NCBI GenBank assembly: GCA_951406725.2 | Contig: OX597823.1 | Location: forward strand, 100,006,001 to 100,070,000 | From: Octopus vulgaris | Lineage: Eukaryota | Direction of reading: 5' to 3' | Length of the DNA: 64,000 bases | Shown: positions 1 through 64,000 of the stretch, in pieces | Layout of the letters: each line of letters opens with the position of its first letter | Numbering within the stretch: position 1 is the first letter of the stretch | The notes under the pieces: model-generated | What the model was told of the DNA's origin: nothing | Database searches by the model: none | The model's input: the letters and a program-made list of their open reading frames with translations, nothing else | Position numbers and translations under genes: made by a program

Positions 1-3000
1 CATGAAGAAGCAGAAGGGCTGAAACGTAAGCCAAGAATATCCATGATGTTTCATGAAGAAGCAGAAGGGCTGAAACGTAAGCCAAGAATATCCATGATGT
101 TTCATGAAGAAGCAGAAGGGCTGAAACGTAAGCCAAGAATATCCATGATGTTTATAAATAACCAGAAGGGCTGAAACGTAAGCCAAGAATATCCATGATG
201 TTTCATGAAGAAGCAGAAGGACTGAAACGTAAGCCAAGAATATACATGATGTTTCATGAAGAAGCAGAAGGGATGAAACGTAAGCCAAGAATATACATGA
301 TGTTTCATGAATAAGCAGAAGGACTGAAACGTAAGCCAAGAATATACATGATGTTTCATGAATAAGCAGAAGGGCTGAAACGTAAGCCAAGAATATCCAT
401 GATGTTTCATGAATAAGCAGAAGGGCTGAAACGTAAGCCAAGAATATCCATGATGTTTCATGAAGAAGCAGAAGGGCTGAAACGTAAGCCAAGAATATAC
501 CATGATGTTTCATGAATAAGCAGAAGGGCTGAAACGTAAGCCAAGAATATACATGATGTTTCATGAAGAAGCAGAAGGGCTGAAACGTAAGCCAAGAATA
601 TACATGATGTTTCATGAAGAAGCAGAAGGGCTGAAACGTAAGCCAAGAATATACATGATGTTTCATGAATAAGCAGAAGGGCTCAAACGTAAGCCAAGAA
701 TATCCATGATGTTTCATGAATAAGCAGAAGGGCTGAAACGTAAGCCAAGAATATCCATGATGTTTCATAAATAACCAGAAGGGCTGAAACGTAAGCCAAG
801 AATATACATGATGTTTCATGAATAAGCAGAAGGGCTGAAACGTAAGCCAAGAATATCCATGATGTTTCATGAATAAGCAGAAGGGCTGAAACGTAAGCCA
901 AGAATATACATGATGTTTCATAAATAAGCAGAAGGGCTGAAACGTAAGCCAAGAATATACATGATGTTTCATGAAGAAAGCAGAAGGGCTGAAACGTAAG
1001 CCAAGAATATACATGATGTTTCATGAATAAGCAGAAGGGCTGAATCGTAAGCCAAGAATATACATGATGTTTCATGAATAAGATGAAGGGCTGAAACGTA
1101 AGCCAAGAATATCCATGATGTTTCATGAAGAAGCAGAAGGGCTGAAAAGTCAGCCAAGAATATACATGATGTTTCATGAAGAAGCAGAAGGGCTGAAAGT
1201 CAGCCAAGAATATACATGATGTTTCATAATAAGCAGAAGGGCTGACGTAAGTCACGAATATCCATGATGTTTCATGAATAAGCAGAAGGGCTGAAACGTA
1301 AGCAAAGAATATACATAATGTTTCATGAAGAAGCAGAAGGGATGAAACGTAAGCAAGAATATACATAATGTTTCATGAAGAAGCAGAAGGGATGAAACGT
1401 AAGCCAAGAATATACATGATGTTTCATGAATAAGCAGAAGGGCTGAAACGTAAGCCAAGAATATACATGATGTTTCATGAATAAGCAGAAGGGCTGAAAC
1501 GTAAGCCAAGAATATACATGATGTTTCATGAATAAGCAGAAGGGCTGAAACGTAAGCCAAGAATATACATGATGATTCATGAATAAGATGAAGGGCTGAA
1601 ACGTAAGCCAAGAATATCCATGATGTTTCATGAAGAAGCAGAAGGGCTGAAACGTAAGCCAAGAATATCCATGATGTTTCTTGAAGAAGCAGAAGGGCTG
1701 AAACGTAAGCCAAGAATATTCATGATGTTTCATAAATAAGCAGAAGGGCTGAAACGTAAGCCAAGAATATCCATGATGTTTCATAAATAAGCAGAAAGGG
1801 CTGAAACGTAAGCCAAGAATATCCATGATGTTTCATAAATAAGCAGAAAGGCTGAAACGTAAGCCAAGAATATCCATGATGTTTCATGAATAAGCAAAAG
1901 GGCTGAAACGTAAGCCAAGAATATCCATGATGTTTCATGAATAAGCAGAAGGGCTGAAACGTAAGCCAAGAATATACATGATGTTTCATAAATAAGCAGA
2001 AGGGCTGAAACGTAAGCCAAGAATATCCATGATGTTTCATGAATAAGCAGAAGGGCTGAAACGTAAGCCAAGAATATACATGATGTTTCATGAATAAGCA
2101 GAAGGGCTGAAACGTAAGCCAAGAATATACATGATGTTTCATGAATAAGCAGAAGGGATGAAACGTTAGCCAATTAAATACATGATGTTTCATGAATAAG
2201 CAGAAGGGATGAAACGTTAGCCAATTAAATACATGATGTGTCATGAAGAAGCAGAAGGGCTGAAACGTAAGCCAAGAATATACATGATGTTTCATGAAGA
2301 AGCAGAAGGGCTGAAACGTAAGCCAAGAATATACATGATGTTTCATGAAGAAGCAGAAGGGCTGAAACGTAAGCCAAGAATATCCATGATGTTTCATGAA
2401 GAAGCAGACGGGCTTAAACGTAAGTCATGAATATACATGATGTTTCATGAATAAGCAGAAGGGCTGAAACGTAAGCGAAGAATATACATGAAGTTTCATG
2501 AATAAGCAGAAGGGATAAAACGTAAGCCAAGAATATCCATGATGTTTCATGAAGAAGCAGAAGGGCTGAAACGTAAGTCAAGAATATACATGACGTTTCA
2601 TGGAGAAGCAGAAGGGCTGAAACGTAAGCCAAGAATATACATGATGTTTCAAGAATAAGATGAAGGGCTGAAACGTAAGCCAAGAATATACATGATGTTT
2701 CAGGAAGAAGCAGAAGGGCTGAAACGTAAGCCAAGAATATACATGACGTTTCATGGAGAAGCAGAAGGGCTGAAACGTAAGCCAAGAATATACATGATGT
2801 TTCATGAAGAAGCAGAAGGGCTGAAACGTAAGCCAAGAATATCCATGATGTTTCAGGAAGAAGCAGAGGGGCTGAAACGTAAGCCAAGATTTTATATGAT
2901 GTTTCAAGAATAAGATGAAGGGCTGAAACGTAAGCCAAGAATATACATGATGTTTCATGAAGAAGCAGAAGGGCTGAAACGTAAGCCAAGAATATACATG

Positions 3001-6000
3001 ACGTTTCATGGAGAAGCAGAAGGGCTGAAACGTAAGCCAAGAATATACATGACGTTTCATGGAGAAGCAGAAGGGCTGAAACGTAAGCCAAGAATATACA
3101 TGATGTTTCATGAAGAAGCAGAAGGGCTGAAACGTAAGCCAAGAATATCCATGATGTTTCAGGAAGAAGCAGAGGGGCTGAAACGTAAGCCAAGATTTTA
3201 TATGATGTTTCATGAATAAGCAGAAGGGCTTGAACGTAAGCCAAGAAAATACATGATGTTTCATGAATAAGCAAAAGGGCTGAAACGTAAGCCAAGAATA
3301 TATATGATGTTTCATGAATAAGCAGAAGGGCTGAAACGTAAGCCAAGAATATACATGATGAGTCATGAATAAGCAGAAGGGCTTAAACGTAAGCCAAGAA
3401 TATACATGATGTTTCCTGAATAAGCAGAAGGGCTGAAGCGTAAGCCAAGAATATACGTGATGTTTCATGAAGAAGCAGAAGGGATGAAACGTAAGCCAAG
3501 AATATACATGATGTTTCATGAAGAAGCCGAAGAGATGAAACGTAAGCCAAGAATATACATGATGTTTCATGAAGAAGATGAAGGGCTGAAACGTAAGCCA
3601 AGAATATACATGATGTTCCATGAATAAGCAGAAGGGCTGAAACGTAAGCCAAGAATATACATGATGTTTCATGAAGAAGCAGAAGGGCTGAAACGTAAGC
3701 CAAGAATATACATGATGTTTCATGAAGAAGCAGAAGGGCTGAAACGTAAGCCTTGAATATACATGATGTTTCATGAAGAAGCAGAAGGGCTGAAACGTAA
3801 GCCTTGAATATACATGATGTTTCATGAATAACCAGAAGGGCTGAAACATAAGCCAAGAATATACATGATGTTTCATGAAGAAGCAGAATGGCTGAAACGT
3901 AAGCCAAGAATATACAAGATGTTTCATGAATAACCAGAAGGGCTGAAACTTAAGCCAAGAATATACATGATGTTTCATGAAGAAGCAGAAGGGCTGAAAC
4001 GTATGCCAAGAATATACATGATGTTTCATGAAGAAGCAGAAGGGCTGAAACGTAAGCCTTGAATATACATGATGTTTCATGAAGAAGCAGAAGGGCTGAA
4101 ACGTAAGCCTTGAATATACATGATGTTTCATGAATAACCAGAAGGGCTGAAACATAAGCCAAGAATATACATGATGTTTCATGAATAAGCAGAAGGGCTG
4201 AAACGTAAGCCAAGAATATACATGATGTTTCATGAAGAAGCAGAAGAGCTGAAACGTAAGCCAAGAATATACATGATGTTTCATGAAGAAGCAGAAGAGC
4301 TGAAACGTAAGCCAAGAATATACATGATGTTTCATGAAGAAGCAGAAGAGCTGAAACGTAAGCCAAGAATATACATGATGTTTCATGAATAAGCAGAAGG
4401 GCTGAAACGTAAGCCAAGAATATACGTGATGTTTCATGAATAAGCAGAAGTGCTGAAACATAAGCCAAGAATATACATGATGTTTCATGAATAAGCAGAA
4501 GTGCTGAAACGTAAGCCAAGAATATACATGATGTTTCATGAAGAAACAGAAGGGCTGAAACGTAAGCCAAGAATATCCATGATGTTTCATGAAGAAGCAG
4601 AAGGGCTGAAACGTAAGCCAAGAATATACATGATGTTTCATGAATATGCAGAAGGGCTGAAACATAAGCCAAGAATATACATGATGTTTCATGAAGAAGC
4701 AGAAGGGCTGAAACGTAAGCAATGAATATCCATGATGTTTCATGAAGAAGCAGAAGGGCTGAAACATAAGCCAAGTATATACATGATGTTTCATGAAGAA
4801 GCAGAAGGGCTGAAACGTAAGCCAAGAATATACATGCTGTTTCATGAAGAAGCAGAAGGCCTGAAACGTAAGCCAAGAATATCCATGATGTTTTATGAAT
4901 AAGCAGAAGGGCTGAAACGTAAGCCAAGAATATACATGATGTTTCATGAATAAGCAGAAGGGCTGAAACGTAAGCCAAAAATATACATGATGTTTCATGA
5001 ATAAGCAGAAGGGCTGAAACGTAAGCCAAGAATATACATGATGTTTCATGAATAAGCAGAAGGGCTGAAACGTAAGCCAAAAATATCCATGATGTTTCAT
5101 GAAGAAGCAGAAGGGCTGAAACGTAAGCCAAGAATATCCATGATGTTTCATGAATAAGCAGAAGGGCTGAAACGTAAGCCAAGAATATACATGATATTTC
5201 ATGAATAAGCAGAAGGGCTGAAACGTAAGCCAAGAATATCCATGATGTTTCATGAATAAGATGAGGGGCTGAAACGTAAGCCAAGAATATCCATGATGTT
5301 TCATGAATAAGCAGAAGTGATTAAACGTAAGCGAAGTATATACATGATGTTTCATGAAGAAGCAGAATGGCTGAAACGTAAGCCAAGAATATACATGATA
5401 TTTCATGAATAACCAGAAGGGCTGAAACGTAAGCTAAGAATATCCACGATGTTTCAGGAAGAACCAGAAGGGATGAAACGTAAGCCAAGAATATCCATGA
5501 TGTTTCATGATGAAGCAGCAGGGCTGAAACGTAAGCCAAGAATATACATGATATTTCATGAATAACCAGAAGGGCTGAAACGTAAGCCAAGAATATCCAT
5601 GATGTTTCAGGAAGAACCAGAAGGGATGAAACGTAAGCCAAGAATATCCATGATGTTTCATGAAGAAGCAGAAGGGATGAAACGTAAGTCAAGAATATAC
5701 ATGATGTTTCATGAATAAGCAGAAGGGATGAAACGTAAGCCAAGAATATACATGATGTTTCATGAATAAGATGAAGGGCTGAAACGTAAGCCAAGAATAT
5801 ACATGATGTTTCATGAAGAAGCAGAAGGGCTGAAACGTAAGCCAAGAATATCCATGATGTTTCATGAATAACATGAAATGCTGAAACGTAAGCCAAGAAT
5901 ATCCATGATGTTTCATGAATAACCAGAAGGGCTGAAACGTAAACCAAGAATGTACATGATGTTTCATGAATAAGCAGAAGGGCTGAAACGTAAGCCAAGA

Positions 6001-6608
6001 ATATCCATGGTGTTTCATGAATAACCAGAAGGGCTGAAACGTAAGCCAAGAATATACATGATGTTTCATGAAGAAGCAGAAGGGCTGAAACGTAAGCCAA
6101 GAATAACCATGATGTTTCATGAATAACCAGAAGGGCTGAAACGTAAGCCAAGAATATACATGATGTTTCATGAAGAAGCAGAAGGGCTGAAACGTAAGCC
6201 AAGAATAACCATGATGTTTCATGAATAACCAGAAGGGCTGAAACGTAAGCCAAGAATATCCATGATGTTTCATGAAGATGCAGAAGGGCTGAAACGTAAG
6301 CCAAGAATATACATGATTTTTCATGTAGTAGCAGAAGGGCTGAAACGTAAGCCAAGAATATCCATGATGTTTCATGTATAACCAGAAGGGCTGAAACGTA
6401 AGCCAAGAATATCCTTGATGTTTCATGAATAACCAGAAGGGCTGAAACGTAAGCCAAGAATATCCATGATGTTTCATGAAGAAGCAGAAGGGCTGAAACG
6501 TAAGCCAAGAATATACATGATGTTTCTTGGATAAGCAGAAGGGCTGAAACGTAAGCCAAGAATATACATGATGTTTCATGAATAAGATGAAGTGCTGAAA
6601 CGTAAGCC
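1..6608. repeat. 51-bp tandem satellite, about 130 units, truncated by the window start
   Basis: Unit CATGAAGAAGCAGAAGGGCTGAAACGTAAGCCAAGAATAT(A/C)CATGATGTTT repeats head-to-tail with scattered substitutions and a few indels. It ends abruptly at ...CGTAAGCC (6608). Confidence 0.98.
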
Positions 6609-6687
6609 CTTTCTAAATGGGTAATGTAACTTTGAAGTTAGGTCTAAGGTAATATCTAGGAAATTAACTATCTTAGTTTTAGTTTCA

Positions 6688-7464
6688 TATGTACTGCCTA
6701 GAAATTTCAATAATAATAATAATAATGGTAATATTAAAAATATTATTAATAATAATGATAGCAACAACAACAACAATAATAATAATGATAATAATAATAA
6801 TAATAATAATAACAACGTTGGTATAAATAATGATAATAACAATACCAATAATACAGATAGTATAAGTAAAATTATGGTAGGTGGGAATGATGGTGAAGAT
6901 GGATTGATAAATAGTAACCCTAATTTAGATATCAACATGATCACTAATAATGAAAATAATACTAATAATAATTTAAATATCAGTAATGTTCGGGAACTAT
7001 CCTTAAATAATTCCAAAACTGAATACTATCCCCCCCCCAGTTGTAATTGTAGGATTAGATCAAAATGTCTGGTATCTGGTCGTTGTTCGGTCCAAAACGT
7101 AACTTATAAATGCACGATAATAACTTCTAACATTAGCTTTCTTTATTTCGGATGTTCGGTGGATTTAAAAAAACGTCTTAACAATCATTTTTCCTCTTTT
7201 AGACTAAAACATAAGGCAGGTTGCACAACACTATCTAGCAAAATTTGGGAACTAAAAACAAATAATATAGGATTCAACCTAAAATGGGATATAGTTAGAA
7301 GGGCGAAACCTTATAGAAATAGTAGGGAAGGTTGCCAACTTTGTTCTATGGAAACTTATGAAATTTTAAAACATCAGAGTAATATAAATCTGTTGAATAA
7401 TCGTCTGGAGTTGGGACAATCTTGCATACATTCCACAACTCGAACGTTTAAATACTTTAAATGA
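6688..7464 (+). pseudogene. PLE GIY-YIG endonuclease domain with an Asn-rich linker (open frame, no RT in frame)
   Basis: Motifs CNCRIRSKC..SGRC..NVTYKC..YFGCS..LKKRLNNHFSSF..TTLSSKIWELK..LKWDIV..CQLC..E..LLNNRLE..CIH match PLE endonucleases. The frame stays open upstream of the annotated ATG through an (AAT)n tract. Confidence 0.85.
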
Positions 7465-8080
7465 AAATTATGAGTATTCCTATATTTTTCAAATTTTAAC
7501 TTTTTATTATAATAATAAGAAGAAATATACTATACTAGCCTTCAACTTAACTTTCATAGAGGACTAAAAATCTTCACTGTAAACTTGAAATTGAATTTTT
7601 TTGTAAATCTAATCTAGTCTTAAAGTTAATAAAGCTATCCCCCAATTATAAAATACTATGCCTTCTCATAATAATAAGTGATAGTTTTTTCCCTACTCTT
7701 TGTAAAGGAGATTAATGACCTTTTGACACTGACCTAGTTTCTTCTCACCAAATAGCAGTAATTGGCATCTTGTTAGTGGCAACTTGAATTCCTTTTATGG
7801 TATTCTGAAACTTCCCTTACCCTCATTCCTACAACTAACTTGAATTCCTTTTATGATATTCTGTAACCTCCCTTACCCACATTCATGCAACTAAAAAAAT
7901 CTTTTATTACTTCTAATTCTTGTAGCAGTTAAACACAACCATAGTTTGGTTAGTTAGTGGGTGGACTTCACAACCTAATGTTCTTAAAATTTAAATCTAC
8001 ATCTTTATCTGTATATCTACCTTCTCTAAAATGTTACTACTTGATTTGGAAGCTTTTGTATTACTGGAAAACCTATATAA

Positions 8081-8166
8081 TTGGCTGAAGAGCACTCAAC
8101 ATCTTAAATCTGCTGTAATACTTACAACTTTTAATAGAATGTTGTAGTGTGAAACAAATGTACCAA
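8081..8166 (+). ncRNA. type I hammerhead ribozyme motif in the PLE 3' region
   Basis: TTGG-CTGAAGA-[GCACT CAACAT...ATGTTG T AGTGT]-GAAA-CAAATG-TA-CCAA. The core is intact, stem I is TTGG/CCAA and stem II is long. Confidence 0.8.
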
Positions 8167-8202
8167 ATTACCGGAGTCATTCTTGTTGCTTATATATATA
8201 TA

Positions 8203-8595
8203 CTAGCAGTATCGCCCGGCGTTGCTCGGGTTGTAAGGGAAATAACTATATAAGCATTTTTAGAGAGTTATAGCCAAAAAATAGCAAAAAATGCATTAAA
8301 AATTGAAAAAAAATTAAGGTAAATTTTTTTTTAAATCGTTGACACATCGTAGATATTTTTAGAGAGTTACTTTCCTTATATAAAAGCGAAAAAATGCATT
8401 AAAATGGAAAAAATATGATGGTAATTTTTTTAAAATCGTAGACTCATCGTAGACGCGCGCTAATACCCAGAAGGGCTCGATATGAATCACGACTATAAGA
8501 TACCCGCTTTTGGTTAAACTGCACCGCAAAATGTGGGAGTAGTTACGAATCTAAATCAAAGGGGACAGACACACAACTTCACTCTTATATAAAGA
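8203..8595 (-). mobile_element. non-autonomous Helitron
   Basis: On the minus strand it starts TCTTTATAT and ends with hairpin CCCGAGCAACGCCGGG then GATACTGCTAG, inserted at A^T. Same family as 10616-11252 and 24197-24593. Confidence 0.85.
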
Positions 8596-8974
8596 TGCTT
8601 TTTTTTTTTCAGTCATAGAGTTAGATTTATGAAGGTCTTCAGTACAAAATCCTTCGAATTCTGACTCGCTGCTTGATATAATGAAATTCGTATCCATTTT
8701 TTGTCAGAATTACAAATTTTGAAAACACAATAGGAACAAATTTCGGAAAAATATCTCCCATAATTCACGGAATTAAAATTACACTTCGATTTTTGTACAA
8801 AACTGTATTTGAAGTCTTTACGAAGTATAATACGTGTTTTCACGAATGTACTAAAGAGATTTACTCAGATATTCTCATTTAAATATGAATAGGTAAATTC
8901 GGGCGGTTTGGTAACGAAAGGGTTTATATAAGTGTCGTCTGTTTATACATAAACACTGTTTCATACTTTCAGTT

Positions 8975-9818
8975 TAGTCTTCCTCAAATCACTCTGTCGC
9001 TAATTTACTCTCTTCCAAGAACATTTTCACTCACTCTTATCTGTTAGCTTCCCATACATTTTACTCATGTATCTATCAGCGTGATAGACAGAAACAAATA
9101 TTACATCTAGTTTCACTTTATTCGTTGTACACTGTGTGTGTGCGTTTGCGTGTGCTGTAAACCAGACTAAGAAAAGCATTTGACATACACACCAGAATGT
9201 GAGTTTTCTGTAAATTTTGCTTGATTTGAGTTTAAATTTTAAAAACTGGACCTGGAATGACGCGATGCATTGTACTCTTAAAAATGCTAGGTAAATTGTA
9301 ATTGAAGAAATCCTATATTGTAGATTTCTATAACTCCCAAAGGGAGGCAGATAAAATCTGCCTTTTATAATAAGATATATATATATATATCTTATTATAA
9401 AAGGCAGATTTTATCTGCCTCTCTTTGGGAGTTATAGAAATCTACAATATAGGATTTCTTCAATTACAATTTACCTAGCATTTTTAAGAGTACAATGCAT
9501 CGCGTCATGCCAGGTCCAGTTTTTAAAATTTAAACTCCAATTAAGCAAAATTTACAGAAAACTCACATTCTGGTGTGTGTGTCAAATGCTTTTCTTAGTC
9601 TGGTTTACACCACACGCAAACGCACACACACAGTGTGCAACGAATAAAATGAAAGTAAATAGCGACAGAGTGATTTGAGGAAGACTAAACTGAAAGTATT
9701 CTGTCTATGACGCTGATAGATACATGAGTAAAATGTATGGGAAGCTAAGAGCTAAGAGTGAGTGAAAATGTTCTTGGAAGAGAGTAAATAGCGAGAGAGA
9801 GAGTGATTTGAGGAAGAC
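8975..9818. repeat. large imperfect inverted repeat: two copies of one repeat (probable Helitron 5' ends) head-to-head around (TA)7
   Basis: 9390 onward (TCTTATTATAAAAGGCAGATTTTATCTGCCTC...) is the reverse complement of sequence ending at 9375. Similarity extends about 400 bp per arm. Confidence 0.85.
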
Positions 9819-9863
9819 TTTACATTAAATAACCGTAGTGGCTTGTGTTAGTAATAAAGTAAA

Positions 9864-9898
9864 CATACACTCATACATACATACATACATACATACAT

Positions 9899-9931
<33 letters not shown>

Positions 9932-10052
9932 TACACACACACATACATACACACACACATACATACATACACACATACATACATACATACATACATATAC
10001 ATACATACATACATATACATACATACATACACACACACACATACACACACAC
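9864..10052. repeat. (CATA)n/(CA)n microsatellite
   Basis: Direct inspection. Confidence 0.95.
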
Positions 10053-10234
10053 AGTATTGAAGCTTGAGAACAATCAGATACATTTGCAACACATCTGTTG
10101 AAAATATTATTGTTCACACACATACATATACATATATACATACAGACAGATAGACAGATAGACACACACACACACACATGATCCAGCATGGCCACAACCT
10201 CAAGGCTGAAACATATAAAAGAATAACAGAATGT

Positions 10235-10595
10235 AAATGTGTGCAAAGTACAAGAAATATTAATGCAGTATATGGGGATTGAACAATAAGCGTAAGGCAG
10301 TGTCAATGGTGGTTCCAGAAATCCCGAGCCATAAACTACAGCCTAGAAGACGAGCCTCATCCTGAAAGATCTGTAGAACTCGACAAGGACATCCTGAAAA
10401 CCCTGGTGGAACAAAATCTCATCGTAACTGTTGAGGAACTAGCAGAGAAGCTTGGATTTGGTCATTCAACCATTCATTGAGACCTGTGTGCTATCGGAAA
10501 AGTCAGCAAATTGGGTCAATGGGTTCCTCACGAACTTTCCGAGTCTAATTGCATGCAGAGAGTGAATGTATGCTTTTCTTTGCTGTCACATCTCA
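10235..10595 (+). pseudogene. mariner transposase fragment
   Basis: Hand translation gives CQWWFQK..YSLEDEPHPERS..LVEQN..TVEELAEKLGFGHSTIH*DL..KLGQWVPHEL, including the mariner WVPHEL motif and an internal stop. Confidence 0.85.
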
Positions 10596-10615
10596 CCACT
10601 ACTGCGCTATGTATA

Positions 10616-11581
<966 letters not shown>

Positions 11582-11780
11582 GACAAAATTAGAGAATGGA
11601 GAAACATACTTAAATCAGTAAAACATCAACTATCCGATGATACTCAATCCATACTTTAATACACCATTACATATGAGTAAAGGCAATATATAAAATGAAA
11701 TGAGATATACAGTAATAGTAAAAGTAAAAAGATAAAGAGATATAAGTAAAAAATTTCAAATATAATATGCAAATAAATCA

Positions 11781-11895
11781 AAACTGACAGCTGTTTCGGC
11801 AGTGAGGACAGTCATACCTCATTTAACCTATAAGCCATAAAGGCAGGTATAAATGAGGCATTAACAAGGATGCCCCACGGCCTCTTCAGAGAATT
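11781..11895 (-). ncRNA. minimal type I hammerhead motif in an AT-rich PLE-like terminal repeat (about 11582-12350)
   Basis: Minus strand: CT-CTGAAGA-GGC CGTGGGG...CCTCAC T GCC-GAAA-CAGCTG-TC-AG. Stem III is the palindrome CAGCTG and stem I is weak (2 bp). Confidence 0.7.
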
Positions 11896-12229
11896 AAATT
11901 AAATTTGTTATAATAGTGAAAAATATTATATAATCATATACATATAAATATAAAAATATAAAAATGTAAAATATAAAAACTTATACATCATAATGCTACA
12001 CTTATATAATATAATACACATTTGTACAAAAAGGAAGGTAAACAGAACAATATAAAACAAAATATATAACAGTGTATATATTAATATTAATAAGTACCGA
12101 TATTATACATATTTGGCTAATAGTTTTTTTTATAAAAAAAGGGCTAACACATATGGAGATGAAAAATAATAATTAAATCCGTGGTACAGTTCATAAAATT
12201 CTAAAGCTATAAAAGTTAATAAAAATTAC

Positions 12230-12274
<45 letters not shown>

Positions 12275-12350
12275 TAATAATAATAAAAAAATACTAAAAA
12301 TAGATACAGTTAAGTTAGCACCAAGTCCATCCTTTCAAGATCGAAATAAC

Positions 12351-13226
<876 letters not shown>

Positions 13227-13228
13227 AA

Positions 13229-15338
13229 TCCTTAAATCCTTAAAAATGTTTTAGCCCGAAGGCCGCGGCCATGCTGGGGCACCACCGCTGAATGAGCTAC
13301 ACTAGTTTGTGAATCCACCTTTGATACGTGGCACTTGATCAACAAGGGAGTTCGATGCTGCTGCCCGCATCCGTGTCTCCTGTCATAAGGTAGGTTCATC
13401 TGGGACTCCCAACAAGAAGAGATCCAGTTTAGTTTTAAAGAAACCCACATCCACACCATGTAAGTCTCTCAGGCATTTAGGGAGGATGTTAAAGAGCTGT
13501 GGTCCTCTGAAACCCAAGCTGTTGCAGTATCTGGACCTGTATTTTGATGGTGATGTTGGAATCCTTGGCACCACGCAGCGGCGCCCGTTCTGCGGTTGGA
13601 GTAACTTTGAATGCCAAAGTTTGGGACAAGACCCTCCAGGATTTTCCAGATGTATATCACTGCATATCTCTCCCGCCTCCGCTCCAGGGAGAAGAGGTTT
13701 AATACCTTCAGTCTTTCCCAGTAGCTGACATTTTGCATTGAGACGATTTTCTTTGTGTAGCTTCTCTGAGTTGCTTCGAGTTCTGCTGTTTGTTTTATAT
13801 TGTGTGGTGACCAAAGTTGGGAGCAGTAGTCCAAGCGGCTGAGGACGAATGTTTTCCATAGGACCATCAGTGTCTCCTTCTCTCTTGTTCTGAAAGTTCG
13901 GAGAATCCATCCAGCTAGCCGTCTGCATTTTATCACCAGATTGGCAATATGCATTTGGAAAGATGCATCATTGCTCATGTCAATGCCCAGGTAACGCACT
14001 GATTTTGACTCAGGGATTGCAATTCTTCCTGGGCCAGTGTATCCAGTCTTCACGTCATTTACCTTTGTGTGCCAGTAGCGCAGGGCCTGGAACTTACCTG
14101 CATTAAACTGCATGTTGTTGTCCTCAGCCCACCTGTATATTGTGTCCAGCTCATGTTGCAGATGCGCAATATTTTCAGGGTTTTGTATTGCGTGGGAGAC
14201 TTTTGTGTCATCTGCATAGCTAGCAAGGGTGGTCATCGTAGCAACTGAAGGCATGTCTGAAAGGGCCACTATGAACATCAGTGGCCCCAAGACAGTGCCC
14301 TGTGGGACACCGCTTGTTATTTGCGTTTCCTTGGAGGTGGCTCCATTGCTCACAACTGCCTGTTTTCTGTCTTTTAGGAAGTTGTGCAGCCACTCTCCAA
14401 GTTTTCCGCCTATGCCGAGACCACGCAGTTTGTGACAGATCATACCATGGTCGACTTTATCAAAGGCTTTTGCAAAGTCAAGATATATTACATCCAGATT
14501 TGAGCCATTTAGTAGCTGTTTCAACACCCAGTCATAGTGTTGCAGGAGCTGTGTTAGGCAGCCTCTACCTGGTCGAAATCCATGCTGGGTGTCAGACAGT
14601 AAGTCATTTTCTTCAAGGAACATGATTAGTTTCTTACGGACTATTCGTTCCATGACTTTGCTGATGTGTGAGGTCAGAGAGATAGGCCTATAATTTTTAG
14701 CATCTGCTCTGCTACCTCCCTTATGGATAGGGCATATTACCCCTCTTTCAGTTTGACTGGGAGCTTACCACTTGCAAGAAAGCTCTGAAAAAGAAGCTGT
14801 AGCGGTTTTGCAAGGGCTCGTTTGCACGATTTGAGAAGGATCGCTGGGAATCCATCAGGTCCAGCAGCTGAGTTTGTGTCAATCTCATCAATGGCTAGTG
14901 TGATATCATCTTCTTCGATGTTGATGTACTCAATTTTTGTCTCTTTGGCCGCTGGTAAAGTGGCAAAGAATTCTTCTGGGTTGTTTACTTGCCTGTGTCC
15001 TAGAGGTGTAGTGAACACACTTTGGAACTGTTCGTTCAGTATTTCACTTATCCTCGTGGGATTTCCTGTGAGAGAGCCATCTTTTTGGAAGAGAGGTCCT
15101 ATTCTCTGGTGCACTGTGGCTGTCTCTTTGGCAAACTTAAAGAAAGCTTTAGGGTTTGATTTTATATTTTCTATTACCCAAGCTTCTTTATCTGCTCTCT
15201 CCTTTTCATGGGACTGATGTAGACTTTTCTCAGTTTCCATTAGCATTCTTTCGAGCCGAGACTTCTCACCACTTTTGGTGTGCTTGCTCAGGCGGTTTGC
15301 AATCCTTGTCCGTCGTCTCATAAGAATCCTCCTTTCTC

Positions 15339-15340
<2 letters not shown>
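13229..15340 (-). mobile_element. 5'-truncated CR1-type LINE (RT region, disrupted)
   Basis: Motifs AAGPDG, NYRPISLTS, QHGFRPGR, YLDFAKAFDKV, SGVPQGTVLGP, YADD, LDYCSQLWSP and SLERRR. Frameshifts near 14740 and 13585. The 3' tail is GTGCCCCAGCATGGCCGCGGCCTTCGGGCTAAAAC, and (TA)n flanks both sides. Confidence 0.93.
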
Positions 15341-15381
<41 letters not shown>

Positions 15382-15522
15382 ATATATATGTGTGTATATA
15401 TATATATGTGTGTGTATATATATATATGTATGTATATATATATGTATATATATATATGTATGTATATATATATATATATGTATATGTATATATATATGTA
15501 TACATATATATGTGTTTATATA

Positions 15523-15578
<56 letters not shown>

Positions 15579-15760
15579 TATGTATATATATATATGTATA
15601 TATATAAATATATGTATATATATATGTATATATATATATAAATATATGTATATATACATGTATATATATATATATATAAATATATGTATATATATATGTA
15701 TATATATATATATAAATATATGTATATATATATATGTATATATATATATATAAATATATG

Positions 15761-15792
<32 letters not shown>

Positions 15793-15852
15793 TAAATATA
15801 CGTATATATATATATAGGTGTATATATATATATGTATATATATATATAAATT

Positions 15853-15905
<53 letters not shown>
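15341..15905. repeat. (TA)n/(TG)n microsatellite
   Basis: Direct inspection. Confidence 0.97.
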
Positions 15906-15907
<2 letters not shown>

Positions 15908-16117
15908 AATGTGTGCATATGTGGTCGGATTGAGCTAAAAATATGCACACCTATGTTAAAAGTGCTAGTGAGTTATCATGGTAACTTTGAGCAAAATTCC
16001 TCGTCTTTTTAAATGTTGCCCGCGTAGACCCGAATGAAATCGGATTATAATCCCGAAACAAGTAAAATAATAACAAACTATTTTATTCCCGAGCAAGGCC
16101 GGGTATATCTGTCAAAT

Positions 16118-16641
16118 CTATAAAATGAAGAAGGCGAACGTTGATACAAATTGGGTTTTTATGTAAAAAAAAAAAAAAAAAGGGTCTAAATGGGGCGGGA
16201 AGGGAATTAAAATTTACGGGAAGGGTCAACTTGAGATGAGAAATTGATTGGGAGATGTTTTGGGGCGCTACAGTGGTTGCTTCGTTGTGGAAACTGGGAT
16301 TTTCTTGATTTGGGGGAACACTTGGAGGTCTAGATCAGACACCTTTTTCCCGATTTCAATCAAATTCTCAACATGGTAAAGTTGAAGCGGATTTGTAAGT
16401 TAAGCGCGGAAATCTAAATTTTTTATAAATGGGATAGAGAGAGATAGATAGAGAAAGAGAAAGAGTAAGAGAAAGCGCGCGAGAGAGAGAGAGAGAGAGT
16501 CCGAGAGAAAGGAAGAGTAAGAGAGTGGGAAAACGAGAGAGAAACAGAGATGGAGAATGTGGCGAAAAGAAACAGAAAGAAAGCAACAGAAAGTAACAAC
16601 CACACCCTCACCCGCGCGTAGAGCGGGTCACCTTAAGCTAG
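16118..16641 (+). mobile_element. probable non-autonomous Helitron (3' end clear, 5' end uncertain)
   Basis: Hairpin CCCGC-GCGTAGA-GCGGG at 16611-16627 followed by CTAG^T. A second Helitron-like hairpin, CCCGAGCAAGGCCGGG, lies at about 16088-16103. Confidence 0.55.
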
Positions 16642-18084
16642 TCTTATGTATAAATCATTAAGAAAACAAGGATATAAAAAAAAGCTAATCAAGGCTACTA
16701 TTATTATACATCAGAATATTCTTAATTTGTTTAAACATCCTCCTCACTGTAGCAATATAATTTTAGTGTTAAAGCAATCTCCTTTAATCTACTTGACTTT
16801 TTTTTAATAAGTAAAACCATTATACATTGTATTGGAAACAAAAAAACTGTCACCGTTTCTTATGGAAATACTTTGAAACCATTTCTTAAACCCTTCTCTT
16901 CTACCTTCGTCAAATGAGTAAAGAGAAACCTACGTTTGCTTAGAGCGAAAAATCTTTAATCCCTTGCAGACGAAATAAGATAATGGTCAAATTATAAAAA
17001 AAGAATTCCTTTACAGTAAAATCCTGAGCAAAGAATGGACATTAATTGTATTTAGCTCCGTCTTTAAAACGTCCCTTCTAGGCATGGTGAATTTCTTTTC
17101 TCCCTTACAAGATCGCCTGTAAATGTGGTTTGATTTGAACTTAAGGAAACACAACAATGAACATCACTGTTTGAAATGGAGGTTTTACTACTTTGCTTGA
17201 AGAACTAAATTTCAGTTTAAAACATACAAACCGGCGATGCACTGTGGAAATTTATGATTATTATCAAATAGCGTAGAAAAAAAAATATTATGGTAGTGTT
17301 TTTTTAAAATTCAATCGACGTAAAGTGGCCTTAAAAAAGAAATGACTGATGTAGGGTTTTCCTCTTTGTCCTCATAACAAAAGAGAAACTGTGCCTACAA
17401 AGAATCGAAGTAGTTTATTATTTATTAGTCAGAGGAGGAGAGGGGCTATCGTCCACCTCTATAAATGTTTAATTCTGGAAAACAGGAACCTTCACCAGAG
17501 GCACTCCGTTCTGTTGCAATAACAGATACGTGCAAACGAAAATTTAAAAATAATGAGATGTATGCCATAATTTTATGCCACATTTTAAAGAAATAAATTC
17601 ATCAAACTGAAAAGGAGTGTGCTTTCAAATTGACTCCGTTTAGGGTTTGTAAATTGTCGTTACTTCATGAGAATTAACAATAACGAGATGGAGCAGAGAG
17701 AATATATTAGCGGTATAAGGGAAGTAACTCCATCTGGACTATTAACACTTCGGCAAATAAGGCCGTAAACGGATTTACATTTCAAAAATATATTTACCAA
17801 GTCGTTCTGCCTGTTCGTCTCCTAACAAATATGATGTTAATTCAGCAGATCTCAACTTTTTATAGTCTAGTGTCCCCTTTCACCAAATGGTGGTTTACAA
17901 ACTGCCCCCCCCCCCCTCTTTCTATGAGGGGACGGATTAATCAAACAGGAGTTTATTTTGCACTGAGGGACATAATCAAATGTTCTTCGATACCACTTTT
18001 TAGACATTTTCGCAGTGTCCCCATCGCTAGATTTTTACTAGATTTTACGAAAGCCAAGGGCTGTTATAATTGTTTCTGATATAG

Positions 18085-18260
18085 ACACAAGGCTACTTTG
18101 AGGTGAAAAGGTTGGTCGACGCCATCGACCCCAGTACTTCACTGGTATACTTTATCGACACCGGTGGAGGATATGCAAAGCTGACTTTGAAGGGATTGCA
18201 AATCAGAATGTATTGGAACAAATACTGGCAGGATCGATTTTTTCCTATCGATCCCGCCAG
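18085..18260 (-). mobile_element. decayed tRNA-derived SINE (same family as 37811-38041)
   Basis: ATCGACCCCAGTACTTCACTGGTA..TTTATCGAC and downstream similarity to the better copies. Confidence 0.6.
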
Positions 18261-18357
18261 TTCTCCCCTTTAATGCTGACCACGGAACACTTCCGCTTTT
18301 TCTGCTCACTGGCAACACAATGTCCTACTCCTATTTTCATTCAGAAAAATGTGTTAA

Positions 18358-18830
18358 ATACGACACGTGCTATGGAAAAGTTCCCGGACTAGCTGGTCAA
18401 CAAATGGCAGCTCGTGGTTGCATGCACAGTATGAACCAGCAGTGACCTTCAGGAGGCAGTGGGCTGAGTGACATTGCTGTTTACTTTGCAAGTTGTGAAA
18501 TTTGTGTCTTTGTAATCACATGTGAATGCTGTAGTCTGTGATTTTGTCAGAGACAGGAACAAGGAACCAACGCGAAATTTTGCATTAAACTTGTGAAGTC
18601 TACTACAAAAACATTAAGCTTGCTTCGTCAAGCTTACAGCGACGAGGCAAAGGGCGCTTCAAAAACGGAATAATGTCCCTGGAAGGCGATGAGCGATCTG
18701 GAAGACGTGTCGCGAGTGTCACCCCTGGAAATGTGGTTTTGTGCATCAAGAATTCGTCCCCCCCCCCCCAGGGCCCGAGAGTTTTGAAGCGTTTGACATT
18801 CAGCGAAAGCGACGCCAGATCTGTGGAGCT
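18358..18830 (+). mobile_element. decayed mariner element (left end plus N-terminal transposase remnant)
   Basis: TIR-like GAAAAGTTCCCGGACT resembles the 19187 element. The translated remnant reads KFCIKLVKSTTKTLSLLRQAYSDE..FKNG..SLEGDERSGR. Confidence 0.65.
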
Positions 18831-19186
18831 CTAATAATTCCGCTAATTCGTTATCATTTAGAGAAAAAGAAAAAAGTTACTAAAACAAAACAATTATTAC
18901 GATCTTCGCTGAGAAGAAAATTCATCGAATTTCCAGTTTTATTATTTTTAAAAATAGAAATGAAGATTTTAAAATCATTATTGAAGATTTCAAATACACG
19001 CCAATCAGATGGCAGAATTCTATCCACTGCGACATGCCTTCTTCCACATCTTACATTCTATTCTTTTCCTTACACTGCTTCCGTCTTTTTTTATTCCAAC
19101 ACTTCCTCCATTCGTCTCCATTTGTGAAAATTTTTACATCATATCAAAGTCTCATTTGGTTATACACAAATGTGTATCACACAATA

Positions 19187-20458
19187 CACGAGGAGGGGTG
19201 CAGAAAAGTTCCCGGCTTAAAGGGTATCGCAAAAAGGTAGAACTGTTACCTTTACAGGAGAGATAGGACAACTATCTAGATGATATGCAAAAAATCATGA
19301 TGGTATACAATATATATTTCCCTTTTCTGCGGATTTAATGTATAATGGCAGCTCCAACAGTGGATTTTGGTAATATTGAAGCACGGGCGATCATGAAGCT
19401 CCTCTTTTTGGAAGGTAAAGGAGCAGCAGAATTCCATGGCGAAGTAAAGGAAGTCTTGAAGGATGGCTTCCCATCTTACTCCACAGTGAAAAATCTGGGT
19501 ATCAAGGTTTCGGACTGGTCATTTCGAAGTCATAGATGAACCCTGGTCAGGACAACTAGCTTTCGCGACCACGGAGGACAAAGCCGACGCTATGCATGTC
19601 ATGATTCTCGAGGACTGCCGGATTTCAGTGAAATTCATAGCCGAGACTCTGGGGATTTCCTGCGAAAGAGTTACACACACCATCCACAAAAGTTTGGAAA
19701 TTAGAAAGCTTTCCGCAAAATGCGTCCCGAAATGCCTGAATGCAAATCAGAAGCACGTCAAAGTGACATCAAAGGTGATTTTAAACCGGTTTGTAGTGGG
19801 AGAAGCCGGTTTTATGGCTCGTTTAGTCATCATGGATGAAACTTGGCTTTATCATTAGGATCTGCAGACCAAACAGCATTCAATGAAGTGGTGCTACAGC
19901 GGCACCGCGCCCCAACAAGTTTCGGACCCAGAAGTCAGCTGGAAAGATCCTGGCTCCAGTGTTCTAAGACAAAGACATAAAATACCTGCCAAAGGATCGC
20001 ATCATCAACGCAGAAGGCTAAATGTCTCTATCAGACGAACTGCATGAAACTTTGATGCAGTAACGCTGTGTAAAGCTGAGTATGACGTTGAGTTCTTTCA
20101 AGGCAGTATACACACAGTACTTGAAATTCGACGGAAAATACCTGACTTTGGCTTCGGATTGGTACACCACCCACCATACTGTCCTCATTGAGCCTCCTCC
20201 AACTATCACCTCTTTCCACAAATGATTAAACACCTCAAGGTAATGAAATATCACTCCGATTTGGAAATGATCGCTGCTACACAGGCCTGCTTGTAGGCCC
20301 AACCTTCCGAGCCCTTTTTTTTACAGGGCTTAGAAAAACTGAAGGAACACTGTAATAAGTGTGTGAATCTGAGAGGGGAATATGTTGAGTAAAATCGTAA
20401 TTAACTGATCCTCCAGTATTTTCTTTTAATCAAAGCCAGAAAATTTTCAGTACCCCTC

Positions 20459-20460
<2 letters not shown>
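19187..20460 (+). mobile_element. full-length but decayed mariner transposon (about 1.27 kb)
   Basis: Imperfect TIRs GAGGGGTGCAGAAAAGTTCCCGGCTT / AAGCCAGAAAATTTTCAGTACCCCTC. Transposase remnants include RKLSAKCVPKCL, VIMDETWLYH and HHPPYCP, with stops and frameshifts. Confidence 0.9.
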
Positions 20461-20504
<44 letters not shown>

Positions 20505-20635
20505 TACATATACATATATATATATATATATACATACATATACATATATATATATATATATATACATACATATACATATATATATATATATATATACATA
20601 CATATACATATATATATATATATATATATACATAC

Positions 20636-20681
<46 letters not shown>

Positions 20682-20934
20682 ATATATACATATATATATA
20701 TACACATATACATATATATACACATGCACATATATATACACATATACATATATACATATATATATCTACACACACACAGAGAAGAAAATGGATATAATAA
20801 AATTGGGAAATTCGTGGTTTTCGCTGGTATGTCTTTAATTACTTAGATAACAGTACATATACACATATATACATATACACATGTACACACACATATACAT
20901 ATACGTATGTATGTATATATACATATATACATAT

Positions 20935-21904
20935 TGTTACGAAACCTGCCGTCGCTCAAACTCGAACCCGAGACCCTACTAAGTCGAGCGACGACGATTG
21001 ACCAGCTCAGTCGAACGGAATCCGCCACACAGAGAGAAACGGTGGTGGGGGGTGGCAGCGAACTCGAACCGGCGACCGGAGATAACAACAACAACAACAG
21101 CAGGAAGAGATAGAGAGACGGCGGAGGCAATTGGTTACATTTAAGAACAGTTTATACGACTATTACGACATCAAATAAAATGTGATACATAGCAGATACA
21201 TTAAAGAAAATAACATGCAACAGAATTAAAAAGAAAGACAACAAAATCGAAGGCATGCATGATACAGAACGTCCGAAGCAATCAAAACAAATGTTCAGCG
21301 CAATACAGTTCGAATCAATGTTCTACATTAAAGTCTTTCTCTTTCTTTCTTTTTCTCTTTAACACAATTCATAATGTTCTTTTTAATCTCATTTCTTTTC
21401 TTCCTCTTTTCCTTCTCTTTTTTTTTTAGCACAATTCTTTTTTTTTTCAACACAGTTCACAATTTAAACATAAACAAAACATACCGTTACATTTTCTAAT
21501 TACAAACTCCTACTATACAGCAATCCATGCCCTCGCGCCGCAATCTCCCTCACCTCCTCAATCCTCTGTGTATGTCTTTCTCAACGTTGTCGTTGCCTCT
21601 CTCCATCCCCGCCTTCTTGGCTGACAGTCCGTATCACTGCTGTCTTTTGCCAATTCACTGTCTTAGGCAGAACTGACCTGTTGCCATCTTACTGTCTCAG
21701 GCAGAACTGACCAACAAACCCGGTTCGTCGCATTTTAAAGGGTGGTTTCTTAAACTTTCCCTGACCGGAAAAAGGGTCAGATGTCTCTTCCAAGCCCATT
21801 AATCTCTCCAGAAACCGACAGGACAAGGGCTTTATCCGTCTGCCTTGCGCCAAACCACGAAACCAGGCCACAAGCACTCTGTTTCTCAACTGACCTCCAT
21901 ATCA
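20935..21904. mobile_element. probable solo LTR, related to 51901-52995 in opposite orientation
   Basis: Starts TGTTACG, ends with degenerate CATATCA, and has ATAT on both sides. GGAGATAACAACAACAACAACAGCAG mirrors CTGCTGTTGTTGTTGTTGTGTATATCTCC in the other copy. Confidence 0.55.
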
Positions 21905-21943
21905 ATATGTATAAATGTATGTGTATGTGTATATATATATATA

Positions 21944-22280
21944 TTCGGAGACCCCCTTCGGTCACGACACAGACCATGGGATTGCACCTAGAAAGTTACC
22001 CTCCTAGACACAAGTCCGGGCGAGGTTGTTTATGGAAGACCAGCAGTTGCCCATGCATACCAGCCTCCCCTCTCCACGCCACCAGTGTTACCCAAGGGAA
22101 AGACAAAGGTCGATACAGCTTGGCACCAGTGACGTCGCAACTCATTTCCACAGCTGAGTGAACTGGAGCAACGTGAAATAAAGTGCCTTGCTCAAGAACA
22201 CAACACGCAGCCCGGTCCGGGATTCGAGCTCACAACCTCACGATCGTAAGCTCGACGCTCCAACCACTGAGCCATGCGCC

Positions 22281-22281
<1 letters not shown>
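21944..22281 (-). mobile_element. tRNA-derived SINE
   Basis: Minus-strand head GGCGCATGGCTCAGTGG (A box) ... GAGCTCGAATCCC (B box), followed by GTGTTCTTGAGCAAGGCACTT, a conserved SINE body. Confidence 0.88.
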
Positions 22282-23033
<752 letters not shown>

Positions 23034-23393
23034 ACAAAGTGAGATAGGGGTTATGAGTGTAACCCACTATGGGATATCATTTATCAAATATACTGCCAGT
23101 AAAGTACCCAGAAGGCTAATACATAAATGCTAAGAATTGCAATGCAATTAATTCATTTATTGTATTATATGGGCGAAGGTAAAATGTTTTACCTCAAATT
23201 CATAATGCAAAATAAAAAAATGGAGGAATAGATTTCTTTCAATCATCAACTTCCAGATAATACCAATTCATATAATTTATTAACTAATTATTTAGATTAA
23301 ATAGGAACATCCAAATCCAGCAGAATAAGACAGAATAAAACAATATACATCAATAAGTAAGACAATACCATAAAAATAATACATATAAAATGG

Positions 23394-23519
23394 ATCTTAC
23401 AGCTGTTTCAGCCTGTAGATAAGAGTATCTCATTATGCCCATATTAGTCAGATGTATTGAGGTAATATGCAGTTAAAAATGAGTTACTTATATATATATC
23501 TCAAGGCCGCGTCAGAGAT
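23394..23519 (-). ncRNA. minimal type I hammerhead motif with an A9C core change, in a PLE-like terminal repeat
   Basis: Minus strand: ATCT-CTGACGC-GGCCT...AGGCT-GAAA-CAGCTG-TA-AGAT. Stem I is 4 bp and stem III is palindromic. Confidence 0.7.
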
Positions 23520-23782
23520 TATAAAGTACAATTATAAAGATATAAAATGCAAATATGAATATTAAACAAGGTACATATATACAAGAATATGCATATATGC
23601 ATATATGCATATAAGTGTATATAAACCTACATATACATATATATAAGTATATACATAATAATATACATACACATAAGGTTACAGTTAATCAGATCTATAT
23701 ACTGGAATATACATATATATATATCCACATCAAAGTGTACATATATAAAGTCCAAAGTTCATTGTGTTACATTACTAAAAAC

Positions 23783-23813
<31 letters not shown>

Positions 23814-24196
23814 ACCAATAAAGGAATATGTGCATTCTGCTATTCACAATACATAGTAGATGGAAAATACCACATAAAATATAGTATAATATAATACAGT
23901 GTAACACAACATAATAAAATGCAATATATTATATTACATATTAAATATACAATACATAATATAGTGTAACATAAAATATAGACAGATGCATATGGGAGAT
24001 GCAAGTAAATTAATTCAATAAAACAAAATAATGCAAAACAATATACAGTGTCACAATATACAATGTCATTACATTCATATATCATACAGTGAAAATCAAA
24101 AGTTTAGTCTAAATCTACATACATATATATACACACAGGTACCAAATACATCCACATGCATATACATACATGCGCAAAAACATCCATTAATACATA

Positions 24197-24593
24197 TCTT
24201 TATATATAAAAGTGAAGTTATGTGTCTGTCTCCTATGATTTAGATTCCTAACTACTCCCACATTTTGCGGTGCAGTTTAACCAAAAGCGGGTATCTTATA
24301 GTCGTGATTCATATCGAGCCCTTCTGGGTATTAGCGCGCGTCTACGATGAGTCTACGATTTATTAATAAATTTCCCATCATTTTTTCCCCATTTTTAATG
24401 CATTTTTTTGGCTATAATATAAGGGAAGTAACTCTCTAAAAATGTATTATTAAATCTCAGAACGTAAAAAGCTACAGTAACACCCCCCTTTGTGGTTAAC
24501 CATATTGAGATGGCTATTATACTTTACATCTCTAAAAATGCTTATATAGTTATTTCCCTTACAAACCCGAGCAACGCCGGGCGATACTACTAG
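24197..24593 (+). mobile_element. non-autonomous Helitron with a captured fragment
   Basis: A^TCTTTATATATAAAAG start and CCCGAGCAACGCCGGGCGATACTACTAG^T end. Segment 24467-24529 matches the end of the 55867-56403 fold-back. Confidence 0.88.
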
Positions 24594-24907
24594 TACATAT
24601 ATAAAAAGATATTATCCTTTTACATCATACAAAAAGTATATATGCATGTACATACATAGAGTTCGCAAATCAATAGGTGAATGATAGGTCTTAACGGGCT
24701 GATAGATTATTTACAATTTCAAGTTCAATTCAATTGGTTGGCACATTTGAATTTCATTGTCTTAGTTACGGTTGGTTGGTTAAAATACACATACATACAT
24801 ACATACATATATGCGCACATACCCACGTACACATAGATAAACATAAGCACGTAAATACACACATACATACATACATACATACATACATACATACATACAT
24901 ACATACA

Positions 24908-24938
<31 letters not shown>

Positions 24939-26673
24939 CCATATACATACATATATACACATATACACATACCCATAAACAGCCACTTACACATATATGT
25001 ATATATATACATACACATACATACTAATAACTAAAAAAATAATATTAGAAACCAATAAAGTGAAAACTATGCTGATTCCTAATATGTGTTCAATAATGAA
25101 TGCTTGAAAAAAGAGGTGGTTTACCAATGTACTGGTAATATCTGTATATTTTGATATATATATCTATATACTTTTTTTTTGATCCACATCAAATTTTCTA
25201 CTGGTCTCGCACGTATACGTACACCATATCATATGCATTTAGTTTGGGACTTCGGTGTATTGATCTGTACTTAGTGTGGGTCTATATACTAAACACATGG
25301 TGTTCACCTTTAGATGCGTACGTGTGTATACATACACATGGGGGTATATGTAAGTGTGTACGTATATCTATTTTTCATGTAGGTCTTTCTATGAATCCAC
25401 TTGGTGGTCTTCAATATTAAGTTCTTTTTATGTATATTTGTGCTTTTTAATTTTTTTATTTCTGTACTTTTTCATTTACTGACACTCGATAATTTATAAC
25501 TTATAATTTATTATAACATATATATGTATATGTGTACATTTGTGTATGTGTATGTGCATGTGTAGGCGTGCATCTATATCTGTATTTATGATTGTGCATG
25601 TATGTATGTCTGCGTATGTTTTGTATGTATATATGTATATATATGTATATATATGTTTGCATGTGTGTATGTGTATATATATATTGGTGTAGTCATGCAT
25701 ATGTGTATGTATATGTTTTGTGTGTATGTGTGTGTACATATGGATGTTTTATTTATGTCTATTTAAGGAGTGTGTTTGTATGTATGTGGATATATAGGTA
25801 TGTCTATTCTAGTAGGGTGTATGTATGTATTTGAATGTATGTATACATGTATATATGTATAGGTGTGTGTGTATGTATAAATATATTTTTATATTTAGCT
25901 ATGTAGCTATGTATATGTTTATATATATGTATGTATATATATGTTACTTATATGTATGTATATTTATGTGTGGGTATATGGGTATATAAGCACATATGTA
26001 TGAGTGTATATATGAATGTTCTTGTCTGTGTATACATGCTTATTTGTTTGTATATTGTATATGTATAGTATGCATATATGGGACTGTTTATAGGTCTGTA
26101 TGCACGTGTGCATGGGGATCTTTATGTACGTATATGAGTGTATATATGTATGTGCATATATATATTTACTTATGTTCCTCTACCTATATTGGATTCAGAT
26201 CTTTGTTGCATTTTACAGGTTTATTGGTATTGGGGTGGACTGTATATTTGTTTGTTTAGTTTTAACTAAGGATGTGGTCAGTCTCGAAATTGGTTTTGAT
26301 CTAACTTTTTTTTTTGCGAGGATATAAATTATATAAATTATATAACTTTTGATCAATAATAAATCACCTATTATGTTTAGGGGTACATAGATATAATAAT
26401 GAATAACCTCGGATTCATATTAAATAACCCCCTTATATTAGTATTAGCAAATGGATGTATAAATGTTTGGATAGGGATTAATACTGAATTACAATATGAG
26501 TAGTAACGTTTTTGAGTAACATTAAAACGGTATATCGATCTCTATAACTTCAACAATAATAAACTCAAACTTGTAGATATTGATATATGGTCAGATACCT
26601 AATATATTGTTTTTATTACGGTATTTTATACAACTTAACTTTTGCAACGAGTTTAAATGGAGCGGTTAAGTTG

Positions 26674-26724
<51 letters not shown>

Positions 26725-26725
26725 A

Positions 26726-26771
<46 letters not shown>

Positions 26772-28107
26772 CCAAGATATTTAGAAGTTGTGAATCCAAC
26801 CAACTAAGGGATAATATCTACCCTTTTTATTGCAATTAAAAAAGGGAGGAGGCAACTTTTCAAACTTAAAAGTAGAAGTATAAAAAAAGAACAAAACGTT
26901 TTCCACTTTGAAAAATAAAAATTTATTTTATTGTTTATTATTGTTTATATTTTGAATTACATGTATATGGGGGGGGTATTGAAATCTTTTAATTGCTTAT
27001 GACCTCTATGGGTCTCAATCCAGCCCTGTCTCTCCCCTCTGTCTCTCTCTCCCCACCTCAACTTCAGCTGAGTCTCTGAGGGATCCACAAGAAAGCCCCA
27101 GTAAGATCGATAACAGCTTGACGGGATTTCAAGATGACTAAGGAATCGAACTTTAACAATCACCGTTGTCTCATCTCAAACCAGTTTAACACTTAGACGA
27201 AGAGTAATATTCCAAACTGGGATCGATAAAACAATTTATCAAACGATAAAATATTGCAATCAAAATTTAATTAGTTTCAATTAGCATTCACTAAAATAAA
27301 TGAAACGCTCATCCGCACGCATATGCACACACTCGCACACACAAATAGAAAATATAATTTGTTTAATCAATTTATAGATTTTCAATTTCAAATTTTCTTG
27401 GATCTTTCAAATAATCGTACAGCTTTGATGTTTTTCCTCCAAAAGAAATAAGCATAGCAACGGTATTTCATAATCACTTGTGAGACGGTCGATTGTTGAT
27501 AACATCTGAGAAATATAAAACTATAAGGTGGATAATTTTAACAGACAAGATAACTTAGGAATGATGACCTAAAACCTTAAATGTTCTTTTCATTAATTTA
27601 TGAAATAGCTTTACAACTGTGACCAAAGATCAAAACAAAGCAACGGCGGAGCTTCTAGAAGAAAAATGGCGGCGAAGTCACCTTCAGATCATATTCTACT
27701 TACGGTAGCTTTTGTGTACTTACAGTTCGGTTTTACACACACACAAAATGGTTGACCCAAATGCCTTTCGTTGAGCCGAACCAAGAATGACAACTGTGTG
27801 AGAAATTAATTAAATTGAGATACATCACGAGAAAATTTGATAGTTAGTCCAGTGAAAATTTCATGAAGAGAACGAGGCAGCTTGACCGATGAATCTATAA
27901 ACTGTCAGTGTTTGGTCGGATGAGCTGTGTCCTTCAATCTGGAACAAAAACGTTGGCAGGTCAGCTTATTAGATGGACGTACTAAAATTACAACAATCCA
28001 GAACAGTTGGAACTGTTTCTCCTTAAAAAGGTCTAAAAACTTCTAAAATACACCTCGTATGTCTGTAATACACTCTACATACATTTAAATTAGACATACA
28101 AGTAAGT

Positions 28108-28420
28108 TCTTTCATAGTCATTAGACTGCGGCCATGCTGGATCACGCCTTGTAGGGTTTGTCGAACAAATCGACTCAAGTACTTTTTGTTTATAAAGTCT
28201 GATAATTATTTTTGGGGCCTCGTTTGCAGAACCATTGCTGGATGTATACAAGCCAACAGGAATTGTGAAATGAGGGGGAACAAAACAGAGACAGACATAC
28301 AAAACTAAATGTAGGGTGGACTTGCATGTGGTTTTCGTCAACCAAATTCACTTGCGCGGCTTTGATTGACCCGAAGCATTAGAAGACACTAGTCCAAGGT
28401 GCACTACGGTCGACTTAACC
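28108..28420 (-). mobile_element. decayed SINE (family of 60548-60686)
   Basis: TCATTAGACTGCGGCCATGCTGG tail and CCAAATTCAC..GGCTTTG..AGAAGACAC..CCAAGGTGC body. Confidence 0.6.
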
Positions 28421-28549
28421 CCATCTCTCGAAATTGCTGGCCTTGTGCCAAAATTTGCCACCAATTACATTCCTTGAAGTTGACTCTCAGAACATATTTG
28501 ATTCTTTCTTTTTGCCCTCCTCTTCTTCATTTTCCTTTTTTTAGTTAGA

Positions 28550-28790
28550 ACATGTTTCGGTCAATGATCGTTTTGCTCCGGACGACAAGACTAGTCCATC
28601 CCTGCTGTTTTGGGATCATGATAGCTTCAATGGAGATCCTGTTGGCTTCCTTCCCCGATGTTTGTCCTTTCTTTCCAGCTGATGTTGAGAATACTTCGAG
28701 AGCAGCATTGGTGGTACTTTTCAAGAACTTTTATGTATCCCCTGTAAGTAGTCCTGCTCTCCGGTGCATATAGCATCATGAGGGTTACCA
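28550..28790 (-). pseudogene. RTE LINE C-terminal fragment
   Basis: LYAPESRTTYRGYIKVLEKYHQCCSRSILNISWKE resembles LLYACETWVTYRHYLKHLERFHQMCLRRIYGIKWKD of the RTE at 50047-50589. Confidence 0.7.
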
Positions 28791-29988
28791 ATTCTTTGTA
28801 TACAAATTATTTTGAAATTATAAAAAGAAACAAATTGTAGAATCGAACTGTCCGTATTTTAAAACAGATTTCTTTTTAAAAAATTGGAGATGTTAGGATT
28901 TATGGAGGAGTAGGGTTGATGAAAAAAAAAAAATGAAAATTTCAGAATTGTTTTTGAATTACGTTTATATATATATAAAGTGGGGATTGAAGTGATGGTC
29001 GTCGATTTCCAAAATTTCCGTTTTCTCTAACTTTCAAGGCTTCTCCCCTCGTTTTTAAATGCGTAGAGCAAAAGAGAGACAAAAAAAAAAAAGAAAAGAA
29101 AAGAAAGAAAAAGAAAAGAAAAAGGATAAAAGAAAAACAATTAAACAAAAATCAGTACTGAGGAAGGGAGTGGGGTTGAGAAAATTAATAAATTTTCAAA
29201 ATTTTTTTTCTTTTCTTTTTACCATGCGCCTCCCAAGAAAATTGGACAAAATCGGTCCGGAAAAGAAAAGAGGGGAATTCATAAATTTCCCAACTCTTAA
29301 TTTTTTTTATAAAGAACTTCCCCCTATCTTTGCAAAGTGTGGTGGAGAAAAAAAACTGAAAAATCCCATCAAAACGGAAAAAATCTAGCTGATGTAGGTC
29401 CACCAAAAGTTCACCAAGGACACAAAAAATTACCCGGCAACATCAGAATACTCAGGTAGCGCGAGCGTGTATACATACATACTTATATGCAGGCAGGCAG
29501 GCAAGCAGAGAGATAGATAATATAGAGGGGACCTCGTATGTGTGTATGCTTTTACACGACTCCATACATAATGTATATCATCAATTATAAATAAGAATAT
29601 GTCCATCTATCACCCGTCCCATTTTCATCTTTGGCAATTCTTACGGGAGCAAAGACGAAGCCATTCAACACAAGGCATTCTCTAAAAGCCATCAATGGCC
29701 CAGTGGCCAGAAATATTCATACATGAAATTTAAACGGTTTTTAGAAGGGGTTCGAGCACTACAGAGAACACGTCAGTGGACCAGGTGTGGCCCGCAATCC
29801 AACCGTTGCCGAGCCCTAATATATGTAAAGAAGGATCTTCGGTATTAAAGTATATGTTCTGTAAAGTTTGTTTAGCTGTGGCACTATTTTTCTTGATTTA
29901 AAAAAAGAAACCACTGACTGATAAGCCAACTGTGGTCGCTCCGAATAGACTCTTGTTCGTCGTTCTTAAAAAGAAAAAGACAGACCTA

Positions 29989-30020
<32 letters not shown>

Positions 30021-31866
30021 CAATGAGAGAGGGACAACAGAAACTTGTGTTCAGGTGTAAATAGGAGACACATTGAACAGTTGTAGGCACCAAGAGATAG
30101 AGGTGTTTAACTTGAGACCCAGTCGAGTTGGGCCAAGATCAAAGGCATTCAGTCGGTTATCAACAATCATCTTGTCTTTATAGTATCCAGTTTTATTCGT
30201 CATTTTGAGATTAGCTGCTATTTCCAGCAGAGCAATTGACCATGTAAATGCTCCCTTAAGGGCTAGTCCAGAGAGAAATAGGAAGAAGCGGAACAGCGAA
30301 ATAAGGGCTTGCTATTTGGTGTATTAGAAGTGATGGCTATATAATCTCCGCTTTAGACACTAGTTTCATGTTTCTGACACGATACAGAAAAGAATCTCTC
30401 CCCAGGCCACTCTGCACTCAATCTACAAACTGTATTTATAAATGTGGTTTACAGTAAAAATTTAAAAAAATTCTCTCAATGTTCCTTATATGGAGAACAG
30501 CTGCCGATTGCTTTGACAAGTTTCCAAGTTTGTACTTCAATCGAAGTATTTTCAATATTGTAATTGGGGAAAAAGATGATTCAGTATTTCTTAGAGATGT
30601 TTGGAAAAAGGGAAAACATCTATGAAATAAAACAGGACATTGAAAACCTTTCCTACTATAAATGTATTGTTTTGGAAGTAAAGGAGGCGAGAATTAAGGT
30701 GATTTTATTGGTAGGAAAATTACGTGCATATAAATGATATTAAAATAAAACTAATTATATGATTCCTAAGTTGTTTCAGCCACCGCCGCCCGCTCACATC
30801 CCCCCCTTTTTTTTTCTTCCATAGCCTTATTCACCTTCACATTGATCCATATATTTCTCCGAAGATTGAATTTATGTCGGGAGTTGAGTAATCATTCAAA
30901 GGAAAGAAATACAAGTTATTGCAAGATGTTTCTCTGAAGTTGTTCTGGACAAGCAAATGCTTTCCAGAAAGAAAAATCTCAAGTTATTTTTCTCCATTGT
31001 ACATCGACCTCGTAAAAGTAACGGAGAAAAGAAAAAAGAAAAATCATTTTCTATGTTTGCAATATAAGAGGATATTGCAAATCAGAGCTAAACATTTTTA
31101 AGAGTTCTGAATGACACTCAATGCTACTGTTGTCTTTTTAGATCTTTCTAATAGTTTTGTTCTAGTTCTGATGTTCCAATAAATCAGTGAAGCTTTTCTA
31201 CAAACTTGGGTCACTGAATGAATCAAATTATTGAGAATATTCCATTGTAGATAATCAAATATCTACCACAGTTAGTGTTAACACATTTAATGAAGTGAAT
31301 TTTAACGATTTAATTAAAAATATTTATGACGTACGAACAAGGTAGCATTAGTTTAATGATTAAAGGTATGGGAGAGAACTCCAGACATATTTCGATCTTG
31401 TTAGCCTTCTTTTAGCCGTTGTCAGTGGAACGTAGACTTTAGACCAGGGATTCTCAACCTTTTTTTTTTGCTAGTGGACCCCTGTGTTTACTATTTTATT
31501 TTGGTGGACCCTACAACTATTCGAGGTTTAAAAACTAGTTTTATAGATGCTTCTTTCAAATTCCTATTTTGTTTTTCACACATTAATTTATGTAGATTGA
31601 ACTACATAAAATGTTAGAGAAAGAAACCTAGTTGTTTCTTGCAATACAAACCAATACATACATGTAAAGTAAAATTTATCAATACTGCTGAGATGTGGTT
31701 CTCTAGAAGAATGCTAAAAGTGCCCTCTGCTGATAGTGACAAACATCGAAGCCCCTAGACCGGCAGAAAGTTTTTCAACAGCACACAGAGACAACAGGAT
31801 CAGTTCATTGGTGATCATATGAGAAGGAAAAGTCTTGAACATCTGGTGACAAATGTGAAAATGAAA

Positions 31867-31980
<114 letters not shown>

Positions 31981-32229
31981 AGTGAAGACGATTGATTTCA
32001 CCGGCTGGTTTCAGAAAGACTGATCCACTAAGGTGTATGTGGGGGTCAGCAAAGTATAGCGGTCCATGAACACCGATGCTTGGAGGCTTGAACCATAACC
32101 TGCTCTTCAAAGCTATAAAACCAGAGCAATGTTTTTCTTTTTCTGTACCCAAATTCACGAGACTCACCTCAAGATAGGAAATGGAATAGAAGAAGGCATT
32201 GCAATATTCAAATTTATTGAAATTCCAAA

Positions 32230-33330
32230 ATATATTAGATAATAATTCAAAAGAACCATAGAGAGCCAACCGCCCCCCCCCCCCACTGTTCAAAACTATA
32301 ATGTTAAATAATGTTTGCAAAAATGATGCAAAACGGGGAAGTTATGAGATATTTCGATAATATTCTCATGCAATACATCAACAAGAGGGTGTTTGGTCAG
32401 CATCTTTCTGAATTACTTGAAAACCACGTGATTTCATGCTCTCAATCAACTTCTGCAGCATATCAAGGGGACGCTCTTTCCAAGCCTGCCGTTTCAAGTT
32501 CGTCACCAGATGAGTACTGCTGGCCCTCGCTATACACAGCGTTCATGAGATAATCCCCAGGTATTCTCTATAGGATTATGGTCGGGATTGCTTGCTGGCC
32601 ATGGCATGACTTCAACCCCAATTGCATGGAGGAAATCCAAAGTTGCCTTTGCTTTATGAATAGGAGCATTGTCCTGTTGAAATATAAAACTCTTGCCATG
32701 GAGCCTTCTTCCTTCTTCGTCAATGTGAGCCCCGTCCAACATATCGATGTATCGTGCAGCATTGAAACGGCCATCTATGGTGACAAATGGCGGCTTCTTA
32801 TTGATAGATATTTCACCCCCACACTTACACTGTTCTGCTGCTTGGAATAAGTAGAATTCTATATACATTTATTTGCTCAGCAATATCCATAACCGCCGGG
32901 GCCATCCAAATTCCATATTTCCTTACCAGAGAACAGAGACCTGGTCCATTCACCATCCCATGTATGATGCTTGCCCAGCAAACTCCAATCTAACAGCTTT
33001 GTGAGAAGGGGACAATAATGGACGCCCTAGCCGCCTCTTCTTACGGTGGATGTCGAGGCTCCTGCTGCTGATGCCTTGATTTAAAAAACAGAAGATCAGC
33101 GTGACCTCTTCATAGCTCTGATAATGGCTCTTTCATCTCTTTATTGGGGTGTCCACAAGCAGGAACCATGTTGTAGCCGTCAGGATCTTTCAGAAAATTG
33201 TCCACTGGCCATCTGCTTCACCGAATCTTCTCAGTAATCTTCCGGTCACTCATTCCTTTCCCTTTCAGTGCAAGAATTTTCCCTTACTCAATTTCGAAAA
33301 GCTTTGTTGCTTTAGACTAACTGGATATCA
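32230..33330 (-). mobile_element. decayed Tc1-like transposon (boundaries approximate)
   Basis: ORF 32530-32868 carries FNAARYIDML, FIFQQDNAPIHKA and WPASNPDHNPIENTW, which are Tc1 DD34E signature motifs. Confidence 0.85.
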
Positions 33331-33489
33331 GTAATCAGGGACCACGGAGATGACGACTGAGTTGAATGTTTTCCAGAAAAATCTGGAAAGAAATGAAAAT
33401 GTATTTGTAAATGTAAATGTTTTGAAGTGTTGATATCCTAGGGAAAATTGGGAAATCAGGAGTTGTGATGTGATAAAGGTACCCATCTA

Positions 33490-33838
33490 CAATATATCAT
33501 GCCCCTTAGTCCGCTTAAAATTTCGAAATAACTTCAATTTCCAGTTAGTCTCCAATGAGACCATCAACATATCACAAGGGCAAACATTTTCCATTGCCAG
33601 CTTACTCACTGAAGAGCTCTGTTTCACCCATAGTCTGATTTTCGTTGGGTGTTCAAGAGTAGGAAGTAAGAAAAATCTTTATATCTATGCACCAAATTGT
33701 CCCCAAAAATGCAGAAATCCGCCCTGATCGAGAGGTCTCTTTGTCGGGGAAGACATAGTCTGACATCAAATAAAAAGAATTGAAATAAAGGTATTCTGTT
33801 GTTTAAATTGCTCGGCAATGACGGGCTACTTAGCTCGT
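33490..33838 (+). pseudogene. Helitron PIF1-like helicase C-terminal remnant with a degenerate 3' end
   Basis: TINISQGQTF...CFTHSLIFVGCSRVGSKKNLYIYAP matches the Helitron helicase TINKSQGQT...CFSHGQLYVACSRVG. It is followed by hairpin GCTCG..CGGGC and CTCG in place of CTAG. Confidence 0.8.
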
Positions 33839-34382
33839 ATACGTATATAATGCAGAGATAGATGTGTGTACACTTAATTACATATTATATTAGCGTTTAT
33901 CTACGTGTCTCAGTATAATTTCACAGAAGCATTTGCAGTTAACATATGAAGGTATATATTCCTACTTGCATGTACGCATATAGGTGTACACTCTTTAACA
34001 TGCATGGATGTACTTATGTATGTGCGTTTGTGTGTATGCTTATGTGTGTAGATGTGCGTGTATGAATGCATATAGGTGTACACATTGAAAGCGTGTTCAT
34101 GTATGTATACCATAAAAATAGTGAATCCCGGTAAGATGTCGGTGTATATAAAAGAACAACATCAGGGAATATCCGACATTGTTCAAATATCAGCATGATA
34201 AGTCTCAACAAACCAACGGACACACCGGTAAAGCCTACCATTCACACACACACGCGCGCCAGGAGGCAGACCAGCCAACTTATAATTCTGTAGCCGATGA
34301 CGTCAATCTTACTTGGGCCCAAGAGCATCAGAGCAAATCTACAAATGCATACATACACACATACTCATGTGTATCTAAAGGC

Positions 34383-34429
<47 letters not shown>

Positions 34430-34817
34430 CTGCTATATTTCAGGATATATATAAAGTGCAGTTACGTTTAAGTGTATATACATATGATACATATGTATAT
34501 TAGGTCTGTAAATGTGTGAATTTTATGTGTGCGCACACACACACACATTTCTTTACTGACTATATACTTAAGTAGTCAGTAAAGAAATGAAAACAAGAAA
34601 AAAAGGAGAGAAAACGCGGGCATTTTTCAAGACAATCATTCATATCGTGTTAGCGATTTCTTTCTATAAACGAACACATCTTAAATATCTTACACACAAA
34701 CGTTGCATAACAAACACACACACATACATTTCACTGCAGGCAAACATAACGCACACACCTACATTACATTCATACACACACACATTCGTACATGCATCTA
34801 TGTATGTAAAGGCGCGC

Positions 34818-34848
<31 letters not shown>

Positions 34849-35104
34849 TGTGTGTGCGTGCGTGTGTGACGTTTACACACACGTACGTAGACATGGATTT
34901 GTAAAATATACACTCACATAAACGCAGGCATAAATGCGCGTGCGGAAAGGCATTGGTTTCCGTAAATATGATTTTATATATTTATACACGCCGTATATAA
35001 CCTATTTATACATGAATGTGTTTTTTTTGGGGGGGGGGGGGGGCGTGTCAGTAAATACGAAGACAATATCAATAAATCTATCAGGATTTTTTTTCAATCT
35101 TACA

Positions 35105-35305
35105 ATCACCACCATCATCATCATTATCACCAGCAACATTATCACCATCATCATGATTATCACCATCATCATCATTATCATCATCATCATCATTATCACC
35201 AGCATCATCATAATCATCACCGTTAACATCACCGTTATTTAGCATATATTTCTGCCTTAATGAAATGTTCATCAATCATGACAGATGATCATCACCACCA
35301 CCACT

Positions 35306-35351
<46 letters not shown>

Positions 35352-35451
35352 CCACCACCACTATCATCATCATCATCATCACCACCACCACTATCATCAT
35401 CATCATCACCACCACCACTATCATCATCATCATCACCACCACCACCATCAT

Positions 35452-35482
<31 letters not shown>

Positions 35483-35580
35483 CCACCACTATCATCATCA
35501 TCATTATCATCATCATCACCACTATCATCATCATCATCACCACCACCACTATCATCATCATCATCATCATCATCACCACC
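35105..35580. repeat. (CAT/CAC)n trinucleotide microsatellite
   Basis: Direct inspection. It explains the poly-His, poly-Ile and poly-Ser ORFs. Confidence 0.95.
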
Positions 35581-35960
35581 AAATTCTACATTTTATTTCT
35601 TCATTTTACTTTTTTTTTTATTTTCTATCTTCAGATTTTAGGTGCTGAGGGGGAGGGGTCCTTTTATATTTTTGCTGTTTTGGCCCCCCTCCTCCCATTT
35701 TCTTTTCAAATTATTATTAATTCCATGAAAGAATATCACGAGATTCTTTATTGAAATACGGAGAGAGGATCTTTTTTTTAAATCTACAACTGAGTATATA
35801 TGTAGAAACAAAAGATGATTTTCTTATTGCAGATTATCTATGGAGGTGGGCGAGGCTGGAGTTGCAGATATCAAAAAGAGAAAAGTCTCTTCTATAATTT
35901 CATAAAATCACAAACACGTGCTGTGTGCTTTTATGTAATTGTGTGCAGATGCATGCACTT

Positions 35961-36013
<53 letters not shown>

Positions 36014-37810
36014 AGACACACACACACACACACATATATATACACACACACAATTCATATGTTGTATTTGTGTACGTAATGTGTATTTTTGTATGCCTAG
36101 AATGTGCAGACATGAACAAGACGTGCACAAATGCATGAATTGTTCAGGTGCAATGTATGTCGATGCATTTTTGTGCTGTTCATATATCTTTTTGGCGATC
36201 ACACCACAAGTTCCCGTAAGAGAGGAGTTTGAAAAAGTAATTCTATATAATACATACATGTATATCTGTGTGTTTGTGTGTATGCATACGTGCGTGTGTC
36301 TGTGTATGTGTACGCACACATTGTCATATACACACATACACACACACACAATGTATATGTAGCCATAAGCAGTAACTATATATTTTAAAGATTCAACTGA
36401 GTAATACCAGGTACCCCTTCTTTCTCCACCTCGCCCCCACAGTATCAGGGATGCTAACACCGCTCGCTCTCTTCATCATTAAAGAGACGACAATACAGAC
36501 TTTACATCCAGATAATTATTCACTAGCAATGGTTAGAAACCTAAAAGCCTTGATTTTATTGAATATACCAATATGACCATCCACTTGTCTCAATTTCCGC
36601 CGCCATTTCTGTAGTGTTCTTCGTTAGTTTATTGTTTATGTTGGTCTATATTAATACAATATAACACTTCGATCCATCCAAGTCCGTAACATTCTGTTTC
36701 TTTGTGAAGGTGGATGGATTGCACCTTCTTTTCTTAGACGAATGGGGTTGTCGCGAGGATTGTCGGGGCGACCTGCTTACAACGCAGTATAACCGATTCT
36801 GAGGGAGGAAAGAGACCGAGAGAAAGAACCAACTGGACAGGTAGTTTATTAATCGACCTCGGAGTATTGAAAAGCCAAGATGATTTCAGCAAGAATTGAG
36901 CACAGATGCTAACAAGTCTGCCAATGGACTCCTTACACTTCGCTGTGCAAAATATTTCAGCCATTATCCGACATTAGTATTATGTTAAAGGGTGTTGATA
37001 GGATACTAATGCACAAATTGTCTTATTATGCTTTGTTATAAAAATATATTCTATAATGCTATGAATTGTGTTTGGTCGATATATTGGCGGCAGATTAAAA
37101 TGAGTTTCATTGAATTTCTTTTTATGTGAAGTCAGTTCGTAAGCAAGCGTTGAAGTGATACTTGTGAGCGGGTAAGACGTCCATTTTCGCCTTTTTCAAT
37201 CAGAGAAGGTTTCGTGCCAAGTAAAGAAACAGAGTGAGAAGGAACAGAAACAAATGTAGGAAGCAGATATTCTGTAATTGTCAGCACGAAAAATGGTACT
37301 GTGACAATTTTTTTTTTTACCTTTACCGTTTATTTGTTTTAAAGATGGCTGAGGCAGAGCTTTGAAAGGTTTCGATAGAATGATTTTTAAGTCTGGTATT
37401 TATTCTATCGGTCCCTATTGTCGAAGAAAGTAAACAAATCAACAGCAGTTGTCAAGCAGTAGTGGAGGACACGCACACAGAAAACAGGCTTCCACACGGC
37501 TTCCGTCTACCGAACTTACTGACTGTCCCTATATGTTTTCAGTGTCGAGAAAGATTTCATTCCCTCACCAATACGTTCATATAATTTTCTATTGAAATTA
37601 CTCTTCTAAAAATTCAGTGTCTTTTTTGATTTTATTAGAAAAATACTTAAAATATAATACATCAACACCACACGTAAGCACATACCTATATGCAAGTATA
37701 TACATATGCACGCACACACATGTATGCACAACATACAAATAAACATACGAACAATACGAACGTACATACATACAAACATACATACATACATACATACATA
37801 CATACATACC

Positions 37811-38041
37811 TGTTTCTTTATTACCCACAAGGGGCTAAACACAGAGGGGACAAACAAGGACAGACACACGGATTAAGTCGTTTACATCGACCCCAGTGCG
37901 TAACTGGTACTTATTTAATCGACCCCGAAAGGATGAAAGGCAAAGTCGACCTCGGCGTAATTTGAACTCAGAACGTAACGGCAGACGAAATACGGCTACG
38001 CATTTCGCCCGGCGTGCTAACGTTTCTGCCAGCTCGCCGCC
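37811..38041 (-). mobile_element. full-length tRNA-derived SINE (octopus OR-like)
   Basis: Head GGCGGCGAGCTGGCAGAAACG...GAGTTCAAAT (A/B boxes) and body GCCTTTCATCCTTTCGGGGTCGATTAAATAAGTACCAGT. Confidence 0.88.
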
Positions 38042-38891
38042 TTTTATCTACCAACAAACCTCCCTACATATCTACATAACTTATCTGTGGATGTATATTG
38101 TGCTTAACTAGATTTACATAGGGTCCGCTTTTTCTAAACTAGCGTGACAATGTTATTGTTGTGGTTGTTGTTGTTGTTATTGTTGTGGTGGTTTGTGCTA
38201 TAATTAGATCAACCCACGACTAAAGACATAGAAAAGGTGGGAGAGAAGTAGAAAGTAAACCACAGCTGAGATGGCGACGCTGTGTTGTTATGAAGAGAGT
38301 CGGAGTGTTGGCGGCGAGGGAAGGATGTTTTCTAAATAGACGACAACGTTTTTTAAGAGACTCCAGGTGTTCGCGAACACCAGATAAGTATTTTATTATC
38401 GAGAACTTTCAACCTAAGGATTAGTGTAGGCAGTACTAACCCCAGGTCAGTTATTCTTGACCTGGGGTTACTACTGGGGACATTATTAGTTTTGGGCTCA
38501 ACAAGGACAGATATGCCGTTATTTGGCCCTATGTGAGATACGTTCTCGTGTCCATGCACTAACCCATCATTATTGAGTTGTGGAGCAATGGTGAACGGCC
38601 ATTACTGTGTTTGGGACGGATTCAGCGGGCGGTTGTGTCTTGTAAAGTTCTCGTAACCGCAGAGAGGGAACGGTAATTTTCGTCTGAATGGAGTCTTTGG
38701 TGAAAAACGTTTTATATGTGCACTCATAAGGGTTCAGAATAAGTCTATGCAATAAAGCCCTCATGAACTTGAAGTTGGTGAGGGTTGGTTATGGATTGGC
38801 TGAATCGTTAGCGCGTCGGACAAAATGCCAAGCGGTATTCGGTTACAACTCTTTATATTCTGGGTTCAAATCACGCCTAGGTCAACTTTGG

Positions 38892-39555
38892 GATCTTTTC
38901 GGTTTGAACGGCAGTTTTCAACATAATTTCTAGGTAACTAAAGAGTTTTAAACTTCGTATACTGGTAGAATGTGTTTATAAAACATCATTTTCTCTTGGC
39001 TTTATTGAGAAAATTCTGTAGTTTGTACCATATTTCGTCTTTAATTTCTTGCATTTCGGCAATTTTAACCAATCAAATATGTCCATTGAGGTAAAGAACA
39101 TTCTGTGCCGTATGAATATGTCCCTCGTTTAAGAAACAGATTGGGTTTATTTACATTCGTTAAGAAAAAAGATACCCTTCGCCCACCACTAACCCTAACT
39201 AACCCTAAATCTAAAATAGATTGAAATGCAATAGATCGATTCTAGGGTCATAATTATGGGTGACAATTTCATATGACACCGCTAGAAAAAACTGCCATTT
39301 TTTTCTAGCGGTGTCATATGAAATTGTCACCCATAATTATGACCTTAGTATCGATCTATTGCATTTCAATCTGTTTTAGGGTTAGGGTTAGGGGAAGGGT
39401 ATCTTTTTTTCTTCACAAATGTAAATAAACCCAATCTGTTTCTTAAACGAGGGACATATTCATTATGCACAGAATGTTTTTTACCTCAATAGACGTCAGT
39501 GATTGGTTGAAATTGCCGAAATGCAAGAAATTTTAGACGAAATATCTTACAACCT
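38892..39555. mobile_element. fold-back MITE copy (right arm truncated) inserted into a SINE head (38795-38890)
   Basis: Starts GGATCTTTTCGGTTTGAACGGCAG like 43326, and the sequence inverts at about 39297. Confidence 0.85.
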
Positions 39556-39768
39556 AAACATTTAATCCCTGGTAAACTGCGGCTGGGGAAACAAGAAAAT
39601 AAACAACTCTAACAAAAAAAAAAAAATGTTGACAAAAGCAACCTAGCTCTTCTCTCCTGTGTCGCCCTCTGTCGTCTAAAAATAAAGCGTATCATGTCAC
39701 CTGACATCAATGATCAGTTGACAGATGGTATGAAGTGTCAAAAGCTAAAACACACCAATACACGTACG

Positions 39769-39803
<35 letters not shown>

Positions 39804-39860
39804 CTACGTTAATGCGGAGCACTTTGATAGACGGGCATACATAGAAAGATGGCGGATTTC

Positions 39861-41270
39861 GGATCTTTTCCTTTTGATAGCCAGATTTCAACACAATTTC
39901 TAGTTAACTAAACACATTAAAACTTCGTATACTGGTAGAATGTGTCAAAAGAAAACATCATTTTCACTTGGCTTTCTTGAGAAAATTGTAATTTGTTCGT
40001 TTAACGTAGTTTAATTTTTCGAATTTTAACCAATCCTATGCTCTCTTTTGAGCTGAAATCATTTGCTGCGTCTAAAAACTGAGACAACATCCGTTTTGTT
40101 CGTAATGTAGCGTTCGTGAGTTCGATATCAGGCTAACCTACCGGCCCCACGGTGGGATTTTTTTCTTTACGATTATTAGTAAATTTTTTTCTTTATGATT
40201 ATTCACGTTTATTTATCAATATCAATAACAAATTACTGCCGTTGTTTAGACCGGCCCCAGTACGTAACTGGTACTTAATTTATCCCTAACTCTAACCCTA
40301 ACCATAAACCTAACCCCTAACCCTAACCCTAACCCTAACCCTAACCCCTAACCCTAAACCTAACCTCTAACGCTGAACCTAACCCCTAACCCTAAACCTA
40401 ACCAAAGCTAGCGACCGATGCCGGAAGGCTGTCACGAGATAGGGTTAGGGGTTAGGTTTAGGGTTATGGGTTAGGCTTAGGGTTAGGTTTAGGGTTAGGG
40501 TTAGGCTTAGGGATAAATGAAGTACCAGTTACACACGCACGCACTGGTGTCGATAGAATCGACTTAATACTTTTGTCTCTCATGCTTTGTCCCCTCTGTG
40601 TTTTGCCCCTTGCCGGAACAAATTTACACAAAAGGTAAATAAACCAGAAATAGGGGATCAATGTTTCATCGTTTCGGGGTCGATAAATTAAGTACCAATT
40701 ACGCACTGGTGTCGAGGATTTTTTTTCCCCAATTTATATCACAGCCTCCGACAAGCTGGAGCATCCTTTTATGAAAAAATATTTCGCAAATTTTTACAAT
40801 ACGACCCACACTCCACGCACCCGATTTAGGCATATTATTCTTTTGTTTTTGTTGTTTTTAGCCCTTCAAAACCATGGGAGAAGCCTTTTTGGTAAAAAAA
40901 AAAAAGAAAGAAAATATTCAAAAAATATCGTTAATATTTTTATTGGGCGACGAAATTCATCGATTTAAGAGATATGGCTGTTGTTTCTAGCACATGCCAA
41001 CACAACCCTCCTCGTTTGTTTATCAATATCGAGTGTCAGGATGTTGTCTGAGCTTTTAGACGCAGCAAATGATTTCAGCTCAAAAGAGAGCGTAGGATTG
41101 GTTAAAATTCGAAAAATTAAACTACGTTACGAACAAATTACAATTTTCTCAAGAATGCCAAGTGAAAATAATGTTTTTTTTTTTTACACATTCTACCAGT
41201 ATACGAAGTTTTAAAGTGTTTAGTTAACTAGAAATTGTGTTGAAATCTGGCTATCAAAAGGAAAAGATCC
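39861..41270. mobile_element. 1410-bp non-autonomous TIR transposon with an 8-bp TSD (CGGATTTC) and internal telomeric repeats
   Basis: Long TIRs GGATCTTTTCCTTTTGATAGCCAGATTTCAACAC... at both ends. CGGATTTC occurs at 39853-39860 and 41271-41278. Confidence 0.92.
40283..40512. repeat. inverted interstitial telomere-like arrays: (CCCTAA)n, spacer, (TTAGGG)n
   Basis: Degenerate CCCTAA run at about 40283-40403 and TTAGGG run at about 40440-40512. Confidence 0.9.
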
Positions 41271-41419
41271 CGGATTTCAACGAACATAGACGGTTTCGGA
41301 GGAAGTCTTCGGAAACAAAATGCTGAAGCACTAGTATGCGTACGTGCGCGCACACACACACACACACATACATAAGCAAACAACAGGCCCTTCAGTCACT
41401 TTGCAGCTGCTGTCAATAA

Positions 41420-41464
<45 letters not shown>

Positions 41465-41619
41465 GAGTTTATATCAGTTGTTCCTAAGTAATTTTCAACA
41501 TTGTAGTTACTTGGAACTCAGCGTTGGCGGTTCAAGTACAGTTGGATGCTTAACCATAAAAGATTCTCAGAAATGCAAGCAGAAAAACAGACAGACAGAG
41601 GTATTGTTAGCAAACTAGG

Positions 41620-42650
41620 GTAATTCAATTCTGCTCTTTCTAAGGGGACATCAACTTTTGACGGGTTTCATCAATGACCACTACTGTGCGTGGTGGATCC
41701 TCTCAGCCCTGCCCTCACTCATAGAGTCGGTCCCCTCTCACCAGTTATGCTGATGATACAAAAATATTAGAAGCGATCAAGGACCCTGAAGCTACATGAA
41801 AGCTACGGAAGGGTTGGAACGCAATATAAAAGTGGGCTGAGGTAAAACAATATGCAGGACCAGGACGTGTTGCAATCCCAGCAGAGTCGGTGCGTAACCT
41901 GGGAATTCACTTGAGTGGCGAAGCATCGTCCCGTATACATATTACTAAGACATCGACAATGTCCAAGACGACTGACTGGTTGAGTTCCAAGATCATTCAG
42001 AACACGAATGCGACTCCTATGGAGAAAATTTGTTCTTACATGCCTAGCTTATTGCTCCCAATTATAGCTACCTGAAAGTGCCGAATTAACGACAGAACTG
42101 GAGGCAACCCAACGCCACTATACCAAGAAGATTGCCTCAGTGCAACAGATGGACTACTGGGAGAGGCTAAAAGAGATGAGGCTCTACTCTCTGAAGAGAA
42201 GATGGGAAAGGTATGCTGTGATGTATATGTGGAAGATCCCGGAGGGTCTAGCCCCCAACGTTGGGATTGAAAGCTTTACCAATCACGGCACTGGACGCTA
42301 CTGCATAGTACCAACGATCTTGCTATCTCCGTTCAGAGCAAGAGCCCAACACTGAAACAGCTTTGAGTTCAAAGACTCGCATCTTTTCAATACATCGCTA
42401 AAAGACCTCAGAGATCTACGAGACGGAGGTGTAGAGGTGTCCAAAGAACAATTAGATTGATTTTTATCTAAGAAACCAGATGAACCGACATCACGGTAAG
42501 AGATGCAAGGAAGGGCAATTTTATCCAGTTCACTAATTCATAAGAACATTTTCTGGAGACAGAACCGGAAAGTGGGTCTTAAATAACCAAGCATTAGTGC
42601 CAATGGCGGTGCCCCAGAATGGCCACAGCCTCTGGCTGAAACTAATAATA
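41620..42650 (+). mobile_element. old decayed copy of the CR1-type LINE (3' part)
   Basis: YADDTK and YWERLKEMRLYSLKRRWERYAVMYMWKIPEGLAPN match the 13229-15340 element. The tail is GGCGGTGCCCCAGAATGGCCACAGCCTCTGGCTGAAAC. Confidence 0.85.
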
Positions 42651-42820
42651 ATCCTTTCTATAAAAGACACAAGGCCTGAAATTTTGGGGGAGGGGGCTAG
42701 TCGATTACATCGACCCTAGTGTTTCACTGGTACTTCATTTATCGACCCCGAAAGGACAAAAGGCAAAGTCGAGGTCGGCGGATTTTGAACTCAGAATGTA
42801 AATACGGACGAAATAACGAT
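42651..42820 (-). mobile_element. tRNA-derived SINE (OR-like), head truncated
   Basis: ATCGACCCCGAAAGGACAAAAGGCAAAGTCGA..TTTGAACTCAGAA matches 37811-38041. Confidence 0.8.
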
Positions 42821-43014
42821 TAATTTGACAACAAAATTTTCAAGGTGGTGCCCCAGCATGGCTGCAGTCTAATGACTGAAACACGATAAAAAATACACAC
42901 ACGCACATATATATATACATACATATACACACACACACATATATATATATACATGTGTGTGTGTGTGTATTTTATATATATATACACACACACACGAGTT
43001 AAGGAATGGAGTAG

Positions 43015-43235
43015 ATAAGATCTGGGCACGGTTCACCAAGGGTATCCATTCTCTCCGCTTTTATACGTAGTGGCCCTCGAGCCATTGCTGCGAAAGCTGA
43101 GAGGCATCCCGACGAATCCAGGAGGTGGAGGATCGGTTACAGCGTACGCGGACGACATCACTATCATCGTGACCATGATGGAGTATCTACAGAAAGTAGG
43201 TGAAATCATCAAGGTTTACGAGACTGTGGCAGGAA
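43015..43235 (+). pseudogene. L1/Tx1-type RT fragment
   Basis: VHQGYPFSPLLYVVALEPLLRKL...AYADDITI. Confidence 0.75.
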
Positions 43236-43325
43236 CCAAACAGACAGCCGACCTCTTCACAAACAATAACACAATCCAAAAACTCCAACTCACAAAATCC
43301 CAAGCGGTTCGTTGATATCAAGTTG

Positions 43326-43743
43326 GGATCTTTTCGGTTTGAACGGCAGTTTTTAACATAATTTCTAGGTAACTAAATAATTTTAAACTTCGTATACTGG
43401 TAGAATGTATTTATAAAACATCTTTTTCTCTTGGCTTTATTGAGAAAATTCTATAGTTTGTAAGATATTTGTTGTTTTTCTTCTTCAATTTCTGCAATTT
43501 CAACCAATCACTGACGTCTATTGAGGTAAAAAAAACATTCTGTGCCGTATGAATATGTCCCTCGTTTAAGAAACAAATTGGGTTTATTTACTTTTGTGAA
43601 GAAAAAATGATACCCTTCTCCCCACCCCTAACCCTAACCCTAAAACAGATTGAAATGCAATAGATCGATACTAGGGTCATAATTATGGGTGACAATTTCA
43701 TATGACACCGCTAGAAAAACTGCCGTTCAAACCGAAAAGATCC
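43326..43743. mobile_element. 418-bp MITE with an 8-bp TSD (TCAAGTTG)
   Basis: TIR GGATCTTTTCGGTTTGAACGGCAGTTTT and its reverse complement. The TSD is at 43318-43325 and 43744-43751. Confidence 0.93.
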
Positions 43744-43762
43744 TCAAGTTGTTAAAATTTTA

Positions 43763-44582
43763 GGATCTTCTCCTTTTGAACGGCACTTTGTAACATAATT
43801 TCTAAGTAACTAAAAAGTTTTAAACTTCGTATACTGGTAGAATGTGTTTATAAAACATTATTTTCTCTTGGCTTTATTGTGAAAATTCTATAGTTTGTAA
43901 GATATTTCGTCTGAAATTACTTGCATTTCGGCAATTCTAACCAATCAATTACCTCCATTGACGTAAATAACATTCTGTGCATAATGAATATGTCCCTCCT
44001 TTAAGAAACAGATTTGTGAAAAAAAAAGATACCTTTCCCCCACCCCTAATCCTAACCCTAACTCTAACCCTAAATCTAAAATAGATTGAAATGCAATAGA
44101 TCGATACTAGGGTTATAATTATGGGTGACAATTTCATACGACACCGCTACGGAAAATGGGATTTATTTCTTGCGGTGTCAAATGAAAATGTCACCCATAA
44201 TTATGGCCCTAGTATCGATCTATTGCATTTCAATCTATTTTAGATGTAGGGTTAGTGTTAGGGTTAGTTAGGGTTAGGGTTAGAGGTTGGGGAAGGGTAT
44301 CTTTTTTTCTTCATAAATGTAAATAAACCCAATCTGTTTCTTAAAGGAGAGACATATTCATTATGCACAGAATGTTATTTACGTCAATGGAGGTAATTGA
44401 TTGGTTAAAATTGCCGAAATGCAAGAAATTTTAGACGAAATATCTTACAACCTATAGAATTTTCTCAATAAAGCCAAGAGAAAATGATGTTTTATAAACA
44501 CATTCTACCAGCATACGAAGTTTAAAACTTTTTACTTACCTAGAAATTATGTTACAAAGTGCCGTTCAAAAGGAAAAGAACC
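43763..44582. mobile_element. 820-bp almost wholly palindromic fold-back MITE with an 8-bp TSD (AAATTTTA)
   Basis: Arms of about 390 bp are reverse complements. The TSD is at 43755-43762 and 44583-44590. Confidence 0.92.
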
Positions 44583-44771
44583 AAATTTTAAGAGATATGA
44601 AAGATTTGAGAATTTTTAAAAAACGAATATTTAGTCGGACCTACTCTTCATGCGGGATGGATATAATTAAAATTAAAGTTACAGGTTAACAGACATTACG
44701 ACGCTATGTATTTTAAGACGAATCCACAATATGAAGGGGGTGACTAGATTAAAATCTTAATGGCTAATTAT

Positions 44772-45100
44772 TTTGGGGGAAGAATTTAAAAGTTGAAGGA
44801 CATTTATGTTTATAGCCAATTATAACATCAGATATCTTATTAAGTAAGCTTTTTTTGTTAGCACGAGGTTTGTGGATCGCTTCCTGCGTGCATAAATTGC
44901 AATTTTTAGCGTATGTATTATATGGTGTGGTTTCCGTTATTATAAACCAATCTACACTAAATTCTTTATTGTGTATTTTAAATTTATTGATGTGGTTGAA
45001 TTTTTAGTTTCGTGGTTAGTAAATGAGTTTGTATGTGCCCTATATCTAATTTTAAAATCAGTCGTACTATCTATGTAAATCTTTTTAGGTTTCCGTCTCC
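44772..45100 (-). pseudogene. second, decayed PLE GIY-YIG endonuclease remnant (absent from the ORF track)
   Basis: Hand translation across a frameshift gives KIYIDSTTDFKIRYRAHTNSF..NSTT../..SVDWFII..PYN...NCNLCTQEAI...LLNK...KHK...FKFF, which parallels 6688-7464. Confidence 0.75.
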
Positions 45101-45299
45101 TCCCCGAGTTGTTCCTATTCTGCCCAGTATAGTTATTGTTATTATATTTGAATAAATTATAGTATCTTCTAAAATGTTGCTGGTTTCTATATTCAGGGGC
45201 GGGGGTTGTTCATGGAAGGTGTGTCGGTGTTTGAATTCGCAATATTTGGAAACCGTTTGCCTAATTTGTTTTTAAAATTTGTGTTCTTAATATAATATT

Positions 45300-45750
45300 A
45301 TTCTGAACGCCTTACTTCCCTGGGCATGGACACATTGAAACTCCGACGTCTGGCAGCTGACTTGGCAGACACCCATAAAATTATTAACCATCTTACAAAC
45401 AATAACTCTGAGCACCTTTTCAAACTCCACCCGTCTAACACCCGTGGACATATTTACAAAGTCAGAAAACAGCACAGCTCCCATGACTTTAGGAAATATT
45501 TTTTCACGCTGAGAGTTGCTGAAGCATGAAACAAACTGCCGGCATCAGTTGTTAGTTGTCGGAGCACTGCATCCTTCAAAACTTCCATGCTTCCTGAGAT
45601 TCGCCAACACTACACATGATTTTCTCCCCTCCATACACACGCAAGCATGTATCTGGCTCATACACTGTTCACTTTCCAGACATTTGTACATTACTGCAAA
45701 TACTTTATACGCACTTTCTGACAAGTTGTGGTGCACCTGAGCACTGTATT
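45300..45750 (+). mobile_element. CR1-type LINE 3' fragment (a different family)
   Basis: LKLRRLAADL..THKI....TRGHIYKV......RKYFFTLRVAEA*NKLP is typical of CR1/L2 ORF2 ends. Confidence 0.8.
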
Positions 45751-46768
45751 TCATTATTATTTATTTAATATATTTTTCTATTGAATCCAGTCTTTTAATG
45801 GGGTGTTATAAAGAAGGACAAAATCATCGAAGATCTTTTCGTTTGCGGATAAAAATTCTAATATATATAATATACATTTTATATATAGATAAATTTAAAG
45901 TAATAAGGGTGAAAAATTGAATATTAATTTCATTAATATCAATTTAAAACCAATGCTCTAGCGTATTAAAATCTGAAGATACAGAAAAATTTATATAAAT
46001 TTATATTTATATGTATGTAATATATATCCCCTTATTCAGGATAGATATTTAGAAGGTGTGATGTTTTTTTTTTGCGTGTGTGTATGAATGAATCTTCGAA
46101 CGTATAGGTATGAAGATTTATACTTTTCGAGATTTACACGTATGCATGCGTGGACGTATGTACTAGTGGAAATGTACACACACTCACACACATGTATATA
46201 TGTATATGTGTAAATATGTGTGTGTGTGTGTGTGTGTGTGTGTACCTATGTGTGTACATGTATGTATGTATGTATGTGCGTCGGCCTCCGATCAACATGT
46301 GCTTTTTTAAGCTCCTAGAAAATCGCCAAGAAATTTCTGAAAAGCTGCGAAGGCTATAATAAATAAAACTCAAAAAAGCCTTGAATGTCTTCCTGAATGA
46401 CTGAGCATTGATTTGAGGAAATTTAAAGTGAAATATATTAAACAGGAAGAATCTTTTGCGAATGTAGTAATTATAAACATTGCAAATAATGGATTTTACG
46501 AAATTTGAAAATTAACTGCGATTTTTGATCGGAACAAAGGAATAAAATAAAATAAAAAATAAAATCATTATCTGAATAACTTTTGAATGAAAACGTAACA
46601 AGACATATTTAAAGAAAAAAGAAAAACCATCTGAAATACAAAGAAGGGAAAAACAGAAAATTTATACACAGACGTATACAGCACATGGTATCACTTTAAC
46701 TTGAAAAGAAGTTCAAAGTCTTCCACTGCCTTGGAAATACCCATCTCTTTGGAAAAACTAGATAAGTA

Positions 46769-46803
<35 letters not shown>

Positions 46804-47124
46804 TCCTTAGGTATTGGAACAGTACCTTTAATGATTCTACAAAAAGAAAATAACTGTGTCTCCTTGTCGTAAATCTGTGTTACCATGTGTAGCAACCACG
46901 ATCGAAAACACGACATTCTACTTCGTAAAGATATATGTAAGTACATCCCAAATTCTAGAAAAATCATACACACAGTTTTTTCTAGAAAACCCATACACAC
47001 AGTATTATATATCAACACGCACCGCACACAAATATATACACAAAGCGAATTTAAATCATACTTTCTTCTTCACCAACCATTGTATCCTTACATCTTTTGA
47101 TTGTACATATAACTGTATTTTTTT

Positions 47125-50100
47125 GTATGGCAGGTCACTTTCGAGTGCTACTGGTAACATGTAACCCAGAACAACCTGTTGCATGGTCGGGTCGTCGGCG
47201 ACTAAACCGGTAACCCCACCAAGCTTGCTTGGTGAGGAGGGTGTTTATTGGACACCCTGCGGGATGAAAAACAAAACCCGTCAAAGGGCGGAGGAACTCT
47301 TGAGAGTCAACGGCCATCCAATAAATGCGTTTTTTTTCTTTTCTTTTCTTCTTAAGGCATCCTTCTAGGAGAAGGTAACTCAGGTAACTGGGATAACTCC
47401 GACATAAAACCTGCGGCTCAGTGGTTACCAATGATGTTGACTTGTTCTTCTTTTCGGATTATGGCTACTGTTGCTTAGTGAGTGGGATTGACTTTCCTCA
47501 CTTAAAAAAAAATCTTTTTGCACAGGTATTGCACGATAACTACATTGGATTGATTAAAGTGATTAACTAATTCATGACTGTTGATAGTGCTGTGAGTCTC
47601 AACTGAATGGCTGACTGTAGCCTTAAAAAGCAAAAATCAATGATGTACCGAAACAGTATAAAAATAAATGGCAGTAAGGAATCTGGAACCACATCGGCTG
47701 AAAGAGTCTGGCCCGGCAGGGGCTCCAGAGAATCACAATCTGAACCCGGCCGTCATCATGCTACTGTGATAGAACCAAAGAAAATAATGAATATTGGCTG
47801 TTGGAATGTAAGGACACTGCTTGACCACAAGTCCTCTGAATGTCCTGAAAGAAGGACTACGCTTGTTGCGAAGGAGCTTCAACGCTATGATCTTGACATC
47901 GTTGCTTTATCTGAGATGAGATTACCTGGAGATGATCATCTTACAAAATCTTGTGGATAAATATACATTCTTTTGGAAAGGGAGAGATGAAGAGCTTAGA
48001 GGAGAAGCTGGAGTGGCATTTGCTGTTAAGACTACTCTTGTGGACAAATTGGAAGAATTCCCAATCGGAATTAACGAGCGTCTTATGTCCATGAGAATTC
48101 CTTTGGCTAAAGGAAATTATATGACCTTGGTGAATGTGTATGCTCCAACTATGTGCTATACTGATGACGAAAAACTTTCTTTCTACCATGCTTTGAAGGG
48201 CATTATAAGAAATATCCCTCGGGCAGACAAAGTCATTGCACTGGGTGACTTTAATGCTAGAGTGGGTAGGGATTTTAACACATGGACTGTAATTGGAAAG
48301 CATGGGGTGGGGAAGTGTAATAGTAATAGCATGCTTTTGCTGCAGATGTGTGAGGAGCTGAGTCTGTGTGTTACCAATACCATGTTTCAACAAAAGAATA
48401 AGCTTAAGACTACATGGATGCACCCTGCATCTAAAGAATGGCATATTCTGGATTACATCCTAGTTAGGGTGCGTGACAGACAGGATGTGCAGTGTGTTCG
48501 TGTTCTTCGTGGAGCTGAGTGTTGGACTGACCACCGCCTAGTACGTGCAAAAGTGAAATTAGTCACAAAACATAAAATCCGAGCTGCAGGGATGACCCTG
48601 CCTAAAAGACTGAATGTTGATCGTCTTAGGTATAATAGTGTGAAGAGATCTTTACGAGAGGAAATGAATGCTGCAGATATTGGGGAGGATTGGCCGACCC
48701 TTAGAAAATCAGTTTATGATATAGGCAAAAAAGTTTTGGGATTGATACAAAGAAAGCATCAAGATTGGTTCAAAGAAAATGATGAACATATAGATGATTT
48801 ATTGGCTGATAAAAGACGTACTTGGTCACGCTATTTGTCAGCAAAGTCACAGGAAAGGGAAGTGTTGCATAGGGAACTCAAGGACGTAAAATCACGTGTG
48901 AGGCAAAAGCTCTCTCAGATGAGGGATACGTGGTGGAGTAAGAAGGCTGACGAGATACAGGCGGCATCAGATTCCAATAACACAAAGCTGTTGTATGGTC
49001 TCTTGCGAGAAGTTTATGGACCGACATCTTCCCTGATGACACCAATTCGAAGCAGGGATGGTAAAGAACTTCTTCGTGATTCACAAGGAATTCTGCAAAG
49101 GTGGCAAGAACACTTTGATGAACTTTTGAATCAGCAGTCTGTAGTTAGTGAGGATGTTCTCAATCTTATCTCTGGATTGCCTGTGAAGGCAGCACTCGCA
49201 GAACCACCAAAGTTGGAAGAAGTTGCAATGGCTGTCTCAAAGTTGAATAATGGGAAGTCTCCGGGTATGGATGGCATACATGCGGAGTTGTTACAGCATG
49301 GTGGTGAGAAAATTCTGCAGAAACTTCACTCTTTGTTTGGTAAGGTATGGACTAGGGAATCTGTACCTGAGGGCTGGAGAGATGCAGTAATGGTGGTCCT
49401 GTATAAGGGAAAGGGCAACAGGAATGATTGTGGTAATTATAGGGGAATATAATTGCTGTCTGCTGTAGGAAAGGTTTTATGCAGGATACTTCTGGATCGT
49501 CTGCTGAAATACGTTGCAGATTGTGTTCTTCCAGAAAGTCAATCTGGCTTTCATGTGGGACGTGGCACAGCTGATATGATCTTTTCAGCTAGACAGCTTC
49601 AGAAAAAGTGTGTGGAACAGGGTCTGGATTTGTATCAGGTGTTTGTCGATCTAACAAAAGCCTTTGATACCGTCAATAGAAAAGCATTGTGGAAAGTCCT
49701 CCAGAAACTTGGGTGTCCTGAAAATTTCCTTGCTTTGGTTAGGTCTTTTAATGAAGACATGAATGGTAGGGTGAATTTTAGAGGGAAGATGTCGGAGCCC
49801 ATTTCAATACAAAATGGAGTGAAACAGGGGGATATTCTAGCACCGACCCTATTTTCCATATATTTCGCGATGGTGTTCTGTATTGCATTCAGAAACTGCA
49901 GATACGGTGTTTACGTCCATTATCGAACCTCTGGCAGCATATTTAATATCAGGCGCCTTGCTGCAAAAACAAAGATATTTACCTCTGTCATAAGAGACCT
50001 TTTGTATGCTGATGATTGTGAGCTAGTAGCACACACATAGATTGATATGCAACACATTTTGAATGCATTCTCTGATGCTTGCACTGCCTTAGGATTGACA

Positions 50101-51256
50101 GTCAATCTCAAGAAAACTGTTGTCATGCATCAACCTGCCCCTGGTAAGCAGTATAGTGTACCAAATATCTATGTGTATGGTAAACGACTTGATGTAGTCG
50201 ATCAGTTTGTCTACCTGGGAAGCACTATTAATAGACATGGCAATGTGGATGATGAAGTTCCATATAGAATTAGGAAAGCAAGTGTTGCTTTCGGAAGGCT
50301 AGAAAAGTGCCTCTGGAATCGGCGAGACATATGCAGAAAGACAAAGATAAAGGTGTACAAGGCATGTGTGCTCCCTTCTCTTCTCTATGCCTGCGAGACG
50401 TGGGTCACATATCGACACTACCTTAAACATCTGGAACGTTTCCATCAGATGTGCCTCAGACGGATCTATGGCATTAAGTGGAAGGACCGCATCAGTGATC
50501 TTGAAATATTGGAAGGCTCTCGGAGTGAAAGTATAGAAGCTCTTGTGTTAAGCAAAGGCTCAGATGGAGTGGTCATCTGGTCAGAATGAAGGATTCAAGG
50601 ATGCCAAAACAACTCTTTTATGGAGAGTTAGCTAAAGGAGAACGACCTCCACATAAACCAAAAAAGTGGTATAAGGACTTGCTGAAGGCTTCCTTAAGAG
50701 ATGCTTGCATCTCTCCTGACACATGTGAAGGCATAGCTATTGATCGTAACAGGTGGAGAAGGATTGTGCATGAGGGGACAGCTACTTTTGAGAAATCTCG
50801 AGTTGCACATGAGAAAGTAAGGAGGGATGTCAGGAAGAGCATCACTGTTACACTTCCAGATGGGAAGAGTCTTCCTATGATGCTGACATGCAGTGTCTGT
50901 GCAAGACCCTGCCTCAGTAAAGCTGGACTCAAGAGTCACCTTCGTAGTCATAAAACGAGACAGATGAGTGACAACCTGGCCACTGGTGGTGGTGTAACAC
51001 ACCATACTAATCATATCTGTTGGGAACGTGGAAGAGAGTGTAATTCGGCAGGAGGACTTAAACGACATGCAAAGGTACATGAAGCCCAGTTGCAACTACA
51101 GCCGGCTATTACCAGTAAAGGTCTTAGTTGCCAATTTTGTACAAGACATTGTAGATCTTTAGCTGGGCTAAAAAGTCACATTCGATCACAGCACCAATAA
51201 AAGTTAAGCTTCGTGCAATGGCCATACTCGATAACGAGGGGGCAGCCATAATGTAA
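47125..51256 (+). mobile_element. near full-length RTE-clade LINE (5' boundary approximate)
   Basis: A GC-richer 5' UTR is followed by one long disrupted ORF and a short 3' UTR that runs into a microsatellite. Confidence 0.9.
47607..51200 (+). pseudogene. RTE ORF: APE endonuclease, RT and three C2H2 zinc fingers, with two frameshifts and two stops
   Basis: Motifs IGCWNVRTL, IVALSE, VYAPT, LGDFNARVG, LDYILV, WTDHRLV, NYRGI*LLS, FVDLTKAFDTV, GVKQGDILAPTLF and LYADD. Lesions near 47950, 49450, 50038 and 50555. Confidence 0.95.
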
Positions 51257-51900
51257 TGTGTGCGTATATATATATGTGTGTGTGCATATGTACGTATACG
51301 TATGTGCGTGCATGTGTATATACATTTACCTTTATGTATTTTTTGTACGAGTGTATGGGGGTACACATACGTGTATGGATATGGGTGTGTATATGTAGGT
51401 GTGTACACATATGTATGTGTATACATATGCATTTGTATGTATATATATATATGTATATGTATGCATATGTATGTGTATGTGTATGTATATGTGTATATAT
51501 ATATATGTATGTGTATATATATGAGTGGGTGTGCATGTATATGTATGTGGGTGTATATATGCATATATATAAGTATATACATATATATGTGTGTATGTAT
51601 ATGTGCATTTACATATATGTATATATGGTGTGTGTATACGTATGTATGTATGTATGTACATATGAGACAGATGTGTACGCAGGTGTGTGTATGCGTGAAC
51701 ATGTGTGAACATGTACAGACGCATGCATGTATGTGTGTATATATATATGTATGTATGTATGTATTGGAAGGTTTGGAGATATATATGTATTTATGTGTGT
51801 GTAGGTATGCGTGTGTGTGTGTATATGTGCGTGTATGTGTAGGTATATGTATGTGTGTGTATATGCATATATATGTATGTGTGTATATATATATATATAT

Positions 51901-52995
51901 TGTTACGGTTTGGCTAGTGCAGTATTTCTTGGTGACCCACTTTTGGGTGTGATGCCGGCACGTCTGGAAGAAAAGAGACAGCCCTTTGTTTACTGGGAGA
52001 TTAATGGGGTTTTGGAGGGACCTTTTTGGCCTTGTGCGGTCGATTAGGGGTCAGAGAGAGATGTGAGGAAGAATCTAGCAGTAGTGAGAAAAAGATAGAG
52101 TAAGGGCTGAGAGCAGATAGAGAGGATATTAGCAGTGAGAGAGGAGGACAGGCAGAGAGTATGGCAGAGCTGTCATGAGAGGGTGACAGCAGCAGGCGAT
52201 AGAGATAGGCAGTTAGGGACCAGGGCAGATAGAGAGGGTATAGGCAGTAGAGACAGATGGAGATGAGGGTAGTGGGAAGGGAGAGAGGAAGTGAGGTTTT
52301 GGGTAGTTGGTAGTCGGTCGTCAAAGAGCACAGACGGGTCTTGGAGGTCGGCATGGAGTTGGAATTTTAGGAGCAAGCGATTGGGATGCGAGAGCTTGGC
52401 GAGCTGGAGTTAGCAGTATTGAGAGAGAGATGGAGTGCAGGATGGGACACTGGCTGTTCAGTTAGGAATTAAGGTATTTGATTATGTATTGATACGTGTT
52501 ACGATGTAAAAGAAAAGAAGAGAGAAAAAGAAGGACTCTGATGTAGACGATAATGAACTTTGAATTGTAACGTGAATTGTTGTGATACGAACATTGTATA
52601 ATGTATCGAAGTGTTCTGATTGGACTGTGACGTATCGTGAACATTATTTGATCTGAACTTCTTTGTGTATGAACACTGTTATATTGTTACATGCATGTTT
52701 AAATGCTTTGATCTGTTGTATGATGTATTGATTTGTTGTTTCCCTTAAATGCGTTGATGTATCTTGATGTTGTAACAATTGATTGTCATATAAACTATTG
52801 TTAGATGTAAGGCAGTTGCCGTTTTGCCTCTTTGTCTCTCTCTCGATTGCCTCTGGACTGCTGCTGTTGTTGTTGTTGTGTATATCTCCTCTCTCTCTTC
52901 TCTCCGACGAGTTTCCGTAGCTTATTCGCTGCAGCGAACGGGCCTGTGTGAGGATTTCCGTAACAGTTCCAATCGGAGGTCCCACCCTCGTAACA
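51901..52995. mobile_element. solo LTR (1095 bp), probably Gypsy/BEL type
   Basis: Perfect terminal inverted TGTTACG...CGTAACA with ATAT on both flanks and no internal coding sequence. Confidence 0.75.
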
Positions 52996-53044
52996 ATATA
53001 TGTGTGTGTGTGTGTGTGTGTATGAGTATGTATATGTATATATA

Positions 53045-53101
<57 letters not shown>

Positions 53102-53282
53102 ATTAGGGCTTAGTAAAATAAATTACTTTGCCACATACTGAACTTAGTAGAAATAGCAGCCCAAAAAAATTTTCTTAGCATTTCTACTACTTAAAGAAAA
53201 TTTCTCTCAGATAATGTTTACTCTAGACAGCTCACGAAGGTTTGGGGGTAAATACAGAAAAATATCACAATTACATAGATCG

Positions 53283-53345
53283 TTTGAGTACGTCAACGTT
53301 TCAAGATTAGCCAAATAAAATCAGCATTTCTTTCGTCAGCTCAAA
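53283..53345 (-). ncRNA. canonical type I hammerhead ribozyme, copy 1
   Basis: Minus strand: TTTGAG-CTGACGA-AAGA(...)TCTT-GAAA-CG TTGA CG-TA-CTCAAA. Stem I is 6 bp, the core is intact and the cleavage triplet is GUA. Confidence 0.9.
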
Positions 53346-53845
53346 ATTTCTTAATTTGGATTTGGAAACACTAAAAAGAAGGAACTTTACCTATCAGCGA
53401 CTTGTCGCTTCAGATGAACCACTCCAACTAACAGTGTCAACAAATTCAAAATGCGCAGGCGTAAAATTCTGCACTCCCCATTCCACCCACGTGGTCTATC
53501 TAGCAAATATTATATTTTAACCGCGAGAACCGAGGCAGTATGACCGAGAGATATGAATTATAATATCAACAATTGAGGGTAAAATTAATTAATTAATCAA
53601 TTTCACCAAGTGTTCAGTATGTAAAAGGACCATTTAAGGCGAATTCAAAATATTACATTATATAATTAGGGCTTAGTAAAATAAATTACTTTGCCACATA
53701 CTGAACTTAGTAGAAATAGCAGCCCAAAAAAATTTTCTTAGCATTTCTACTACTTAAAGAAAATTTCTCTCAGATAATGTTTACTCTAGACAGCTCACGA
53801 AGGTTTGGGGGTAAATACAGAAAAATATCACAATTACATAGATCG

Positions 53846-53908
53846 TTTGAGTACGTCAACGTTTCAAGATTAGCCAAATAAAATCAGCATTTCTTTCGTC
53901 AGCTCAAA
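53846..53908 (-). ncRNA. canonical type I hammerhead ribozyme, copy 2
   Basis: Identical to copy 1. Confidence 0.9.
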
Positions 53909-54408
53909 ATTTCTTAATTTGGATTTGGAAACACTAAAAAGAAGGAACTTTACCTATCAGCGACTTGTCGCTTCAGATGAACCACTCCAACTAACAGTGT
54001 CAACAAATTCAAAATGCGCAGGCGTAAAATTCTGCACTCCCCATTCCACCCACGTGGTCTATCTAGCAAATATTATATTTTAACCGCGAGAACCGAGGCA
54101 GTATGACCGAGAGATATGAATTATAATATCAACAATTGAGGGTAAAATTAATTAATTAATCAATTTCACCAAGTGTTCAGTATGTAAAAGGACCATTTAA
54201 GGCGAATTCAAAATATTACATTATATAATTAGGGCTTAGTAAAATAAATTACTTTGCCACATACTGAACTTAGTAGAAATAGCAGCCAAAAAAAATTTTC
54301 TTAGCATTTCTATTACTTAAAGAAAATTTCTCTCAGATAATGTTTACTCTAGACAGCTCACGAAGGTTTGGGGGTAAATACAGAAAAATATCACAATTAC
54401 ATAGATCG

Positions 54409-54471
54409 TTTGAGTACGTCAACGTTTCAAGATTAGCCAAATAAAATCAGCATTTCTTTCGTCAGCTCAAA
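54409..54471 (-). ncRNA. canonical type I hammerhead ribozyme, copy 3
   Basis: Identical to copy 1. Confidence 0.9.
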
Positions 54472-55651
54472 ATTTCTTAATTTGGATTTGGAAACACTAA
54501 AAAGAAGGAACTTTACCTATCAGCGACTTGTCGCTTCAGATGAACCACTCCAACTAACAGTGTCAACAAATTCAAAATGCGCAGGCGTAAAATTCTGCAC
54601 TCCCCATTCCACCCACGTGGTCTATCTAGCAAATATTATATTTTAACCGCGAGAACCGAGGCAGTATGACCGAGAGATATGAATTATAATATCAACAATT
54701 GAGGGTAAAATTAATTAATTAATCAATTTCACCAAGTGTTCAGTATGTAAAAGGACCATTTAAGGCAAATTCAAAATATTACATTATATAATTATTATTG
54801 AGGTTGATATGGCGTGTGTAATGATACCTACATCCGGACATATCACTAGTTGCAGGAGACAGGTTTATATATGTGAGAGTGGGTACGCATGTAGACACAC
54901 ACTTACACACATACAAGATATGCTTAAAGCATGTAGCGTGGGACTGCTATAAACTGACCACTCGCCTCAACTATATCATATTTCACCCCCCCCCCCCCCG
55001 ATAATTAAAAGTAATTTACGACGCTCACCACAGCATCAGAACTTTAACCCATTATCTCTCTATCTTAATCCTTTTGTCTTTACGACCGCTTTGTATACTT
55101 TTGCATCTTTTTATCTTTATTTCATTTTATCTTTATTTTTGTTTTTTATTTTTTATTTTTTACTCGTTATTTTTGTACATTTTACACTTTCACAATACAT
55201 TTCTAGAATTTATAACCCTATACCTGACGTTCTTTATATCTTTATATATTTATATTTTTACATCTTTACCTTTTATTATATTTTATTATCTTTTATAATT
55301 ATATTTATATTTATATATTTTTTTTGTGATCCCAACTTCATTAACGTTTCCCCCCTTCTCCTCTATTCTCCTTTTTCTCTTTTTCTCAACATCCAATGCT
55401 CCTTTTTTCATTCCCTTACAAGAAGAATGAACCCAACCGGAATTTACCCAGTATTCACTCTATATTAAGTGAGAAAACGGTATGGACGGATTTTTGGAGT
55501 CCAATAATACCCTGTACGCCTATTTGATTATGAAGATTTACAAACATACTTTCCCAGTTATACTCGGTTTACCTACCATTATAAATAATACAAAATGTTC
55601 TTTCTCAAACCTTTCATAATGTGATACAAGTCTTTGGTGTAGCAATTGTAT

Positions 55652-55744
55652 GCGGCTGAAGAGGGCTTTTAAACTATCTGTTATGTCGATTATACATTGA
55701 TGTAAGAATAAGTTGGTTTATAAAGCTCGAAGCATGTGTACCGC
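55652..55744 (+). ncRNA. type I hammerhead motif with a GAAA to GAAG change, in a PLE-like terminal repeat
   Basis: GCGG-CTGAAGA-GGGCTTT TAAAC...GTTTA T AAAGCTC-GAAG-CATGTG-TA-CCGC, about 45 bp before a (TA)n tract. Confidence 0.75.
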
Positions 55745-55866
55745 GACATCCTTTGTGCCCTGTTTTTCATTTTATTTCATTTGATACATATATATATATA
55801 TACACACACATATATATATAGCATTATTAAATCTCTGAACGAGATGTAAACAGTAACCGCTCGACA

Positions 55867-56403
55867 ATGTAAAGTATAATAGCCATCTCAATATGGCTAA
55901 CCACAAAGGGTGGGTGCTACTGTAGCTTTTAGCCCCAGAAGATCATCGTCTCCAGCTGGCTTTAGGCACACTATCTGTGCCCTTATGGTATTTGCAAAGG
56001 GAGGCCATCCCATTCTCGTAAGCCTAAGTGATACGCACCGGACCGCGGTTTCGAGGTTGTTGCCTCTTATCAACGGGCGGTAATCACCGGATCACGATGA
56101 AAGACAGTTTTTCGAAATCAGTGAGGGAGTTACTAGAAAAACACATATATTTGCATACAGGCTTTCTCTTTCATCGTGATCCGGTGATTACCGCCCGTTG
56201 ACAAGAGGCAAATACCTGGAAACTGCGGTCCGTGCGTATCACTTAGGCTTACGAGAGAGGGATGGCCTCCCTTTGCAAATACCATAAGGGCATAGATAGT
56301 GTGCCTAAAGCCAGCTGGAGACGATGATCTCCTGGGGCTAAAAGCTACAGTAACACCCACCCTCAGTGGTTAGCCATATTGAGATGGCTATTATACTTTA
56401 CAT
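55867..56403. mobile_element. fold-back element or MITE with arms of about 237 bp
   Basis: ATGTAAAGTATAATAGCCATCTCAATATGGCTAACCAC...CACGATGAAAGA and its reverse complement, separated by a spacer of about 60 bp. Confidence 0.88.
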
Positions 56404-57764
56404 ATATATATATATATAATGTTTTATTAAAGTTGAAAAGACATCAATATTGTTCAAAATATTCAAGTGAAACTGTGAGTAACAGTTCGTCAACTTCAAT
56501 AAATCACTATTTTACTCTGCAAAAGTCAACTTCCTGTCCTGTCCGCAAGTTCAATGCATTGAAAACCACAATCAGCAAATGCCTTCTTTTTTTTTTTTTT
56601 TTTTTTTTCTTGTTTGTTTTTTGATGGTAGGGTATTGTTCGAGGAATATTTGGCTACTATTTCTAGCAGCTGGAGGCTTTCTCGTTGGCGATATATAAGT
56701 TGTAAATATTATATATTTATGCATTCTAGAGTCCATTTGTGCTGTATTTAAGAAAGTAATATAGAAAAGCGATAGTCCATGGAGTGGCGACCGTCTTGAA
56801 ATAGACAATTCTTCGGTTGATTCCAGTGAAATGATTTCCCAGCAAGATTTGAAACGGAAACGTAAATATAAGACTAAACACATCACAATAAAAAAAGAAA
56901 AGAAAAAGAGAGTGTCCCCCCTCAGACATCGATAGCAATTTATTTTTTCCAAAAAGTATTTCCGTAAGACTTTGATCGGTTCCACTCGATTGATCTGCCT
57001 TAAGTATGTAACTGATATTTCCTCTCGATTCCAGAGCGTTGAATAGTGAAGTCTACTCAGGTAGAATTTGAACTCAGAATGTAGAGGGAAGGTCGCAAAT
57101 ACCGAAGGGCGTTTAGTCTGGCGTTCTACTGCTTCAGCCACTCAACAAACCTAGCTTTGTAGAATACAATGATGATGATGATGGGGGGGTGGCGGCGGCG
57201 GTGATGACGTTGGCAGTGACATTCTAAGAGTCGATGACTAAGAACATAATACAGAGAAAGAAGCGCCTCCAGCTTGGCAGTTCATTCCGAAGAGAATCTC
57301 GATATTTTCTTCAAAAACCTGAACAAACAAAATGGAGCACCCCCACCCACCCCTCCTCTCAATAAACAACAACAACACTAACAGCAAGAACAACAGTCTC
57401 CGTAACACCGTCAATAATAAACAAGCGATCAAGCTCTATGCAATATGAAGAAAGCGAATGAATAATCAAAAATCTTTACAAATGAAGTTTTATATTTTTA
57501 TTTATTTATCTATTTTATTTTTAATATATTTTCTTTTTGGAAAAAAATAAATAAATATCGTCAAAAGAAAATGTCAAGTAAAAAAAACCGAATAAGTTGT
57601 TGAGTAACAAAGACTGAGATCTTAATAAAACGATATCCGACTCTTATAAAATAATACAGCAGATCGATGGAGGAGAGAACAACATCGATCTGCACTTGTT
57701 TCCTATCGGGACATGACATTTATGTTGCTGCTGCTGCTGCTGCTGCTGTTGCTGTTGCTGTTGT

Positions 57765-57803
<39 letters not shown>

Positions 57804-58368
57804 TGATGATGATGTTTAGCCCAAGGTTAACCCTAATCAAGCCAACATATGATCAAACCCAAGTCTTTCTCAAACCACGAATAAAAAAGATACATAGCAG
57901 TCATAAGACTATGTATTTTTGAAATCCCATGAAATTTACAGGATGGTCATATGTGGGATGCTTTTGATTACAAACATGTTCGATCGGTTGACATAGGCTG
58001 AACAACAACAACAGTAAATATACGACAATCCTGTCCTGTCCGCAAGTGCAACGCATCGAAAACCACAATCAGCGAATGCTTTCTTCTTTTTTTTTTTTCT
58101 TAGTTTTTGATGTTCGAGGAATATTTGGCTTCTATTTCTAGCAGGTCGAGGTTTTCTCGTTGGCGAGAAATAAAGAAGGTAACAAATTGTTAAGATGCCC
58201 ACGATGCCACCACAAAAACCTTCCAATCAATTTATCATTTTAATGCTGTTGAACACCACAAAATCATTAATTATTAAATATCCCATAGAACACTATAAGC
58301 AGTTCGTTATTAAAATTAATCATGAAAATTAATTATAGATTCTAATGTTGAAAATATTTATATATATA

Positions 58369-59040
58369 CTAGCAGTAATACCCGTCGTTCATCGGATAAT
58401 TACTTTTACTCTTTCTCAGGAGTCACATTCAAAGTAATTATTATATATATAATAGATTTCTCAACGGGGATTTCAGGGGAGAGTTTCAGGCAGTCGCTGG
58501 CGATGTATCGTGATGATCAAAAATCCGGCCTGCTAAAATTTGGTTAAAGTGATTCAAACTGCAGACTCAACGCAAAATGGTCACATTTAATTCAAAGCGT
58601 TAAAAATGTTATGAAAACAATTGGTATGTGTTCACAAAGTCCAAACGATTAATACGAAAAAACCCTCCAGGCTACATCCCGAAAATTCATTTCTTGCCGA
58701 ATTTCTACAATGTTTACGGCAATTCGTTTTTATATCTTGATGTTTTATTTTTCATGCAATTTACACATGCTTGCACGCGTGGTGAACACAGTTCACGTCA
58801 AACAGCTGACTGAGTAAAGTTCACTATTCAATGCATGGGAAAAGGTCTAAACAAACACATTATCGATTTTTGCACTTGCGAGATGAATTTTGGAACAGAA
58901 ATAGCGCAGTTCAATTTTCATTCGCCTAAACTTTAAGTGACCATTTTTGGTGGTTCTACGATTTGTTGGCTAGGAGGAGATGTGTCGGGAAGTTAAACAC
59001 ACAGACACACACACAGATACACACACAGACACACAAGTTG

Positions 59041-59050
<10 letters not shown>
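58369..59050 (-). mobile_element. probable non-autonomous Helitron
   Basis: The minus-strand end is CCGATGAACGACGGG-TATTACTGCTAG^T. The far end (ACACAAGTTGAGTTTATATA) resembles the 5' ends of the other Helitrons. Confidence 0.6.
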
Positions 59051-59125
<75 letters not shown>

Positions 59126-59337
59126 AAGAAGAAACGCGCAGAAAACGGCTAGAACTACAACTTGCCTGTCCATAAAGTCTTTAGTCAAATCACATGGAAT
59201 ATAGAAATGGAGTGAAACCGTTTATCGTGCCCAACTCTTTTTGGTAACGTAGCTAAGCGGTGCCCCAGCATGGCCGCAGCCTAATAACTGAAACAAGTAA
59301 AATTAAAATAGATAGATATGTGTATATACAATATATT

Positions 59338-59726
59338 ATGTATGTATATATGTACGTATGTATATATGTACGTACGTATGTATGCATGTATGTATGTATG
59401 TATGTATGCATGTATGTATGTATATATGTATGCATGCATGTATGTATGTATGCATGTATGTAGGTATATATGTATGTACGTATGTATATATGTATGTATG
59501 TACGTATGTATGTATACATGTATGTTCGTAATTATGTATGTATGCATGTATGTATGTATGTATGTATGTATGCATGCATGTATATATGTACGTATGTATG
59601 TATGTACGTATGTATATATGTATGTATATATGTATGTATGTACGTATGTATGTATGTATGTATGCATGTATGTATGTATGTATGTATGTATGTATGCATG
59701 TATGTATGTATGTATGTATGTATGTA
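59338..59726. repeat. (TATG)n microsatellite
   Basis: Direct inspection. Confidence 0.95.
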
Positions 59727-60547
59727 TACTGGTATGTGCATACTTATAATGTGTATACAAACGCGGAAGGGGACTAGCTGTAATATTTAGTAATAGAAAA
59801 TCTTCTCAAAGATACTTGTGTTCAAAATGCACCCGTGTCCCACCCTTGTGTAAACATTAGAAATGTCTATACACCCCAATATTTTAAGATTGTTCCACGC
59901 ACACACACAAAAGGGTTGAAGATTTTTACGTTAGGCGGCGAGGCTGCGAACAAAAAGCTAATCTTTATAGCATGACCTCAGGAAATGCCCTGTTTTAAAG
60001 AAAACTACCTGCGATTGACCATCCTTATTTCCTCGCATAGCAACGCATATATATTTCAAATGCTAAAAATATTTACACACAAACTCATATGCGTGCGCAG
60101 CCGCACATATTTACACGCCTCATTCTGACATAAATTGAATAATGTTCTGTTAATTAGTACGAGCTGAGAAGGTTAAGATATAGGGCTTACAATTATTAGG
60201 TCGCGAGGTCGTGGACTCAATTTTCGGATTAGGAAGCGCTTTGGGTCCATGCACAAGGTACTTCATTTCATCTGAAAATTGCACCAGTGGCCCCTGAAAA
60301 TCTGCAACGGACTAGCGACCTCCTATTCCAGAGACGTTTTGTACTTAGAAGCTAAAACGTCTTGAAAATCTGGATAAACCGCAGCTTTCTGTTAGTTCGA
60401 GGCAAAATCTTCCCAGCGGGGCGGTGGAAAATTTAAAACTGGTTCGGGCATAAAGGGAGTGTTTGGGGACGATAATATTTAAATTGCCTGAATTTTCGAA
60501 AATATATTCAACTTTTGTATGTGTGAATCATCTGGTAATATTCGTTT

Positions 60548-60686
60548 CAGTTTCCGTCTACCAAATCCAGTCGCAAGGCTTTGGTCGGCCCGAGGCTATA
60601 GTAGAAGACACTTGCCCAAGGTGCCACGCAGTGGGACTGAACCCGGAACCATATGGTTGGTAAGTAAGCTACTTACCACACAGCCA
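60548..60686 (-). mobile_element. tRNA-derived SINE (5' part)
   Basis: Minus-strand head TGGCTGTGTGG...GGGTTCAGTCCC (A/B boxes), then GGCACCTTGGGCAAGTGTCTTCTAC. Confidence 0.85.
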
Positions 60687-62696
60687 TTATATTATATTAT
60701 ATTATATTATATTATATTATATATATATGTGTGTGTATGTGTGTGTGTGTGTGTGTGTAAACGCCCACACGTTTACAAGCAGAAGATCCTATTTGAAACT
60801 TGATGGAATCCCGTAACTAACCTGTAAATAAGACATTGCACAACAACCTGTCATAATCTGAACACAAAATAGGTTAGAGAAGCGTTGTAATATCGCTATT
60901 TCGGAACATCAAGACATCAAACTCACACAAAAATGATTTATAGTCTTAGTAATTTACGTTGACAAAACTAGTGGTTGCCATTTAGAAATAGGGGAAAGTA
61001 TGAAGAACATAATCGTTTTACATCTGCCTATATAGCGTGAACAGCGATATGTTTATAGCAAAAACAAAAAAAAGGAAAGAAAGATATGACTGTTGGTTAT
61101 TTCGTCGGAGTCTGAGAGACGTAAATGAATTCAAGCGATTCGAGCTAGAAATATAAACCAAGATGTAATGTCTTTTTGAGAAATTACGTTAAGCATTAGT
61201 CATTGCTTTCAAATGATTTAACATGAAAGATAAAGGAAAAGAAATCATATAAAACGTCATTCTTTCTCTTATAGTAAAACAGCATCAAATGATGGTGATT
61301 TCATCAGACATTTTGAAATAGATGGAGAGCGAATATCTAGGTTTTCCGCAATATATATGTAATACATCCATCCCTCGACACATACACACATACATATATA
61401 TACTTACATACAATACACACATATCATTTAATGTACGCAGTATAAAGAAATGAGCTACCAATCGTTTAGTAAAGCCACTCAGTTGGCTGCCACGGACGGG
61501 GTTTGAAGACAACCAACAAAACACATACATTCAAGTGGAAAATCGTCGAGAGAGCCATAGGTTAAGGGATATAAGAAATACAAGTTATGCATAGCCGAAA
61601 GATCGTACATTCTTTTCAGATCTAAGTATTCCACTGTACCTCTGAATTCCAGAAGCGTAATTTTCAGCAAATGCCAGTATATGGACAATTTACTTTGGGA
61701 GAAATGGAGGATACCACCCTCTCTGAATTGAACAGCTATCTCGCAGACTTTGAACCCCTGTTCTACAACAGCTTAGCTTAATTACGGTTTAACGGTCCAA
61801 CGGGACATAACTCAAATTTTCTTTCTTTTCTTTTTCCGTTTCTATTCACCTTTCCACTTTTTGCACCTACCTTCTCGATTTGTTCGTGATTTCTCTTGTA
61901 CCAACGTCTTGATTTGCAAACAGAATAGGCCATGTACTCAGAGCCTGAAGATTGCTTGGAGACACAAGGTATATTATAAAAACCCGCTCCTAAGCCTGTG
62001 TCTCAATTACAAGAAACTATGAATAATTCGTAATTTTAAACCGTCTACATGAAATGGTGTTTATCTCTTGCTTTCTCTGTTGATCCTACTTTAACGGAAC
62101 ATACGCGCGTGAGTATGTGTGCGTGTGTCTTTTTGCCTGTACTTGTCCCAGTCTGCTTGACAACCAGTGTTGGTTTATTTACGCCCCACAATTCAATGGA
62201 TCGGCAAAAGTGACGGATAAATACCAGACTTAAAAAATAAATACTGGAGTCGATTTGTTGGGCAAAAACCCCTTCAAGCATCGTCGCTGTCCAATGATTG
62301 GAACAAGTAAAAGGGAAAGAATGGACAAAGTCGTGTGGACGTTTCAATCTGCAGATAACAAACCAGGATACGAACCAGGACACAACATTCTAATCAGCAA
62401 AAAATGGGAAAATAGTATTTTGAACTGCAAGGTTTAAAATACTTTTTTTTTTCACTGTCAGTTCTGAAAATCAAATAATGACAGGAAAATTCAGGTTGAG
62501 CTTGAGAGTAAAATAATTAAATAAATTAATAAATGAAAATGAGGAAAAATGTAAAGAAAAAATAGAGAAACATTATGGCTGCCGGAGAGTTACGAACGTT
62601 GCAGCCGTGAGGAATTGGTGTAGAGTTGGTGTCAAGATTCACTTCAGAGCACTATAAATTTTAGATCTTGTCAGAAATGCCAACGCTGTCTATCCA

Positions 62697-62818
<122 letters not shown>

Positions 62819-62958
62819 CGTGATCACCGTGACCGACCAGACTATCAGATGTTGCTACACATCGCTGGTCACAATGCGCTTCGGATAGTTTTAGCCTTCA
62901 AATGACGCCACCCCGCTGGCTAAGCGAGCAGGCAAATATATATATATATATATATATT

Positions 62959-63533
62959 ATATTATATTGAGGGTACTACTATTCGTAGATACCAACACGC
63001 TAAGAGGGACCAATGCGGTCAAAACTACTAAAAATAAACAAAATTTTACCGGAATAGTTCAATACTGAATTTTTATTCCGACTAGACAATTTGTTACCGA
63101 AATGCATTGCGAAAAAGCCCGCCATTTTCATAGATATGTAAGGATAAACATTCGTACAAGCTACGACGAATTCTACGGTTAGCTATCGAGTTTGTAATGT
63201 TATGTTTTTTCTTATATTTCTTGAGTTTGTTGCACTGACGAACATGAAATGCATATTCTGCATTAAATGCGAAATCACATGTGATATGTAACTGAATTCT
63301 TTTTTAAAATGATGTGTTTTGAAGTTTTGCATTCGGTAAAATTTTGTTTATTTTTAGTAGTTTTGACCGCATTGGTCCCTCTTAGTGTGTTGGTATCTAC
63401 GAATAGTAGTACCCTCAATATAATATAAATGAATATTTTCAAAGAGGAAGAATTTACGGATTTTTTCTCTTACGAGGTTTTTCACGCTGACTACTGATAA
63501 TTTCTTTTAAAGATTTTATCCTCAATTGTTAAT
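62959..63533 (+). mobile_element. ORF-less PLE-like element with a hammerhead and an inverted duplication of about 90 bp, between (TA)n tracts
   Basis: 62959-63050 is the reverse complement of about 63334-63424. An internal HHR lies at 63229-63292 and the element ends CCTCAATTGTTAA(TA)n. Confidence 0.75.
63229..63292 (+). ncRNA. type I hammerhead ribozyme motif
   Basis: GTTGCA-CTGACGA-ACAT GA AATGCA TATTC TGCATT AA ATGC-GAAA-TCACATGTGA-TA-TGTAAC. Stem I is 6 bp and stem III is a 10-nt palindrome. The first pair of stem II is an A-C mismatch. Confidence 0.8.
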
Positions 63534-63599
63534 ATATATATATATATGAAAAAACAAGTCAGGATAGAAAATGCTAAAATAATTTTATAAAGAACATTT

Positions 63600-63637
63600 C
63601 AGTACCGGTTTCAGTCATTTTGAGACCTTTTCAACTG
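63600..63637 (-). ncRNA. 38-nt minimal hammerhead with a U3-A8 core variant
   Basis: Minus strand: CAG-TTGAAAA-GGTC TCAAAAT GACT-GAAA-CCGG-TA-CTG. Confidence 0.75.
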
Positions 63638-64000
63638 TAGCAATTAAATAATTAAATTTAGAAAAATTAAAAGAAAAGTTTTTTAAAAGAATATTTGTAT
63701 AGTGTTCAAATATAAGTGGCATTTTCCTTGTTTCTGCCTTTCTCTGTCTCTCTTGTTTACTCTTGTGGGTTCGAGGTCGTTGTGAATTCTTGGTAGGGAA
63801 GAAGGAGGAGGAGGAGGAGGAGGAGGAAGACGAAGAATTTGGGAGTGCCTTGATTGTAGTACTTTGAATGGTCAGTAGAGGCTAGCAGTTGCTGTTCAAT
63901 TCATGAAAATCTATTGAAAGTTTTGTTTATAGAATTCGCGTAGGTGATAAAGTTAGGAAGGAGAAGGAAGGAGAATGGGAGAAGAAGAAGAAGAAGAAGA

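Follow-up and report, generated by a model that had tools for sequence, protein, structure and literature searches.

A hammerhead-bearing tandem array in the octopus genome, probably a non-LTR retrozyme lying against a (TA)n tract

What sort of element consists of the same 563 letters set head to tail three times, with a ribozyme in every copy and no protein of its own? A locus in a 64-kb window of Octopus vulgaris DNA (the whole stretch analysed here, to which all coordinates refer) poses this question. Our answer is that the array is probably a non-LTR retrozyme and that a Hydra-like Penelope element likely inserted it at a (TA)n tract, using an RNA circle as template; its family most likely adds to the non-LTR retrozymes already described. 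A periodicity of 563 bp spans 53094-54794 and comprises three complete units followed by a 12-nt repeat of the unit's start. Identity between units 1 and 2 is 100%, and unit 3 departs from them at three of 563 positions (54288, 54313 and 54767), so the preliminary description, which had read three head-to-tail units with three substitutions all in the third, was confirmed by period analysis and unit comparison. It had also called the array ORF-less, and rightly so: the longest ATG-started frame of the unit has 34 codons and the longest stop-free frame 69. The GC content of the unit is 0.34, and no further copies were found elsewhere within the window.

53094..54794, minus strand: the array in full, 3 x 563 bp and a terminal direct repeat of 12 nt (period analysis)
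53094..53656, minus strand: unit 1 (period analysis)
53657..54219, minus strand: unit 2, identical to unit 1 (period analysis and unit comparison)
54220..54782, minus strand: unit 3, with three substitutions (period analysis)

On its minus strand every unit has a full type I hammerhead, made up of a 6-bp stem I, CUGACGA, a stem II of 4 bp plus an extension, GAAA, a 3-bp stem III with a 4-nt loop, and GUA. A descriptor scan recovered the canonical ribozyme in each unit with the same cut sites that had been proposed from inspection of the sequence.

53283..53345, minus strand: type I hammerhead of unit 1, predicted cut 53289/53288 (descriptor scan and folding)
53846..53908, minus strand: type I hammerhead of unit 2, predicted cut 53852/53851 (descriptor scan)
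54409..54471, minus strand: type I hammerhead of unit 3, predicted cut 54415/54414 (descriptor scan)
53289..53851, minus strand: predicted monomer of 563 nt, running from cut to cut, with 65% of it paired in circular form (descriptor scan and folding)

An Rfam search of the unit gave no hammerhead, neither at the gathering threshold nor at E<=10, and the ribozyme call therefore rests on a custom descriptor and on folding. When the unit was shuffled 20,000 times with its dinucleotides preserved, a hammerhead of any kind arose in 10 shuffles and one with stems this long in none. Folding of the cut-to-cut monomer gave a z-score of -4.19 on the minus strand, with none of 100 shuffles as good, and -2.62 on the plus strand, with one of 100 as good. 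The circle is predicted to fold into a branched rod. Along it the two halves of the unit, left and right, pair with each other (26 of the pairs being G-U on the minus strand), and an 11-bp inverted pair closes it with a probability of 0.98; hairpins of the unit junction occupy one end of the rod and the ribozyme the opposite end. With this folding, and with an active hammerhead fold predicted to cost only 0.3 kcal/mol over the circle's minimum, the monomer would be highly self-paired and its ribozyme still accessible, as in a retrozyme.

How well does this agree with what is known of such elements? Metazoan non-LTR retrozymes have units of 150-450 bp, those of Mytilus galloprovincialis measuring 350-390 bp (Cervera and de la Pena 2020, PMC7229834, in the text available). 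The octopus array resembles them in its tandem non-coding units, one type I hammerhead in each (three consecutive units here, where at least two define a retrozyme), its GC content of 34%, below 50%, and its apparent lack of an LTR, PBS or PPT; in a predicted circle that is highly self-paired with the ribozyme free to fold; and in the presence of a Penelope-like element in the same genome. This likeness is known from sequence and predicted folding. At 563 bp the unit is longer than those of PMC7229834, and the preliminary description had noted it as longer than known animal retrozyme monomers; it nevertheless lies inside the 51-972 bp given in the accessible text of a recent preprint (Li, Clavereau and Pollet 2026, bioRxiv 10.64898/2026.07.22.740005), and that objection falls. 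The same text also gives a reason for caution, in that only one of nine predicted dimers was cleaved. A literature search of article texts for octopus or cephalopod together with hammerhead or ribozyme returned no cephalopod retrozyme and no description of this 563-bp family; a giant-squid paper, in the portion available, lists 235 Rfam hammerhead matches without further study. Further literature for comparison, likewise available in part, comprised PMC13465315, PMC5753468, PMC9977147, PMC7992393, PMC13565253, PMC10288648 and PMC6962438.

The unit is not confined to this locus. Part of it is present in 20 of 24 listed public sequencing runs (nine studies, three organism labels), none of these holders being recorded as RNA. 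Details of the family come from four of them, X1, X2, X5 and X8, which were aligned as contigs only on unit 3 and its right flank with a threshold of 82%; the X8 contigs give no cover on the flank nor at 54640-54669, and the aligned records show neither the empty site nor a further readable insertion junction, but neither the missing cover nor the missing empty site is counted as evidence. Summed contig depth, which is not a copy number, is about 420 times that of the flank over the hammerhead bins in X2 and about 240 times in X5; at the two ends of the unit it rises to about 1,300 and 5,600 times, respectively. Depth ratios of 240 to 420, together with the many diverged contigs in X2 and X5, place the unit in a multi-copy family, as expected of a retrozyme. 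End-to-start joints appear in X2, X5 and X8 in several letter variants just to the right of the core sequence described below, and they are present in independent DNA runs; joining in tandem or in a circle is thus a trait of the family rather than an artefact of this assembly.

Other contigs tell us about the ribozyme. In a subfamily of X1, about 15% diverged, the ribozyme core still has its GAAAC side, correctly spaced (loose end 54451). Among 24 of the 235 loose ends, those inside the unit are mostly diverged homologues of its interior, with 19 of 30 letters agreeing by eye at 54502 and 21 of 30 at 54349. The sole change listed within the ribozyme, among 40 of the 213 change rows, turns GUA into GUU, which is still an NUH site. 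Near-identical contigs in X1 and X8 (records 2 and 25) span the predicted cut site, which is compatible alike with DNA, uncleaved RNA or a religated circle. A pattern scan of metagenomes gave a single match of 22 nt, attributable to chance, and one of prokaryote genomes gave none; viral contigs had no match to the inverted pair and five to the hammerhead core, none of them with closing stems or similarity to the unit.

Could the trimer itself be a local duplication, or an inflation by the assembler, of what is really a monomer or dimer of a genuine element? We consider this very unlikely. The complete identity of units 1 and 2 would suit it, and no aligned record spans the locus; against it, unit 3 differs at three places and tandem joints occur in independent DNA runs. 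Were it so, the copy count would change and the identity of the family would be unaffected. Letters 54397 and 54634 are common to all three units and absent from every contig aligned in the four runs, so that the units of the array descend from one template, and the sequence fits a young array derived from it. These shared private letters do not single out a circular template, as local tandem duplication of a monomer would also explain them. The ends of the array are displaced from the predicted cuts, by 195 and 380 nt, which is what copying of a circular or multimeric template should produce.

Where, then, do the ends lie? The preliminary description had looked for permuted ends, as in a retrozyme. 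Instead, the array starts and stops at one short core, exactly within its 12 nt, against the (TA)n tract, and the family is most conserved around this core.

53094..53105, no strand assigned: 12-nt core containing a 10-nt palindrome and TATATA; recurs at 53657, 54220 and 54783, and both array ends lie inside it
54783..54794, no strand assigned: terminal copy of the 12-nt core, belonging to the element, the target or both (period analysis)
53027..53093, no strand assigned: (TA)n tract adjoining the 3' end of the array in the hammerhead sense; likely insertion target (repeat scan)
53544..53776, minus strand: junction domain, the family's best-conserved part (unit-3 bins 54670-54789 and 54220-54339 mapped on the junction of units 1 and 2)
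53133..53143, no strand assigned: the 11-bp inverted pair's left arm, at a distance of 39 nt from the beginning of the core
53612..53622, no strand assigned: the pair's right arm, with 34 nt between it and the following core; in the circle the helix has a probability of 0.98
53145..53189, no strand assigned: hairpin with a likely compensated pair, unit-3 places 54273/54313 (folding and contig changes)
53578..53607, no strand assigned: AT-rich hairpin of 13 bp inside the junction domain (folding)

The best-conserved region of the family is not the ribozyme. It is a stretch of about 230 nt centred on the unit junction and its TATATA core, where depth is 2.9 to 31 times that of the interior across the four runs, with the 31-fold value in X5. 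Short conserved cores on either side of a variable stem II can miss the 82% threshold, and the low interior depth accordingly does not show loss of the ribozyme; in X5 it does not show its retention either. Of the original retrozyme reading, then, the sequence-level definition, the multi-copy family, the tandem or circular joints and the signs of RNA structure on the minus strand have stood, whereas the permuted ends and the unusual length have not. The inverted pair and the hairpin are where they were first noticed, the latter being of 10 bp (53145-53154/53180-53189); neither is striking alone, as among 3,000 shuffles 6.2% had an inverted pair of 11 bp and 62% had one of 9 bp. Some copies of the family may start elsewhere in the unit. 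Among 24 of the 235 loose ends, those at 54702 (X1, X8) and 54677 (X8) lead into apparently unrelated AT-rich flanks. Contigs of X1 and X8 both leave the unit at 54702, into different AT-rich sequence, which could be a second fixed end or a hypervariable loop.

A junction 3 to 31 times deeper than the interior counts against a retrozyme, since the ends of a DNA transposon would be expected to give the same pattern, and a DNA circle integrated by site-specific recombination would leave an array of this geometry. Ends fixed at one short core, and conservation there, keep such a rival open. Its form would be a non-autonomous, Crypton-like DNA transposon with fixed ends, excised as a DNA circle that a tyrosine recombinase integrates at a short TATA core, including the core of its own junction, to yield exact tandems; the hammerhead would be the cargo of one subfamily. 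We think this unlikely, though it has its attractions. The exact multiple of the unit, the short (12-nt) terminal direct repeat with its palindrome, the inverted pair at 39 and 34 nt from the core, and two ends whose conservation far exceeds that of the interior (31-fold in X5) would all follow. Non-autonomous Cryptons also have a short terminal direct repeat, conserved ends and no coding capacity, and a medaka family listed with them is of similar size, 573 bp (Kojima and Jurka 2011, PMC3212892). Yet the repeats described in the accessible text of that paper are of 4-6 bp, with none found in animal Cryptons, and the octopus unit has a structured RNA interior with a ribozyme. The right half of its core varies among tandem joints. 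Its interior is homologous across subfamilies and is predicted to pair between its two halves (on the minus strand 26 of these pairs are G-U), and a diverged subfamily keeps the ribozyme core. No recombinase ORF was seen within the window, and a literature search found no element combining a Crypton with a hammerhead. One version of the idea, in which the depth peaks are shared transposon ends around swapped cargo, was dropped because, among 24 of the 235 loose ends, those inside the unit are mostly homologous to its interior.

The inverted repeats bring to mind another group, the non-autonomous Helentrons (HINEs), with subterminal inverted repeats, a 3' hairpin and tandems made by rolling-circle replication, which here would have to carry a hammerhead. 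On the minus strand some 40-50 nt separate the 3' inverted repeat from the end, and a hairpin lies behind it; the available text of PMC4067079 has 38-60 and 8-35 bp for HINEs, and the octopus unit falls inside these limits. There the resemblance stops. The 5' repeat is 34-46 nt from the end rather than 2-4 nt, neither repeat is a palindrome, the flank is (TA)n and not a T run, and there is a 12-nt terminal direct repeat where HINEs, by that account, leave none. Two of three Helentron marks (the 5' subterminal repeat, and the T run without terminal repeat) are therefore missing, the 3' repeat with its hairpin being the one that is there, and a Helentron seems to us far-fetched.

Retrozymes, known parasites of animal genomes, are predicted to spread as RNA circles that Penelope-like retrotransposons copy, and the window holds the trace of a candidate helper.

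6625-8200, plus strand: Penelope-like 3' end, 5'-truncated, with a weak GIY-YIG match; a remnant, no intact copy being seen

This remnant, which places a Penelope-like element in the same genome as the array, has a type I hammerhead of its own at 8085, with a long stem II, and a (TA)n tract 28 nt past the cut. Its linker has CxCX5C, shared by 108 of its best 150 relatives, and no CCHH cysteine pair; among nine long relatives YRDD occurs in seven and DKT in two. These sequence marks (CxCX5C, YRDD and DKT) suggest that the remnant is a Hydra-like Penelope, a clade whose families are all inserted in (TA)n according to the accessible text of Craig et al. (2021, bioRxiv 10.1101/2021.04.23.441226). 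The array, in its hammerhead sense, resembles that clade in having a type I hammerhead and a 3' end at (TA)n; like the local remnant, it adjoins a (TA)n tract, and its core contains TATATA, as does the (TA)n target. It differs from the clade in having no ORF. Its (TA)n begins 194 nt past the last cut, as against 28 nt in the remnant, and the unit has no sequence similarity to the local Penelope pseudo-LTR. A further stretch at 63380-63800 on the minus strand has, by eye, a degenerate hammerhead-like motif followed by (TA)n, missed by the descriptor scan, and is probably another Penelope end. A weak match at 63513-63540 (E 0.002) was taken as chance, being AT-rich and on the wrong strand relative to the remnant there. 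That the unit is similar to neither Penelope end in the window speaks against the Penelope-helper model.

Another reading makes the array an orphan: a tandem of a Penelope pseudo-LTR or 3' end, left behind when an autonomous element inserted and having no life cycle of its own. Penelope insertions, as far as the sources at hand describe them, make partial tandems, bear hammerheads in their pseudo-LTRs and prefer (TA)n, and in the available text of the Xenopus preprint 24 of 57 retrozyme families matched 22 transposable elements, 21 of them Penelope-like, at Penelope termini (Li et al., bioRxiv 10.64898/2026.07.22.740005). We still regard an orphan as improbable here. The array has no Penelope ORF beside it; the several variants of the end-to-start joint show units joined to units across the family; and the hammerhead is of the full canonical type with a stable stem III. 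With 24 of the 235 loose ends listed, copies elsewhere may still be attached to such an ORF.

If the array is a retrozyme, as we favour, it could have been made as follows. The minus strand would be transcribed, as an editing-like bias in one run suggests, and each hammerhead in the read-through RNA would cut after GUA, releasing monomers of exactly 563 nt, as sequence and folding predict. A host ligase would circularise them, by analogy with the mussel and axolotl, whose retrozyme monomers were circularised by RtcB (PMC7229834, in the text available). The endonuclease of a Hydra-like Penelope would nick (TA)n; the TA end of the nicked plus strand, annealed to UAUAUA in the RNA core, would prime cDNA from the left end; and reverse transcription would roll three times round the circle before resolving at the same core. 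Rolling and resolution of this kind would leave an exact multiple of 563 plus 12 bp, out of phase with the cuts by 195/380 nt, which matches the array. The conserved junction domain of about 230 nt would serve as the signal read by the helper. The steps after cleavage, (TA)n priming included, are drawn from the geometry of one locus, and a literature search found no study of microhomology priming by Penelope elements.

A review, in its accessible text, describes metazoan retrozymes as having no conserved motif that would indicate a helper (PMC7761336); the octopus array differs in its conserved 230-nt junction domain and in a TATATA core ending at (TA)n. The family offers a conserved junction domain, a TATATA core matching the (TA)n target and a named candidate helper, the Hydra-like Penelope, in the same window, and this makes the question of the helper testable. 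To our knowledge, the copying of animal retrozymes back into the genome is still hypothetical, and we know of none for which a helper has been shown.

Does the family behave as though its minus-strand RNA mattered? Thirty changes are listed in the unit (40 of 213 change rows). Set on the predicted minus-strand fold, 12 are unpaired and the other 18 fall on pairs, which 8 of them preserve and 7 disrupt, the remaining 3 being halves of two compensated pairs. At 54273/54313 each change is present at 50-76% of depth in all four runs, unphased; at 54522/54535 the two change together in X2 record 12, as read from matching depths. Both pairs look compensated on the folding model. Of the 82 changed places in X8, a run guessed to be RNA, 39 are T>C; each of the other three runs has 10-14 such places among 86-109. 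The excess over X2 and X5 combined (Fisher p 1.6e-9) may come from one or two contigs and is a comparison of contigs only, between runs rather than within one individual; the bias is absent in X1. Editing of A to I by ADAR yields A>G. Because T>C on the plus strand is A>G on the hammerhead strand, the pattern is the one that A-to-I editing of that strand would give, and this sequence bias is a hint of minus-strand transcription. If the signal is true, the retrozyme RNA would be edited by ADAR, and a literature search pairing the two found nothing relevant, just an unrelated review. One could also imagine a hybrid element, which we hold to be distinctly unlikely: an RNA circle made by the hammerhead and hyper-edited by ADAR, whose DNA copy has fixed ends of the recombinase type (the palindromic TATA core and the inverted pair) and integrates site-specifically into TA microsatellites, the 230-nt junction being its attachment site.

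The window has other repeats. Directly upstream of the Penelope remnant, positions 1-6608 are a 51-bp satellite of about 130 copies at 93% match; it contains hammerhead-like fragments, with no intact core in descriptor scans. Two LINEs are present. That at 47920-51200 on the plus strand has an AP-endonuclease and reverse transcriptase broken by stops, zinc-finger-like motifs at its end and relatives in varied animals, and the second, at 13383-15400 on the minus strand, has a reverse transcriptase (Pfam RVT_1, E 4.9e-32) that a (TA)n tract splits. The relatives in the LINE search point to an animal host, with no cephalopod named among the 120 rows listed; a word-index search with the Penelope fragment gave no match, and one Atlas cluster names Mollusca, from one member. 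Long inverted repeats of MITE-like appearance lie at 55867-56403 (172 nt at 96%) and 62957-63428 (95 nt at 99%). Finally, telomere-like CCCTAA and TTAGGG tracts stand head to head around short spacers at 40284-40512 and 44044-44292.
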